A DNA stretch of 55,819 bases, the filler included, from Platydemus manokwari (lineage: Eukaryota), in NCBI GenBank assembly GCA_037951405.1. It is 5 parts of 5 records of this genome, joined end to end, with 100 filler letters (N's around TTAATTAATTAA, not from the genome) between each part and the next. Parts side by side here need not be neighbours in the genome. Positions count along the whole stretch, not along the records: positions 36,780 to 45,926 come from JBBMOY011292428.1; 4 more parts are not named here. One strand, written 5' to 3'. The notes beneath the pieces were generated by a model. The model saw only the letters and a program-made list of their open reading frames with translations. It ran no database searches and had not been told where the DNA came from. Of this stretch, positions 1-55,819 are shown in pieces. The stretch's first letter is position 1. The number at the start of each line of letters is the position of its first letter. A program made the translations under genes and the position numbers.

Positions 1-2
1 AA

Positions 3-57
<55 letters not shown>

Positions 58-58
58 C
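3..58. repeat. (CT)n microsatellite
   Basis: Near-perfect CT dinucleotide run at the window start. Confidence 0.95.
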
Positions 59-2253
59 AGCCTGTGTTTGGTTTATATATTCGTTTCCTTATGTAATCCA
101 GCTTTCCCTGTGAATAGTTTACATTCAGCAACGGACGGAAACTATCAAGGTAAACACTAATCAAGAGAACCTATGCCTACCTGTAGCTAACTGCAGAATT
201 TATTTTTAGCAGCGATAATGTTAAGATAATTATGTTGTTAAATTAACATTATCCAGTTATTGTAAAGAGTTGTTTCCCCTGTTATATATTTAAAGAAGAT
301 GGCTCAAATACCCATATGGAATGTAGTTTTGTCAGATGATGATGTGTGAGATCAAGCTACAGAGAGATGTTCTTTTACATTTGATGTAATAAGGGAAATA
401 TTTGTAACATTATAAGAATGATGATTATATATTATATTTATATTAATTAAATAACATTTCATTTCATTCATATATTGTCGGACTTCGTTTCGGAGTTTTG
501 TTGTGATGCTTAAATTCTAATCTAAACTTCAGTACCCTGAAAATCTGAATTTAAAATATTATAAAAGTGTTACATATCAATGATATTGATCCAGATTTCT
601 CTACAATAAAAAACCTTATAATAGACCTTCGTAACAATATAATTTTCTCAATATAAAATGCCATACATGGTTTCCAAAAATTTCTTTTACCTGAATCTTT
701 CAATAAATTATTTCCAGAGTTACATCTCTCATAAATATTCACAATCCAATTAACGGGATCATGTTTACCACATTTTAGTTAAACTGTTTTGGGAAATTAG
801 TTTTTCTTTTTTCTCCCAAAAATTTCTCATCTAATTAATGGAGTTTTCATTCCCTGAAATTTTATACCAAACACGCCTAATCATGGCTTATAAAACACAT
901 GATTCTTTTAGGATGGTTTTCAATCGATATGTGACTTGTTAATCATGTTATTTTCACTGGATTGGTAATAAACAGAAAAACGAAATGTAATGCAATCGAA
1001 AATTTTTCAGAGATTTTGAATATGAACATGTAAGTTGGGTTTGATTGTAATGAAGAGTACTGATGATGTATTGAAAGAGGTGTTCAATACTATTTTTGTA
1101 TCATTCGAACAATTTATTGTTAATTATGACGATATTGTAATTTACTTGACAACTCCAGCATTGTATATTATTACATAATATATTATTACAATGGTTTTCA
1201 ATCATGGTCTGTCTGTGGAAGATGAACTTCTCGTGTGTGTCTGTCAAAAACACTACCGAATCGTAAAGAGTTGTACAACAAACACTAGGATCAAATTTCC
1301 CACTGCGTTTTTGATACGAATAAATTTAATCTATTCAAGTTTGTACAATTTGGTTTTCATTTCATCAACAATCATGCCCAATACTCTGAACATGAATACT
1401 TTTATTTCATTTTAAAAATTAAATGCTGTTTTGTGCATAAAACAATTAATTTATTGCCCAGTGGTTCCTCTAGCCAGATGAATGTCACTTAATCTTGGAG
1501 TTGTCATTATCGATTAATATAAAAAAATTATTATTATAATTATCGGGTTTAAGTTAAGAAAATGGGTCCTTTGACTTACTTTTGTTATAATGAGTTTTCG
1601 CGCATGAGATAATTTTATAACTTAATTTTATATATAACTGCTATGTTTGATTTATTTGTATAATTAAGTTAACATCTCACATTTTAAGATGTCCAATAGT
1701 GACAAAAACTAAGTTCCATTCTAATCACAACACTTCTATATGATTATTTGAGTTTTTAAATTTAAATTTTTACAATTATAAATCGAGTTAGTTAAACAAA
1801 GACATGTTTAATAATATCATTGGTTATTTTTATAAAATAATTGTAAAAATTGAGATTGTCTCTCAATTCGCTTCTAATGTTAAAAAGGGGTCTTCATTAA
1901 TTTTCAATAAATTGCAATTCGACCTACTTTTTTTCATTTTTTTCAAATAATCAAATTTTCGGAGATTTTTTAAGTTCTAGCCAATTTAATATTTGATTTC
2001 AAACAACTAAAATTCTTCTCAAGTACTTCAATAGAAAATTCAAAATGTTTTTAAAGAATATAATTAAATAAACTATATAGATTTTTGCAATACACTCAGC
2101 AAATTAAAAATTTTATTTTGGGCTCCTTTTTTAATTTAGCCAAAGAAAATAATTTAAAAGATTTTTAAAACAAATAATCATTATCGAATCTTAATCGAAA
2201 CATAAAAATGACACAAAAACAAACCCACATATTAATTATTCATTAAGCACTCC

Positions 2254-2900
2254 ATCAACTTATCAATATTATTGGATAATCGATGATTTAATATCGTTAA
2301 TTGATAACAAATTCATTAGCAGTTCATTAAATCATAAATATTATCTCAATCAAAATAACAATTAATCTTGATCAATTTATAACATAACACCACCACATAT
2401 CAATTCACAAAAATAATTAGAGGTCTTAAAATTTTTTTTTAAAAAAATATAGAATTTCAATTACATACAAAACCCGATCCAATGATATAGATATAAAAAA
2501 TCAAAACCAACTCACCGACATCTTCTGCTGGATTCTTTAAAATACTTTTATGATCTCTACAATCCATTGTTCATATCTAAAATATTACCAAAACGACAAT
2601 TACTGCAGTGCTTCAAAAATTGCAATAATAACAATCGATTAAAAATCATTAAATTATTTAAAATCCAATCAATTATAGATATAATTGTAAAAAATCATTC
2701 GTATCAAAAATAAAAAAAAATTACCTTTTAAAATACGCAATTCAAATAAGCCAATTTCATATATAATGCAATTGATGTATTATAACAACAATAAGGTTTG
2801 CGATTTTGGATTTACAAATCATCCAGTTTACTTTGATATTTAAATATCTGCAAGGGAAATCATGATTTTTCATTCGTTTATGATATTTTGCATTTAAATT
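2254..2900 (-). repeat. Left arm of ~650-bp inverted repeat
   Basis: Reverse complement of 5869-6511, e.g. ATCAACTTATCAATATTATTGGATAATCGATG at 2254 vs CATCGATTATCCAATAATATTGATAAGTTGAT ending at 6511. Scattered substitutions and indels; weaker similarity continues to about 2954/5831. Confidence 0.92.
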
Positions 2901-4979
2901 ATTTCGTGAATTTATATTATCGTTGATGCGTTTTTAGTATTTAATTTTATAATTGTGACGGCTTTTAACCATATTAAATATATTATTTCAAAGTTATTAT
3001 ATAAATATAAAGATTATAATATTAAAATTATTATTTAAATGTAGAGATTATAATGTTGATAAATTTGTAATGAAACTTATATGGTGTTAATTATTGACCA
3101 TAACTACGGCTCACATTTTGAAAAACACAATTAAGAAGTGCAAAGATTTTAATTTATTTAAATACCTTTTGGTTATTATAATGATGTTGAGAAGATTCCC
3201 CGATTTCCAACTTACAAGAACGAATTGAGCTGGACGATGTGGGGAACTGGGATGAAATCATCGGATGCCAGGATAACCCAAAAAATTTGGCAGCGACAAG
3301 AAGACAGAAAGAATCAAGACAAAACCGAAAATTCCCAAAAAAGCAATAATCGGGACATCGAGATGGTGGGAACTCCACAAACGAGTGGATATTGATGAGG
3401 CGTTCAAACACGGATATGTGAAAATAACTTCAACGTTTATGATTCATTTTGAAAAATTTGTGATTTATCCCTATCTCAAATTTTTATCATAAACCCATGT
3501 ATTTCCCATGACCTTCCTTGAGTGTATTAAGGGGAAGTAGTTATTATATACAGAAAGTGAGACTAGGGTCTACCCAATACGAGTATACAAATCACTCGAG
3601 ATGGATGAATAATAAATATCAATGTTTATTACTAGATGTGGGTCATCAGAACCCTGCACAGCTAATAAAACAATGACAGTGCCAAAAAATGATAACAATA
3701 ATAATAATAATATTTTCATTATCATGATATTGATTATATTCCAAAACTAGCAGATAACATTTTATTGAAAAACAAATTAACATTTGCAAAAGAAATTAAT
3801 GTTTAAAGAGTCGAGAAAATACAAAATTTTAATCATCAATAATTATTAAATCTAGTGGATTGGATAATAAATTCATGGAGATTTTCACGGTGAAATATAT
3901 TACTAACAGTAGCTTGCCATTTCATTTATTCGATTCCTTATTTAATAAATCTAACAGTTTTTCGTCGATCAATTAATTCAATTTCTAATTTCGGTGGAAC
4001 CATTGTTGCTACTGTACGGGATTAGTTTTAAATAATCACATATAAACACGGAATTTGTTGCGTTTCTAAAATCAGCTCTCCCAAGTCAATAATATACATC
4101 TTTAGGGCATTGTTATTGGTATTATTATGATCTCATTAATTTGATTTGTTAATGGTCAGATTTTTGATGGAATCATAAAATATCTGCTGTAACTTCTCAT
4201 ATTAATTTATGGAATAATTAATAGATAGATTATTATAATCTATTATTGATTTATTCACAAAATAAAGTACAAAAGCATTTCTTCAATTCATTATTTTACT
4301 ATATTAATTTTCTCATTCATTTCTTGAATTTAATTTTAAATATTTTTAATAAATTCATAATAATTATTATTAGTTTTTCATCTTAACCGGACTTGGCTGA
4401 CATTAACTATGTTGATATCGATTGTAGCATTATCCGTTTTGGTTTGTATTTAAGTCTATTAACAATAAAAAATTACCCGATGGTGGATGATATTTTAGTA
4501 AATGGTAATCAAACTCAATTATATATCTAATTAAAAGAACGACAACATAGGAATTTCTGTAAAAACAATCCACACATACTTGTATTCTGTATTTGGGAAA
4601 AGATCAAAATAAATTTTGTTGAGAAATAAAATAGTATATTAAATGATAATTTGTTTTATACCATTATTGATTTTATTGAATTGAAAACGGTTTAGAAAAT
4701 TCAATCTTAAAGTATATTGAGACAAAATATTCAAACAATTTATTTAAACATAAAATGGTGTTTATAAAATTTTAAAAATGAAAATTGTCTCAGTGATGAA
4801 GTTCATTCTTAGAACTCTGTGATCTGAGAGTTATTGGAATGTTGATAACATTATGTATATAATAACTAAAAATGTCTATAAATATCCAGTTCCATACTTG
4901 GGTTAATTTGAGGTTAATTATTTTGCATATGTTTTCAAATAAGGATAATGATCAAATGACATTCTTTTATATAATTTCT

Positions 4980-5543
4980 TTAGAAAGCTTCATATGGTGG
5001 AGGGTGTCGTAATTCACCAATTTTATGCATTTCTTGTGAATTTGAAGATTCTTTACAAAACTCGTTTTGATTTTTCAATTGAATGTTGCTTTCAATACTA
5101 GTGCTCATCGATTGACAAGATGTTATCCCGGTTTCTCCAGCAATTCTGATTTTATCTTGCCGTACCCATTCAATTGATGTGATGATGAAATTACTCACTG
5201 ATTGAGACAACCCGATACACATAAATACCTGTTTCGTAATATAAACACTGACATTGAAGCTTAACTTTGATTTTTTCTCCGATTCAAGTACCAGAGCAGT
5301 TACCAGTGATGAAAAAAGTATGAGATCCAGAAACAAGCATGATATCAATGGTCGAAATGTATCCATTGCTGTTGAAATAAATAATATTGTTGCTATGACA
5401 ATCGCTAATGAACCACTTGCGAAAAGAATGAAATATATTTCATTGTTCAGAGACATGTCAATTATCTCTAAGGTTATTAGACAAACCCCAACACTTATCA
5501 ATATTCCACCAATAATGCAATAATTCACTTTATAGAGTATCAT
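4980..5543 (-). CDS. Intronless 187-aa membrane protein, 3-4 hydrophobic helices plus C-terminal PPPY (PY) motif
   Basis: Uninterrupted ATG-TAA ORF, long for this base composition. Hydrophobic segments in aa 1-125, polar tail ending RHPPPYEAF. Family not recognised. Confidence 0.65.
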   Translation of the reverse strand: MILYKVNYCIIGGILISVGVCLITLEIIDMSLNNEIYFILFASGSLAIVIATILFISTAMDTFRPLISCLFLDLILFSSLVTALVLESEKKSKLSFNVSVYITKQVFMCIGLSQSVSNFIITSIEWVRQDKIRIAGETGITSCQSMSTSIESNIQLKNQNEFCKESSNSQEMHKIGELRHPPPYEAF

Positions 5544-5868
5544 AGTGCCGGTTTACAAAATGAGAAAATATGAATATGGATTGAACTTATCTACTTTGCG
5601 TTTTATTTATATCATTTGTTGACGTTTCTATTTCAATCTTTTATGTCACATTTTGGAACTTAAGCACTTCTAAATAACAATAACAAAATCAATAACTTGG
5701 CAATGAAAGCAGAATTTATAGTGATTCTAAAAGTCAAACAAATTGACCGGACGTAAAGTCCTGAATTGAATGGAATGGCATCATTTGGTTGGCGTTGATT
5801 ATTTTGATAATTAATACAAACTCTTAATAAAATTATACATTAAAAATATTAAAAATGTATCAATGCTG

Positions 5869-6511
5869 TAATTTGAATGTAAAATATTATGAAACGAATG
5901 AAAAATCATGATTTTTTAAATATCTGATTAAAAAGAAAAATTAAACTGGATGATTTGTAAATCAAACCTTATTGTTGTTATAATACATCAATCTCAATAT
6001 ATGTGAAATTAGTTTTTTTGAATTGTAAATTTTTATAAGTCATTTTTGTTAGTTTTGATATGAATGATTTTTTACAATTATATCTATAATTGATTGGATT
6101 TGAAACAATTTAATGATTCTTAATCGATTGTTATTATTGCAATTTTTCGAAGCACTGCAGTGATTGTCGTTTTGGTAATATTTTAGATATGAACAATGAA
6201 TTGTAGAGATCATAAAAGTATTTTAAAGAATCCAGCAGAAGATGTCAGTGAGTTGGTTTTGATTTTTTATATCTTTATCATTGCACCGGGTTTTGTATGA
6301 AATTGAAATATTATACTGATTTTTAAATTTTATTTACGAGCTCTAATTATTTTTGCGAATTGATATCTGGTTGGTGTTATGTTATAAATTGATCAAGATT
6401 TTATTGTTAGTTTTATTGAGATAATATTAATGATGTATTGAACTGCTAATGAATTTGTTATCAATTAACGATATTAAATCATCGATTATCCAATAATATT
6501 GATAAGTTGAT
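5869..6511 (+). repeat. Right arm of ~650-bp inverted repeat
   Basis: Reverse complement of 2254-2900. Contains ATG...GAT GTC A|GTGAGT (6196-6247), a possible first coding exon also present in the left arm (2567-2516). Confidence 0.92.
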
Positions 6512-6939
6512 CATAATAATTGATCTCTCTCAGAAAATGATCGGGATCTAGGTTTTATTTTACCATTTTATATTTGTTCACAATTTGGTGCCAGTGATGA
6601 TAGTGTGGTTCTGATACTTTGAAAACAGAGACTTGTTATATATAAATCAATATTATTACTCAGTATAATATCAAAATTGCTTATCTTATATAATTTTATT
6701 TATTGTTAAGTTTCTATTTATCTTTTTATCTTTGAGAATTCAAAACTTGATTTATTATCAATATGATTGTTATTATTATTAATAATAATATTATCAATAT
6801 TATTATTATTATTACCTTTATTATTAATATTATTATTATGTTCAAATAAAACCATGATATAATTACTTTGAGATGATAATTTAAAGATATTATTATTAAT
6901 TAATTAATTAATTACCAAAGATTTCGATTATCTTTCGAT

Positions 6940-7449
6940 TACGAGCGAGATATGTGTCAGTTACCCGAATTCAATACACATGACACCGCCGATAAGATCA
7001 ATATCGAGTTCTCATAGGACTGATAATTTCATGACACGCTAGAATATTAGCTGTCGACGGCATACTTCAAAGCAGCAATTACCGCAACACTGGTTATTTC
7101 AAATTTTATCAAGTTTAGAAACGTCATTATTGATTTGGTGAAAGATTTGTGAGATAATCAAATCAAGATATTGCATTTTTCACTTGACTAATTTGTAACT
7201 TATTCTCGTTATTTTACAACAGATATTGCTTTTATTTGAAAGGATTATGTAGACATTGTGTGATAGTATCTTCAAAATCATCACCATAACTATGAATTTA
7301 GTATTAAACAATGCACTAGTAAACTGAAGATCAATCCAGAAACTAGAGTCACTTCTTAACTTTTTTGGCGAAGATTATTTCAGGTCCTTGTAATTTATTG
7401 ATTGTTCTATAATTCAATCAACATATCCGGACGAATATTTATGAATATT

Positions 7450-7484
<35 letters not shown>

Positions 7485-7937
7485 CGAGGAAAATGTCCTT
7501 TTGATGGAAGAGAACCAGTCGATATCGTATTGTGTGATTCCGAAGACATCCAGACTGTTTCGAACTATCTGATCAACCACTGTCATTTAATCAGTTGCCA
7601 AATTGTTCGAAATCTCGTCAGAACCATTATAGAGTTGATTTCTAAATTATTAGATATAAAAGTGTTTATTCCATCTCTAAAAGCTATGATGGATGAAATA
7701 GTGAAATGTAAATGTGAAAACAAAAGAAAAGTATTAAAGAAAAGATTGAATGATAAATTTATGCAAGCTATCAAAGTCAATTATTTTAAAAATGATAATT
7801 TGGCATTTTCATTAATCGTTATTGAAAGTGTAAGGCCTTTAATGATTCCGAAATTGTTTTTGATAGAAATAACCAATTTATCAGTTACCTATCTTCTATC
7901 AAAAGAGCGCGTTCCTTGGTGTAATATAATTAATTAA
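6940..7937 (+). pseudogene. Decayed intronless ORF of unknown family
   Basis: A frame with sparse stops (ERDMCQLPEF...STAYFKAAITATLVISNFIKFRNVIIDLVKD...) runs to a (CA)n(TA)n microsatellite at about 7450-7484, after which the 135-aa ORF 7530-7937 follows. Confidence 0.4.
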
Positions 7938-7949
7938 ATATATTCCTTC

Positions 7950-8303
7950 CATACGTTGTGTTCGATTTTAGAAAACTTGCTATTTATGAAGATAATATTT
8001 ATAGACTTTGAGAGGTCTTGGCATTAGATTCAAACATGATAGCCATGTCCATTTAGCCGGGTTTTTGACATATACTCGAAATACGTGAACATGTCTAATT
8101 GATATGTTACAAGGCTTTTGATATTTCCCCCATTTTCATTATATAGAGCGACTTCAGATATATTGAATCAATGACATGGACAACGCACATCTTGCATCAT
8201 CACAATTTGCTTATGCAGTAATTACAAAACTCCATATTGCAGCATTTGAAACTTATAAACATCACCAAGTGCAAGATGAAAATTGCATGTTATACAGATT
8301 ACG
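7950..8303 (-). pseudogene. RING-finger family copy A (frameshifted)
   Basis: Manual translation: VICITC...KCCNMEFCNYCI...QDVRCPCH...VTYQLDMFTYFEY...WTWLSCLNLMPRPL, with frameshifts and stops. Confidence 0.7.
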
Positions 8304-8670
8304 TTACCCAATTACTTACTTTCAAAAACGTGTTCCCATTTATCATAGCATTGTTTGTAGAATTTGACAGGCCTTGACATTAAACCCAAACATGGTGGCC
8401 ACGTCTCTTTAATTGAACTGGAAATATGTTTAAAATCCGTTAACATTTCTAATTGATACGATTTTAGATTTAGTTATGTGTTCCAAATTTATGGTATGTT
8501 ACTATTTCTGACACATGGACTTTATGGACTGGATAAAGCAGATCTTACATTGGTGCAATGCTGCTTAAGCACGGCTTACAGAAATGGCAGTTGTAGGGTC
8601 TTAGACTTATATGACTTTCAATTGAAAGACCTTCGCAACATATACATATTCTTTCATTATTATCATTTGA
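8304..8670 (-). pseudogene. RING-finger family copy B
   Basis: ERICICCE...LRPYNCHFCKPCL...M*DLLYPVH...YQLEMLTDFKHISSSIKETWPPCLGLMSRP; aligns with copies A and C. Confidence 0.7.
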
Positions 8671-8790
8671 TTTTATTTTATAATATCTAAATTTCTATAC
8701 AAAGAATATTATCTAATAATATTTACTATATTTATAATATATAAAATTATATATTAATAATATTATCCATTAATATTAAATTTAAAATTT

Positions 8791-8921
8791 TAAATTTATG
8801 AATATATGATAACAAAAGTTAGCTAAATTGTGTTATTTTGTAGCTTAACATCTGTTAGAAACAATTATTAATTACTTGTCGGATGACTTGAGATAATTTA
8901 ATATTTTTATTACTTTGATTA
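8791..8921. repeat. ~130-bp dispersed repeat (3' end of RING-family unit)
   Basis: Recurs at 9442-9572, about 11791-11907 and partially at 10373-10405. Confidence 0.85.
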
Positions 8922-9053
8922 AAATTAAATAATAGTTATTCGCCAAAATATGTCAATAATAAATGTTCGGACAAATGTATTATCGATTTTCGACTGATAT
9001 GAAAACAATATTAAAAAGAAAATTAATAAATTTTCTATTCAATAATTTTTCAA

Positions 9054-9432
9054 CTAATTATTCCACTCTTCTTCAAGAATGGAAACCTCCTTCTGTAAAT
9101 CATCAAATTCCTCTTCAGTGAAGCATGCATTGATCAACTGCTTTCTTTTAAATATTGTTTCCCATTTATAATGATAATATTTATAGATCTCGAGAGGCCC
9201 TAACATTAAATTTAAACATGATGACCATGTCATTTTAGCTGATTTTGACACATATTCGAAATCCATCAGCGTTTCTCATTGAAATGTTACAACACTTTTG
9301 ATATTTGCTCCATTTTCATCGTGTGTAATGAATTGTGATATATCGAATTGATGGCATGGGCAACGCACATCTTCCGTCATCATAATTTCGATTATGCAAG
9401 TCTTGCATAAATAGTTATTGCAATTGTTGAAA
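9054..9432 (-). pseudogene. RING-finger family copy C (5'-truncated, internal TGA)
   Basis: FNNCNNYLCKTCIIEIMMTEDVRCPCHQFDISQ...VVTFQ*ETL, in frame with ORF 9054-9266 (MDFEYVSKSAKMTWSSCLNLMLGP...). Stop at 9276-9278. Confidence 0.75.
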
Positions 9433-9519
9433 CTTAAAATATAAATTTATGAATTTATGATAATAATAGTTAGCTAAAATGTGGTGTTTTGTAGCTTAAC
9501 ATTTGTGAGGAACAATCAT

Positions 9520-10228
9520 TAATTACTTGTCGGATGACTTGAGATAATTTAATATTTTTATTACTTTGATTATCTGATCGCCTTCCTTAATAAATGATTG
9601 ATATGAGCGAAATAGTTCTCTATAATCCTTCACTTTTCCAATCACCAACACGATGAATTGTTGGGAAATTTCCTATTATACTTGGATATCGTTGTTAATA
9701 TTTCGAGTGTACAGCTTGCCATAAAAAGATTTGATACATTTATCATTTTTAAAAGGTCGTGTTATATGAATACCTGTGAGCTAAATGATGGTTGTTCATT
9801 GTTACTACGAATCAAATTTTCAACGAATCGCAAATAAATAATTGTATTATCATTGATATGCGACACTAGGAGAAGGTCGTTAACATCTTCCTCTAAAGCA
9901 CAAAATTACATTTCAGTGAGATGTACATTGCCAATTACTTACTTTCAAAAACGTGTTCCTATTTATCATAGCATTGTTTGTAGAATTTGCCAGGCCTTGA
10001 CATTAAACCCAAACAGGGTGGCTACGTCTCTTTAATTGAACTGGAAATATGTTTAAAATCCGTTAACATTTCTAATTGATACGACTTTAGATTTAGTTAT
10101 GTGTTCCAAATTTATGGTATGTTACTATTTCTGACACATGGACTTTATGGGCTGGATAAAGCAGATCTTACATTGGTGCAATGCTGCTTAAGCACGGCTT
10201 ACAGAAATGGCAGTTGTAGGGTCTTAGA
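9520..10228 (-). pseudogene. RING-finger family copy D with long C-terminal region
   Basis: 9931-10228 is a near-identical direct repeat of 8308-8605. The frame continues (GNVHLTEM*FCALEEDVNDLL...) to ...ILNYLKSSDK* after frameshifts. 5' end lost in the N gap. Confidence 0.65.
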
Positions 10229-10328
10229 NNNNNNNNNNNNNNNNNNNNNNNNNNNNNNNNNNNNNNNNNNNNNNNNNNNNNNNNNNNNNNNNNNNNNNNN
10301 NNNNNNNNNNNNNNNNNNNNNNNNNNNN
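10229..10328. other. Scaffold gap (100 N)
   Basis: N run. Confidence 0.99.
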
Positions 10329-10489
10329 AAGTCTTGCATAAATAGTTATTGCAATTGTTGAAACTTAAAATATAAATTTATGAATTTATGATAATAATAG
10401 TTAGCATTGATCAACTGCTTTCTTTAAATATTTTTTCCCATTTATAATGATAATATTTATAGATCTCGAGAGGCCTTAACATTAAGTTT

Positions 10490-10812
10490 AATTATATTTC
10501 GATCGATTGGCGATACAATTTCCGTTGATGTATATAGATTAATATAGATTTAATTATTACACCAATAATCTTCAGCCTAATTAAACAGGCTATTTTCTAT
10601 CAAGAAGTCAATTTTGAAATTTTGTATAGTTTTCGAAGCATCACCATGTTTCAATGTATTAAACATATATCGATCTAATGAGCAACGCTATATATCTTCC
10701 CATAGGATTACATTAATGTACTTTGATCAGAATTTGTGATTAGAGGCCAATGTGACGAAATCTGTAGATTCAGACGAATCGTAACAAATCTCACAAAAGA
10801 TTTCGTCAACAT
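10490..10812 (-). pseudogene. Divergent RING-finger pseudogene copy F
   Basis: VDEIFCEICYDSSESTDFVTLASNHKF*SKYINVILWEDI*RCSLDRY: C3HC4-type spacing with several Cys codons mutated and a C-x2-D last pair. Confidence 0.7.
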
Positions 10813-11609
10813 AATTATTAAATACTATATTTATTATTTAATCAATTGATTTATTTAAAAAATATTAATTTTAATTTATTGAACAATAAATGAAAAAAGA
10901 ATTTTAAATAAATTAAATATTCATCATCTATAAATGCTATTGTTATGTTATTATATAATATTCATTAATTAATATATTTAAATTACTTTAAAAATTAATT
11001 AAAATATTTAAAATTAACTTTTTCAAAATTAATTTAAATATTTCAAAAATTAAAACAATTATAGAAAAATTAAAGTAAATGTTACTTTAGTCTCGTTGCA
11101 GAAATTTCTCTCCTCTTTGTTTCTTTCTGGTTCTTGTGCTTCTAGGCGGAAGATTATATGAAAATTCCAAGTAAGGGGTAGTTGAAACAATAACTTCTGT
11201 GTGGATTTTCAAACTTGATGTCTCTAAACGTGTAGAATTGGTAAATTAGTTCTAGATGCAATAAAATCGATACGTAATTGTGCTTCTTAACACCAAATAA
11301 CTTCCGAGCTTATTATCGAATAAGTATGGTCGCATTTTATGCGTCATTCTTGTCTTTGTATGAATTTTTTGATTTATTGGGTCTTTCGTAAACTTTGTAA
11401 TGCTTATATCATTTTTAGTATCCCACACTTTTTTATTCTATTTATGTATTTATTAATACATCGTTTATTATCTGGTTATTACTTAATCTTTTTGTGAATA
11501 AGGACAAAATTTTTTTAATCATATTTTTAAAGTCATAATGAGTCATATTGTCTGATCTAATCTTGTTGATGAATTAGATCCAAAATTTGCTACACATTTC
11601 ATACATCCT

Positions 11610-11775
11610 CCGATAGCAAATCATCAAAATAATCTTCAGGTGAATCATGTATTGTTCAACTGCTTACTTTTAAATATTTTTTCCCATTTTCGATGATAAT
11701 GTATATAGACTTCGAGAGGTCTTGACATTAGATTCAAACATGATAGCCATGTCGCTTTAGCACTGTTTTGTCATA
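11610..11775 (-). pseudogene. RING-family C-terminal fragment copy G
   Basis: SAKATWLSCLNLMSRPLEVYIHYHRKWEKIFKSKQLNN matches copies A and C. A further short piece lies at 10404-10480. Confidence 0.7.
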
Positions 11776-12669
11776 TATATTTTTTTAATTTTGAATTTAT
11801 TATAACAAATCGTTAGCTAAAAAGCAGTATTTTATAGCTTTATATCTATTATGAAAAATCATTAATTAATTATTGGATGACTCGAGTTAATTTAATATTT
11901 TTTACTTGGGCTATCTTAAAATTTTTAATTTAACTCTTTAATTTGGTTGTTTTGGATTTACAGTTGCTTTCCACTATTTTGTTCGCGATTCGATCTATAG
12001 TATCTCCTTTGTCAATAAATTTACTTCTTCCGTATTAATATATACTATATTAATATTATTGTACGGTAATTTCAATGAAATCTTTTATTATCTTACAAAT
12101 GATGAGTTTTATAAGCATTTCTATGACGTGTTTACCTTTTTTTCATACCTTGTTGAAATTCCTTTAATGGAAATTTTAATGACAAACATTGTTCTTCATT
12201 TATTGAGTAGTTTTTCTAGATTAAAATAATTAATTTGCATTTGATTTGACAATATCTTATTGATTGTTATCTTATTGTCCTAATACTGCTTCTAGAGCAG
12301 TATTCCTTGCGTAAATAATTTCGACATAACTATGTACTTTAAAATTGTATTTAAAATCTTCGACAGTTTTTCTCCATGTTATAATTTGATATTACTTTCT
12401 CCTTTGACATTTTCTCTTACGATAAATTGTTTGATTCATATTTTCTTTCTTTCTATATTTTTTTCTTATATTCTTTTTATATTATATAAAGGAACTACTT
12501 GAGAATAACTATCGTATCATTTAATAAATGTTTTTTAATTTATTATAGTTGGATATGCGAAATTGTATTTGTAGATAAGTTTCTATTTCTTTTCACGATA
12601 TTCATTTTCCAAAAAGGTTACCTTTTCTTGATATGACCATTTATGGTTTCATTTTAAATCTTGCTTTAA

Positions 12670-12747
12670 TTAGTTTGTTAATACTGTGTTCATAAGCCTT
12701 TGGAAAGTAGTGGGTGCTCTTGTCAACAGAAACGGCATGTCAATAAA
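12670..12747 (-). mobile_element. Ty3/gypsy reverse transcriptase fragment
   Basis: Translates FIDMPFLLTRAPTTFQRLMNTVLTN, matching the MPFGLxxAPxTFQRxMxxVL motif. Confidence 0.8.
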
Positions 12748-12915
12748 AATTTCTGTTCGCTCGAATTTGCACGTGTCAAGTGATTAAAACAAATAAATAA
12801 ATAAGCTTACCTTTTACTGAAAATTGGCTCTATTTTGGCTTAGAGATATATACGACTTGTAAATCTTTTGGAGCCTTCATAAGCGATGGCTGCAATGATG
12901 GTGGTTTTGTGATGT

Positions 12916-12957
12916 GATAGTGACATATTTCGGTGTTCTATAGGCCTCATCAGTATC
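12916..12957 (-). ncRNA. Degenerate minimal hammerhead ribozyme (Penelope-like element type)
   Basis: Minus strand GATA-CTGATGA-GG(CCTATAGAACA)CC-GAAA-TATGTC-ACTATC: both core boxes, short stem II, near-palindromic stem III, GUC site; stem I offset by 2 nt. Confidence 0.55.
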
Positions 12958-13462
12958 TCGGATCTATCGGTTTATATACCAATTCAAAATCAATTCATCA
13001 AGTAATTCAAAACCCACAACTACTAGTTTAACTAAAATCCCCGATTGGATTTTAAAGTGCTGACGGTCAATGCATTTTGACACAATATTGCAGCCAGAAT
13101 AAATCTTGGCAGAGTCCTAAAATTATTTTAATTAATTATATTCAAATATTATCAATTAATATAAATAGTTGTTAAAAATTACATAAAATTTTCACAAAAT
13201 TTTTATTTAAATTTATTTGATATTAAGTATTTTGGTATTATTTTATTTTACGTTAAGAATCATGTTTTATGGTGTCAAAGTTTTTAAGTTAAGAGAGGTA
13301 ATAATTATTATAAGTATTTACTGTTTTATGTTTTCCTGTATTATCAGCAATGATTAATAAATCAGTTCTTTATATATTGATCAATCATTTCTTATCATAT
13401 CATCTTACTACTTACATCATTAAATATATGTCAACTTATGCATTAAAATAATCAGAATTTTA

Positions 13463-13562
13463 NNNNNNNNNNNNNNNNNNNNNNNNNNNNNNNNNNNNNN
13501 NNNNNNTTAATTAATTAANNNNNNNNNNNNNNNNNNNNNNNNNNNNNNNNNNNNNNNNNNNN
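13463..13562. other. Artificial contig linker (44N-TTAATTAATTAA-44N)
   Basis: Identical 100-bp structure at 22838-22937, 36680-36779 and 45927-46026; the 12-mer gives stops in all six frames. Confidence 0.97.
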
Positions 13563-13644
13563 TGCCCGTTTTCTCCTGCCCTACCGTCTGTCGGCTCTCT
13601 CCCGCGGGTGCTCTTCGCTGAGCGTCCCGGGTGGCCGGCACGTT
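13563..13644 (+). rRNA. 18S rRNA fragment (V4 region), probably foreign, gastropod-like
   Basis: GC-rich island; GGTGCTCTTCGCTGAGCGTCCCGGGTGGCCGGCACGTT matches the 18S V4 segment that precedes the conserved TTTACTTTGAAAAAATTAG. The taxonomic hint is from memory only. Confidence 0.8.
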
Positions 13645-14809
13645 ACCTCAGCAAGTAGCCAGTGAAATCCGAAGCGGATTGAGAAGAGGTCTAATGAATA
13701 GGAGATAAATTGGCAGATTTATGATTCGTCAGTTATCATATAGTTTATCAATTATGAATGTAACAATATGTTCCCAATGGATTATCAATGGTAATTATCC
13801 TTAGTAATAGAATTTAAGTAATTCGGAATTAAGATGAGACAAAGGAAATGACCCTTACTCAGCTCAGTTATTGAAAACAAATCCTCTTCGTAGCAAATAT
13901 CTTCTGGAAAATAATCCTCCTCGAGTTTAGCTGGTTCTGTTATTTCCACTTCCTCAATGCTTTTCGACTTGGTTCAAGATATATCACTTCGTTTCTATAG
14001 TAATGATTTGTTTGCAAATCAACTATCCTGGTGATCGATTTTTCGAGAGTGTGTTCTGCTCTGTTTTCAGCTTGGTATTTATACCGTGCTGTGCCGTCCC
14101 ACGGAATATTATTTTTAGTAATCCGTTTGCCTTTGTTAACGGCCTCATCTTTTCATTTGCATATTCGTGTCTAATCTTATTACTGTTTTTGATATAATTT
14201 TTTATTATCATGATTTTTTTCTAATTTGATTTCATTCTATTATCTTTTATTTTAGTATATATTTATTATACTTCATTATATTGTAGCTTTATATATATAT
14301 ATATATATATATATTTCATTATAATCCTGACACAATATTGTATTTATCTTTTGTTTTATATCTATTTTATTATGATATTTGCGTATCATTACATTTATTA
14401 TTTGTTCTGTCGCTATTCTATTTTTGCTAAAATCTGCCAACCTTTCTCCCTTCGCTTTCTTACATTGTAAAAGATAACATTATAAAAGATATAAAATTGT
14501 GTAAAACATAAAATTGTCATCATTGTTAATCATAACATATAAAGCATAATAATTATCATAAAACACAAGAGTTATCATCATCATGAAATTGTCACACAAA
14601 GTTTCGCAGCAGCAATAAACGTGTTTTGACAATTTGAAAATTGGGATTTAGGACGGCTCAATTTTGAAAATGAATTTCATTTGAATTTGGGTGCATGTTC
14701 CACTCATAGTCAAAGGCTGAGGCCTATGTAGATTTGTTAGTAGGTATCTGTTATGCCCGTAATTGTGCTATATCCAGGATTAAAAGTAAACTGTACTATG
14801 TACAGGGTT

Positions 14810-15910
14810 AAGTGTATGCTTGTGCTCGGGTGGGACTCCCAACAGTGGTAGGATTGCATTTATGTCAAAGCCAATTTCTCTTGAATTTGCGCGCATTTTT
14901 AAATGGCAGCTTATACAAGTCACAGCTCAGAAATCATCGAAATATTCCCTTCCTCTCTTTATTTTCCAAAACAAAGCTTAAATTCATCGAATCAATGGAT
15001 TTTAACAATAATTTAGTTACTTCTTTGTTACTAATTTTATCTAATGCAATTTATTTCAAAAACCTTCGACAAACATTTCAAGAATATGTGTATTGACGAA
15101 TCCAACTTGTAGAGAAATATCTCTTGGCCTAATATATAATGTTGGCTTGTAACGGAAGTTTATGAGTTAAGCACACTTGTTTATACGGAGCAATTAATTA
15201 TTACCACTTACGAGCACAAACTTGATGATTGGAGTTTGAAGTGCCAAAGCTGATTATATATTTGATTCTGTAGGATTCTTTAGTATATTTCGAAGTTTAA
15301 CAAAGCGAAAAAATATTACAAAATAGATGAAGTCATTTCTGTAAATCCAAAAGAAACAGTAAGAGATAAAGACTTGTTATGGAAATCGAAATGAAATATT
15401 TTTAATCTTTTTTCCTATATCGATTTTCATTGATAAATTCAAAAATCATTCAAGCCAATTTTATGAGAATAATATTCTCAGCAACTAAGCACCTTCTCCC
15501 ACAATCGATTTTCAATAGAATCACAGTAATTAATAATAAAATGAACACCAATCAATATATTGTTGGACATTTATTCTGAACTACGGGGAAAATTTGTTCT
15601 GATCATCCGAATTATTAGTTCAAAATAAATCAATAAACTCTCAGCAGTATTTTTCTTAAAGTCCAAAAATTTAACACGTGCTTTGTTTTTGTTGTGTACT
15701 CGAGTTGTTCTTTGACATCAACCGCACCATTTATTGGCTAATTTAATTGTATATAATTTTCGAGCTATATTTTCGATTGATTCCATGACAAATGCGTGGG
15801 AGTCAGCGAAAATATTTTCTACACCATTCTGTAAATTTTAAGACAGAAGCATTCTCAATGTTTCTGTATTTATACGTTTCATACTGATGTTCATTTCTGT
15901 AAATTGGTAT
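14810..15910 (-). pseudogene. Decayed intronless ORF of unknown family
   Basis: Long frame with sparse stops (LVYQFTEMNISMKRINTETLRMLLS*NLQNGVENIFADSHAFVMESIENIARKLY...). No motif recognised. Confidence 0.35.
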
Positions 15911-16965
15911 ACCAATCCTAGTTGATTTAATCGATATTATTTTGGTTTTTAAATGTCTCGTGAATTTTAGCTAGACTAAGAGACTAATAAGTATAATGTG
16001 TAACAAATCTATCTATAATTCAGTCACAGAACCTCATTATAACACCCAATCTACGAGGAATTTTTATCAAATAGTTTTGTATTTTTTTCTTTAATTGATT
16101 TTTTATCATGCTTTAGAATCGCCAAAGCAATTTAAATAAATCGAAAGAAAATCCTTTATTCATTTTGCTCTCCAAGTAATATATATTTTATTTACAGCAA
16201 CTAAACACATATTGGATAAAGTAAACAAAAAAATCTATACCGGGAATTAATTTCCTACAAAGAAAATTCCGTAGACTGACATCAGACTACAGTTTAATCC
16301 GAGATGTATCGGTGTGCTTTTTCTAGTGCAGATTCGATTTGTATTCTTCACTGTAAATTACACGGTAGAAATAAACGATGAATATTCTTAGACATACACT
16401 CTCACACACATGCACACTAATTTGCTGCCTTTTCATCGATGTGAATGAAAATTTCGATTATTAAATTCTGTAATGTTTTTCTGAGAGTAATAACACATGA
16501 TCGAAACAAATGTTCACTTTTTTATAATCAGGATTTTTTTTGATACAATCAATAACGTTCTTATATTAATAATCAACAGAATAAAACAATATTGTCAATA
16601 ACTTTGAAAGGGTCGATAATTTCTGTTATGACTAAGTAGGTAATTATTTGTATTGGATATCTTTAGGAAGATATATTGGTCGAAGAAAAGATTTAAATAA
16701 AAGACAACGAATGAAGACATAATTTTAATAATTTCATGGCATCTGATGGATCTAAACTACAAATGTAAACATGATATGAAATGGTTCCATGAATATATGA
16801 TCAATATACATGTCATTATTATTACTACTGTAATCTTCATTCGTATTATATATAGCCAAAACATGATAAATGATGATAAAAAATGAAAAACACAAGAAAA
16901 TGATGTTATTAATCACTAGAAAATCATCTATCGTAGAAAGTCTAGAACTGAGCCTTCGATTTTTT

Positions 16966-19961
16966 TTATTCACATTTTAGTTCTTGAATCCGATTTTTAA
17001 GACTGTTCAATTCATCTTTGATCTGATTAGGGAGATAATTACCCACTTGCTCTTTGAAATATTTATCAATTTCTTGAACTTCTCTTTCCCAAAACTCCAG
17101 AGGAAGACTGAATAGCTCTTCCATATCAATGTTCGATTTTTCCAGCCCGCTGAGATTGAAATCCGTGATTTGTGGTAAATTACCAACCGGTGTTCTATTG
17201 CAATCGATTTTTCCATCTAATCTTTTCAAAATCCACTCGAGCACTCTAGAATTTTCTCCATAACCTGGCCATATGAATTTACCGGTAACTGATGATTTTC
17301 GGAACCAATTAACGTGATATATTTTCGGTAATTGGAATTGAGGTTTATTGGCGAAACTGAAATCAAGGATATGTTATTTTAAACTCACCAACAAACGATC
17401 CAATGCTATTACCTTAACCAATGTTTTAGATAATCTCCAAAATTGTACCCGAAAAACGGACGCATAGCAAATGGATCGTGCATAATGATATTAGCTTTGT
17501 GTTCTGCTGCCGCTGTGGATTCAGATCTCATTGACGCTCCAATAAATACGCCATGGGCCCAATCTCTGGCTTCGTAAATAAGTGGTACTCCTTCAGGTCG
17601 TCGTCCACCAAACACGATGGCACTAATTGGCACACCGTCAGACGATTCCCAATCTGGATCTATGATTGGGCATTGGGATGCAGGCGTACAAAATCTGGAA
17701 TTCGGATGGGCAGCTTTCGTGCCTTTGGACTAAAATTGAAGAGAATAATAATATCAATGTTTTTCTGTTTAAATATAATTATATCAGGCTTTATAAAACG
17801 AATACATTATATAAGCAAGCATCATTGTATATTTCATTACAAAACGTTTTATGGCATTTGAAATAATGGTTTACGGGTATCCATTGACGACGAGAAATTT
17901 TAAAAATAATTTTCTGTTAAAAGTATAAACTATTACTTAAATAATAATAATGTATTAAATTATTCTGACTGCACTATTAAATCGAAACGGTAAGACGTCT
18001 TAAAATCAATTCAGAACCAAAGTTTTCCGATGAAAAACTTGTATATGTTGCATTTTTCGATTTGAGAGAACAGATAAATTTATTGTAATAACATCAATGT
18101 TTGGCTTGAATTTGTGCTGATGAAAACGTTTCATTTTATATTAACATGGAATAAGGCCAATTGTATGATAGTAATTATTATAATATTCGCGTCGCTTGGA
18201 TACGAGTCGTCAAATGAAATCCACAACTATCTTGTTCTCAACGAATAAATCAATACACACCAATAAATTGCTGGAATATCTAATGATTTGTATCTGATAT
18301 TGAACGTAATATGATTAGAGGTTTCTTCAGAATTGCTTTAATGTTAGTTTTAAATATTAAATCGTCATCAAATAATAATAATAATAATAATAATAATAAT
18401 TATTATTATTATTAGTACTTCGATAATTTCTAATGATGATAAAAACTATGAAAGCAAAATTTATGAAGGTATTTACATTTATTTTAACAGCTGAAATTCT
18501 TAACGCTCGCTATGAAAATTTCCAAATTTTAGCCAGCACTATCTAATGAATTTGTCAAGTTAATATTATAGTTAAAAAATAAACACAAAACCACACCTTA
18601 TTCCACGGATTACCCAACCAATCCGTGATTTGGACATTAGCCATATCGATTTCATCTTCCAAACCTTCCCAAAAGAATCCTCCATCACTCGTTTCGGCTA
18701 CGTTGGTGAAAATCGTATTTTTCTCAATACAACGCATTGCATTGGGATTGGTTTTGTGTGATGTTCCTGGCGCTACACCGAAGAATCCAGATTCTGGATT
18801 GATTCCTCGCAATATTCCTTTGCTATCGAATTTCATCCATGCAATATCATCTCCGATGCATTCGATTTTATATTCCGGTAAACTCGATTCGAGCATAGCT
18901 AAGTTCGTTTTGCCACAAGCCGATGGAAAGGCGGCGGCGATGTAACGTTTGTTTTGATGGGAATCACTGATGGCAAGGATCTTTAATGGTTCATGATATA
19001 TTTATGTCATATTATGAAGTGCTGCATTTTACCAGCATATGCTCTGCTAACCATCCCTCCTTATAACCGAGTATAGAACCCAATCTCAGAGCGAAGCATT
19101 TCTTTCCCAACAGTGAATTCCCCCCATAACCACTACCAAAACTACAGATTTCATTTCTCGATGGAATATGAGCTACAATCGTTCTTTCTGGATCACATGG
19201 CCAACCATTTATGATTTTTTCTATAAAAATGAGGTCATTATTATAGGAAACGAGTTCTTGAATAGATAAAATCTACTTGTCGTAGGCAAAGGAACTCCAA
19301 CACTGTGAATAGATCTGACGAAATCATTACTATTTCCCAATGTTTTGAGAACCTCCCAACCCATTCTTGTCATAATCCTCATGCTTGCGACAACATATGG
19401 CGAGTCCGTTAGTTCTATACCGATTTTTGATATAGACCCTCCTACTGGCCCCATACTAAAGGGAATGACATACATGATTCTCCCTAAGAAAAAATCCCAT
19501 AATCCATAAACAAATACCTACGATTTCTTTACCTTTCATACAGCCTGGAAATCTTTTGTTCAATTCGTTATCCATCATTGCAGGTGACATCCAATTCCCT
19601 AAAGTTCCTGTTATACTACTGTCGATGTCTGGAATAGTTGTATCCTTTCGTGGAGTGCTAATAAACGTTTTCGATTCAACTCGAGCTACATCTGCTGGAT
19701 CAGTTCTGACAAGCCAACAATTCTCATATTTCGTCAATTTTTTAATAGCACCTTGAAAATAATGTATTGTTTAAATGAATCCAATGATACAACAAATTCA
19801 TCCAATTCACCTTGTGATAACATGATATCAATCATTGATCTGTTCTCTTCTTCGGATCCATTGCAAATGTGAATCGAATCTGGCTGGCAAAGATTAGCCT
19901 TTTTCACAATGTATTCCCTAACTGGATCTGACAATTCTTTAACGTACTTGGTGTAATCCAT
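16966..19961 (-). CDS. PCK: Phosphoenolpyruvate carboxykinase [GTP], 7 exons, 618 aa
   Basis: Exons 19961-19811, 19751-19533, 19483-19277, 19220-19033, 18980-18597, 17729-17413, 17356-16966; all introns GT-AG and in phase (59, 49, 56, 52, 867, 56 bp). Motifs [66 protein letters not shown]. No N-terminal transit extension. Confidence 0.98.
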
Positions 19962-22837
19962 CGTTCACGACTTTATTTGAAAAATGATTTTAACTTGAAA
20001 AATAAACGTAAATCGTAAAATCAAATGGAATAGATGCTCACTTACAACTAGTAGATCATAAATAAGAAGTGAACTCCAAGAAAACCAACGAAGTATTTAT
20101 GTATTATGAGAGAGTGTGCGATAATAATAATATAAATAGAATCAATGGCGTATTGTATCTCACAGATGATTCCTCAATTCTGGTTGGTCGAATCAAGTGT
20201 GTATTATCAAATAACAGATCGATATAACACGATGCATGTCAATCTGGTGATTGTACATCGTAAAAGCGTTCATTGAGAATTATGGAAAATTTATTATATT
20301 TTACAAAGCTAAATCTGATGTTTACTGACATGCATCTTTAATTGATTTTAATGAGTATGTCGAATCTGTGTTACTTGGATGCATGATGAGAAATTAATTT
20401 TAATCGTTTCGTTTGCATTATTTTTTTTTTCATTGATAAAATATGCTCCTTAATCCGTGATTTTGAGAATTATTTTTAGAATATCACCGAGTTATTGTGC
20501 TATATTATTTTATCGGTAGTAAAATCATATCATAGCAACAGTAATGTGGTTATCATGACTAATATTATTCACATATCAATTAAGTTCTAATAATAGTTTT
20601 TGATAAAAAAAAACTCAATAATTTATTATCATCAGTATTATATTTATTAACAAAATAATAATATCTTCAGGAATATAATCGCAATCAAAAATATTATCAA
20701 TTATTATTATTGTTGTTAATATTATAATAATTATTATTTTATCATCTGTATGACCTTTATTATTATAGATATTGTTATTATTATCATTGTTATGGCCAAT
20801 ATAACTGTTATTAACATGATTATCATAGTTTCTATTAATAACATGATTATTGTGATCATGATGATGATGATTATTATTATTAATGATAATTCGATCTAAA
20901 ATTTTTCATAAAATGATTATTATTCTCATCAACAATTTTAAGACAATATATTCGAATTTTCAATTCCAAAACCGGAAACAATATTCCATCTATTTCATTC
21001 ACCAAGATTTTCGAAAACATCTATAATATTCTTTATGAAAAAATTATTGAAAAATTATATCGATTTCTACTAATTCTATGCAAAAAAATTCATCTAAAAA
21101 GTCTTTCATTCACCGAGTGTATCTGAAATTAAAACAATAAAAAAATCTATTCCTTATTATCTCCTCGTTGTCATAGTGATAAACATTTCATATATAAAGA
21201 AATTAACTTAATGTAAAGAATAAATGCTAATTGATAAAATCGATTATTTTCCAATGTTGTCTGTGAATTTATGAAGATCAATTTCAATCGGTATCAATAG
21301 GGGGAATCAATAAGATCTACTTTATCGATATTATTTCTCTTATCATCAAACTGTGAGAGAAATCTGAATTTGGTGAATCCCGGTTACAAATGTTTACACA
21401 ACATGTTATTGGCATTTATAAATAAATATGAGCATCTTTCGTTGAGAGCACTCAGTCAATGCAAATAATTATGTAATATGATTTCTTGTAGACGGTTAAA
21501 TTAGTTTATTTCGATTTATTCTAAATCATGATTATCAAAATAATTCTCTTCTTTTTTACACAATTCAATCTAATAACGATTATTTTAAAAAGCTTTCTTT
21601 ATAACCCTCTTGCATTCTTTCAAATCTCTAAGATCGTTTTCATTTTATTATTAATATTTCATCAGCGTGTTTAGTCTGAAAATCAAGTGTTGCAAATCCG
21701 ATCCTTTGCTTGAGCTGCTAATTGACGATCGAATGAGTGTTTCTTGATACCAAAGCACAAGAATAGCAACAAAAGACTAATATATCACATTTCTGTCGAA
21801 ATAAACAGCATTGGTTTTCATAACCAATCAACGGAGGCCTTGGTAAATCAATGCCAGAACAAATAAGATTGGCAAAGTCATGATCATATATCTCTAGCAA
21901 TGATAGAATTTATAAGGTGCTAATCACAAGGTAAAATCAATGTGACACAACTAAAATGTCACAAGGTTAAACTTATCACCATCGCTAACCATCTAAATGA
22001 AGTGATATGCATATCTAGGGTTTGCACTCTCAGTTGAAAACTGATACGTACTCAAACTGTAACTCTGTATCCATGTGTGAAAGGAAGAAAATTTGCATTC
22101 AATGTTGTTTAAATGATCGAAAAATAATAATTTTAATCACCATTTATGCGACAAATGAAATTAGATCATTCTAAATCACACCCGCCACATTGACATTTGG
22201 TCCACAATGCTCATGTGATGATTAACAATACGATGATACTTGACATCAATATAAGGGCTTCAAAGAAATACTATTAACTATTTATAAAGGCGTATTTTAT
22301 TTTTATTTTTATATTCGACCAACATTTACGGAGATGAGTGATAAAATGTCAATTATATTAGGTCGTTTATATGGTAATATTATCTATACCACCAAAAATG
22401 ACTAAATTCCAAAACGATATTTATATCCATTTTGATCGACGTAATCGAATGAGTTTGACGAACAGATATACTTGTTTTCGAGTCGATAGGTTGTACGATT
22501 TTACATCGATTTTTTAGTGCAACATGCGAGAACTAAAGTTTTTTCAAATTCTATCTTGAAATCTGTTGAGCTTAGCACAATTTTTTGTCGTAATGATTCT
22601 TTCAGAATACACGTCAATATTTAGTTTTTGTTATTAAACGACCACCCTCTGACTCTAGATAGAAAATTTCGGCAATAACGCTGATTAATTCTTCTTTAAT
22701 TTGGATATCAATTATAAGAATAGAATCATGGAATGTTAAAGTAATACCAGTTTAAAAGATTTGGTAAAATAATTATTGGTATCATAATTAGACCGGGAAA
22801 TTGTACACACTATCCTCACCTGTTAAACAATATTGAT

Positions 22838-22937
22838 NNNNNNNNNNNNNNNNNNNNNNNNNNNNNNNNNNNNNNNNNNNNTTAATTAATTAANNNNNNN
22901 NNNNNNNNNNNNNNNNNNNNNNNNNNNNNNNNNNNNN
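22838..22937. other. Artificial contig linker
   Basis: 44N-TTAATTAATTAA-44N. Confidence 0.97.
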
Positions 22938-23100
22938 AAAACAATATATTATATTGTCTTGTGTACTAGTATCATGTACTAGCATTAAAAAAATTATTGT
23001 CTATAAATATGTAAAATAATAATATAGGTGAAACCCAACTAGAAAAAATTCATTGAAATTCCAAATATAATAAATTAATTTATAAAATAACATCATGCAA

Positions 23101-23515
23101 TGTATTATCGCACAATAATATCGATAAATAAATTGCCACATATTATTGCGCACAATAAATATAGCCAATGATTAAAATGTTCAGTTGATTAGATTTAATT
23201 AGAAAGAATATTTCTCTGCATAATAAATTTAATCAAAGCGAATTTCTATCTCTGATAAATAAATTCAACCGAGAAAATAACAAATGCACTGGCATTAAAT
23301 TTAATCGCAGGGAATGTCTGCGAGTGATTCATCACTACCTATATAAGAGTGCAGTCACAAGTAACGCTGCCATTTTAACATATTATTGAAGAAAATTACT
23401 ACAATTGGGGATAGAGTACATTGTTCTGCATTCAAGAACAGCGCGAGAGAAAATCATTCAATGTAAGAGATCAGGATTTCCCTATATGCTCAGTATTTTA
23501 CAGGAAGACCCCACA
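23101..23515 (+). promoter_or_regulatory. LTR-like / promoter-like block
   Basis: AGCCAAT at about 23163, four loose AAATTTAATC...GAAT repeats (23190-23320), CTATATAAGAG at 23339; could be bounded by TG...CA, but no target-site duplication found. Confidence 0.3.
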
Positions 23516-25843
23516 ATAAGATACAATTGCATAATTCACCAATTTATATTATATTGTCTATTTCTTATTATAGACTAATTGGTTTGGCTCTACGAGAAGG
23601 AGTTTATTAACCGTTTCTTGAGCCAAGAGTTGTTAAGGATCGTTAATAAGTTGATATATAGTGTGGTATTAAAATCAATTTGTAATTTTTATTTTACTAT
23701 TTTATTTGTTAGCCAGTTTGTGTCAGTGTTTATTATTAATAATCATTTGTAATAACAAGCCTTGGTTTTTGATTAAATATGGATCATAAATCATTGTTCA
23801 TTGTCATGGGTGTCAACATGATGTGGAATTGAGGTTATATTAATTGAGACTGATAGTTAAGATATATCACTATTGCTATACCTATTGTCTTCACACAATA
23901 CGGTTGTGCGATGTGAAAATTAAACAAAACAAGGTACATTACATCTGTGGCCTTAATCAAGAGCACATTGAGACTGGTTAAGACAATAGTGATATAAAAT
24001 AGAAATAAGATTTATAAAATAATAAAATTTTCAATTGAAAAGTTCAATTGGAACTTGGGTATAATACATTAAATCAAAACATGACACAAAAATTACATAT
24101 AAATTTTATGTTAAGATGCTTATCTACCAAATTGAAAGTCAAGTTTTATTTTGTGGTTTTATATTGGTTATTGTAGTTTTTGTTGAATTTAAGAGGCATT
24201 TCTGTACTTATCGATTAATACCATTTAGTGAAATATAAATGGCAACTTTCAATTCTTTTGGATCACAACACTACAAATGGTACGAATGATGGGAGTACGA
24301 GTATAAACGGCATAGTGGAATCTTTCTATACTCTTCTTAGAAATAACTAGACTTCTCATTTCCCTAGCTGCAATGATTGACTTCGGAGACAGTAGGCGAC
24401 TCTACTGGTAGCTAATTCTTTGATGAATAAGCGTCTTTACATTTGATAATTAAATAGTGAACTTTATAAATCTTGTTCTCAATTATTAATATAATTTATT
24501 ACAATTCATAGTATTTATATATATAAAATCTCTTTATGGGGAAAATTACAATCAGACCTTTATTGCTGAGACAGATTTGGATAAGTTGGTGAAACTTTAG
24601 ATCTTTGGAGTCAGATCAAAATATTATTCGATTATCGAACTCATCATTAAGAACGCTAATTTGTAAAAAACCGTTAATTTCACAGTTTTTAAGAAACCTT
24701 TTCAGTATATTTAAATTACTTGGATAAGTATCAGTAAAAAAATTTTTAAAAAATGTCTATTGTGTTGACTATAAATTTTCCATTAATTTTTTATTGGTTT
24801 CCTAACAGACAAGACTTTGAAGTTAAATTAATTTTATGATAAACAAACCCCAAACTTAGTTATAACAAATACTTTTTTTTAAAAAATTGATATTACTGTC
24901 CCACAGATGTGAATAGAATTAAATTATTTGAGTATAGCCAATAACAACCTGATTTCGATCACTTCCGTCTCTAATTCAAGTAAAAAAAGAGATGGAAAAA
25001 TTTGGGTTTTAAGTGAAAAATCTGGCTGACCTGATATTGAAGTCACTTTTCCATTGCAAAGTATTTACTTAATGAACCTAGAGCCACTGGTGGCAAATGA
25101 TGATGCTTATTTTAAAAATTAAAAGAAACTCCCATTTCGTTCTTTTTATACTTGCTTTTGGAAAAAATTTACAAAATTCATTGGTAGTTTTTAAGAATTG
25201 ATTTATAATGATTTATAATATACTTTTACCAAACATGACAAGCCTGGAAATGGAATAACAGAATAAGAAATGTTATTATTTTTTAGATTAAAATTTAATT
25301 TAAATCGATGTTTGCTAATATTCAGATATTGTTTCAAACAATTTAGCTTTTATAACAGTTAAATTGCAGCTTGTAGAAAGCTAATAAAAGTCATTTAAAA
25401 TATTTTATTTTCCATTTTATCTGTTACTGATAATACCCATTTTATCTATAAAATCAAACATAAAAAAGATAATATTCTTATGGTAATCAGATTTTTATTA
25501 CTCCTTTGATTTGTAAGTTTTTCAAATCAGTTTTAAATCTAATTTGATTACTTATAAAATTTTATTTGATTTAAATTTTACAAACAATCGATACAACAAT
25601 GAATACTTGTATTTTAAAATAAATTTTATTATTTTTTATAATAATTGAATACAAGATTTATTTATTTATTGCCTTGATAAAGTTATTTGTATAGAAACAT
25701 GAAAATTTCATTTATTTTAAATTTTAAATAACCGACACCTATAATAACAGTGATAAAAATAATGATGGACCCAATAAAAAGCTCGAATTTGCAGATCAAA
25801 TGAAAAATAATGTAGTAAACCTTTCAGACAATGAATTTCCAAT

Positions 25844-26149
25844 TCAACCATAAATATGAAAAGGATTTGGTGGATTATTTTCGTAGGAATTGATCACGTA
25901 ATGCCTTGAGTATTCCTTCTCGTCTGATAATCTTTTCTCGAATCTTAATTTTCGTTGCAAAAACAAAGCAATAAAGAATTGAAAGAATCCAGATATCAGA
26001 ATTATGGCACCAATAACGAATAGAGTAACATCCGGAAAATCATCCACTCCCTTTGCTGTTGTCAGCGTTCCGATAACAACGCATGGTACACTTAAGACAA
26101 ACAAGATCCAAATAGCGTAAATTCTTTTATCGGATTGTTGGCAAATCAT
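25844..26149 (-). CDS. Intronless 101-aa two-helix membrane protein
   Basis: ATG-TGA ORF with two clear hydrophobic helices, a basic stop-transfer segment (QRKLR) and tail YENNPPNPFHIYG. Confidence 0.6.
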   Translation of the reverse strand: MICQQSDKRIYAIWILFVLSVPCVVIGTLTTAKGVDDFPDVTLFVIGAIILISGFFQFFIALFLQRKLRFEKRLSDEKEYSRHYVINSYENNPPNPFHIYG

Positions 26150-27361
26150 GGATAAATGATTAGAATTTATGATTTCTCATGAAACTGCATATGGTGCTGT
26201 TAGACTGATCTGATGTTAAAAATACTTATCAATTTATAATAATCAATTTATAGACTTTGAAATGTATATAAACATATTAGTGCAATTAAATCCGGTTAAT
26301 GATTTGGAAGGGTCAACATATTTATTGTCAATATTATCACTTCACGTTTTAATGTTTTAAACGAACGATTTGATTGTGTTTCATTCGATTGTTTTTAATT
26401 CTTAAAATATTGTTTTCGTATTTGTTTTTCGGTTTTTAAAATTAATATTTTGTTTTTCTTAGTTTTGGACTTTTATTTAGTTCGTTCAATGTAGTTGTGT
26501 GTAGAAAATTTTGGTCATAAATTGTGGTGCTTTTAGATTTTATATAATAATTATTGTTTCCAGTACAATGTACTGAGATGAAAATTTTATCCTAACTAAT
26601 TTCCATACATAATAGTTCCTTGATTTATTACAATGGCAGTTACCAATGAGGATATAAAACAAAGATAACAGATTATTTTTGAGGTTTGGAAAAGCTATTA
26701 CTGAGAAAAACACTACATATTATTCGAATCTTTGGTATCTTTATAATAATACTTATATATAGCTAATATTTCATGATCGTAGTAAATAAAACGAGGACAA
26801 ACTAATGTGTAAACTAATAGTACAAATAACATAGATAAATATTAGTCAAATACATGAAAATTGAGTTGTCTAATCAACGTAACAATAATGTTTACCACTG
26901 ATATTTATATGGACCAGTTTACGTCAATTATAATAATGGTTTAATGAATTCGTGATATTATTATTTTCTTTTATTATTAAAGAAATATTTGGGTTTAAAC
27001 ATAAATTAAATCTCATATCTTCCTGAAAATATTGACAGATGAAAAATGGAATCGGTAATTCAATAAATAAACATTTCTGAAAGGGCATATTTAATGTGAA
27101 TATGTTATTGAAATTCTTATATCAAAATTTCGTAAAATAAACTAAAATTATCTGAAAATATTTGTTTTCTGAGAAAAGTTCGATTGTTATAAGATAACTG
27201 AATTTCTAAATAGCACATCTGAGCAAATTGAGTAGCTTTGAACTCATATAATATTAATGCGAGTTGTCTGATTCTTTTATTTGTCTTTTCAAGTTGAGTA
27301 TATTTTCATCTTAATTTATATCTTCCGTTGTTATTTGTAAATATATTCAATTAACAACATC

Positions 27362-29950
27362 ATCAAAACTTTTCTTGCACTAATAACACAAATGTTGATA
27401 GAGGATAAATGAAATAGAATAGCATGGTCAATAGTAGGAAAAACACTGTGGGCGAAGCATGATTGATGGAAGCAAAGATATTTTTCACAAAAGATGATAT
27501 AGAAATACCGGAAATGAATACAAACAATAATAATAGAAAATATGTTCCACAGGTAGCCACGAGAGAAGCATACCCAGAACTGAATATTAAATTGAATTTT
27601 GTAGACGGGATGAGATGGTATATAAGTAATCAGCGAAAATAATTAAAATAATAATATCCACAACAAAGTCACTAAATGAACATTCAAGGACAACAGAGTC
27701 AGAAGAAAATTAACTAGCAATTTCACAAGGTCCAAAGATAAAAGATAAAAATGAATGTAAGTACATGATAGTAATGGAGTGGGTTTTAAAAAATTAAAAT
27801 TTCACATCACTAATATTAAATGAAATGGAAAATGAATTTTCAAACTTAGAAAAGGTATTAAAAAGTGAAGATATAAAGACAATAAAGCAATGAGGAATAA
27901 TTTTGAATTAAATGATAATGAGAACTGAAAATTTAACAAGAACAAAATGTTTTAATAATTAAGATGATAGATGAAGAACAAAGTAAACAATATGAATAGG
28001 TATCGATGATAGAGAATGAAACTGAAGAAAATTTAATAAATTATTTAGACCCATATAAAACTATTATTATTCAAACAAGAATTGGGGATGAAACCAATGG
28101 AAAACAAAAGAAATTATAAGTTTAGATGTTGATGAAAGAATAGGCTGGTACCAGTAAAACAAGAGCAGATGATACATAAGAGAACAATAAGCTATGGGAT
28201 ACGGTAAAATATTATGACAGTTATTAGGATGAAATATCAATTATGTGCATGTTCTTTAAAGTTCTTGAGAAGGATACAAAACCAACAAGGAATACGTTAT
28301 CTACAATGAATAAATTAAATGAAGACATAAGTATAGGATGAGGAATGGAATGGTTCTCGAGCATCTGATCATATAAAGAAACAGATGAGGTAGGATTAAC
28401 AGCTCTGTATAAAAAGAGCCAATGAAGGGGGAAGTATATTAATGAACCAAAAAATGGATAATTATGAATATGCGACTTTTATATAATAGAATTACCTGAT
28501 ATGACATGTAAAAGGAAATTTATAAACGTACCAATGTTTTGAAAGTAGAAATGCATTAATGAAAAAAATAAAAGACGTGGTAAATGTGAAAATAAGAACT
28601 GCAATAGGAATACTAAAAAATTCATAAGTCAAAGAGTACGAAAATTCATAGAAACAGCGATAAGAAATAAAGATATTCGAGTAAATACTTATTGAAGTAA
28701 ACAGAATTGGAAAGATAATTAATCCATGAAAATCATTTTCAATAGTTTTATAGAGAAATATAGAGCATATGTAAAAAGCACTCACACAAGGGATTATTAG
28801 AATAGATGCTATCACATATACTATTAAGAGATTGACCTGCAAGATAATATGAAGCCACAACATCAAATCACGTGGATTAACAAAACTACATAGAAGAAAA
28901 AATGTATAGAATAAGTTTTAAATTAAATTCAAAAAATTTCCCTGAGTACAAGATATATAATATAGATAAAATGGATCAGATACAACAACAAGGAAAAAAT
29001 ATCAGTATTTGGAAGTACGATGAAAGGGAGAAATTAAAGAAATACGATAGAATTGAACTGATAACAATCACCCAAAGAAAATTAGAGACGAAAAGAAAAG
29101 TTTCAAGTAAATATACAACATCATAAGGGACTGCAATCCACCAAGCATTGAAAATGATATCATAAACATCCATAAAATTGTTAAGAAAATTAATAGAACT
29201 AGATTGGTCAAAAGAGTTAAAGAGAAAAATAAGGTTATAAACGTGCAACAAACAAATGAAAAAATAGAAATGCCTTGGGATGTACATGAAAAAGTAGTAG
29301 ACAATGTAATAACAGTTAAAGATATAAACTCAATAATATACGACGAAGACAATGCAGAACAAACATTACAAGTAAACATCATAAAGAATTTAACGAAAGA
29401 CGAATTCCAAAATATTTGTTTAAACCACAGAAATATCGTTTTAGTAAATATGGCCAATTGATTACAAATAAGTTAAAAGAAAATAAATTTTGATGTGGGT
29501 TCGTATGTTGCAAGATTGCGACATGCTACCTTAGTTCCACAGTAATGGTAACCTATAGGATCTGCAATAAATCGAACTAATTTACAATAATATCTACCTA
29601 CAAAATGAATATAAGTTAAAATAATATTTAATATCATAACAAAAACCGAATTCCTTTGCTGTGAAAATGGGTGCCTATAATGGGACCACATTATTTGAGG
29701 GATGTTAACAACTAAAATCAATACTCAGTCAGCATATAAATTAATAATAACATTTCAAGGGGGAGAAATCTGACATTTGTCTAAGAAGCTCAAAGAAAAA
29801 AGTAGCTGAATAGGAAATTAAAAAATACTACGCCAATGAAGAGTTTTCTGAGCAATCTAATGTCTGAGGAGCATGCAATAATCGACTCAATAAGTAGATC
29901 AAGAAAAGGTCACTAGGATCGGTAAATTAAATCAACCAAAGAAATAGGCT
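27362..29950 (+). mobile_element. Long decayed A/purine-skewed ORF remnant (retroelement- or virus-derived)
   Basis: Strong plus-strand A excess over about 2.6 kb; frameshifted K/E/I/N-rich frames including 28902-29126 and 29204-29461; no introns evident; no diagnostic domain seen. Confidence 0.45.
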
Positions 29951-32282
29951 AGTTATGGAAAGGTTAAGAGAGATAAATAATGAATAAATATTGCTATCTA
30001 CATAAATAAAATTAAAAATAAAATATGGTGATGATAGAGAATCAAAGGTTACCAAAGTTGAATCAGAAATTGTTTACTGGCAACCAGATTTTAAAAAACA
30101 TGACAAAAATAAATTTATTTATTAAAAATTGTCAACTTTTTTAATTTAAATAAAAATGCCCACATTTTCATATTACATTTTTATTTTTTATTTAAAATAT
30201 TTAAATTTTACTTTTAGTAATTTTAATGCTTTTAAAATTGAGAAGTTAGCATTATTTTTAAGCAAGATCATTTTATAAATACTAATATGATATAATTATT
30301 TTTAATATATTTTTTTAAAATATCTTTTAACTCAAATTTTTATAGTTTTTATCTTATGTAAATTTTAATTACTTATCGTATTTTTAAATAATCCTCACAA
30401 TTACAATAATGGGCAATTAGAAATTATGAATGAAAGCACTAATAGTTTTATAAAATACTCCTTGTCCTCAGTAAAATGACTTGTAGAATCTTGGAAATGG
30501 TTCTCGAGAATTTTTCCTCTAAATTACCTGGTGAAATTTATGGCAGAATGTTTTAAAAATTATGGTTCTTTCTTCTAAAGAGGTCATACTCTAATAGGCT
30601 TTTATTTATGTGGGAATCTGCAGAATGACTGACTGTTGATTTTAATCTGCTATATTTAGCGACCCACACCGTTTCTTCTATTTTAAGTCATTAAATGACT
30701 AAATTTGGATACGTCGGTTGGTAATTTCTTTATTTGGAAATAACTTTCACATTTTAATTATCGCTTGAAAAGGTACACAAATATCATCAATATTCTCGAA
30801 ATATCAAATTCAGGATCACATCGATAGTAATATTAATAATATAAAATCAATAATGTCACTCCATGTTATTGAAGTCTCGTAAAAACTAACCAGATAGCAG
30901 CGATTTAACTTTAGCCTTAATGACTTCTTCAATTGAACTTGATCGATGTGAACATATTTCAGTTGTTTCCAATGTCACTCACTTGGACATTGCGCAGCTA
31001 AATACGTGTGCAATGTTCTGCGCAATTTGCCAACTTGTATTGTTATTTTATATCTTGCTATATTTTCTATTTACTTGATCAAATTTTTTCAGTACTAAAT
31101 AAATATTCCTTGTTGGAACAATCAATTTATATCACTTTAAATATTTAGAAAAAAATTCTTTTCCCAATCATTATATCAAGATGAAGTGACTTGAACAAAT
31201 CAAAACCTCAACGACATTTCTAATAGATTTCTTGGTGCAACAGTAAATTGGAATACCACCGACCGTTTCCGTATGCTTGCAAGCTAGTTCTTTAAGTGGG
31301 TATTCTAATACTAACTACGCAGCTAAAGAACAAACTTAATTCTTGGATGTTAAAATAAATTTGTTTTGTTTATTGTGACAGGATGTAAAGTTAAATATAA
31401 CATCGGCATTTCTTTAGTCCTGATTACTTTTATAATTTGTGTTCATTTTTACTTCTATCAATATCTTCATCTACATTTATTAGTTGATGGTAATTACTAA
31501 TTATTATTATTATTATTATTATATATGTTGCATCTCCAACAAATAATTAGCACAAAAAACATAAATAAAGACATAATTCACTTCAAAAATAATAAGAATT
31601 TTTAAGGTTAATAATTACTATTTATAGAGAAATAAAAGTCAATTGCAGTAGTTTTATCAGAAATTGTTATGAATTATAAATTATTGTTATTTCATAATTG
31701 GTAGTACCTTCTAAACTTTGCTGTTATTGCTATTAACTTTTAAAAGGGATTTTTGAATTTGACAGATATTTATTATTTGGTTGTATTTTATTAGAGTTCT
31801 TGATCAGAGAGACTGAAGATTGGAAATTAGGTTATCGTTACTAAGTTTAAAATTCTATGAGAGATATCATTCAACAAAAACTTTTTTCTTAATATTAAAA
31901 TGACAAAGTCATAGAAATATCTGAGCATGCACCATACTTCTTTTTTACTTAAAAATTATTGGAATATATCCTTTGGGAAATAACATGAGTAAAGTCATTC
32001 TTATTTTACTTTTGTTCTATTTTTTGTATAAATACTTAAATTAATATTTATGTTTTTATTTGGTAGAAAATTAAATTAATTTTTATTTAATGAGTATCTA
32101 ATCGTTCAAAATTCAATATATAAGTATTTTCTGTAAATTCTAAAACAATTTTGTTTATATCAACTAATGAAAAAATGACCTTATTTGTTATCGTTGCTTA
32201 TAGAGATTTTTTGCGGTTTTTTGAGACAATCTGGTAAACATTCATTTAATTGCTCATCGATTTTGAAAAATTATTTAGAATC

Positions 32283-33506
32283 ATGTTTAAATCTCACTTG
32301 TCTATGCTAAATGATCCATTTTTCACTAGACCATTGTAGGTTTTTTTTTCATTTAAAATATTAATTGACTTCAGGGATATCGAAACTGGTTTTTCAAATT
32401 TGGAATCGTTTATAAATACACCTCTCGGAAATATGAACCGACCTGCGATTGAGGGATCTCGGTCGAAAAATAGAGACGTTGCCTTGAGAAATGATAATTT
32501 TGGGAATTTATTTGATGATTTTAATTCCCATTTTATGGATATGCATGTATGTTTTTTTGTTAGGCTCTTCACTTGGTGTTTTCCTTAACATTTTTGTGTA
32601 TAAGGATATGTTCAATAAAACTATTGCTTCATTTGATACTAATTTCAACCCTAAAGATCCAAATTCAGCGTTTTATTCGTCTTCGTCGGTCTATTCTTAT
32701 CAAAATGATATGAATTCTAAAGAGCCGCATATATATCAGGTACAGAAATTTTGAATATTCAGCAAGTTTAACTGCTAAACTAGGCCCATAAATCTATTAA
32801 ACAAGGTCCTGGTGGATTGAGAGAAGAACAAAAAGCCGAAAGGGATAGTCGAAGAGCAGAGGAAAAAATGGCTATTGGTCGTTATATTGGTGATCGTGGT
32901 CGAGAAATCGAGAGAAGAAGAAATATTCGAACGGGAGATAAGGAGGAAAATGTTCATTTCCATGGATTAGATGAGTGTGAGTTTCATTATTATAATTTTT
33001 AAAAATTAATTTTTTAATATTCCATGAACTAAAATGTCACAAAGTTAAAATTTAAATGAGAATTGGGAATTTCATAACCTGCAATATAATATAATACATA
33101 TCCGACGAATTTTTTGGTGAAATTTAATAAAATGGCTTCATGTTTTCGTTTAAATGTATCTTATTTTTAATTCTAGAAACTTATATTCAATTTAATTTTA
33201 AAAAATTAACGTTTTGCGTTCCTATGAGACAACGATTTAAACAAATTATATCAATTTGCTTATAAAATACCGAAAAATATCCAATATTTTTTTTCAATCT
33301 GATGAATGTTTTTAGCGGATTCTGGACAATTCGTTGATGAATGGGATCGATTGGCCAATCAATGCTTTAATTTCGGGCCTAAATACGACAGATCGCATCA
33401 AATTCCGGATAACTACCATGTGAAACCATTGAAAGATAAAAGCTCGAAATCTAAAGGTCATTTAGCTATAACTGATGGGAAAAGCCATTCAAGAAAACGC
33501 CATTAA
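32283..33506 (+). CDS. MLF: Myeloid leukemia factor family protein, 5 exons, 247 aa
   Basis: Exons 32283-32335, 32375-32546, 32605-32739, 32784-32976, 33316-33506, GT-AG and in phase. Motifs NDPFF, FYSSSSVYSY, PHIYQA, GPGGLREEQKAERDS..EKMAIGRYIGDRG..TGDKEE, FVDEW. Confidence 0.93.
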
Positions 33507-34896
33507 TTAGTGACATATTTGATTTCATTTTCATAGAACATCAATTTCATTGATTTAATGTTATTCATTTTTAGGGTGTAGAAAATATAATATGTGTTAT
33601 ATTGCTGTATTTTCATATGAAAATGGTACAACATTGATTGCAAATCGTATAACGACATTTATTACAGTGAATTTAATAAATTTGTTTATTTTTTGTTTAA
33701 AAATAAAATCATTATTATATGAATTTTTTGTCTCGGTCAATAATTTTAAATGATGAATTATACTAGTTATATGTAAGCATATATTGGCCATCTATATCAG
33801 GTGTTTAATTTTTTATGTTATTTATTGTTATTTTTATCTAACACATTTGTGAGCATTTCAAAATTTTGGCATTTAATTCTTAAATAATAAATTATTTATG
33901 TATATTAAAAATCGATAATTTGTTTTAATATAGTAGTTAAATTGACTAATGAAGATCGCTTACAAAGCGCATTTAATGAAACGGTGTACCTTATAACATT
34001 ATTATTATGTTGTGATGGATATATTTCGTGGTGATTTTATTAATTTATTTCATTGTCATGGGACAGATTATCATGTTGCACTAACTGTATTTTAAAAATT
34101 ATTAGTTGAGGTCGATTTTTATTTTAAAGAGTTATAATATTGATTGTACAAGTAAATAAATTCACTCAGCATGGATCTTAATTGTATGAGATATGGAAAA
34201 ATGTGTGCAATCATATTGGTTAACCAAAATAATTGAAATAACTTCTCTAAAATTATCTATCAAATTTACATAAAATAGATAATAAAGTAGGCGCATAAAC
34301 CGGCTTGAATAAATTATTGATTTATTAGAGAAAAGTAGTAACGTAGTAGTATTCCCTGTTTTGAAAGAGCAGAAGAACTTCCTACTGCTTTAATGGATGT
34401 TACCGCATAATAATCCAAAATGCTTTTAGCAGAGATTTGGAGATACAAACATAGACCAGTGAGAGAGTTCAATTTAATGCAATGCAAGTCAAATGTTAAT
34501 TGACAAATTATTAATTTCAAACATTCTTTTAACTGTGCCTACATTTTGGTATATAGGTAAAGTTTTTATCTCTCTGTGGATAATGTAATGCATTAAAAAC
34601 GGTTTTATTGAGTTGTGGGATCCTAAAACAATATAATAAGGTTGGATAATTTTATAAAATAATATATAATTAATATAAGTTTATGCCTCCTGTACATTGG
34701 AAGTTAGGTATATTTATACATGATAAGTATATTTAAGTGCTTATATTTATGCATTGGTATTTTAGGGTTGAATTAAAATAAATATTATCTAGCTAAAATA
34801 AACTAATATTGATTACATATAAACAAGTTCTTCTTGAAGCGGTAGGAAATCCCTCACCTCTGTTTTATTTGATTATATAAATATCGCTTTTTGCAG

Positions 34897-35787
34897 TAAT
34901 TCATGATAATGGCTGAGAATTGATTCTACAAACCATGGTTGACCGCGGGACCGAATACTGGAATTTATATTAAGTTAAGCAATCAAATTATCATGTACGA
35001 ACATATTACAATCTTTATTCATAAAGTCCCAACACAAGAACAACATACTTGAATGAGAAATATAACAAATATCGATTTCTTACTTTCAAGCAAAATATTC
35101 ATCTCAAAAATATAAATTATTTTTTATGCAAAATTAGTGATTTAAATTGAATTACTTGGTTATCTAAGCCGGTGATTTCAATAGTTCCTTGTTTACTCGA
35201 TTTTTTTTGTCAATGCACGTACAATCATAACTCGTCTTCTTACTTTATTGTAAGTATCATTGCTTTATCAAAGGTCTCGAGCGAAATACGTCATGATTTC
35301 AATTTTGAATAAGAAGTTAAGTAATTTAATTAATATAATTCCTGTGATAGTTTTCATATTTTGGCAAAGGACACAAATCACGAACAATACGATCTAACAG
35401 TATTAATAATAAACATTTCACATAATTTCAGGCTCAATGAAAAGCAATTTATCAGAAAACTATTTAATATATTGTTTGGACAAATTTTCCCGACAACAGA
35501 AGACAGAAGTATTTAAATTAATTATAATAAAGTTCTAACTATATATATATATATATATACATATAATATTAATTTGTTTAAATAATTTGATTTAAATATA
35601 ATTTTCTGCCTTAAGACTTTTCAATTTGTCTTCAATGTATGCTTCATGAAATAGTAGCGGATCACTTTGCGATCAATATTCTTAATCCGCTTCTGAGAAC
35701 GTAAATGACATGAAACAATAGAACATGAAATGTATAGAAGATTTAAGGAAGATATGTTGGAATTCTTTTCCAGTGAAAATAAAATGG
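34897..35787 (+). pseudogene. Possible decayed spliced gene of unknown family
   Basis: Exon-like blocks with AG/GT borders (e.g. about 35432-35508, LNEKQFIRKLFNILFGQIFPTTEDR), but stops and frameshifts in neighbouring blocks. Confidence 0.25.
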
Positions 35788-36679
35788 GTGACTACTTATG
35801 TAGTTGTGATATTAATATTTTTTCTTATTTTGCCAACTTCGCTCGAATTACGATTCAAGTTGTCACAATTTGTTTCATTGTTTATTCATAATTTCTAATT
35901 GGTTATTCCGTTAGTTAATTCTCGAAACAACTTTATTACTAGCTACATATTTATCATATAATATTAATTAATATAATGTTATTGAATTATTTCTAATAAA
36001 TAATTAATTATAATTATCAATATTAATTATTATTAACTATTATCCATTTTTAATATTACATAAACTGAAACCAGAAAAATTATAATTGAGAAATTGAAAA
36101 AAATTGAAACTTTTAACGTCTTACCAAAGAGTTAACTAAAATTATAAAAAAATACAATTCATATCTGAAACCGATTTTTGAATAAATATGATTGTTGTTT
36201 TATGAAAACAATGGTCTTAGACTTCTTCAGTAACACGTATGGAGACGATATAATTGCAAAAAATAGCTGAAATATCTAAGTGTAGTTGATTATGTTTCTA
36301 TTAACTGTTGCAAACAAGGCTTTGATTCTCGTTTCAGCATAATGAGGTGTCCATTGTCGTTTTGACGTTAAAACTGCAGTATAAATTAATAAATATTTAT
36401 TTAAGAAAAACGAAATTAGACAAATATCAAAACGGCAGGAAGATATTTGGGAAAATTATCTCCATACTGTGCAAACAGATTAATATAAAATATTCACTGG
36501 ATAGTTTTAATAATTTTACAAATGAAAGAAATAATGACCGATTGATATCAATAAAATATTGTATTAACACTTATAATACAGTACTGATTAGCAAAAACGC
36601 ACCACGTGTATATTTTAATTTAGAATTATTTTTAAAACTTACTCAATATAGTTTTAGCATTTATTTATTGATATTTGAA

Positions 36680-36779
36680 NNNNNNNNNNNNNNNNNNNNN
36701 NNNNNNNNNNNNNNNNNNNNNNNTTAATTAATTAANNNNNNNNNNNNNNNNNNNNNNNNNNNNNNNNNNNNNNNNNNNN
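36680..36779. other. Artificial contig linker
   Basis: 44N-TTAATTAATTAA-44N. Confidence 0.97.
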
Positions 36780-37103
36780 ATTTAATATTTGATTACAAAC
36801 AATTAAAATTCTTTTTAAGTACTTAAATAATAAATTAATTTTTTTTAATGAATATAATTAAATAACCTACGTCGATTTTTGTAATAAACTTCGCAAATTT
36901 TAAATTTTATAATTTATTTTTGTTAAAATTTTTAAATTTCATTTTTTATACTGCAAATTAAAGAGCTATTCTTCCATTTTTATCACATTTAGCCTTAGTA
37001 AACTTTCTATGATTTTTTATTTAAAATAGAAGGCTTAATTAGAATCAATAAATTAATTTTTTATCCCAATAATAACTCAAATAAAATTCTTCTAACTCAA
37101 AAA

Positions 37104-38891
37104 TTAATCCGGAAAATTTACACTACACAAATTATTATCCATTTCTTCATTTTTCAATTGAAAATCAAAATCTTCTTCAAAAGTAATTTGATTGGATGAA
37201 TTCAGAGGACATCCTGAACTTTCAAGATTCTCTTCGACATATTTCAAAGGAATTCTTTCCAAAAACATTTGAAATTGTTCAAATTCATAATTAAGAGTAC
37301 AAAAACCTTTTGGATAGCAAGTAATAATAGGTTTCGGAGTGTTTCTTAACAAAAATCTTATTCTTTTGGCCTTTTTGGCCATATATTTTATATAAACATC
37401 GTTTTGAGATGTTTTAAAAATCGGAAACACAGGATCTGCAGCATCAGAGGCACACCCAGAATCGTTTGTAGATATATCAAAGTTGAAAACCGTTGGCTTA
37501 CATTTAGGTTCGTCATCATCATATGATTGGGAAACATCTAACTTAGCGGGAAGACTTTCTACACTTTCTACTGGGGATGCAGAACATACTGAACAACCTC
37601 CAGATTCCGACTTTTGCCCTAATTGTAAAAATGATTGGCTATCATCCATCCAATTAGATATTCCTTCATAGAGTTCACATTGAGCTGGTTCATCGGATCG
37701 ATTCAAAGAGCATTCACCACATTTCCTTTTCTTATTATTAGTATTTGAATTTAAGCAATTGTTTTGATTTTCACATAATAATGCTTCATAATGTTTTCTT
37801 AAAAATATAGACAATGAGTCGATATCACTTTGAAAATTATAAGAGCTCTTTAGTGGTTTGATAGTATCAATAATACTTTTTCTCTGAGATCTTGGTTGAA
37901 ATATTGTAACAAACGACTTCATCAAAGCTTTGGTAACCTCATGACAATCGGAACATGCCAATGACCATCCCTTTATTATATATCCTTCACTGATGAAAGA
38001 ATCAAAAACCGTTCTTACGAGCCATATTTCTTGATTAATTTCGGAATTGTTTGTAGCCTTGATATTGAAAAATTCGCAAAATTCTCGCGGAATATCTGAA
38101 ATTCTAAATGGTGACCAATCTCTGAACAATAATCTTGAACTTATCAAACCGGCAGCAAATATATTTCTTAGATAATCTGTATTAAAATAATTTCCGATAT
38201 TTTTATTTTGTATTGAATTAAGAAGATCAGCAAAATAACCGTGATTTTCTTCTGAGACTAACAAATCCTTAACAATGTCTTCTGGATCTTTGTTTTTGCT
38301 AAACCTAGAATTATCTTCCTGAACTGGAAAAAGTTTCAGTTGACCCGAATCGGTTATAAGGACATTGGTGAGGTAAAATAAATTATTAAGATTGATTTCA
38401 TTCAAATGCTCTACTAGCTCAAATAACCAAATGATAAATTGCAATGCAACATTCTCGATATTGAAAGACCATCTGGTTGAATCCTCTTTATAAATTTGAT
38501 CAATACACGGGTTCTTGTTTTCGTTTGAAAAATAAATGCCCGGTGATTTGAAAGGATATCTTATCAGTGTAATATAATCATCCAATGTGCAAAAGCAGTC
38601 TTCAAAAACAAGCCACGTTACGGTAGAATTTTCTTGCGCAACCAATTCTTGAGTAAGCTTCAAAATCAATTCACTGTCACAAAACGGTTTGCATTTGATT
38701 TGTTGAAGAACTTCATTCTTATACGAAGAAAGAATTGATTGAAGCGTGACATGTTTCAATGTCTGACTTTGAAGTACGAAAATCAAGCACGAATACTGTC
38801 CTATTATATTGATATGTTTAATTTTGAAAAGAGTGTCATTGTTGGAGCTATTCAAAATGGATTCATAATTTAGATGAATGTCTGAATTCAT
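37104..38891 (-). CDS. Intronless 595-aa divergent protein-kinase-like protein (pseudokinase)
   Basis: 1.8-kb intact ORF. WLVFEDCFCTLDDYI resembles the hinge/subdomain V, LTNVLITDSGQLKL subdomains VIb-VII, and NIFAAGLISSRLLFRDWSPF subdomain IX. No GxGxxG, HRD or DFG. Confidence 0.7.
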   Translation of the reverse strand: MNSDIHLNYESILNSSNNDTLFKIKHINIIGQYSCLIFVLQSQTLKHVTLQSILSSYKNEVLQQIKCKPFCDSELILKLTQELVAQENSTVTWLVFEDCFCTLDDYITLIRYPFKSPGIYFSNENKNPCIDQIYKEDSTRWSFNIENVALQFIIWLFELVEHLNEINLNNLFYLTNVLITDSGQLKLFPVQEDNSRFSKNKDPEDIVKDLLVSEENHGYFADLLNSIQNKNIGNYFNTDYLRNIFAAGLISSRLLFRDWSPFRISDIPREFCEFFNIKATNNSEINQEIWLVRTVFDSFISEGYIIKGWSLACSDCHEVTKALMKSFVTIFQPRSQRKSIIDTIKPLKSSYNFQSDIDSLSIFLRKHYEALLCENQNNCLNSNTNNKKRKCGECSLNRSDEPAQCELYEGISNWMDDSQSFLQLGQKSESGGCSVCSASPVESVESLPAKLDVSQSYDDDEPKCKPTVFNFDISTNDSGCASDAADPVFPIFKTSQNDVYIKYMAKKAKRIRFLLRNTPKPIITCYPKGFCTLNYEFEQFQMFLERIPLKYVEENLESSGCPLNSSNQITFEEDFDFQLKNEEMDNNLCSVNFPD

Positions 38892-40391
38892 TTGTTTTCC
38901 ATATATTAATTTATTATTTTATTGATTCAGTATCTAAGCGTCAATTTGTATATTGAAACCAACTTACCACATGCCAACGTCACTGAAGTAAAAATGTCAT
39001 GCTTATTTTATGTCGGTATGATTATTATAAATCAAATATAATTTTAATATTTTCCTGTTCCTACTTATATAGTGAATATTTTATGCGTAAAATTAGATTC
39101 AATTAACCTGTATTGAAATATTCGGCAAAACTTTATCGAGAGATATTGTCAATAAAAACTTAAATCAATAAAGTATTTGACTCTTATAATCTCAACGTTA
39201 AACCTGTTGAAGGTTGAAAAAATGTTGAAAGTAATGGTTTTTATTATCGATTTTAAGGATTTTTAGGGAGGCAGAGATTTGTCAAAATTTAATAATTATT
39301 ATTTCTGCTTCCATTAAGAATACTAATTAAAAACTTAATGAAAAACCTCTCATTGTACTTATGACACCTTATTAACGTTCTTATTAAACTCTCGGTTTGT
39401 CCCGCAACACCAAAAGTGATAACAGTGCTTATCAACTACTAAAGAAAGATAAAGATAATGTTAATGGGTTTTGTTGCGTTGTACGTTTCTGAATAATAAA
39501 TATTAAAATGATTTTTGCTATAATTTATTGGCTGACACCTTGTAGGGTCTCAGTGAAATGGATTAAAAATCCGAATGACAAATATAACTGAAAAATGATT
39601 TCTTTAATAGAAAATAGGAGTATGTTCATAAAGTAGTTCGACACCAAAATATTATTTAAGGAAATAAAAACAACGAAAATGAAATTCTACAAGATTAGTA
39701 AAAACACAAATTTTGTCGTTGTTAAAATCCTAAAAAGTGCAGTGACACTTGGTAATTTTTGAATTAAAACAACTGGTAAAATGATATTAGAGCATTTATT
39801 TTTAGCTCAAATACACCTGGAAAAGAATACTATCGACCTTAGGATATCAAATCTGACTCTGATAATTTCCCTTAATTACAATCTTTGTAATCATTCAAAT
39901 CCATCAATTCTAGTTCATGATAAATTAATGCGTGCCGCACATGAATACTAATATTAGTAAAGTTGATTTGTAAAAACAAAGAAATGCATTTTCCCGAAAT
40001 ATGTCCAGCATAATAATTATTAACAATTTCACATAATATCCTCAGAAGTAAATTTCCCAATTTAAATCTGATCAGATAATCAAATTAGATAAACAAATAC
40101 CAAGTGTTATTAGCGTAGAGATATTTTTAATTGATATATTTGTTGGTTTCGTTATTTAAAATCCGAATAACATTTTCACAAATCTGCAACCCATAATCAA
40201 AGTTCACCAAGTACTGCAAAAAAGCAATTTTTACCAATCGTTGGTTGGAAAATTTATTTATAAACATACAAATGACCTTCACAGACTCGCTTACAAATAA
40301 CAACAAATCAAAATTCGTTTTAAGGACTAACAAAATCAATCAAAAAAAACTAAATAAAAAATAAAACAAATGAAAAATCAACTAAGCAATC

Positions 40392-42173
40392 TTATGTTTT
40401 ACGTTTACGAATTTCCATTATGTGAGTTGATTTTGAATCTGACTTTTGAGACGGTTTTATTTTATTTGCTTGTGGCTTATCGGCAATCTCACAATTCATT
40501 CCACAATCACCGTTGACGATTCTTCCTAAAAAATTAATTTTATCACACTATTTTCTTTTCGTAAATCCAAAAATCTTTACATTTTCAAGCTCACTGCTAT
40601 TAATCAGAAACGATTTCAAAATATAAAATAACTTTGTATTGGTAACCACATGTCTACAACTGATTCTACCATTAAACAGTAACTATGGTTTCAATAGAAT
40701 TACTAATGGAAAATCTCTACAGATTTATAATAGTTCTATATTTAAATTGGCATAAGTTTCATTGGAGATGCTCTTTAGAAAATAAAACAAGAATCTTTAT
40801 AATAAAATTAGCAATTGTGCTAGAAAACACCACAGAAAAGAAATTTATGAACAAAGCAGAACAGTTCTTAAAAGTCGAAATTAACATACACGAGCAATTC
40901 AGGTTTTAAATCTTATAATGAAAATATTTTAAACAATTTTCAAACTCATGAGTGTTAAGCTGGATATTGCATAATTATAATGAATTTGGTACACATTCCA
41001 GGCATTTACGCAATATATAAGTTTGAAGGAAATCAGCTCACAAATATTGATTTTTAACCAAAGACCATTAGTTGGGAAATCTAAATCTAACGACATAAAT
41101 CTTAAAATATTGTAAAATCTATATAATTTCTGGATCAAGGCCTAAAATGACTAAATAACTTGTCAAACTCTATAATTTTTAATACTCTATAATAATCCTA
41201 TAATTTCCCACATTCCTTTCGTTTGTGAATGTATGAGAAGCAAAATTTATAAATAAACAAATAAAAACTTACATTGATTGATAACAAAAATATTTGCAAT
41301 TTTATTTGAAGACAAACATTGAAAATGAAAACACTACTTCATGAGGAAAAGTGCAACTTAAAAATAAAAATACATGTGCAAATAAGTTTCTTTATCCAAA
41401 ATAGCTCTTGACACAACATTTAATATGGTACATTAAAATCCTAAGAAATCACAGCACAAAGTAAACACTATCATAACAACTATGAGTGTTTCCGTACGTT
41501 ACATGATTGGGATTTTACAACACAACTCATGGCTATCATATTCAATTCGAGACATCTGGCAGTTCTGGATCTACTAACGAAAGAAGAACTAAATCATGTA
41601 AACCTTCCAAATAGTAGTCAACATGAAATAAAATGAACCTTTGAAAACTGTCGACACCGACATAAAATTTCATAAATCATAAAATAAACACTAATTCTTT
41701 ATTGATTAGTGTTGTTTAATAAGTGGTATTAAATAAAGATATAGATTAACATCGATAATGAGCATTTGATTATCTGGCCGTAAAAATGTCACCATACTAC
41801 CTATAACTTGATTCTAATATTCAACAGAGATTAAAAAAGATAATCGAGAGTTGGACATGGTTTGTAAATAAATATTCCACAACTATCAATACAAAATAGG
41901 ATCTTATAAGTAAGATATCTTCGAATGAAAGTACATTTAACAGAAACGAATTAATAATTAAAAAGCAGATTATGCATTATACATCAAAACCTAATGAAGC
42001 GCATATAAAGTTATTAGATGGAAATATCGAAATTAAATCCATCGAAAGATATGAGATATCGAATTTAGAGTTCATAAAATATCATCAACAAATTTGACTA
42101 TTGAAGTGAAAATTGGTTAAGCCATTAACGGTTAACCATATGGTTATTCGAAAATTGGTTCAGGATGAAATCA

Positions 42174-42216
<43 letters not shown>

Positions 42217-44549
42217 CGTGCAAATAAACATGGATTGAAACAAAGTGAAAACTAATGCATAAAAATCTTTACTGATCGACAGAAATGTTACCAATATGAT
42301 ATAATAGGCATGAAACAAATAAATGTCACTGGAAAAAATGATGCTGTTAGGATCAATTAGTTTCAAATAATCGTTAAAAGGAGATAAAAATGAATAACAA
42401 ATATAAATAAATATCATGAATATTATAAGAAACAATGGTAAAAATACGAGTTCAGATGCAATATATCTGATCATTAAAACGATTAATATCAAAATTTAAC
42501 AAAAACTGTGACTGATATTTGGTTTATTGAAGCATGAAAAATAAAAATTTTAAATAAATTTAGTATTTTAAATACAAAAATGGATTAAATTTCATAAAAT
42601 AGATTAAGAAAACAAACTGATTGGTGAGATTTCTTCATCAATAGCAGCCTGAGTTACACAGCTGGAATTCACCGATGCTGGACATTTAGTTTTGCTATCA
42701 TCGGGAAGGCTTGTCTAAATGATAAATAAAGAAATAATTTATTTTTTGATATTTTCGATGTCAAATAGTAAATGTCACTGTGATAGAACATGTTGTTAGG
42801 ATCGATACATTCGAAATAATATCACATCAATCGAAGATTAAATAGAAATATCATTTTGTCACACACGCACACACACATATATATGTGTGTGTGATATGAA
42901 ATGCGACTGAGTTAATACATTTAAAATAATGAAAATTAATGCATATTATTCCACAAGTGATTGGATATTAAAAAATTGATTACTGAAAGAAAGTATTAGC
43001 AGGATTTAATTTTTTGAAAAATTGGCCCAAATTTAAACCATCAATAATCGATGTTAGTGGAAATACTTTTACATTTATCGTTAAACTCATATCTTTTCCA
43101 TCGTTTTATAAGTACTCAAACTCGACCGAAGATCATGCTAACAGTGTCCATAAATTGTCAATAGCAACGAATTCTTCCAAAATATTAAGACCTAACTACA
43201 TTCGACAAAAGCCAAAAAATAAAAAAATCAATGGGAAGCTCAAAGATTTGCTGTTCCCGTCACTCGAAGCCCATTATAGCTTCGGACTCATACCAAGAAG
43301 ATACAACTATAAAGAACCTATTATATATTTCAAAGCTGACATGAGCGATTTTCCCAACGCATCGTGAAGAACATTTTTATGTGAAATTAACATTAGTTAT
43401 TAGATAAGAAAACAAAATTCGTTGCTAAGATTATTCTTTTAACCACAATGGAGTATATCATACTCGAATGAAAAAATAAATTATGGTTAAATCATAAGTA
43501 TGAAATAATATATCAAAAAACAAGAGGTAAATAACCGTGACATACATAAACAAGCACCTGTTCAGAATCTGTGGATACCAGTTCGATACTGTCATCATTC
43601 AATTTCGGAGGTTGACACTGGACAACAATTTCTCTTCCACCGCCTTCTTTTTTCTCATTGTAGACAATGGTTTCGTTAAATTTTGCGTTTTCCATTGGTA
43701 CAATCTTGTACAGTCTCTGTTTCCGTTTATGAGGTGGTAACCCAAACCATTTCAGAGATTTATCCAAATAAGGAGTATCTATATCGATTTTATTGTCAAT
43801 AATAAAGTGGCATAGTTATGATTTATTATTATATAATTTTTGTTGTTTCATGTACAAATACGAGTAACATCTTACTATTCTACTTTTCGTTGTCTATTAC
43901 CATTCCGCATTTTGATATGAAAACAACCACTTTAACCATATTTAATTCAGCCGTTTATTTTAATCAATCATCGTGCCATCCTTAATAATTGTCAACTCTA
44001 AAGAATATCGAGTTCATCAATATCATATCGCGATCTTAAGGCAATGACAATTTTGGTAAAAATAATACTAGCATAGCTTAAATATTACTTAAAATTCTCC
44101 TAAATGTAGGAATTATTAGATCCAAATAATAATTTTCTTAAAAAATTCGATCGAATCAAAAATATTACGGAATTAAAATCTTCAAAGTTGAAATGTTACT
44201 CAGAAATTTTTATGATTTTTCGTTTCTAACAGATACCTCCACATAGTGTTCCCATTCTTAATAATATCTTTACTCCATAAATAATATTTTTACTCTTAAA
44301 TAAAATTCAGTATATAGCCAAGCATGACATGTATGAAATGTGGTTTGTTGAAATTTTCTGAATTATAGTTGACACAATTGATATTTCCGAAGATGTACTT
44401 GATTAAGAAAATGAATAAATTTATTAACAGACTTGTGTTGTTTTATACAATAATAAAATTATAATGCTGACATTGATTCATGATAACCTCCTATTTTCAA
44501 AATAATTCCCAATATCGCCATTCGGAGTTATCAGTTATTAACAATAATG

Positions 44550-44603
<54 letters not shown>

Positions 44604-45703
44604 TGACAAAAATTCTAATTTCATTTATTAAAATTAATAAAATCATGCAAAATTCAGTCTAAAAAAATGTAATTATTAAATATATCACCACTTATTATCA
44701 ATTAATAATATATTTATATAAAAATATTCTGTTGATCACAATAAAAAATATATGGGTCCATTACCGGGTTAAAAACCATTGTGAACACCAAATAAACAAA
44801 TTAGAAAATGAAAAACCATCAAAGGAAAAAGTGAGACATTCAAGCACGCAACAAATTATTTTATTTTCAATAATATTGGTTTTGATTGCAGTAAGCTATT
44901 ATGGAGTGCCATATCTGTATTAGAGGGAAAAGTTTTGTGGTTGTCAAATCTGATGATAGTGAGTGTTATGTGTGTTGTAAATTTGAATCCCACCACAACC
45001 AAGGGGAGACACTAGGAAATCATTGAAGAAATCGAGAATGAAAACGATGTAAAAGTCATCACGAATCTTATGTTTTAAAGTGATAAAAGGACAGAATAAG
45101 TTCAGAAGGTAGATATATCATGTCAATAAATATCTCCCGCGCTAGAATTGATCTTATCATCATCCAATCACCGTTCTTGTAAAGATATCATGTACTTGGA
45201 AATAATATTAAAACCATTAATGAGCTGTAATTAGGGATTTAATAAAATGTATTTCAGAAGCCGCTACAAGAGGGCTAAAAGTTACAATTATCCAATAGCA
45301 ACAATTACCTCGGTATATGAGAAAATTTATGAAATCTTCAGTATCCACTGGTTGTCCTCTGGGATCCAGCCACAGTTCTGGTGGAATTACCGCCGTACTT
45401 TTTAAATCTTGACTTACTTTGACCGATTTAATTTTCGAAGCCAATCGATGGGATTTTTCTTCATTTTTCTCTTTAATTTTAGCTTTTTTAAATCTCTGTG
45501 TTGCATTGGCTAAAATAACTCGTGATATTCGTTGAGAATGCGATATCTCTTTGTGATTATAAAGCAGTTTCTTGGGTTTCTGAAGTAATTTTTCATTCTT
45601 CGGCTTGGTGGATTTGACTCTAACTTTTTCATTTGGAGAAATGCCTTCCGATGATGACATTTTCGTTGGTGATCGATTGGGACTGGAAGGGCTCAAGTTC
45701 TGA
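40392..45703 (-). CDS. JARID2-like: JARID2-like protein, N-terminal PRC2-binding module only (5' end unresolved)
   Basis: In-phase GT-AG exons 45703(or ATG 45660)-45309, 43778-43558, 42714-42618 and 40525-40392. The first junction yields TEDFINFLIYR|DTPYLDKSLKWFG vs human JARID2 [24 protein letters not shown] (recalled). The last junction is less certain; read-through would stop at 42604. Confidence 0.7.
44541..44601. repeat. (AAT)n microsatellite
   Basis: About 17-20 AAT units; similar tracts at 18371-18413 and 45725-45802. Confidence 0.95.
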
Positions 45704-45926
45704 CTAAATATTATGCAAATATTCATAATAATGATAATAATAGTTACAATGATAATAAAAATAACGATAATAATAATAATTACAATAATAATAATAATCA
45801 TAATCTTAATAGTAGTAATTGTGAATTAAGCTTATACCATACTAAAATGCAATAAAATAAGTAAGCGAATTATGACATGGCGGATTCAAAATATTATTCA
45901 AATATTAATAATAATAATAGCAATGA

Positions 45927-46026
45927 NNNNNNNNNNNNNNNNNNNNNNNNNNNNNNNNNNNNNNNNNNNNTTAATTAATTAANNNNNNNNNNNNNNNNNN
46001 NNNNNNNNNNNNNNNNNNNNNNNNNN
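45927..46026. other. Artificial contig linker
   Basis: 44N-TTAATTAATTAA-44N. Confidence 0.97.
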
Positions 46027-47734
46027 ATAATGGATAGGATTTCATTTTATATCATGTTTTATAATCCTTTAATCTTCTGTTGAAATAGATTCTGTAATCA
46101 TGATATTATTATAGATAATTTTATAATTTAAAATTTTCGATATTCAATAAATAATCAAATAATACAAAAAAATGATATCCAACAGCAATACTTTTTTTTA
46201 AACGAGCCTTAATTTTTAAAATATTATTATTATTAATCACTTAAGAGAAAGTTTGTTTAAATATGGACTAAGTAAAAAAATTTTTCGAAATCATTCCTTT
46301 TTGATATTATAGAAATGGAACATTATGATGACGTACCAACAGATAATATTGATTGTGTTATGTAAAAAAATGAAACTTTTTTGTTCTTTTAAAATTCAAG
46401 TTAATTGTTGAAGATTCAAGAATGATTTAATAATATAAGAAGCTGAACAAGCACTAATAGATCATATTTAGCAAGAAAATTAGCAGGTAGCGAGAAAAAT
46501 AAAAATATCCTGAAAAAAAACAAAGTCGCTCGATACGTTCACACGGTTATTGTTGATAGTGATGTACAGAATTCTTATTATATAGCATAAAACAAAGTAC
46601 AGGATTTAGTTTCTTTGTAAAAATGAATAAGGACAGTGTAAATTAAATCTCGAGAGCTACAAGCGAAAACTAATTTTAACTGATAAATGATATCAAAATG
46701 GCTTTTCGAAATCAGAATGAAAATAAACGGTCTTCTTATGAAATTGCTAACCCATTATTTTCACCCTAAAAACGATTCAAATGTGTTGAAAAACCGACAC
46801 GTGTCACCATCAATGTATAGAAATTTCAGTTACGTTTAATCAAGTTGTTTTTGAAACTTCCCGACGAAAAATATATGCTGTGGAATTTTCTGAATTATTT
46901 TCATTTCAAAGTCGAACCAAACGATTTGAGTACCAATTATTTATAAATAAGAAACACGTGCCGAAACGATAAAAATCACTAAAATATATCAAGATCATCG
47001 ATCAATGGCGAGTGTTTAACTTGTATTCGCAAATGATTTCAGAAACTCAACGTAATTAATAAATAAATAGAAATAGAAATCATTAATGACTGTCTCCTCG
47101 TTTCGTTACAATCTAATATCGTAATATTCGTTTATAAAAATATCATTATATTTTCATTGGAAAATGCAACTTAAGACATCAATCATTTCTGTTAATTGGA
47201 TATTGTCAATGACTGGACAAAAGAAGACCAAAATTTAAAAAATTAATTACAATTCTTATCAAAGAAAGTTGTACGATTGTCATTAGAAAAAGCCGCAATG
47301 CTTTGATGTACAGTACGAGTTTATATTTATAATTCGAATCACCTTAATTAACTTATTGATGTTATTTATTTCCATTTCTTTTGCTACTCATTTCAATTCT
47401 TAACTAATCAATGAAACCGCTTCGATCTTCAACTGAACAATATCCATCGATACGATTAGACAACACAACCTCATTGAGTTCATTTATTTATAGTTAAGTG
47501 AGTTTTGTTTTAATTTATTCGAATCCTCCAGGGGACGATATATGGAATTAATGGGTTTGACGTTGTATTGATTCGAAAAAAAACTATTAAGATTTAGTTT
47601 TCGTCTTTGGCGTTTCAATTAGATCACTCCAAATTAACAAGCCGGTGAAGTTCGATCAAGTTCGATATTCAGAAATATATATCCCACTTGTTTTGTTAAT
47701 AATGTAGTAAGCTGTGATTATTTTATAAATCATT

Positions 47735-47921
47735 GAAAATGAACTGAAAATTCACAACACCTAATTATATTTTTATTGCACCTATTCAAAAAATTTGATA
47801 TTTTATTAAAATCTGATTTTTAAATTTTTCAAATTTCACTTTATTTTAAATCATCACAACTCTTTTCTATAAAATCTACCTCCCCACTTTATATTTTCTC
47901 TATTTCTTCTCCAAATCTGCC

Positions 47922-47972
<51 letters not shown>

Positions 47973-48244
47973 TCTCCCTCTCTCTCTCCAAACATAATAT
48001 TTCCTCTATATCTCCTCTATATATTCTTTATAAACTCCCCCATCTCTTCTATACTTCTCAAAATCGAATCCAAATGTGTGCCCGCCATGTAAGCAGCTAC
48101 TGTTTTGTAAAGCACGGGAAAGTGAACTGAAAAATTACGACACCAAATCAGATTTTAATTAAAATTATTCAAAGAAATAAGTATTTTAGAAAAATTTGAT
48201 TATGGAATTTTTCAAATTGCAATTTATTATTAATCCCCAACAAC
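47735..48244 (+). repeat. Diverged ~125-bp direct repeats flanking a (CT)n tract
   Basis: 47735-47860 and 48118-48244 share GAACTGAAAA...CACC...TATTCAAA...TTTTTCAAATT; (CT)n at 47920-47988; related copy at about 54480-54600. Confidence 0.65.
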
Positions 48245-51200
48245 GTTTATCGTTGGCATTAACTCCAATCAAATATGTAACCATACTGATGAGTTCGATA
48301 TCACTTATTAATTGTCAATTCTGAGATTCAGATAAAATATCGAATTCTAAAACATATTATCCCAAAATATGACTCAATTTCTGATTTGTCATTCCACTGA
48401 TCTTGTCTGCAATCCAATGTTCTTTAATCCTTTTTGAACAGCATTCAAAAATACAGCCAAGTACCGAAAAAATTAAAAATACGGTAGCAATTAAAATCTT
48501 TTATAACGATATTAATAAGCATTATGGCACTTCTCTACTTACATTGTATCGGCGACTGTAATAGAATATAATAAATCTTATTTCAAGAGATCAATTACAA
48601 ATTGTCAAATGGATCCTATCGATACTTACATGTCGACTTGACATTTGCGAGCCTGTTATTTTATCAGAGTTTTGTGGATAAATTACTCGCATTGTACCTA
48701 CAGATTCACCAATTATTGGTAATTCAAGAAGATCAACTGGCGTGGACATTAATTACGTTCTTTAAAAGATAAGCCACTTTCACTAATATATGAATTTGAC
48801 GTTTCGTTTTTTATTCAATTCTCTAAGAAGCAATTACAGACGAAATAAAAAAATTTCCAAGCAATATTTTCGGTTTTTTGTTGAGTGATATCGGAACTAT
48901 TGTAGGTGAATATAAAAATCTTTTAATAACAGTAAAATTTATGAAAACAAATTAAATTTTTTATATTTTATCGCCCAACACAGAAGACCATGATATCAGT
49001 ATGACGTTATTCTCTCAAATCTTTGATGTACCGACAGCTAATGAAATAAATGACCTCAATGCATCAAACATATTTCCGAACTTGTTAAAATTCAATATCT
49101 CATGGGACTGAATTTTATGTTACTGCTAGAGTAGGAAATGTTCATCCGATTCGTTGACAAGTCAACAGAATGAAGTAGAGACGATGATATTTATGATACT
49201 TTTATCGATGTATTGATACCGTTTAGTTTCTTTCTGTCGAAATGCTGCATCCTTTTCGTTGATATTTGACTATTTCTTACGCTATCTGTCATCTATCCAT
49301 TGAAATTGATTTCCACTTTTTTATTGGTAGCAATTCAGTATTACTAATCCAATTCTTCGGAACAGAAACACGGATGAATGGCTTCAAGATTACATTTATT
49401 CATTAGCATTTCAACAGGATTTTCATCATCGGCACTTATCAAAGAGCTGGAAAATTAAAGGAGACGTTGGATAATGAATTATCAACTTATGTAATTTAAT
49501 AAATCCTTTTTATTAGGTTTATTTTACTGACGCTAGACTGTCGCATGTTTATAAACCGAATTGATTATATTTTATAATTCATTGAAGAAATGAAAATATT
49601 TTTTTGGGCTGAGATAATTTTGTTCTATCGGTGCTTATAATATCTTTATAATGGGTGATAACATGTGATGAATGGAAGATTTCAGATTAAATCCAACAGG
49701 TATTGACAGATGTTCTCACTTAATAACTATAAATACCAACATTGCGTAATTTTAATCGAATTTGTTATCGACTATCGGACTACTGACAAAATTTTAACCC
49801 AAATATGATCCAAATATATGAATTGTTTTGTTTTCAAAGCTTTGGAATGATTAGATAGATTCTAAGCAGTGTATATTTTCGTCTAACATGCATGATTGTT
49901 ACATACTAGGATGATTTGGAATCATTTCATTTGAACCATCGAAAGGTCAAATTAAGTTTAAGTTTGAAAAACCCTTTCAAATGACAGTTCTTTGAAACTC
50001 TCTCGTTCAAAAACCAACTGATTAAAAATAGCAACAAGATTAACCCAGAAATATTTTTAAATAAAATCTATTTTGATTGGTAACTTAAAAAGATCAAAAT
50101 GACTTCACAGGTACCCTTGTTCCATCATAACCATCACACAATGTGCATATAGATAAATTTTGTACACCGTACTTATTTTATAATTAGATCCCATTTCCAT
50201 TCTCTATAAGCTCGTGATGGAAGCTTCTGAAGATAAAATATCTAAATACCGGAATACCTCTATCTACATAATAATTTATCAGCGTTGTCTTATTAATATC
50301 ATTTTAGTCCAATCTTTAAACATTTTTATTTCTTCTCTTTTTAGTTTGCCCTGCTTGGTATTTTCTTGTAAATATTCTGCTCTAGCCAAACAAGTAAAAA
50401 CATATTAAAACAAATTATGAAATATGTTTTTGTTTAAACAAATCATTATCATGAAACTATTTTCTGTGTTCGATTTAAAAACTTTATGAAATTCAAATGA
50501 GCAGATTTATTGAAAATTATCTCAAAAATAAAAATTGTTAATCTAATAATAAAAGAATAAAACTCACTAAATTATCTTCCATGAACATTAAAAATTGATT
50601 AAAACTGGATGGTGGTTATTATAAACAATTAAATTCATTGATTTCTATTGGTTGGGTTTTGGCCAATCAAATTCTTGTAAAGATTTATTACTTTGTCGAT
50701 AAAGATTTTTTAAATGTGGTGACTGTAAAAAAACAGGTGGTGTGATTTAATCTAAATGATATCCAATAAAATATTTGAAACAAAAAACGAAACAAGAATT
50801 TTAATTTCGAATTTGTATTAAAAAATTGATTTTAAAATTGTGATTTTTAGCAAAAGGCATTGAGTTATTGAATGTGATTTGATTGGACAGAGTTGAATTG
50901 GTATTTCGAATGAATTTATTATGAGGGGAGTTTATAATTTTATTAATGTTAATGCATTTCTTGTCAATTGGTTCCTTTAATTCATTAAAATACTTCCTAA
51001 ATCTACAAAATGCCTATCAAAACTTGTTCGAAGGCGATATTTAGATATTCGTTTATATATTCACAACCATGATGCTTCTTGGTATTATTAAGGCTTGTTT
51101 ATATTCATTATTCAGATCTAGTTTTGGCCACTCAATGGTTTCATTAAGTTCATCGAAAATTTCCCTTGCATTAAAAAATTAAAAAGCGTCTTGTCTGGTA

Positions 51201-51574
51201 TTTTTATTTTATTCTCGGTTGACTACACAGAGTCAAATTTCAGCACCATTTTTCCTAACTGACAACATACGCTTCTGTTATCAAATGTGACACAAAATTT
51301 TGTAATAAAATGAAAAATAAAAGTCATTGCATTAAAAGTAATCTCCATCTGATAAGATAGATTTATGACAACGTTTTAACCAGTTGTCGAAACAATATCT
51401 AAAGTTGATTTCATGATTGACCAGTAACACCTTTTTCGTTTTGAGTCAAAACTGTGTCCCAGAAATGGATTTGTAAGTTTATTGAATAACAGGAAAATAA
51501 CTGGACACGGGGATTGTGGAACGATATGAATTAAAATTTTAATGATAAACCCTCGAGGTGGGTTGTCGTAGCGA

Positions 51575-52440
51575 ATTACCAATGGTTGTATTCGTTCACT
51601 GCCCTATTAATACAAGAAAAAGCAACAAAAGACACAATTATACTCCCAGCCTCATATTTTCAATCTCTAGGCATTGATATTGATGTTGATTTGGCTCCGG
51701 TTCAGATAGATACTAAGCTCCGACCCGACTTAATAACCCGATACAATAGGAAAAACATGCATTTATGATAGACCTTAAAATTTCATATGACAGACACAAT
51801 TTTTACCCTGCACCGTACTTTAAATTATGAAAAATACAAATCCTCCAATTAGAAATAGCAACCACCACAAAACACCAAACAACAATAGATATCCTTAATA
51901 TAGGAGTTTTAGGATCATGGGACCCACATAATGATAAAATACTTAAGCTATTGAGATAATAAGCACATAATTTTTTTCTATCTTCACTCGGTATCACCAC
52001 ACTTTTTAGGGATGATCATGCGACATATAATGCTCACATAAGCCAAGATAGACCTAAATTAATTAACCTAACTCATTAATTTTAAAAAAATTTCACGTAT
52101 TCCGCGTTCAATATCTTCCACAATCAATCTGATCATGCCAACAGCGACAGCACTTAACATTCCCACAATGCCTAATTTGTTCAATCAATTCTTGCCAAAT
52201 CTCCTGAATGTGTTTCGCATGACCTTCAGCACCGAAAAATCTATTTTCCTGCTAAGCTGCGACAGCACAACATTCTCTAGGAAGCTTTAAACTTTTACTG
52301 CTCACGACGATAATGGGCCGAAACATTGTGAAGCTCAAATTAGGAGATATAGCTATAAAAATATATCAATTTTTAAACTAGGCGTAAACAGTATTGCAAC
52401 TGTGCCGTGACAACTTTACTTGTGTTAAATAAAAATAAAT
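51575..52440 (+). mobile_element. 5'-truncated non-LTR retrotransposon with restriction-like endonuclease (NeSL/Utopia/R2-type group)
   Basis: Frameshifted translation HCP...KRHN (51630)...KLRPDL (51721)...IDLKISYD...EKY...IGVLGSWDPHNDKIL (51903); probable 3' UTR ending TTAAATAAAAATAAA. Confidence 0.82.
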
Positions 52441-52470
52441 TTTTGTTTCAAACATTTACTTTTAATTTTT

Positions 52471-53507
52471 GAGTTTTCTATATTGGGCTTTACTATATTG
52501 GGGTTTTCTATATTGGGGTTTTCTATATTGGGGTTTTCTATATTGGGATTAACTATATTGGGCTTTTCTATATTGGGCTTTACTATATTGGGCTTTACTA
52601 TATTGGGATTTACTATATTGGGCTTTTCTATATTGGGCTTTAATTTATTGGGTTTTTTTATATTGGGCTTTAATTTATTGGGCTTTACTATATTGGGCTT
52701 TACTATATTGAGATTTACTATATTGGGCTTTACTATATTGGGCTTTTCTATATTGGGCTTTACTATATTGGGCTTTACTATATTGGGCTTTTCTATATTG
52801 GGCTTTACTATATTGGGCTTTTCTATATTGGGCTTTAATTTATTGGGCTTTACTATATTGGGTTTTTTTTATATTGGGCTTTACTATATTGGGCTTTACT
52901 ATATTGAGCTTTACTATATTGAGCTTTACTATATTGCGGCTTTTCTATATTGGGCTTTTCTATATTGGGCTTTACTATATTGGGCTTAACTATATTGGGC
53001 TTTTCTATATTGGGCTTTACTATATTGGGCGTTCCTATATTGGGCTTCACTATATTGGTGTTTTCTATATTGGGCTTTACTATATTGGGCTTTTCTATAT
53101 TGGGCTTTACTATATTGGGCTTTACTATATTGGGCTTTACTATATTGGGCTTTTCTATATTGGGCTTTACTATATTGGGCTTTACTATATTTGGCTTTTC
53201 TATATTGGGCTTTACTATATTGGGCTTTACTATATTTGGCTTTTCTATATTGGGCTTTTCTATATTGGGCTTTACTATATTGGGCTTTTCTATATTGGGC
53301 TTTTCTATATTGGGCTTTACTATATTGGGCTTTACTATATTGGGCTTTTCTATATTGGACTTTACTATATTGGGCTTTACTATATTGGGCTTTTCTATAT
53401 TGGGCTTTTCTATATTGGGCTTTTCTTTATTAGGCTTTTCTACATTAGGCTTTTCTATATTGGAATTTTTCTATATTTGGCTTTTCCATATTGGGCTTTT
53501 CTATATT
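52471..53507. repeat. 15-bp minisatellite, about 69 units, consensus TATTGGGCTTT(A/T)CTA
   Basis: Tandem array visible directly; produces the spurious GFTIL/LYYIG/KPNIV ORFs. Confidence 0.98.
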
Positions 53508-55819
53508 TCTTATCAGGCTGAAAATAGAAATTACATTTTTGGTTGAAAATTTCTGCACTTCATATAGTGTCTTTTTAATTGTTCCCCAATCAATAATTTC
53601 TTTACGAATCCCCATCCAATATCTGGTAATTTATTTTCGAATCTATTCTAAGTATTGGATACCATTAATTATTGTCTCTGTCAAATATGGGTGCTATTAT
53701 TATAGTTTATCATATGTTTAGACATTTTTAATCGACGAACTAAATAGGGATTAAATATCTAAATTAAAAATAAAACATCCAGATTCAAAAAATATTTAGT
53801 TGAGAAATAAATTGTTTTAATTGTTCCAAAAATATAGAACAATCTATATCAGATAAGCATCATCGGGACAATTATTTGCTCGTCAGTAGCATCCAATACA
53901 ATTAATATAAGAGATTTATTTGATTGAGCCATTCAATTCCATTTTGGCGTTGGCATTGTTTTATATTTGAAGAACACGTGATTCCCAGAATAAGGAATAA
54001 TAATTGTAAATATGTGAAGGCTTATCACATCATTTAATCACGCAGTATGTAAGCGGCTTATTTTATTGACAAAACAAGCTTTGGACACAAAATGAAGTCA
54101 GGGCAGAAAATTATTTTTGAATCACAAAGATTTACACAAATTAATATTTTATAAAATACTGATTTTAAAACTTTCAAAACAAATTTCATTTTGACATTCT
54201 CGCATCTCTCTTTTTTTAAAGTTTTTGATTTTCTATTTGTTCCTAATTAACTCTGTCTCGAATTCTCGAATTATTTGTCGAAATGACTTTTTATTTCCTT
54301 TCTGTACTTTAAATCTTTTTACATCTTCATTCTGTCTCCTCTATATCTTCTTTATATCTTTTCTATATCTGCCTCGTTCGCGCTTATACTTTCATGATAT
54401 AGACCCTCATAGAATCGAATTCAAATACTTGGTTACCGTGTAATTGGCTAACCTTTTTGACAATCCCCGTTTTGTAAACAAACTGAAAAGTCACGACACA
54501 AAATTATATTAAAGCTACAACGATTTAAACAAATTATTTTCTTATAAAAATCTGATTATAAAATCTTTCATAGTAATTCATTTTGAAATCCTCAAAAAGT
54601 CAAAACAGAAAACCAAAAATGATTTGATTTTGTTGCAGTTAAAAACACCAACATGTGCACGATATCTAATGTGCAGAAATGTAAATCTCAAGCTGATATC
54701 AGATTGAATCAATTAATCGTTTATGTGATCGTTGATTATTTTCAAGAATCGATGTTGACAAAAATGCCAAATTGTTGTTTTGGTATTGATCTGACTTGGT
54801 GTAGTCAATGAAAAGTTCCAAACATAATTGTAAGTCCCTAATATGTAATAAAGCACGCATTGAAAAAGAACTGAAAAGACACGACATCGAATTATATTTT
54901 TTTTTAATTCACACTAACACATCTTTCATATTTTACGTAATTCGATCCACAAATATCCTGAGATATTTAACGAATAGGAAATGTGCGAGTTTTCATAATT
55001 GCGGGCATCCAATTGATGAGTATAAAAAGTGATAAAAATTTGGTATTTGGTTTTGTTCCTCTATCGGTATTTGATTTTAATGACTACATCAATAAAACAA
55101 TTATTTGTAAACGAAAATTGATTGAAACACCGCATGGAGTCAAACATTGCCCATCAAAACTGTGATTATTTGTTGAGGCTGTATAAATATTGCATTACCT
55201 GGCATACGCAAGCGGACGATTGGAAAATAAGTAGTAACGTCCAGGAAACATTTCATCGTACTTCATTGGATTGCAGTCACCATCACGAAATCTTTTATTC
55301 AGCAATTATTGTACGGCAACCGTTTTGTGAATTGTTTTAATTTATCATTTTTCTATTTGATTAAATTTTGATTTATATTTATTGATTTATAAATACATAA
55401 CGCTGACAAAATCAATAATCTATGAATAATAATAATAATAGAATCTACATGTTCAATATTTAATACAAATATTTATAGTAAAGACAAAGTGATAGCGAGA
55501 TGTAATCAACTGAATTCAAATGGAAATTGCTGTCGTATAAAATAATAAATTGCTACCGATGAGTAAATAGATAAAGAGGTGAGAATATGAAAGACAACAT
55601 TAGCAGATATACACTCATTGAGCTTATCGTTCAAACATACTTGATACAACTTTAAAGGAACTGATAATTATATTAAGATTGATTCACTGATAGAAATATT
55701 ATTAATCCCATAAGGTTGTACAGCAAAATACCGGTATTCTATTAAAGCTGGACTATGGCATCCATAAATCATTTATTATTGGAATAATTTATAACTGAAG
55801 ATGTATTGTGAAATAAATT

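What the first reader, a model, noticed from the sequence alone, without database searches (positions are those of the whole stretch)
40392..45703. Candidate 'mini-JARID2': PRC2-docking motif without the Jumonji/ARID half
Seen: splicing 45309 to 43778 in phase gives AVIPP...TEDFINFLIYRDTPYLDKSLKWFG, and two further in-phase exons end the protein at about 267 aa (from ATG 45660) with ...EIRKRKT*. The motif is split by an intron, so the ORF track does not show it whole. Known: this matches the JARID2 transrepression segment ([24 protein letters not shown]) that binds SUZ12, and canonical JARID2 is over 1000 aa with JmjN, ARID and JmjC domains. As I recall, human JARID2 has a phase-1 intron at the same R|G position. 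I found no JmjN/ARID/JmjC exon in the remaining 3.6 kb of contig, which holds an unrelated ORF. Inference: a short stand-alone PRC2 accessory subunit or a split JARID2.
Basis: partly seen in the sequence, partly recalled or inferred. Interest (0 to 1): 0.78.

Follow-up and report, generated by a model that had tools for sequence, protein, structure and literature searches.

The report
Short gene with JARID2 docking motif
An AT-rich animal contig carries a gene whose only recognisable feature is the short peptide by which JARID2 docks onto the Polycomb complex PRC2, split by the same intron as in fish and invertebrate JARID2; as assembled the gene stops after about 270-300 residues without the Jumonji/ARID half, but no RNA data yet show that it is really that short.

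Summary
The four minus-strand exons join in phase with GT..AG borders and give 267 aa ending EIRKRKT*. The exon 1/exon 2 joint creates TEDFINFLIYR|DTPYLDKSLKWFG.

The best PDB match of this motif is human JARID2 residues 150-179, the TR segment that binds SUZ12. It scores 63, against a maximum of 42 in 3000 shuffles. On the opposite strand, even with free splicing, the maximum is 28.

The intron lies after the first base of the codon that follows the Arg. That is the same place and phase as in a catfish contig, in ten vertebrate genomic ORF fragments, and in a canonical JARID2 locus from a metagenome. Descent from JARID2 is therefore very likely (about 0.95).

The 'mini' claim is plausible but unproven. 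Coding signal runs on to the stop at 40392. No JmjN, ARID or JmjC is found in the 6.8 kb downstream of exon 2, while a positive control finds them. A separate conserved gene follows on the same strand. However, there is no RNA run, no relative of the gene, and the contig is short.

The AQRKFAQ methyl-lysine stretch and the UIM are not recognisable.

The parts
45309..45660 (-). Exon 1 (CDS from ATG 45660; 117 codons plus 1 base). It is Lys-rich and holds the first half of the TR motif at its 3' end. The reading frame stays open upstream to an AG at 45705-45704 and to an ATG at 45726, so the true 5' end is uncertain. The contig ends 266 nt upstream of ATG 45660.
   Evidence: Codon-usage score +0.23 bits/codon in frame and negative in the other two frames. 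It is the highest-scoring coding segment after the 595-aa ORF.
45310..45342 (-). TR motif, first half: TEDFINFLIYR. Human, fish and L002 all have [11 protein letters not shown].
   Evidence: Fixed-register probability 1e-7.
43779..45308 (-). Intron 1, GT..AG, phase 1. It lies after the first base of the codon that follows the motif's Arg, the same place and phase as in JARID2 of a catfish (L003) and in the canonical locus L002.
43558..43778 (-). Exon 2. It opens with the second half of the TR motif and then a basic cluster, PPHKRKQR, which may be a nuclear localisation signal (inference).
   Evidence: (+0.31 bits/codon in frame).
43741..43778 (-). TR motif, second half: (D)TPYLDKSLKWFG. Human has [13 protein letters not shown] and L002 has GSSALPPHLEFFN.
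   Evidence: It is the best of 346 acceptor-derived peptides (26 against 14 for the next); probability 1e-5 per site.
42618..42714 (-). Exon 3 (predicted). GC 0.43. Its donor is weak (CA|GTTTGT), and an alternative donor lies 4 nt further on (exon end 42614).
   Evidence: (+0.38 bits/codon).
41498..41588 (-). Optional extra exon, picked by the best-scoring exon chain. It is uncertain and would give 306 aa instead of 267.
   Evidence: (11.3 bits, near the noise level).
40392..40525 (-). Terminal exon (predicted) with stop TAA at 40394-40392. An alternative acceptor at 40547 keeps the same frame. The protein ends ...EIRKRKT*.
   Evidence: 18.8 bits. The exon chain ending here scores 34.4 bits, against a null mean of 16.4 and a maximum of 27.
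37104..38891 (-). Neighbouring gene, not part of the finding. It is a 595-aa single-exon ORF with its own ATG. An in-frame stop lies 6 codons upstream with no AG in between.
   Evidence: One homologue, P0001, 50-51% identical over the whole length. No Pfam hit and no PDB hit.

Best explanation
This is a highly diverged derivative of the JARID2 gene lineage that keeps the SUZ12-docking 'transrepression' (TR) peptide and, as assembled, little else.

Shown: exon 1 and exon 2 join in phase to give a 24-residue match to JARID2 TR. All hydrophobic positions are kept or conservatively replaced: F, I/L, F, L, I/C, Y/L, R, P, L, L/M, W/Y, F, G. The intron that splits the motif lies in the same codon and phase as in fish JARID2 and in an invertebrate-type JARID2 locus.

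Inferred from established knowledge: in JARID2 this peptide sits in the Zn/ZnB pocket of SUZ12 (PDB 5WAI, as described in PMC7000746). The product should therefore dock on the PRC2 core as a PRC2.2-type accessory subunit.

Inferred from the locus: the coding signal continues through one to three small exons to a stop at 40392. This gives a basic protein of 267-306 aa, probably nuclear, without JmjN, ARID, JmjC or zinc finger. It also lacks the AQRKFAQ methyl-lysine stretch and a recognisable UIM. It would therefore occupy the SUZ12 pocket without the canonical EED-mediated allosteric activation and without H2AK119ub reading. It could act as an adaptor for something else or as a competitor for that pocket.
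For: Gene model. Motif: the top PDB hits are JARID2 150-179; score 63 against a shuffle maximum of 42; exact probability 1e-11 per register, and the second half is the best of 346 acceptors; no comparable match anywhere else on either strand, even with free splicing. Intron: all vertebrate genomic ORF fragments leave homology at FLCLR+G; catfish DNA reads AGA G|GTATTT; L002 shows both splice sites in phase 1. Shortness: all four exons score as coding in their own frame only. The best exon chain downstream of exon 2 scores 34.4 bits, against a null of 16.4 +/- 3.4 and a maximum of 27, and ends at 40392. No other coding-like minus-strand segment lies between 40392 and 38900. The next gene has its own start and cannot be joined in frame. 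Pfam and tblastn find no JmjN, ARID or JmjC in the piece. The same Pfam-on-ORF approach finds all three 5-7 kb downstream of the TR exon in L002. Literature: TR binds the SUZ12 Zn/ZnB pocket, and a K116A mutant still binds PRC2, so docking does not need the missing stretch.
Against: No RNA run holds the locus; the only holder is a DNA run with even depth over the introns. No relative of exon 1 exists among 1.84 billion representative proteins, in the word search or in the metagenome contigs, so exons 2-4 have no comparative support. The donor of intron 3 is weak, and the chain search prefers a slightly different set of middle exons. The piece ends 266 nt upstream of the ATG and 6.8 kb downstream of exon 2. 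A long intron holding a nested same-strand gene cannot be excluded. The JARID2 genes described in the sources read here, and the one whole locus seen here (L002), carry the Jumonji half. The rest of this genome could not be searched for a separate Jumonji/ARID gene, for SUZ12, or for a second, canonical JARID2.
Confidence: 0.55

Rival explanations
1. This is an ordinary long JARID2 gene broken by a fragmented assembly. Exons 1 and 2 are real. The true transcript splices from exon 2, or from a later small exon, across the 595-aa gene (nested in an intron) to JmjN/ARID/JmjC exons beyond 36780 on another contig. The predicted stop at 40392 belongs to a false or alternative exon.
For: The piece is only 9.1 kb, and the run's contigs are short and many (4.3 million records). 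Exons 3 and 4 are predictions; exon 3 is near the noise level (13.3 bits against about 11) and has a weak donor. The canonical locus seen here (L002) carries the Jumonji half.
Against: The exon chain that ends in the stop at 40392 scores well above every null sequence. The three introns seen are 0.8-2.1 kb, whereas this reading needs one longer than 6.8 kb holding a same-strand gene. In L002 the long, low-complexity middle exons follow the TR exon closely, and nothing like them is here.
Confidence: 0.28
2. This is a decaying remnant. The 5' exons of a former JARID2 gene were left behind after a rearrangement or the loss of the 3' half. They may be transcribed or not, and have no PRC2 function.
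For: The AQRKFAQ stretch is lost: TQRFKKA stands about 50 residues upstream of the motif. The UIM is not recognisable. There are no detectable relatives.
Against: The reading frame is intact across at least 191 codons and two exons, with canonical splice sites, in a genome where a stop is expected about every 12 codons (my estimate from the base composition; exon borders). The motif keeps every hydrophobic position, while the rest of the protein has diverged beyond recognition. This is the pattern expected under selection on the motif.
Confidence: 0.08
3. The resemblance is chance or convergent. The gene is unrelated, and a 24-residue stretch happens to look like JARID2 TR.
For: By itself the PDB E-value is only 0.34. 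Nothing else in the protein resembles JARID2.
Against: The fixed-register probability is 1e-11. Even with every GT/AG pair allowed, the control strand reaches 28 against 63 here. The shared intron position and phase are independent evidence (three introns in 804 nt give roughly 0.4% per site by chance). [quoted passage not shown]
Confidence: 0.05

Closest known systems
JARID2 (Jumonji), PRC2.2 accessory subunit: human (PDB 6C23, 6WKR, 7KSO), fish fragments P0007-P0015, and the canonical locus L002
   Same: The TR/SUZ12-docking peptide is shared: 12 of 24 residues are identical to human and the hydrophobic pattern is kept. [quoted passage not shown] The phase-1 intron follows the first base of the codon after the Arg of the motif.
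   Different: As assembled, the protein has about 270-300 aa against more than 1200. There is no JmjN, ARID, JmjC or zinc finger in the piece. The AQRKFAQ stretch around the methylated lysine is missing, although it is identical in the human chains, the fish fragments and L002 and reported as identical in all homologues analysed by Sanulli et al.. No significant UIM or N-terminal RPKRNII similarity is found. Four substitutions fall in the first half of the motif, which is invariant in all other sequences seen here.
DeltaN-JARID2 (PMC6356158, seen; abstract only read)
   Same: It is a natural form of JARID2 that carries only one half of the protein.
   Different: It is the reciprocal half. From my own knowledge of that paper (its body was not read here), DeltaN-JARID2 lacks the PRC2-interacting N-terminus and keeps the Jumonji half. 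The present gene would keep only the docking motif.
EPOP and other short, mostly disordered PRC2 accessory proteins
   Same: These are small or disordered proteins that attach to the SUZ12/RBBP4 docking lobe through short linear segments. EPOP's C-terminal segment overlaps the site of JARID2 TR (PMC12901234).
   Different: There is no sequence relationship. EPOP belongs to PRC2.1 and is known from mammals. The present protein carries the JARID2-type peptide itself.
Intron-retaining JARID2 isoforms of reptiles (PMC5470834)
   Same: Truncated products of a JARID2 gene are predicted.
   Different: In reptiles a regulated retention of intron 11 removes only the C-terminal zinc finger from an otherwise canonical gene. 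Here the gene itself appears to end before any Jumonji/ARID exon.

Membership tests
JARID2 | TR (transrepression) peptide that docks in the SUZ12 Zn/ZnB pocket: [24 protein letters not shown] in human | tested here: met
   Score 63 against a shuffle maximum of 42. The top PDB hits are JARID2 150-179. The match is unique in the piece on both strands. Binding itself was not tested.
JARID2 | Phase-1 intron directly after the Arg of ...FLCLR|G | tested here: met
   Window CGA G|GTAATT ... ATATAG|AT. Catfish L003 AGA G|GTATTT. L002 AGA G|GTCAGT ... TTTCAG|GA. Ten vertebrate genomic ORF fragments diverge after FLCLR+G. The human gene itself was not examined.
JARID2 | Seven-residue stretch AQRKFAQ around the PRC2-methylated lysine (K116 in human, K46 in Drosophila), which binds EED | tested here: not met
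   There is no significant similarity to human 101-149. The nearest string is TQRFKKA, at residues 54-60. The stretch is present unchanged in all fish fragments and in L002, and is reported as identical in all homologues analysed (PMC4352895).
JARID2 | Ubiquitin-interaction motif near the N-terminus (reader of H2AK119ub) | tested here: inconclusive
   BLASTP against human 21-51 gives no alignment. The local alignment is not above shuffles (P 0.10). UIMs are short and degenerate, and upstream exons could lie off the contig.
JARID2 | JmjN, ARID, JmjC and C5HC2 zinc-finger domains | tested here: inconclusive
   None was found by Pfam on the three exon and ORF translations and the nine further translations (the minus-strand ORFs of 40 aa or more from 39289 to 40339, a sample of other ORFs and segments further up, and one plus-strand segment). 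None was found by tblastn of the L002 domain ORFs on the whole piece. The method finds them in L002. They are absent from the 6.8 kb downstream of exon 2, but the contig ends there and the rest of the genome could not be searched.
PRC2 accessory subunit (functional class) | Physical association with SUZ12/PRC2 core | not testable with these tools
   Only single-chain folding is offered, and the organism's SUZ12 is not available.

The most novel reading that the evidence does not exclude
In this poorly sampled, fast-evolving animal lineage, JARID2 has been reduced to a free-standing protein of about 30 kDa. Its only conserved element is the SUZ12-docking peptide. The Jumonji/ARID half, the EED-activating methyl-lysine stretch and the ubiquitin reader would all have been shed or moved to another gene. 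If so, occupying the SUZ12 Zn/ZnB pocket would be the irreducible function of the family, and the enigmatic Jumonji half would be dispensable there. The protein would act as a plug or an adaptor rather than as an activator of PRC2.
Probability: 0.35. Interest if true: 0.65.

Novelty: new variant of a known kind. Interest (0 to 1): 0.5.

Why it matters
The role of the catalytically dead Jumonji half of JARID2 is still called unknown (PMC8864842; PMC4352895). A natural JARID2 derivative that keeps only the docking peptide would be an evolutionary experiment on which parts of the protein are indispensable. It would also give a minimal natural ligand of the SUZ12 pocket.

There is a practical gain that does not depend on the 'mini' question. 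The pair 'TEDF(L/I)xFLxxR + phase-1 intron + xxPxLxxx(L/M)x(Y/W/F)F(G/N)' works as a marker for JARID2-lineage genes in genomes where HMM and BLAST searches of the whole protein find nothing.

Tried and rejected
- **Exon 1 alone.** Pfam gave nothing. PDB gave only a chance hit to bL28m. The word search gave nothing. The full HMMER search of 1.84 billion representatives gave 0 hits. The metagenome scan gave nothing.
- **Synteny route.** I used the conserved 595-aa neighbour to fetch related loci. One homologue was found, on a 3.3-kb contig that starts 38 nt before its ATG, so it gives no upstream gene. The metagenome scan with the alignment gave nothing.
- **RNA evidence.** No RNA run holds the locus. 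The single holder, X1, is a DNA run with even depth across the introns.
- **My own impression of UIM, RPKRNII and K116 remnants in exon 1.** I tested this against tool-verified human fragments and L002. It is not significant, and I dropped it as evidence.
- **The idea that the 595-aa ORF is the missing 3' part of the gene.** Rejected. An in-frame stop lies 6 codons before its ATG with no AG in between. It has no Pfam or PDB similarity and gave no tblastn hit at E up to 50 on the JARID2 locus L002. AlphaFold2 on its two-sequence alignment gave pLDDT 30 and was unusable.
- **An 8-residue tblastn match (INFPTNDW, 40257-40234) to the JmjC end motif.** It is flanked by stops on both sides and has E about 1, so it is chance.
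- **Poly(A) signals.** They are uninformative in this AT-rich DNA.
- **Papers not held.** Chen et al. 2018 and Kasinath et al. 2021.
- **Left aside on purpose.** Hits P0003-P0005 are 95-100% identical to the human fragment, so their contigs might be human. I did not fetch or compare them, and I did not examine the human gene itself.
- **No reference for the spliced protein.** The spliced 267-aa protein has no reference, so it was not given to the protein-database, folding or atlas tools. Only a 54-residue stretch across the joint was typed.
Full report
**The piece**

Only window 36780-45926 is genome. It has no N, GC is about 28%, and it carries ATT, AT and AC microsatellites. No Rfam family and no tRNA is present. 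The single public run that holds it (X1) is DNA. Its contigs cover exons and introns alike at about 13x and agree with the window letter for letter. The sequence is therefore sound, but nothing is known about transcription.

**Check of the observation**

- 45660-45309 (352 nt)
- 43778-43558 (221 nt)
- 42714-42618 (97 nt)
- 40525-40392 (134 nt)

All have GT..AG borders. Together they make 804 nt and 267 aa ending EIRKRKT*. Exon 1 ends ...TAC CGA G|GTAATT and exon 2 begins ATATAG|AT ACT CCT. The joint is therefore phase 1 and reads TEDFINFLIYR|DTPYLDKSLKWFG.

**Is the motif JARID2-like beyond chance?**

Exon 1 alone hits nothing in Pfam or the PDB. A 54-residue stretch across the joint has JARID2 ('Protein Jumonji') as its top PDB hits, at residues 150-179 ([30 protein letters not shown]). 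The E-value of 0.34 is marginal against the whole PDB, so I tested the specific hypothesis in three ways.
- The local alignment of the model with the human TR fragment scores 63. In 3000 shuffles the mean is 21.4, the sd 3.3 and the maximum 42.
- With the amino-acid composition of this locus, the exact chance of such a score in one register is 1e-7 for the first half, 1e-5 for the second half and 1e-11 for the whole motif. Among all 346 AG acceptors downstream of the donor, the real one gives the best second half (26 against 14 for the next).
- I searched both strands of the piece allowing any GT donor, any AG acceptor, any split point and any phase. The search returns this very joint at 63, while the opposite strand, as a control of equal size, reaches only 28.

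Twelve of 24 residues are identical to human. Every hydrophobic position is kept or conservatively replaced.

**The intron**

A word search with tool-verified human residues 101-179 returned 15 short proteins. Most of them are ORFs called on genomic contigs of vertebrates. In all ten such ORFs the homology begins at RPRLQAQRKF and stops at ...[11 protein letters not shown] plus one Gly. After that the sequences are unrelated to one another. Two partial gene models end exactly at FLCLR. This is the signature of an exon that ends one base into the next codon, followed by GT (G|GT reads as Gly).

DNA confirms it in two loci:
- The catfish contig L003 reads AGA G|GTATTT.
- In L002, an 18-kb metagenome contig, the exon ends AGA G|GTCAGT. 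The intron is 94 nt, and the next exon starts TTTCAG|GA AGT TCC, giving R|GSSALPPHLEFFN.

L002 is a canonical JARID2 locus. Pfam finds JmjN (E 2e-15), ARID (3e-10) and JmjC (2e-8) on its ORFs, 5-7 kb downstream of the TR exon.

The window's intron lies at the same nucleotide of the same codon in the same phase. With three introns in 804 nt, a chance coincidence is about 0.4%, and this is independent of the residue match. I did not fetch hits P0003-P0005, which are 95-100% identical to the human fragment and could come from human contigs, and I did not examine the human gene.

Taken together, I put descent of this motif from the JARID2 lineage at about 0.95.

**What else of JARID2 is present?**

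Nothing recognisable.
- Human 21-51 (UIM region, verified) and 101-149 (K116 region, verified) give no alignment above shuffles.
- tblastn of the model on L002 finds only the TEDF half-motif.
- The seven-residue stretch AQRKFAQ is unchanged in all fish fragments and in L002. It is reported as identical in all Jarid2 homologues analysed, with F117 needed for EED binding (PMC4352895). Here TQRFKKA stands about 50 residues before the motif, which is not a match.
- The same paper shows that K116A does not impair PRC2 binding. Docking without this stretch is therefore plausible, but canonical allosteric activation is not.

**Is the protein really short?**

I trained a codon-usage score on the neighbouring 595-aa ORF, with the intronic sequence as background.
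- All four exons are positive in their own frame only: +0.23, +0.31, +0.38 and +0.13 bits per codon. Non-coding windows average -0.47, and stop-free non-coding windows average -0.15.
- A scan of both strands ranks exon 1, exon 2, exon 4 and exon 3 as the best minus-strand segments outside the 595-aa ORF. It finds no coding-like minus-strand segment between 40392 and 38900.
- A dynamic-programming search for the best exon chain downstream of exon 2 gives 34.4 bits. Sixty Markov sequences of the same length give 16.4 +/- 3.4 with a maximum of 27. The chain starts at 42714 and ends at the stop 40392, but it prefers a donor 4 nt later, an extra exon (41588-41498) and an acceptor at 40547, which makes 306 aa.

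So there is real coding signal up to 40392, while the middle exons are not settled. Every alternative inside the piece gives a protein of 200-306 aa.

Downstream, the 595-aa ORF (37104-38891) has its own ATG. An in-frame stop lies six codons before it with no AG in between. It is conserved end to end at 50-51% identity with its single homologue P0001. It is a separate gene on the same strand.

Pfam finds no JmjN, ARID or JmjC on the twelve translations tested: the four model exons, the 595-aa ORF, four minus-strand ORFs of 40 aa or more from 39289 to 40339, two further minus-strand segments and one plus-strand segment. tblastn of the L002 domain ORFs on the whole piece finds nothing either. 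One 8-residue hit is flanked by stops and is chance.

**What remains open**

- There is no RNA evidence.
- No homologue of the gene was found.
- The piece ends 266 nt upstream of the ATG, and the frame is open to an AG at 45705-45704.
- The piece ends 6.8 kb downstream of exon 2.
- The rest of the genome could not be searched.

A long JARID2 with a large intron holding a nested same-strand gene therefore stays a serious rival (0.28). The short protein is the better reading (0.55). A decaying remnant (0.08) and chance or convergence (0.05) are minor.

**Mechanism**

Shown: the motif and its intron. From the literature, JARID2 TR binds the SUZ12 Zn/ZnB pocket through hydrogen bonds and hydrophobic contacts (PDB 5WAI, as described in PMC7000746), and EPOP competes sterically for the same surface (PMC12901234).

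Inferred: the product docks on SUZ12 by this peptide. Being basic, with KRK-type clusters, it is probably nuclear. Lacking AQRKFAQ and a UIM, it would not activate PRC2 through EED or read H2AK119ub in the known way. It would then be a pocket occupant, either an adaptor or a competitor.

**Comparison and novelty**

The gene works like the N-terminal docking module of JARID2 and most likely descends from it. It fails or leaves open the other defining features of the family. I therefore file it as a new variant of a known kind, not as an ordinary member.

I know of no described stand-alone TR protein, and the four literature searches made here returned none. The known DeltaN-JARID2 is the reciprocal half. 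That is from my own knowledge of PMC6356158, of which only the abstract was seen here.

- AlphaFold2 of the neighbouring gene gave pLDDT 30.
- The spliced protein has no reference, so it was not sent to the database, folding or atlas tools.

Noticed in passing
window 37104-38891 (-): A 595-aa single-exon gene of unknown family lies here. It has no Pfam or PDB match. Only one homologue was found in 5.8 billion proteins (P0001, 612 aa, 50-51% identical along the whole length, from a Logan contig of run SRR33002330 with much higher GC). Conserved blocks include KHINIIG, LITDSGxLKLFP (reminiscent of a kinase catalytic-loop/DFG region, by eye only), EGISNWM and TPKPxITCYPKG. AlphaFold2 with two sequences gave pLDDT 30.
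   Followed up: partly
window 42999-43364 (+): A 122-codon stop-free segment lies on the opposite strand inside intron 2. It scores 20.5 bits with the codon model, more than exons 3 and 4. Pfam gives only a sub-threshold EcoRII-C hit (E 0.12). It could be an antisense exon, a transposon relic or chance.
   Followed up: partly
L002:6347-14506 (+): This 18-kb ENA metagenome contig (ERZ25069296, GC 40%) holds a compact, apparently complete canonical JARID2 gene. It has HRPKRNIIPKNF, a UIM-like EEKELKKALSASLKQ, AQRKFAQ, the TR motif split by a 94-nt phase-1 intron, then JmjN, ARID and JmjC. It is 56% identical to human in the K116/TR exon. The organism is unknown. It serves well as an outgroup reference.
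   Followed up: partly
L003:464-3409 (+): The catfish (Tachysurus ichikawai) GenBank model 'protein Jumonji isoform X1' of 105 aa (P0008) reads through the JARID2 intron after FLCLR+G. The locus did not translate to the listed protein. It looks like an artefactual gene model on a 5.4-kb contig.
   Followed up: partly
window 45481-45501 (-), residues 54-60: TQRFKKA stands about 50 residues upstream of the TR motif, roughly where JARID2 has AQRKFAQ (38 residues upstream in human, 34 in L002). It looks like a scrambled version, but it is not statistically supported.
   Followed up: yes
window 44539-44601, 45725-45819, 42174-42201, 42853-42901: There are long (TAA/ATT)n arrays, one of which forms the contig end and the poly-Ile 'ORF' upstream of the ATG. 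There is also an (AT)14 array flanked by (AC)n, and a CA/TG palindromic microsatellite. Logan contigs break at these places, which explains why the assembly is fragmented here.
   Followed up: no
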